Shown: positions 1 to 20,000, counted from the stretch's first letter. The stretch is DNA of 20,000 nt from Proteromonas lacertae (GCA_002245135.1 NGBS01001205.1:44297-64296), one strand, 5' to 3'. Numbers and translations: made by a program. Notes: generated from the sequence alone by a model not told the origin.

Positions 1-673
1 GAATATTTATAAGATATTCACATAATTCTTTTATATGTTTTGTGTAAACTAATAAAGGAAATGTTATCATTGCATCTCCCCATTTTTTTTTATTAAATTT
101 TAATATTTTAAATGGATTCCATTCGTTATATCTAATTTTGTTTGTATAAAGAAAATACGGTTTATTATCATTATCAAAGAGTATATATTTTGTTACTTTC
201 ATAGTAAATATACTATCTGAATCCATAAAAGCAATATATTTATTTGGAAGACAATACTTATAAGATATATATGCTGAATATTCTTTTCTCAAAAACCCAT
301 AAACCTCATAATCTTCATAATATACTTCCCAATTGCCTATTATGTATGATTCTAAATATGTATACCCTTTATCCAATAGAATTACTTTTTTCCCTATATT
401 TGAAGGCCAAAATAGGTTATAGTTATTAATTACAGATAGTATGTATCCTTGAGTGAAGTTAGATAAAGATATAAATAAACAAATTGATATATTATCCCAT
501 TTTGTTTTACTTTTTTCTTCATACAATTTAAAGTAATTGTTAGACATTTCATACAATGAATTACTTTTTAGTTTATTTCTTTTTGTTATACTCTTTAATC
601 TGATATAATAATTTGTAAAATAAACAACAATTAATAAATAAATTACAAAATAAGTAATTGATTTTATATACAT
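1..673 (-). CDS. Type II membrane GT-A-fold glycosyltransferase-like protein (DUF6492-like), intronless, runs off the window edge
   Basis: Not in the ORF track. Manual translation from ATG at 673 stays open to position 1: MYIKSITYFVIYLLIVVYFTNYY (signal anchor)...NLFWPSNIGKKVILLD...KYIAFMDSDSIFTMKVTKYILFDNDNKPY. The DxD motif follows a hydrophobic beta strand, typical of GT-A enzymes. Confidence 0.75.
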   Translation of the reverse strand, partial: MYIKSITYFVIYLLIVVYFTNYYIRLKSITKRNKLKSNSLYEMSNNYFKLYEEKSKTKWDNISICLFISLSNFTQGYILSVINNYNLFWPSNIGKKVILLDKGYTYLESYIIGNWEVYYEDYEVYGFLRKEYSAYISYKYCLPNKYIAFMDSDSIFTMKVTKYILFDNDNKPYFLYTNKIRYNEWNPFKILKFNKKKWGDAMITFPLLVYTKHIKELCEYLINI

Positions 674-808
674 ATAAAGTAATTAACTGGTTAAAATATT
701 CTTTTATATATATTGTGAATATAATAGTACTACTTTACTTATACTTTTTATCAACATAATAGTGCTAAAGAATTCAGCTGGGCTAAAGTTATTTGTTGTA
801 CTTACAAG

Positions 809-1267
809 TATTGGATTAAGAGGACTGAAGTATTTAGCATTGAATAAAAGTATAATACCAGATCCTTCAATCAACATCTTAACCTGGTCTGAATGATGAA
901 TATTTTCATTGTCCATAAAAAAGCAGAATTTACCTTTTAGTTTTAGATCATCTAATAAGTACTTAAAGTATGTTGTAAATACCTCATAGTAGCTATAATT
1001 GTAATATCAGTAGCACCTCTTGCCATGTGAACGATTGGTGTTGTTCCTTCGACAGACCTTGCACATCCATTTACAAGTCCCATGCTCCAATGAGTGTCAT
1101 CTAAGTAAATTGAACGAAAACCATGTCTAGTATAATATCTTAATAATTTAATATCTTCAATTCTTTCCTTTAGTAATGTTGTATTCTGTCATTCTTTTGT
1201 TGCGATCACGACAAATAGTTGATTTAGATAAATGCTTACCAGTTTCTGTGAAGATTTTTTCTTTTAA
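809..1267 (-). pseudogene. IS630/Tc1-mariner-type transposase remnant (winged HTH plus DDE domain), frameshifted and truncated
   Basis: Minus-strand pieces across frames: LKEKIFTETGKHLSKSTICR (HTH), RSIYLDDTHWSMG..ARSVEGTTPIV..RGATDITIIATM (first catalytic D region), CFFMDNENIHH..LLFNAKYFSPLNPI (DN-xx-H and YSP-LNPIE-like motifs, cut just before the E). Includes track ORF 704..916. Confidence 0.85.
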
Positions 1268-1309
1268 AAAATATAAGTATTATGCAATATTGTACAAGTA
1301 AGTTGCAAA

Positions 1310-1470
1310 ACACTATAAGAAGAAATATATGTTGCAACAAGCAGTCGGCTTGAGTTTATCTTTATAAGTAATTGTTAGTTTGTTTATTTTTCAATCTCTA
1401 TATACTTTATAATACACATAAATTAGCACTAATACAAATTCCATTTCTATTTAATAAGCGTAATTTTTAT
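1310..1470 (-). repeat. Diverged inverted copy of the region upstream of the GT10 gene (partner ~2410-2570)
   Basis: Reverse complement aaatggaatttgtattagtgctaatttatgtgtattataaagtata aligns with aaatggaatttgtgttgttgctaaattatgtgtattaaatagtata at ~2435-2478. Weaker similarity extends toward the GT10 ATG. Confidence 0.75.
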
Positions 1471-1675
1471 ACAATATATTAAGCATCAATAGCAATAGTA
1501 GAAAATGAAATTAAGGTTGTAAAATAAATAGAACTTAATAACTTTAATTTATTAATACTTAATATTGAAATTGAAAAAGCAAGCTTAAAAAGGCATTAAA
1601 TAGAATAGAAGTTTTAAGAAACTGTGTTATAGATTCAGATGTTAAGAACTTAATAACTATTCATAAAGTACATGC

Positions 1676-2305
1676 TGCTACGCAATGTTTGTCATAGTTG
1701 GCCGTTTGTCTACCAGACACATTTAAAACAAATTAAATGTATATTCTTACTTGTCTTGATGAAATATTGTTACTTTTATACTTACTTTGTTATGTGCCCT
1801 GCCTCTATAGTATACTTTTTTGTTAATATAAATAGTTTGAATATTTGCGCCGTTTGTTTTCTAGAACTTTTTGAAGCAAACTAAATACATATTTAACTAA
1901 TATAGACTAAAATACATTAGATGAAATGATTAGTACAACTTAATGTTGATCCTAAGACATTTAAAATGAAAAAAGAAAATATAGAATCAAGCCTTACTCG
2001 AGCCTATTTTTTCATTTCTTTTTATATAGAATTTTATAATTAATATATTCTAATCATTTCAGCTAATGTATTTTAGTCTGCATTAGCTAAATATGCATTT
2101 AGTTTGCTTCAAAAATTTATAGAAAACAAAAGGCACAAATATTCAAACTATTTATATTAACAAAAAAGTATACTGCAGAGGTAGGTCATATAACAAAGTA
2201 AGTATATAAGTAACAATATTTCATCAAGACAAGTAAGAATATACATTTAGTTTGTTTTAAAAGTGTCTAATAGACAAACGGCCAACTATGAAACGGCACA
2301 CAACA
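1676..2305. mobile_element. Foldback / long-TIR non-autonomous element E1 (~630 bp)
   Basis: Imperfect inverted arms ~1676-1933 and ~2050-2305 (e.g. catagttggccgtttgtcta / tagacaaacggccaactatg), ~116-bp asymmetric spacer, TG..CA ends, no coding capacity, no matching flanks. Confidence 0.9.
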
Positions 2306-2555
2306 TTTTTTTATAAAATGTGCAATTTCTATAGTTGTTGTTAAAAAACGAAAAACTTGATGCAACAGAAAAGCTTGATTTAGTTTTTTCATTTTTCTAT
2401 TATTTAGAAAAAATAATTACAGTTATTGAATAAAAATGGAATTTGTGTTGTTGCTAAATTATGTGTATTAAATAGTATAAAAATTCTCAAATACAAACAA
2501 ACAAAAAATAATAATAAAAATTCGAACCTTCTATAAATAAGATATATTTTCTATT

Positions 2556-3551
2556 ATGAAGTATTTTAATATGAAGTTAATAATGTTTGTTTTTTTATTT
2601 ATTATAGTTGGGTATAAAATCAACAAGACAAATACTATTCATATAAATATTTACTATATGAAAAAATTATTTTTGATTAATACTAGTCTACATAATTGCG
2701 GAAATCTAAAGTGCTATTTGTCAAAATATAATAATTCAAATTATAATGCTATTATTTATAGTATTAATGACATAAATGTGCAAATAAATAAAGATAAAAA
2801 AAGAATATATATGTTATGCAACACAGAAGCTTTAAGTAGATGGAAAAACACAAAAAGAATTATTGATGGTAATAATGAAAAATTTGACGTTTTAATTAGT
2901 TATAAACTTCTCATATCAAAACATCATTTTTCATATCCATATTACAAGAATATTGACAATATTATTAATGATGGAAAAGAATCCATAAAGTCAATTGATA
3001 ACTTTATGAAAAGAAAAGATATTGTGTTTATTTATAGACAACCATACAAAAATAGAAACAGATTGTGTGTCATGTTTGAAAAAAGGATGAAAGTAGATAA
3101 ATATGGCTTAGCATTTAAGAATCATCTTAAATGGCCTGATAATATAACCAATCAAAAATATTTATTAATAAGAAATTATAAATTCTGTTTGGCAATTGAA
3201 AATACTATTAATCAAGTGAAATGGGGTCAACTACATTCAGATCCAATTGATGATGATTATGTAACAGAAAAATTATGGGATTGTATGAGAGGAGGATCAA
3301 TTCCCATATATTTTGGAGCTAAAAATGTTGATAAATTTTATCCAACTAATTTTTCAATAATTAATGCAAAAGATTATAAAAACTACACAGAACTAATAAA
3401 TTATGTATATTCAATAAGAAATAATAAAACAATACTTGCACAGTATATTAACTGGCCTTACAATTATTCTAAAGAATGGTATAATAGAATGATAAAATTT
3501 TCCACATCACCTTGTAAATTATGTAAATACATTAAAAATTATTATAATTGA
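2556..3551 (+). CDS. GT10-family alpha-1,3/1,4-fucosyltransferase, intronless
   Basis: N-terminal signal anchor and the GT10 signature YKFCLAIEN...DDYVTEKLWDCMRGGSIPIYFGA...SIINAKDY. Confidence 0.92.
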   Translation: MKYFNMKLIMFVFLFIIVGYKINKTNTIHINIYYMKKLFLINTSLHNCGNLKCYLSKYNNSNYNAIIYSINDINVQINKDKKRIYMLCNTEALSRWKNTKRIIDGNNEKFDVLISYKLLISKHHFSYPYYKNIDNIINDGKESIKSIDNFMKRKDIVFIYRQPYKNRNRLCVMFEKRMKVDKYGLAFKNHLKWPDNITNQKYLLIRNYKFCLAIENTINQVKWGQLHSDPIDDDYVTEKLWDCMRGGSIPIYFGAKNVDKFYPTNFSIINAKDYKNYTELINYVYSIRNNKTILAQYINWPYNYSKEWYNRMIKFSTSPCKLCKYIKNYYN

Positions 3552-3631
3552 TAATTAAAATAATATAAGGTAAGAGATTTTAGCATGTTTTAGCATATGT
3601 TTCATTTTGTAAAGATCTCCAAATATATATG

Positions 3632-4900
3632 TCAAAATATAGAAGTTTCTAAATCACTAAACGACTTATTTGTTTGGTGTATTATACCAACTTCAAAATA
3701 AGGAACATTACTATTATGTTCATTGGTAGATCTTAGCTCATCAATTAATCTATTTATATTACTAAGTCTAGTACCTATAAATGCAATACATCTTAGTGAC
3801 AGTTGTATGTCACTAATCACGTTAAGTAAATGATTATTTTTCCAGTTATTATTTCCATCATTGTATCTAGAATAATTTAAATAAAACACGTTATAATCTG
3901 AATTTATAAAAGTATTTATTGTATTTCTATCATCAGTTGATAAATAAACATTAAATTTTCTTTTAATTAATCTGCGAAATAATTCTATTGCTACAAAATA
4001 TTTCTTTGTATCAATTAACTTCATTTCAATATATTTATCTCCATGTCTTACCCATACATTAATGCAAGGATATTTATAGATGTTTTTGCAGTTAAAGTTA
4101 CATTTTATTAAATTCTTAATTAGATTGTTTGAAGTGTCAATAGTTTTTGTGTTTAAATTATATATGTATTTTGATAGTTGTGTGTTCCAATAATGTCTAT
4201 AATATGATGGAGATATAGATGATAACTGTAGATATTTCTGAACTTTATGTGGAACAGGAGAAACGTTGTAGTTACAAATATTTGGTAGAACAAATTTTTC
4301 ATTTCCGTATGCATCTTTTGATATATTTTTTATTATAGTATAGTATATACTACAATTTGACAATTGTAAAAAATATTTGCTAATATAAGTAGAATGAATT
4401 AATACAACCCTATTCGTATTAATAGCCAATGAAAGATAACAACCAAAAGCATGAATAGCAGCACCAAAACCAAATTTCCAATTTGGTATAATTAAATAAT
4501 TCTGATTATCACATGAAATAGGATGTTGTGATTTAAAAATTATACTTTGAATAAAGTTAGTTCCTTCTAATTCATTAGAGAAGTTACTACAAACATATTT
4601 CCCTGATTTATATGATCTATGTGTTTTTATTTCTCCATTATTATAGCATATAATATAATGAGATATATGTAATATTGTTTCGCATAGCTGACAATCTGAA
4701 GAATCTAACAACCTTTTATAATATTCATATCCATTTGTGTTTACATTATATATTATATTTGAACTGTTACAGTTTTCACGATTTATTATTCTCTTACATT
4801 CTTTGTATATGAAACTAAAATTTATGTTGTTTTTAATTTTTATGATATGATAAAATATTACACAAATGAATGTAATAATTAAAATGACTATACATTTCAT
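3632..4900 (-). CDS. GT23-like (FUT8/NodZ-type) alpha-1,6-fucosyltransferase, intronless
   Basis: Signal anchor; GFGAAIH..LSLAINTNRVVL; motif I VWVRHGDKYIE; motif II VYLSTDD; motif III DIQLSLRCIAFIGTRLSNINRLIDELR. Confidence 0.88.
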   Translation of the reverse strand: MKCIVILIITFICVIFYHIIKIKNNINFSFIYKECKRIINRENCNSSNIIYNVNTNGYEYYKRLLDSSDCQLCETILHISHYIICYNNGEIKTHRSYKSGKYVCSNFSNELEGTNFIQSIIFKSQHPISCDNQNYLIIPNWKFGFGAAIHAFGCYLSLAINTNRVVLIHSTYISKYFLQLSNCSIYYTIIKNISKDAYGNEKFVLPNICNYNVSPVPHKVQKYLQLSSISPSYYRHYWNTQLSKYIYNLNTKTIDTSNNLIKNLIKCNFNCKNIYKYPCINVWVRHGDKYIEMKLIDTKKYFVAIELFRRLIKRKFNVYLSTDDRNTINTFINSDYNVFYLNYSRYNDGNNNWKNNHLLNVISDIQLSLRCIAFIGTRLSNINRLIDELRSTNEHNSNVPYFEVGIIHQTNKSFSDLETSIF

Positions 4901-5051
4901 TAGTTTTCCATAATCAACCTCTTAATCTCATCAAAATTCTTTGTTGATTATGGTATATAATATTCATATAACATTTATAGACAATGCTTTACTTAAATTT
5001 AAGCAAAACTACAGTAATTTCTTCAATGTGCAACCTTGGTCATGAACATTG

Positions 5052-5148
5052 AGACTAAAATACACAACCAAGGTGAGGAGTACTGCATAGGCTTGTTTTA
5101 AAAGTGTCTAATAGACAAACGGCCAACTATGACAAACGGCGCACAGCA
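5052..5148. mobile_element. Deleted remnant (solo end) E3 of the E1 foldback family
   Basis: 5093-5148 (ttgttttaaaagtgtctaatagacaaacggccaactatgacaaacggcgcacagca) matches the E1 right end at 2252-2305. 5052-5064 (agactaaaataca) matches E1 1904-1916. Confidence 0.88.
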
Positions 5149-5160
5149 GTTTATATAAAT

Positions 5161-6959
5161 ATGGAATTTAGAAACGATATACAAGAAATCAGAGCAATTG
5201 CTTTTTTATTAGTTTTTATTTATCATCTTAATGATAAAATAATACCAGGAGGTTTTATAGGTGTAGATATCTTTTTTGTTATATCTGGTTTTATAATATC
5301 ACAATCTATTTTTAAACTATATGCTAATTATACAGGACTATATGTGTTTTATTCAAGAAGGATTAAAAGACTATTTCCAAGTAGTATTATTTGTTTGTTG
5401 TGTTATTATTTTTATCACCCTACTGTTACTAAAAATAGCAATGAAGAATTACAACTCTATCATGATATTATATCAGCATTATTATGTTTATCAAATGTTA
5501 GGTTTTATAGAATTACTAAGAGTTATTTTCAAAGTGAAAAGAAATCTATTATTATTAATTATTGGTCTTTATCCCTAGAAGAACAATTTTATATTTTATA
5601 TCCTATTATATATTTCTGTTCTAGAATATTTTATTATTTTAATATTTTGGGATTAGTTATAAGTTTATGTTGTTGTATTATTAATACATATTCAGATGAT
5701 TCCTCATCTTATTATTTGTTACACAATAGAGTATGGGAAATATTGCTAGGATGCATAGTCAGTAAATCTCACCACATTTACTCTTTAAATCCTCAATTAG
5801 TATTATATATAATAATTATATCATCTTATGTAATTGGAATATATACCATTTTAATATTCCCAGGATTTATAGCATTATTTCCAACATTATTAACATCATT
5901 ATTATTAATCCAAAAGAATAAAACACTATATAACTCCAAAATATTATTACAAATTGGAAACATGTCTTATATATTATATTTGTTTCACTATCCCATTATA
6001 CAGAATAACAAAAAATATTATATTATTGTGAGTAAACTTATTATAATTACATACATGATATACTCATATATAGAACTACCTGTAAGAAATTTTAATAATT
6101 TCAATTATATAAATATATCATGTTTTATTTCATTATATTTGTTTATAATAACTCTCCGTTATTCAATAAGAAATAGTAGAAAAGAAAAAATGATAAATAT
6201 ATATAATGCAACTACATTTTGTACAGCAAAGCAGTGTAATAATTATACAACTCAGCTAATTCAAAAAACCCTTTTACTAATAGGTGATTCTCACCTGCTT
6301 CAATATTTATATGTAATTATAAAAGTAGTAAGTAATTATAATATAAATAATATCCTTATTATATTAACATGGATAATAAATATAGAGAAAAATTACATAT
6401 CTATTTCAAATTTCATTAAAAGCTTAAATAATGTTAAGATGTGTATGATATCGTTATATGTAGATTATGCTTTTCAGTTTGCAGATAAAAAGACATTTGA
6501 AAAAGGATTTATATATATTATTGAAAATATATTAAATTTAACTAAAGGTATAATTATATTTCAAGATAATATAATTACATATATACTTAATAATACAAAA
6601 AATATTTACTTCCTATATTAAACAATAAAAAAATTACATATATAGATATTTTTAATTCATATTGCAAAGGAAAGGAACACTGTTTAGATAATATATATTC
6701 TAAAACTATTTTTATGGACATGAATCATTTAAATAAAGAATTTGTATGTAAATCAGTATTAATCTTTAAACTAATAAATGAAGCAGTAGAAATATATTTA
6801 AATAAAACTAATTACATAGATGTGGAATGTTATTTATTAGATATCAAGACATATTCCAAATATAACTCAGCCATATTAAAGAAATATAATATAATTACAA
6901 TGAAAAATATTAGGAGTAATATGTTTGGTTTTATTCATATGCCAAGTTTCAATTATTAA
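5161..6959 (+). CDS. OafA/YrhL-like O-acetyltransferase (acyltransferase-3 membrane domain + SGNH domain), one frameshift
   Basis: MEFRNDIQEIRAIA..H..GGFIGVDIFFVISGFII..RRIKRLFP..YWSLSLEEQFYIL..GNMSYILYLFHYPI, then SGNH LIGDSH. Adding one A to the A6 run at 6597-6602 joins the frame of track ORF 6714..6959, giving ..YIDIFNSYCKGKEHC..FMDMNHL (DxxH). The exact 3' end is uncertain. Confidence 0.88.
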
Positions 6960-7048
6960 TAAGACTAAATTAGTTCAAACCTAACAAATTTAGTAAAAAT
7001 GAATATTTACTTTACCAGAAGGTGAATTAGATATATTTCTTCCAATGG

Positions 7049-7330
7049 AAACTCAATAGATAAAAATGCAATAAAGGTGTTGAACTGAGTGAAGTAGATT
7101 GTTCTAAATAATTAATTGAAACAAAATAATATTTCTTTTGCTCTTTTGTAAGATATATATGGACTGTAATCTTAATATCATTCTCCTTATTAAGCTTCCT
7201 GTAATAAAATATCCTGACAAAGTAAAGAAAATATCAACACCTATAAATCCTCCCTTAAAATACTTATTCTTTTGATGAAAGTAAAAAACAAAAATCATTG
7301 CAAAAAATCGAACAGATTGTTATTATTTCT
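7049..7330 (-). pseudogene. Third OafA-like acyltransferase, heavily deleted relic
   Basis: QSVRFFAMIFVFYFH..KGGFIGVDIFFTLSGYFITGSL, then other-frame pieces PLLHF and LSIEF (from the HxWSLSIExQ motif). It directly abuts the stop of the upstream paralogue. Confidence 0.85.
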
Positions 7331-9053
7331 TAACAACCTCTGTAGTAGTATTTTCCATGAATATAAAAATTACACAATTTTATTGTTTTCTTTTCTTTCA
7401 TCTTAATATTTAGTGTTTGTGAAAATATTATATTGAAATCATTACAAAATTTTGATGTAAAGAGAGGTGATAAATGTGAAGCTGTATCATACACACTTAT
7501 TCTATTTATTATACATTTGCATATGCCATTTTTACATATATCATTATTGAAAGAAATATAAAGTGTGTTATTAATTTCAGGTATAAATTTACGATGTAAA
7601 GTGCAATTAATACCATCTACCATATAGCAGTATTTGCTATGATGTTCATAACATTGTAAACATATATTATTATTCTTTAGCTTAGGACTATCTTCAATAA
7701 AAATTGATTTAGGAATAAATGAGTTATAATATTTTATCATATTAACAATTTTTGATGTTATTGTATTAATATTATCACTCATGTCATGTATTACAAAACC
7801 GAAAATTACTAACATCCAATGAACGTTATTATTATTAAAGTACTTATTATAAATTACCATATAATCATCAACATATAAGTGAAAGTAAAAATAATGCATC
7901 ATTATACCTTTAGATCGAATATAAGGAAGCATTGCAGGAATCCATTGTTCTAAATGAGAATCTCCAACCAATAATATATTTCTATTTGATAGAACATCTT
8001 TTTTTGTCAAATGACAGTGGCTACACCATAATTTAATTGATGCTTTGTTACTCTGTCTCACAATATTTATATTCTCATCTATTTTTTTTGTAGATATAAT
8101 GTCTCTAATTTTAATCCATACCAATATAAAGCATATAGTTATAATTATTATAATAAATCTACCATATTTTCTAATATTGTTTTCTATAAAGTAATCATTA
8201 ATTACTGCAGTAAATAGTGAATAAATAATTCCATTTACAACTTTATAATTGTTGTTGCAATAAATATAATGATATAAATATAACGAATATGATATTTTTC
8301 CAAAGAAAATCATTGTTTTATTTATCACCATGCCATCATTTATTAGTATGTAATTATTACATACGTTACTAGATATTATAGATACTACTATGATATTTAT
8401 AATTATATAATAGAGTTTATAAATATTCAAAATAATAATTAGAAATATTGCTAAATAGGTGTTGATATTAATTTTGAATTTTGTTATTATTGAAAGTAAA
8501 TAATACCAGATTCTAATTAAAGTATTATAATAATAATAATTATCTACACAATATAATTCACAAATCAAATCATATGAAAATGAAAGAATAATAACAATAT
8601 AAAATATAAATTCGTTTATATTCATTCCTTTGAGTAATAAAAGAATAATGTATAGTTGAAATATAACAGAAATATACCATAGATGAAGGAAAGATGAATT
8701 ATTCTCTTTTAGAAAATAATCACTACCGCTATATATCAATCTAACATTAAAAGTAAATGTTAATGCACATAATATATCAATCACTTCTTTTTCATTAATT
8801 ATATTTTGTTTAGTAATATATAATGTAATGATTAATAAAAATAAGTAATAACTAGGAGATATTCTTTTGTATCTAGAGAGGATGCTTTTTAATAATGAAT
8901 TATCGGACTTAGTAAATGATAAATATCCTGATATATTTATAAATACAATTACACCAACATAACCATATTTAAATACTGATATATTACTATGATAAAAACA
9001 ATAAATAGAATTGAATAACCTTTTAATACTTCTAAATCATTTCTATAATTCAT
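7330..9053 (-). CDS. Second OafA/YrhL-like O-acetyltransferase (AT3 + SGNH), one frameshift near the 5' end
   Basis: ATG at 9053 gives MNYRNDLEVLKGYSILFIV. One extra base in the A5 run at 8994-8998 restores FYH..GYVGVIVFINISGYL..RYKRISP into track ORF 7330..8784 (LHLWYISVIFQLY, GKISYSLYLYHY, LVGDSHLEQW, YDTASHLS). Confidence 0.88.
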
Positions 9054-9221
9054 ATAATTTTCTTAATACCACTAATTAAGTTTGGCATTTCTGTGGTTAT
9101 ATAAATAATGTCTGTAATATATTATTTTGTTTTTAATGTTTTGATAACCACATTTGTCGAAACAGTAAGAATAGCACCTATGTCTGTCATTCACTACTAG
9201 AGATTATGAACTGTTGTTGTG

Positions 9222-9858
9222 TGTTGTTCCCCGTATGGCGGAAATCCCCGTATGGCGGAACTCTATATTCCAGAATGATTCAATCAAAACTAATATGATA
9301 TTCATGATGTTCGGAGTTAGTTATTAACAAATATATAGTTAGTTTGTCATATGACCTACATCTGTGATATACTTATTTATGAACTTCATTGTTCTCAATA
9401 TTAAACTAATTTTCTTATATTTTCTATTTTAATGTATCATTGACTACTATAGTCTAAAATACATTATTTGATATGAAAAGAATACAATAATTTTAATGTT
9501 AAGGCAGTAAAAATAAATTTAACAACTGGCTTGAGAGAGGCTTGAATATATTTTTTCTTTTTTCTGTTTTCTGTACTTTAACATAAAAAATAATGTATTC
9601 TATTTATATCAGATAATGTATTTTAGACTGTAGTAGTCAATGATACATTAAAATAGAAAATATACAAAAATTAGTTTAATATTGAGAATAATGAAGTTCA
9701 TAAAAAAGTATATCACAGATGTAGGTCATATGACAAACTAACTATATATTTGTTAATAACTAACTCCGAACATCATGAATATCATATTAGTTTTGATTGA
9801 ATCATTCTGGAATATAGAGTTCCGCCATACGGGGATTTCCGCCATACGGGGAACAACA
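9222..9858. mobile_element. Foldback / long-TIR non-autonomous element E2 (~637 bp)
   Basis: Inverted arms ~9222-9507 and ~9571-9858. The outer ~150 bp are perfectly complementary (first mismatch at 9375). End sequence TGTTGTTC-CCCGTATGGCGGAAATC-CCCGTATGGCGGAACTC; ~63-bp spacer. Confidence 0.95.
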
Positions 9859-10104
9859 CTTTCCACACATCTAATAACAAATCTCACATTCTACTATTCA
9901 TCTTTACTAGTTTTCCACTCTTCCACCTCTTTCTTTCGGTACTACCGAATCGGTAGTAATGTATTGCTTTAAAATGTTATTCACTGAAGAGCGACTAACG
10001 TTGAACACTCTTGCAGCTTCCTCTGTTGATTTACTCTCTTCAATACAATATCTGACCATCATTTTTCTAATATTCACTTCTATGGCATTTCCTTTAGCTG
10101 GCAT
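9859..10104 (-). pseudogene. N-terminal HTH fragment of an IS630/Tc1-type transposase, interrupted by E2
   Basis: MPAKGNAIEVNIRKMMVRYCIEESKSTEEAARVFNVSRSSVNNILKQYITTDSVVPKERGGR: paired-like HTH followed by a GGR linker, then stops and frameshifts up to the E2 boundary. Confidence 0.8.
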
Positions 10105-10686
10105 CTATTTAAAAATATATATTATTGTTATACAAGCGCAAAAATAAAGATATGTTTTTATATTCAGCGATATTCTTATATACATCGATAGCAATCATTT
10201 ATACTGTAAACTACAAAATACAGGAGGTTTATAAACTTTGTAATAATGTCATTTACAGATAATAATTCTAGTTGATTGAATTTAGTAGATTTGGATTAAA
10301 ATATGGTGAAAATAGTAAATCATATTACTACTGTAGTAAATAATATTTTAGATTAACAAACTACTAAAATTATGATTATTATATATTCTTTTATAGAATA
10401 TTTTTTAAACAAAATTAAGTCTGATATGATTAACCAAACTCACTTGATACCAATATAAATCTATAAATGTTTAAGAAGAAATATGTACCCCAAAATAAAA
10501 AAGGGAAAAGAGAATAAATAAGTCTACTTCAGTGTTTTCCTAAGGCTTAAGCCTAGGAGAAAAAAAAGACAAAGGAATGGAGAGAAAGTAAAAGGACTTC
10601 CTTTGCTAAACTCAGTTGGAATAGTAAGTGGATCATCAACATAAAAAATAAGAATAAAACTTGAATTATAATAATTAATCTCATTT

Positions 10687-13373
10687 TCACTTTCTTCTCT
10701 TATGACCATTAGGTACAACTTCATAAACTGCCCATCTTCTATTATTATCTTGACCTGATGGTTTGCTTTCACTACATAAATTATCTACACAACCACACGA
10801 TTTTGATCTATCATCATTGCAAGGTCTTTCACATCCACCATTGTTCTTTGGACGATCTGGAGTACTTAATAACTTATTAAATACGAAACTATGACCATCA
10901 GAATATGCTTTAGCTATTCCAAAATATCGTTTATTCATTCGAATTGCATCACCTTTTGCTAATTCGAAATTTGCACCACTTGCTCCTCCTATATATTGTT
11001 TATCTTCACTAAATTCATTCTCATCTGTATAACAACCTACATATTTTACTCTCACATTATCTTCATCATTCTTTCGTCCATTATAAATCTTATAACTTTC
11101 ACTCACTTTCTTTTCTAATTGATTAGTGTGAATGAAATTTTCAGGTTTTTTCACTTTAAATATTCTCAATATCCAATGTTCACTGGTAAATGCTTCATCA
11201 AAATATCTTAATTTTATATTCTTTACACCAACTTCAGCTTGTCTAACCATATCATAACCAGCTGGTCTTGATGGATGAATTCGAACTTCACCAAATCTAT
11301 AATAACTCAATTTATACATCAAACAATTCTTCATTGTTTCAGAAGCACCAGCATCAATTCGATATTGACCATCAGCAAAGTAATTTGGTTCTTGAATCTC
11401 ATCAGGATATACACCACCACCTATTCGAACCATCCATAAGAATTTATTAACATCATCACTACTATAACCACTATAACCACCAAATACAACTAATACATAA
11501 TCTACATCTAAACTCAGAATGATTGGATATGCTTTATCTTCAGCTGAACTCATTGCTCTTCCTACTGTAGCTATGTGAGTATTATTCCAAGTATTATTAT
11601 CAACAATTACTGTTCGATTACCCATTCCTGCCATTTGATATCCATAATCCCACCAACTCATGAATTTAGCATTCGGATCAGTATTCATTCTCATCCAATA
11701 ATAAGCTTCTCGGAAATCATCTAAGATTACTCGACTTCCATCACTTCTACGACTGGCTAATACAATTGAAGGAGAACTGTAAGCTTCTGCTGCTACATAT
11801 ACTGCATGAAATCCATATAATACCATAAAGAATGCCATTGTACCTATCACAGTTGTAGCTACTAATGTTGAACTATTTTCTGAATTAGATATTGATCCAT
11901 CATTGTTATTGTTCTTTTTATCTTTTCTAGACATTGATTTATAAGTACTTTGTACATTGTATTTGATTATTGCTGAGAATTTTCTCAAAACTGCACTAAA
12001 TCCAATAGATGCTAAGATACAAGCAGCTGGAGCTAAAGTCAACATTAATCTAACCATCACACCTGCAAAATACCAAGATAATGTTCCATAGAGAATAAGG
12101 AAAATTGTACCATCACTCACTTCATCAAATAGTAAATACAGACCTAATGGAGCTACAGGAACTAAAATATGTAAATCAAAGAAGAAACTAGACCAAGTGG
12201 TTGGTTGATGTTCTGATACTGAAGCAATAATTGGAATATATTTCTTTGCATAAGTTGGATCTAATAATGTTAAACTACGACCAGTCCATTGAGTTCGACC
12301 TGTTAATTGTAAGAATATTAAACCACCTCCTACAAATCCAATTATTATTAAGAATACTAATCTTACTAAAGTATTGAATAATTTATCTGTTAATTTCTCT
12401 TTTAATGTTAAAGTAAACATATATACTATATATATATATTATATTATTATATTCATTATATATATACATTGTAATAAGATGAAAATACCATGAGAAGCAG
12501 CACATTCAGCTTGTTGAATTACATTAAATCCAACAAATGGTACTTGCATTGCCAATAATGATCCTAATACATAAAATACACTGTATGCAGTGTATAATCT
12601 ATTACCACATCTACCTGCTAATATCATTACTAATACATATATTGGTATAATATTAATAATGAATATATAACCACCCCAAGATGCTACCATATAGAAGTAA
12701 GATAATGCACACATTGCACTCCATATTAAACTACCTGTATTTACAGCTTTAACCCATAAATAGAAGCAGAATATCAATGCAAAGATAGCTACACCTTCAT
12801 TATCATAACTACCTCCTACTGATCTTGAGATATAAGATGGAACAATGGCAATAAATGCTGCTCCTAATAATGCAGTGTTTGATCTGGTTGTTGCTTCTTT
12901 GATTAATAGGTATGTTGCAATGGCACAGTTTGATGCGAATATTGGAGCTAAAAACACACACATGTTTCTCACGTTGATTGAAATGTTGATGAAATTGAGA
13001 AGATAATGCATTACAGCTGCTGTTGCCATTAATCCAGGGTAAATAGTACCTCCTACAACACGTCCTAATGGATACCAACTACGATTGTCAAACCAATTTA
13101 AGAATTCAAAGAATCCTCCAAAAGTCAAAAATTTGGTTGTTCTGTAGTTGAAATAAGGATCATATTCATGGATAACCTATAGAATGACAAATATTATAGA
13201 GTGTAACATACACTTTCCCATCTAACAACAGCAAATAATCTAACTGCAAAAGCGATGATACAGATGAGTCCAAGAATGAAATATTCAAAAAATGAAACGA
13301 ATCCTGTCTGCACTGTCTCAACTAAAGAGTCATCACTTGATTTTTCTTCTGCTTTCTTCGTTTTACTCTGCAT
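10687..13373 (-). CDS. STT3: Oligosaccharyltransferase catalytic subunit STT3 with C-terminal WSC-like extension (~869 aa, 3 exons)
   Basis: Exons 13373-13212, 13176-12468, 12425-10687 (GT..AG introns of 35 and 42 nt). Motifs VIHEYDPYFNY, SYDNE, SVSEHQPT, WWDYG, DNNTWNNTH, DVNKFLWMVRI. Confidence 0.97.
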
Positions 13374-13502
13374 AGTCGACTATAAAAAGATAATATGATA
13401 GTAAAATGCAAAAAAAGAATTTTATAAGTGATAATAAAGCATATATACTCAAAAAATGAAAAATGGACGAAAAAATCAGAAAATTGCATTTATTCACTTA
13501 TA
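13374..13502. promoter_or_regulatory. Probable bidirectional promoter for STT3 and TRM8
   Basis: Only 129 bp separate the two divergent ATGs. Confidence 0.6.
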
Positions 13503-14388
13503 ATGAATAATTCAGATGAATCAGAGTCACAAAAGCGCAAATATACAGTATTTACATTATCATTGTTCGATCTATGGTGTATATATAGGAAGATATAGGC
13601 ATTCACGGAAGGCCAATGAAGAAATTCTATCGTCAAAGAGCCCATTGCAATCCATTATCACATAATGACGCATTTGAATAGTATAAGATATATTTTTATA
13701 TCTTAGTCCTGTTAATCCAAAAGAAATGAGATGGAACGAGTTTTATCCAAACATACCAGGTATTTGTAATAATTTTAGTGATATAGATGCTGGAGATAAA
13801 ATCACAATTCTTGATATAGGTTGTGGATTTGGTGGTTTGTTAGTCACTTTAGCTCCTGAGTTTCCAGAAACATGCATATTAGGTTTAGAAATAAGACACA
13901 AAGTGACTGAATATGTTCACGATAGAATAGATAATCTCAGAGACACAAATAAAGAATCAAATATGTATCAAAACATATCAGTCATCAAAACAAATGCTAT
14001 GAAATACTTGCCAAACTATATAAATAAAAATCAATTAGAAAAAATATTCATTTGCTTTGCTGATCCTCATTTTAAAGAGAATAATCATAGAAGAAGAATA
14101 GTAAGTCCTGTTTTACTAACAGAGTATTCTTATTTCCTAAAACCACACGGTAGAATATATACAATCACTGATGTTAAAGATTTGAATGATTGGTATATCG
14201 AACATGGAACTAAGCACCCTAATTTTAGAATTGTTCCAGAATCTGAGCATTCTTCAGATAAATGTGTTAAGTTGATGATGAATTCTACGGAGGAAGGTAA
14301 GAAGGTTGAAAGAAATAAAGGAAGTAAATATGTAACAGTTTTTGAAAGATTAAGTGATGAAGATATTCCTTGTTCGTTTTTGTCATAA
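13503..14388 (+). CDS. TRM8: tRNA (guanine-N7)-methyltransferase TRM8/METTL1 (~272 aa, 3 exons)
   Basis: Exons 13503-13547, 13589-13680, 13707-14388 (introns of 41 and 26 nt). Motifs KFYRQRAHCNPLS, DIGCGFGGLL, LGLEIR, NAMKYLPN, DPHFK..HRRRI, ITDV, STEEGKKV. Confidence 0.96.
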
Positions 14389-14479
14389 TAAATTATTATA
14401 ACTATTTATATGCTTGTTATATATATATATTTGCAGTAATACATTATATATAAATAAATAAAGAAAATTAATGATTAAT

Positions 14480-15385
14480 TTACAAAATACTATCACCATC
14501 ATTGTTCTTTCCTCTAAGAATGTATAGAAATGATATTATATTATATATATACCTCATTTCTTCATATTTATTCTTCATCTCAATCAGATTATTCTTCTTT
14601 TCCATCAACTTAAAATGAAGATCAGCTAATTCTTGACCATTAGTCTCACTGGATTGAGCTATGGATGCTTCCAATGCCCTTATAGTCTCTAAATGACGTG
14701 TAACAATATCATCTCTCTTATTCAACTCTTCTTCTTCCTTTGAAATATCATTTTCTAATACTTTCTGTAATCTATTGATAATTTCTTCTTGATTTGTTAT
14801 TGTTTCTTGATACTTAGGTATATTTTTAACTTGTTCCTGTTTCTTTAGTATTTTTGGCTTTTGTTCTTTTATAATTCTCATTAAATCTTCCTCATTTCTC
14901 ATTCCACTGTCATTCTTTTTTATTAATTCCTCTAATTCATGTATTTTCTCTTCTAAAGCTTTATTTCTTTCACATTCAGAAATATATTTTTGTGTTATAA
15001 TTAGGCTTCTTCTTATTAAATCTTCTTTTCCTATATCTTTATAAGGTTCGTAATTAAAATTATCAAAAATGTAACTATATTTCTTTATCTCCATATTATA
15101 ATCCTATTTATATATTACCATCATGTTAATATATTTTATATACATCGATTTGCTGTTTCAACTTTTGAATTGTTCTTTGCAGATCTAAAAGGTCATTTTT
15201 TAATTTTTCTGATCCTATAGGTGTTGATTTAATAGGTGTCACTGTGTGTGTAGTAGCAGCTGTTGTTTGAGTAGTTGCTGTTGATGGAGGTGAATAAATG
15301 GCTTCAATTTCTTCTCTTGTGACTGCTATAGTCTAACTTTATATAAATATATTCACAATACTATCTCTTCTCTATTATTACTCAT
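14480..15385 (-). CDS. Coiled-coil protein of unknown function (~265 aa, probably 4 exons)
   Basis: Exons 15385-15362, 15332-15144, 15103-14553, 14513-14480. GTAT..TAG introns of 29, 40 and 39 nt keep the frame (the last is in-frame and less certain). E/K/Q-rich heptads with a T/P-rich N-terminal stretch. Confidence 0.72.
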
Positions 15386-15443
15386 TTTAGAAAGGTTTTT
15401 ATTACCAAGCTTGGGCTTGAATTTGAATATTTTTAAAAACGGA

Positions 15444-15702
15444 ATGAAAGTATATATAGTATTTATATTACTTTTAAAATTTATATTGTGTATAAACTCA
15501 CTAACATAATATTGTAGGTGATGATGTAACTATATGTGGTGAAGGATATGAGTGTTCTGGATGGAGTGCTTCTTCAGTACTTGCTGTATTAAAAATATAT
15601 GATTTATAATAATAGTTTCAGGTGATTTTGAGTATTATACTAGTAATTCTCATAATTTCTTCTTGTGGTATTTATGTGAAATATAAAAATGATCAAAAGT
15701 AA
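15444..15702 (+). CDS. Putative 66-aa single-pass membrane microprotein (3 exons)
   Basis: Exons 15444-15489, 15518-15585, 15616-15702; introns of 28 and 30 nt (GTAT..TAG). Product MKVYIVFILLLKFILCDDVTICGEGYECSGWSASSVLAFQVILSIILVILIISSCGIYVKYKNDQK. Confidence 0.68.
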
Positions 15703-15927
15703 TGAAATAATTGTTTATTTACTAATAATATTATTTAAATTAATATGAATTGGATTTTTTATTAAACAACTCTTTTAGTGTATTGTTTTATGCTTTTTGT
15801 ATTGGTTGAATTATGTATTAGTGAAATCAAAATATAACATTGAGTATAATTTTATATATCTATATATAAATGCAAAAGATTAAAAATTTCAAAAATATAA
15901 CCGTTTCATAATTATAAAATTTAAAAA

Positions 15928-17257
15928 ATGTCACTAAGTGAACAGAAGATTCAAGAATTGTATAATTTATCAATTTATTAGCATAATAGGAATAAAGCTA
16001 TATTAGTGTATCTATCAGAGAATACAAATTTCGCTAAAAGTGCAGAGATGTTTCAAATAGAAGCAGGATTAACTTCAGTTAATGCTCATGAGGTATTTTG
16101 AAGGATGGTAATACATTAATGAAGAAGTGGAATGCAATAGTAAGATTACAAGGACAAATACAATCTTTGAATAATCAAATAAAGCAACTGAAAGAGGAAG
16201 GTGCTACAAATGTGTCTATTGGAGAAAATAAATCATCTTTAATTAATCAAGGATTAATTCCACAAAATCCAAAAACAACATTGGTTGGACATGTTGGATC
16301 AGTAAACTGTCTATCAATGCATCCTACTTATAATCATTTATGTTCAGGAGGGTGAGGATGGTGTAATTAGAATATGGGATTATACTTTATATGAATTAAT
16401 AAAGACATTAAAAGGACATACGGATGTAATTAATGATGTATGTTATAATACAGATGGAACAAATCTAGCAAGCTGTTCAAACGACACAAACAATTAAGAT
16501 ATGGGATATAAGTAGTTATACATGCATAAAAACTCTAAAAAGTCATGATCATAGTGTAAGTGCAGTAATACTAAGAAATGATAGATTATATAGTTGTTCA
16601 AGAGATAAAACAATAAGAGTATGGAAACAGTGTTGGTAAATGTATAAATTCAACAGAGTGTAAAGAATGGGTTAGAGATGTATATATTATATGATGTTAT
16701 TATATTGTATATAGATTGACGTTAATGTTGATGAGAGTATATTAGCTGGATGTTGTGATGATCATAATATATATATATATAATATAAAAGATGGACATGA
16801 ACTGAATAAAACTATGACGTTATATGGTCATGAGCAAAATATAGAAAGTGTTTGTTTTTCTAACCAAAAGAGTGAGCAAATGTTATTAGTTGGAATAAAT
16901 GAAAATAGTGATAATAAGATGAAATATAGCCCAAGTAATATCCCAATGTTTTTATTTTCATGTAGTAGAGATAAAAGTATTCGAGTTTGGTGCTTAATAA
17001 ATGGAGCTTGTATTTATAATTTAAGAGATCATGGAAGTTGGGTTAGAGAGGTGTCAATCCATCCAAATGGAAGATATTTGTATTCAATCAGTGAGGATAA
17101 ATCAATAAAAATCTGGGATTTAATGAATGGAAGTTTAAAACGAACAATTTCTAATGCTCATACTAATTTTGGGATTTGTATGGAATTTAATAAAAGTGGT
17201 CGAGTATTAGCGAGTGGAGGTGTTGATGAAAAGATCAATATATGGTTGTGTAGTTAG
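15928..17257 (+). CDS. LIS1: LIS1/PAC1/NudF dynein regulator (LisH, coiled coil, WD40), with four apparent 1-nt frameshifts
   Basis: [19 protein letters not shown] (LisH), [18 protein letters not shown], and WD40 repeats ([33 protein letters not shown]). Introns 15960-15989 and 16680-16714. Frame breaks at ~16097, ~16351, ~16489 and ~16626. Confidence 0.88.
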
Positions 17258-17619
17258 ATGAGTTATATTCATACATTTTTACTTCACTTGTTGATTTTAT
17301 ATATATGATAAAAATACTACTTTTGTATCTATATTTTAAAAAAGGTATAAGGGATGGTGTATAATGAAATATGATAAAATGTAATTATGAGAATAATTAC
17401 ATGTAAATTACCTTAATGAGGCTTAAATGAATCGACATACTTTCTTTATCAAAATATCGATACAAGAGAATAAAAAGGTTAATATAACAATAAAAACATT
17501 TTTTAAAAGAGAAGGAGAATAATTTTATAATATAAGTGTATAAAATGTATCTATCACCCAATTAGAAAGCCATGTTGAAATTGTTAAACTTGTATCATTT
17601 AATAATCTCAAACAATATA

Positions 17620-18177
17620 TCAGTTATTGTTATTGATAGTAGTAGTATTTGTAGAAGTTACTAATTCGCGTTCTTTACTTACTAACAATATCCAAGCTGG
17701 AACAACTGAACCGTCTATCATATATCTGTCAATTAAGAAATGAAATTTTGCATATGCCAATGAATGTATGTCATTTGGAATAATAAATAATTCATACTCA
17801 TCATCATAATCCAAATAACCAACCAGATGTGTAGTTATAAATATAGAAAGTATAACTTTTAATTTATTCTTATTATGATATTGTGGAATATATAGTTTAA
17901 TCAAATTAACTTTTGTCAACATCAAAGTATCTAATATTTGAATGAAATCAGAATCAGATAATGCTTTATCTATTGGTATTGTTATATCTGTACTGAAACG
18001 AAGATAATCAATAAAATTAGGTCCAGAAACACTAATGAATAATGCATCTGTAAGAAATCTATTATTTCTTGTTATTTTAACTGGTAAAGTGTATTTTGAA
18101 TTTAAATTCGTTATTAGAATTGATAATAGATATATCATTTTGGTGTGTAATATTAATAACTGTAGATGAATAATCAT
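17620..18177 (-). CDS. SPOC-like domain, probably the C-terminus of a long S/N/D-rich protein extending toward or beyond 20000
   Basis: RFLTDALFISVSG..DYL..TIPIDKAL..VNLIKLYIP..ILSIF..LVGYL..ELFIIP..WILLV follows the motif order of DIDO1/PHF3/Bye1-type SPOC domains (by-eye comparison). Upstream low-complexity ORFs 18377..18919 and 19050..19337 are on the same strand. Confidence 0.6.
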   Translation of the reverse strand: MIIHLQLLILHTKMIYLLSILITNLNSKYTLPVKITRNNRFLTDALFISVSGPNFIDYLRFSTDITIPIDKALSDSDFIQILDTLMLTKVNLIKLYIPQYHNKNKLKVILSIFITTHLVGYLDYDDEYELFIIPNDIHSLAYAKFHFLIDRYMIDGSVVPAWILLVSKERELVTSTNTTTINNNN

Positions 18178-18399
18178 TGGATGAACTACATAAATGGTTC
18201 TGAGTTTGAATTTTATTATTGTTCATATTATCATCATCATTACAATTAATATTGTTAGTATTAATAATATTTTTGTATTTATTTAATAGATTTTTTAAAA
18301 TAAGTTTGTTACTTTTGGTAATTGTATTTGTTGTATATGATGAGATGATGAAATAGTTTAAAACTATTAATATCTTTTAGGTTGTCATTTGTTGGTAAT

Positions 18400-19920
18400 A
18401 ATGATCTGGTGATGATGATGAATGAGATGATGTTGTATTACTATTATCATTATTATCTACTAGATTCTCATTTTCACATTCTCTATCCATTTCTTTATTA
18501 GAATTATTTTCAACAGATGATGTTCTTTCCTTGTCAATACTATCAGCAGAATTTGATAATTCATTATTTGTTTCAACTGTAGTATTGTTATTACCAATAT
18601 TATTATCATCATCTGGTATAGTTAATAATACATGCAATTGTGGTGATAAATGAGTTGATATTGTATTACTATTATTATCTACTGGATTCTCATTTTCATA
18701 ATCTTCTTCAATGTCATTATCAGAGTTATCATCTGAAGAATTTGATAAGGATGATAATGCATCATCAAAATCACTTCCAGAAGATGACATGTTATTTGTA
18801 ATATATGATGAAGATTTGTTTTTTGATTTAGATCTTAAATTATATTTATGAGAATTTGAATTGATATTTGAGTGTTTTCTAACTCTTTGGTTGATTATTT
18901 GGTTCATAATCATCATCACTATCAGAATCTATATATATTATATAATAACAATTAAGTATACATTTCTCTAATTTTCTTTGTAAGATTTAGAGTTTGTTGG
19001 TGAATGTGTTATTGTTGATTTTGGATCCTTAGAAGCAGAAAGAGTATAATTAAGACAATCTATTTATACTATAATAATATCCAATTATACATCTACTTCT
19101 AGTTTTTTTTGATTTTGTTACAGATTTTATTAAAACTATTGACGATAATTGTGGGATCTCAGTATGTGAATTATCATTATTAATATTCTCATTTGATGGT
19201 GATGATGAATGAGATGATGTTGTATTAATATCATCATTATTATCTAATAGATTCTCATTTTCACATTCTCTTTCCATTTCATTTTCAGAATTACATTCTA
19301 CAGAAAATGGTACAGATGATGTTGTATCATTCATCATACTATTGACATTTACATAATTATTTGTTTCAACAGTGTTAGTATTGTTACTGATATTATTCTC
19401 CTCATTTGTTTGTAATAATGAATGTGGTAATGATGAATGGAATTGATGAATGAGATGAAGTTGTATTGCTATAATTGTCTCTATAATCTAATAAATCTTC
19501 ATTATCACAACGTCTCTCATCTTCTGAAGAAGATAATATGGATGATAATGATTCATTGTCGCTACTATCAGCAAAAGATGATAATTCATCATCGAAATCT
19601 CTTCTGTTAATTGCAATTTCTGGATAAGATATATTTCTTCGCTTAGATTGTAAATTATTATTATGAGAATATGAATTGATATTTGACTGTGTTGTTAATC
19701 TTTCTGAATGATTATTTAGCTCATATCATCATCACTATCAGAATCTACATATATTATATAATAACAATTAGTATACATTTCTCTATATTTTGAGTAGTAG
19801 ATATTGAACTAGTATTATTTGAGTCATTATTAGTACATTGCATTGATTTCGCTAAGGATTTTTTAAAGTTTATAGAATGAATAAACAATGATTGTGGAAT
19901 TTCAGTATGGTTTTTCTTTA
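18400..19920 (-). repeat. Diverged ~800-bp tandem duplication inside a low-complexity coding region, including a duplicated intron
   Basis: EM[DE]RECENENL[VL]DNN..NTTSSHSSS at ~18410-18490 and ~19198-19280. Near-identical introns at 18929-18961 and 19745-19776, each followed by SDSDDD. HTEIPQ at ~19150-19167 and ~19893-19910. Confidence 0.85.
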
Positions 19921-20000
19921 AACAGATATAATGATAAAATAATTCTTCACTATTATTCATAGAATAGTAATAAATGAATATACTCACTGTGATTTATAAA

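Follow-up and report, generated by a model that had tools for sequence, protein, structure and literature searches.

Repeated sites at the ends of mobile elements are known from Tn7, Mu and IS21. The closest described systems to the locus analysed here are the Ginger2/TDD transposons, which use an integrase-like DDE transposase of the HHCC plus rve type and include TDD-4 and TDD-5 of Dictyostelium: Ginger tips are given as TGTNR and the TIRs of TDD-4 and TDD-5 as 260 and 297 (Table 2 of PMC2836005), Ginger2/TDD TIRs measure about 45-300 bp, and the target duplication is 4-5 bases (PMC2836005). The IS481EU/Banshee elements of parabasalids have TNT..AYA / TGT..ACA termini and non-autonomous families in gut protists (PMC10045372). 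A target duplication accompanies nearly every eukaryotic TIR transposon, the described exception being Spy, which inserts between AAA and TTT, starts with GGANNNNG and has TIRs that reach 1474 bp and contain no sub-repeats (PMC4122938).

We analysed a single 20,000-nt stretch of DNA (the window), which contains two complete foldback elements, E1 and E2. Their arms lie within the TIR range of Ginger2/TDD (253-293 nt, compared with 260 and 297), and three of the five ends in the window have a TGTNR-type tip, although the true ends may be one base longer; unlike Ginger2/TDD, neither of the two is flanked by a 4-5-base duplication, two of the tips are TGC, and they carry a one-sided core of which there is no mention in the TDD portions of PMC2836005. 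They also share TG-type termini with IS481EU/Banshee, although the TIRs of IS481EU itself are mostly shorter than 50 bp (PMC10045372), as against 253-293 nt here, and neither E1 nor E2 showed a duplication of the IS481EU lengths (about 4, 15 or 25 bases) when lengths of 2-40 were tested. Spy is likewise a TIR element without a target duplication, but E1 and E2 match neither its insertion site, nor its first bases, nor its lack of sub-repeats (PMC4122938). Compared with MITE and foldback elements in general, E1 and E2 are similarly short, non-coding, furnished with long inverted arms and nested in transposon remnants; they differ by the absence of a duplication and by an asymmetric core that is kept across subfamilies about 60-68% alike.

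Structure and homology of the two foldback elements

A sequence-only reading of the window had reported two foldback palindromes with inverted arms of about 260-290 bp. Both were found at the positions claimed for them, with the lengths (630 and 637 nt) and all of the quoted sequences, and their arms measure 253 nt in E1 (1692-1944/2039-2291) and 293 nt in E2 (9221-9513/9567-9859; Table 1). The outer 153 nt of the E2 arms are identical and all 16 differences lie further in than position 153, so E2 is either young or homogenised; in E1, 9 of the 32 arm differences fall within the first 16 columns, where the left tip is decayed. The homology claimed between the elements was recovered by blastn (67.7% over 319 columns, E 7e-24) and in the alignment of their arms (score 90; shuffle maximum 53, n=300). 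The observation of two related foldbacks is confirmed as real. One structural difference concerns an inner copy of the subterminal ~50 nt, of which E1 has one per arm (score 48) and E2 none (score 16). Neither element contains an ORF (the longest stop-free stretches are 68 and 41 codons in E1 and E2, respectively), sigma-70-like sites in E2 are at chance level (6 versus 6.2 expected), and Rfam gave no match to E 1 over positions 1200-10100.

The window is eukaryotic, has a GC content of 25.3% and encodes STT3, TrmB, a WD40 protein, a fucosyltransferase and two acyltransferase-3 genes; its introns are short (one of 31 nt with GT..AG borders, two more of about 26 and 42 nt). E1 and E2 border the cluster of fucosyl- and acyltransferase genes. 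The best named hits of TrmB were fungal, at about 53%, and the tail of STT3 had no usable hit in the Atlas; the host may be an AT-rich stramenopile of the gut. In Table S5 of PMC12129017, acyltransferase-3 domains number zero in all eight Blastocystis and six in Proteromonas.

Table 1. Positions of the foldback elements, their parts and the E2 target in the window
Feature	Position	Strand	Description
E0 left arm	1358..1468	+	Older inverted repeat enclosing E1
E1 foldback	1676..2305	+	630 nt, non-coding; arms 91% complementary
Inner copy of E1 subterminal ~50 nt, left arm	1841..1893	+	Mirror at 2090-2142
E1 core	1968..2004	+	Inner edge of one arm; A-rich tract, then 7-mer repeated at 11-base spacing
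Third core-like sequence	2355..2402	-	Inner edge of E0 right arm, matching the core position in E1 and E2
E0 right arm	2412..2521	-	Pairs with 1358-1468
E3, solo E1-type end	5093..5148	+	52/56 identical to E1 right end; both repeats intact
E2 target, downstream part	9122..9220	-	Putative continuation of the same broken gene, three stops; from collinear alignment
E2 foldback	9222..9858	-	637 nt, non-coding; arms 95% complementary
E2 core	9528..9564	-	31/37 identical to E1 core
E2 target, upstream part	9860..10104	-	N-terminal HTH of broken IS630/Tc1-like transposase gene; one frameshift, one stop

End repeats and a solo end

All five ends in the window have an 8-base tip that starts with TGT or TGC (TGTTG at three, TGCT at two) and is followed by repeats, which is the common end design proposed earlier. 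The accompanying statement that the repeated motif differs between the elements holds only in part: the first 10 bases agree at 7 of 10 positions, and the E1 and E2 motifs are variants of one 10-base word, which the three intact ends carry at offsets 9 and 26 from the tip. When the two variants were merged, the word occurred nine times in the window, each time inside an element end or arm. E2 has two intact 17-base repeats at each end. The 17-base repeat quoted for E1 is present but complete only in the solo end E3; in E1 itself, the left copy of the first end repeat is decayed and the right copy lacks 2 nt. An acyltransferase gene starts at 5161, with its start codon 12 nt downstream of E3, and the likeness to E1 of the sequence upstream of E3 was not significant (143 and 115 of 200 shuffles scored as well). 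One more outward base is common within the subfamily at four of the five ends, so the true terminus may lie one base outside the TG. The proposal of a single non-autonomous family with subfamily-specific end repeats is supported.

The one-sided core and an older foldback

The asymmetric core described for E1 and E2 in opposite orientation is present: the opposite-strand comparison scored 58, a value reached by none of 1000 shuffles, as compared to 24 in the same orientation (reached by 228 of 1000). The expectation that the core is more conserved than the arms was correct for the adjoining arm (31/37 in the core versus 22-25/40) but not for the arms as a whole, one block of which (33/40) equals the core (32/40). 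Conservation between E1 and E2 is patchy (its variance was matched by 55 of 5000 column permutations and the best block by 122 of 5000), and the predicted fold of the core is unremarkable (z -1.9 and -1.5). The core had been held to be functional; it is kept better than its neighbourhood, but with arm blocks kept equally well and three instances in the window, a function is at most suggested.

The third instance belongs to E0, an older inverted repeat around E1, the arms of which are 77% alike over 111 columns (score 139; shuffle maximum 70, n=200). The core-like sequence in E0 is the best match among 37,218 other positions (score 61 versus 54 for the next), and none of 200 shuffled windows reached 61; it lends independent support to the core being kept. 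Because the E0 arms no longer resemble those of E1 and E2 beyond chance (147 and 59 of 300 shuffles), it is by the core that E0 would be counted in the family. The E0 spacer exceeds 200 nt once E1 is removed, and the core thus goes with one of the arms rather than with the middle of the element. We infer that the core is an arm-adjacent piece of a longer parent element.

Insertion sites

No target-site duplication was found at E1 or E2 (2/2) for lengths of 2-40 bases with mismatches, at exact or shifted boundaries; the best direct repeats at the exact boundaries were 10/18 (E1) and 2/5 (E2). Cross pairings of the ends gave no duplication, nor did composite elements reaching from the E1 left end to E3 or to the E2 right end. 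The five flanks have no target word in common except TTT within one base of three of the five ends, and the E2 flanks do not form an inverted repeat (14 of 200 shuffles). Two further element types fit poorly: an IS630/Tc1/mariner MITE, for which a TA duplication would be expected but no pair of TA was seen at the boundaries of E1 and E2 or close to them, and a Crypton, which is characterised by the absence of TIRs and by direct repeats of 4-6 bases (PMC3212892), whereas E1 and E2 have long TIRs and no direct repeat.

The upstream part of the E2 target matches HTH_28 (E 1.4e-5) and an IS630 HTH (E 0.006), and in tblastn it was 35% identical to plasmid transposases, with six of eight records annotated as IS630 or transposase; the downstream part is in register with it against one IS630 protein. 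The collinear alignment shows E2 to interrupt an IS630/Tc1-like remnant, as an insertion would. No close homologue of the host gene was found and the empty site was judged against two distant IS630 proteins: the first favoured 3-4 codons at the junction (99-100 versus 94 for none), where 2 bases remain, and the second favoured 1 codon (63 versus 60), which is a weak hint that 7-10 target bases may be missing. The last 7 bases of E2 would restore the frame of the target gene (a one-in-three event by chance), which hints that the tip may resemble the target. Since the outer 153 bases of the E2 arms are identical, a duplication at E2 should have survived simple decay.

Searches beyond the window

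Exact scans gave no match for the core pattern in viral, metagenome and prokaryote collections, for the end patterns in viral and prokaryote collections, or for the arm pattern in metagenome and viral collections. E1 and E2 had no blastn match among plasmids, and no viral locus was found for the neighbouring Tc1-like family. A literature search, conducted outside Repbase and Dfam, returned no description of such a foldback family; the main text of the Blastocystis genome paper has no occurrence of 'palindrom', and its section 6 and Table S3 give repeat totals only (PMC12129017). The family seems to be new to the literature and is probably one more variant of the ordinary non-autonomous TIR elements. 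The solo end E3, the E0 foldback with the best further core match and the position of E2 inside a broken IS630/Tc1 gene are novel observations.

Discussion

The explanation that we prefer, and to which we would give about an even chance, is that E1 and E2 are diverged copies of one non-coding foldback family, a non-autonomous cut-and-paste family moved in trans by a Ginger2/TDD-type, integrase-like DDE transposase, the duplications having been erased later by damage to the ends. This transposase would recognise both subterminal words, along with a third, inner site in E1, bring the ends together and cleave at the terminal CA, and the two subfamilies would answer to transposases of drifted specificity. 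The core would be an internal sequence beside one arm of the parent, perhaps a promoter or a left-end accessory site, retained by every deletion derivative. The decayed left tip of E1, the solo end E3 and the junction hint at E2 are counted as signs of such damage and make the later loss of the target duplications a fair excuse, yet one that is needed twice. The earlier link to an integrase-like DDE enzyme is tentative, since neither element has the duplication by which Ginger/TDD and IS481EU are defined; with the family-defining duplication missing, E1 and E2 can be said to work like Ginger2/TDD, not to be Ginger2/TDD. No transposase gene bearing E1/E2-type ends lies in the window, where the sole transposase remnants are IS630/Tc1-like. 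In Table S5 of PMC12129017, Proteromonas has 54 integrase-core proteins versus 12 reverse transcriptases, and integrase-like enzymes would thus be available if the host is Proteromonas-like; the three AT-rich tortoise Blastocystis genomes in the same table have none, which counts against a Ginger2/TDD-like origin. Which enzyme is the candidate thus depends on the host.

Alternatively, the missing footprint may itself be the mechanism, with a blunt-cutting transposase or recombinase inserting the elements either precisely or with the loss of a few target bases, an explanation that we consider possible but rather doubtful. It would account directly for the absence of a footprint at both elements, including E2 with its perfect outer arms and collinear flanks, and it has precedents in Spy (PMC4122938) and in a diatom MULE group listed as 'No TSD' (PMC6446971, Table 1, row 37). 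The restoration of the target frame by the last 7 bases of E2 would also agree with it, although this is expected by chance in one case out of three and only two complete elements are available. Neither the AAA/TTT target nor the GG termini of Spy are seen here, however, the flanks share no word beyond the TTT noted above, and the solo end and the damaged tip indicate that ends in this locus do rearrange. Tyrosine-recombinase-like proteins number 36, 5 and 6 in the AT-rich Blastocystis, which would favour it, and at most 1 in Proteromonas (PMC12129017, Table S5). A more specific proposal, which we regard as slightly less probable again, is a new eukaryotic TG..CA foldback type that makes no target duplication, perhaps chooses sites like its own 7-base tip, and would depend on an internal site on one side only, in which an A-tract is followed by tandem 7-mers one helical turn apart and which is kept across subfamilies while end repeats and arms drift.

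Protein-primed replicons have tips with short tandem repeats, and the TGTTGT tip is a 3-base tandem; E1 and E2 might derive from an endogenous Polinton-like virus or virophage whose interior was lost and whose terminal repeats became fused. The tip would then be the repeat used for protein priming, and the core would belong to an origin or promoter. Elements of this kind from a related stramenopile, reported also in Proteromonas, have TIRs averaging 485-808 bp and leave fragments that keep the TIRs, but they are described with target duplications (bioRxiv 10.64898/2026.07.28.741278), which are absent at E1 and E2. Furthermore, four end, arm or core patterns had no match in IMG/VR and no viral gene was recognised within the window, and we find this origin unlikely. 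Non-autonomous Mutator-like (MULE/foldback) elements with long sub-repeated TIRs are less likely still. Their TIRs of 14-500 bp with promoters inside (PMC6446971) would fit arms of hundreds of bp, and the E1 arm has an inner sub-repeat, but their duplication of 8-11 bases (PMC6446971) is absent at E1 and E2; MULE domains number 26, 4 and 15 in the AT-rich Blastocystis and zero in Proteromonas (PMC12129017, Table S5). Least probable of all, and to be given hardly any weight, are an assembly fold-back artefact and minimal DIRS-like retroelements, in which inverted LTRs are combined with a complementary region inside. DIRS elements do have inverted terminal repeats and an 88-base internal region (PMC7192593), and they leave only a 3-base repeat, but that reading is already largely refuted by the spacer, which is neither similar nor complementary to the termini (114-486 of 500 shuffles as good in 8/8 comparisons); the exact boundaries also lack a 3-base repeat. 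An artefact would not produce a solo end, two subfamilies that are homologous, or arms with 5-9% differences. Virus-end remnants, MULE, DIRS and Crypton elements all fit worse than the cut-and-paste and the no-duplication explanations.

MITE-like families without a prior description are common and of modest interest. What is of most worth in the present one is the missing duplication together with a one-sided core kept three times. If true, a TG..CA family that inserts without a duplication would imply a new integration chemistry, and end words that drifted while the core was kept would offer a natural test of the co-evolution of a transposase with its binding sites. Situated beside a cluster of fucosyl- and acyltransferase genes, the elements may help to reshuffle genes for surface modification.

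Surroundings of the foldback elements

The interval between the two foldback elements, from E1 to E2, is occupied by a cluster of glycan-modifying genes (2541-9053), and element ends lie at both of its borders and in its middle. Beyond the cluster, the C-terminal extension of STT3 is presumably WSC-like (an Atlas search with this extension gave no usable match).

Just outside the left arm of E0, the older inverted repeat around E1, lies a broken Tc1/IS630-like transposase gene, which shares 49-53% identity with intact proteins of 360-379 aa found in Logan assemblies only; no TIR partner for this remnant was found in the window sequence. Far from this gene, the frames encoded by an imperfect tandem duplication at 18385-19791 are N/D/S-rich and of low complexity.

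Features in the surroundings of the elements
Feature	Position	Strand	Detail
DDE transposase gene, Tc1/IS630-like, broken	785-1270	-	Pfam DDE_3, E 1.5e-5
Lone core 7-mer, outside cores	1330-1353	-	just past left arm of E0
GT10 fucosyltransferase gene	within 2541-9053		E 7e-22
FUT8/GT23-like protein gene	within 2541-9053		Atlas lead 0.95; 35% of members assigned to the family
Acyltransferase-3 genes (two)	within 2541-9053		facing each other
Imperfect palindrome	6104-6207		105 bases, 72%; inside first acyltransferase gene
Cysteine-rich C-terminal extension of STT3	10687-11150	-	
Lone core 7-mer, outside cores	15414-15420		
Imperfect tandem duplication	18385-19791		about 800 bases, inner sub-repeats; 71% over 623 columns

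Flanks of the E1-type ends

About 20 bases outside the right end of E1 resemble about 20 bases outside E3, the solo E1-type end (2306-2330 versus 5149-5173), a likeness equalled by 7 of 2000 shuffles and by 27 of 3994 background windows. Either E3 was copied along with its flank, or the likeness reflects a target preference.
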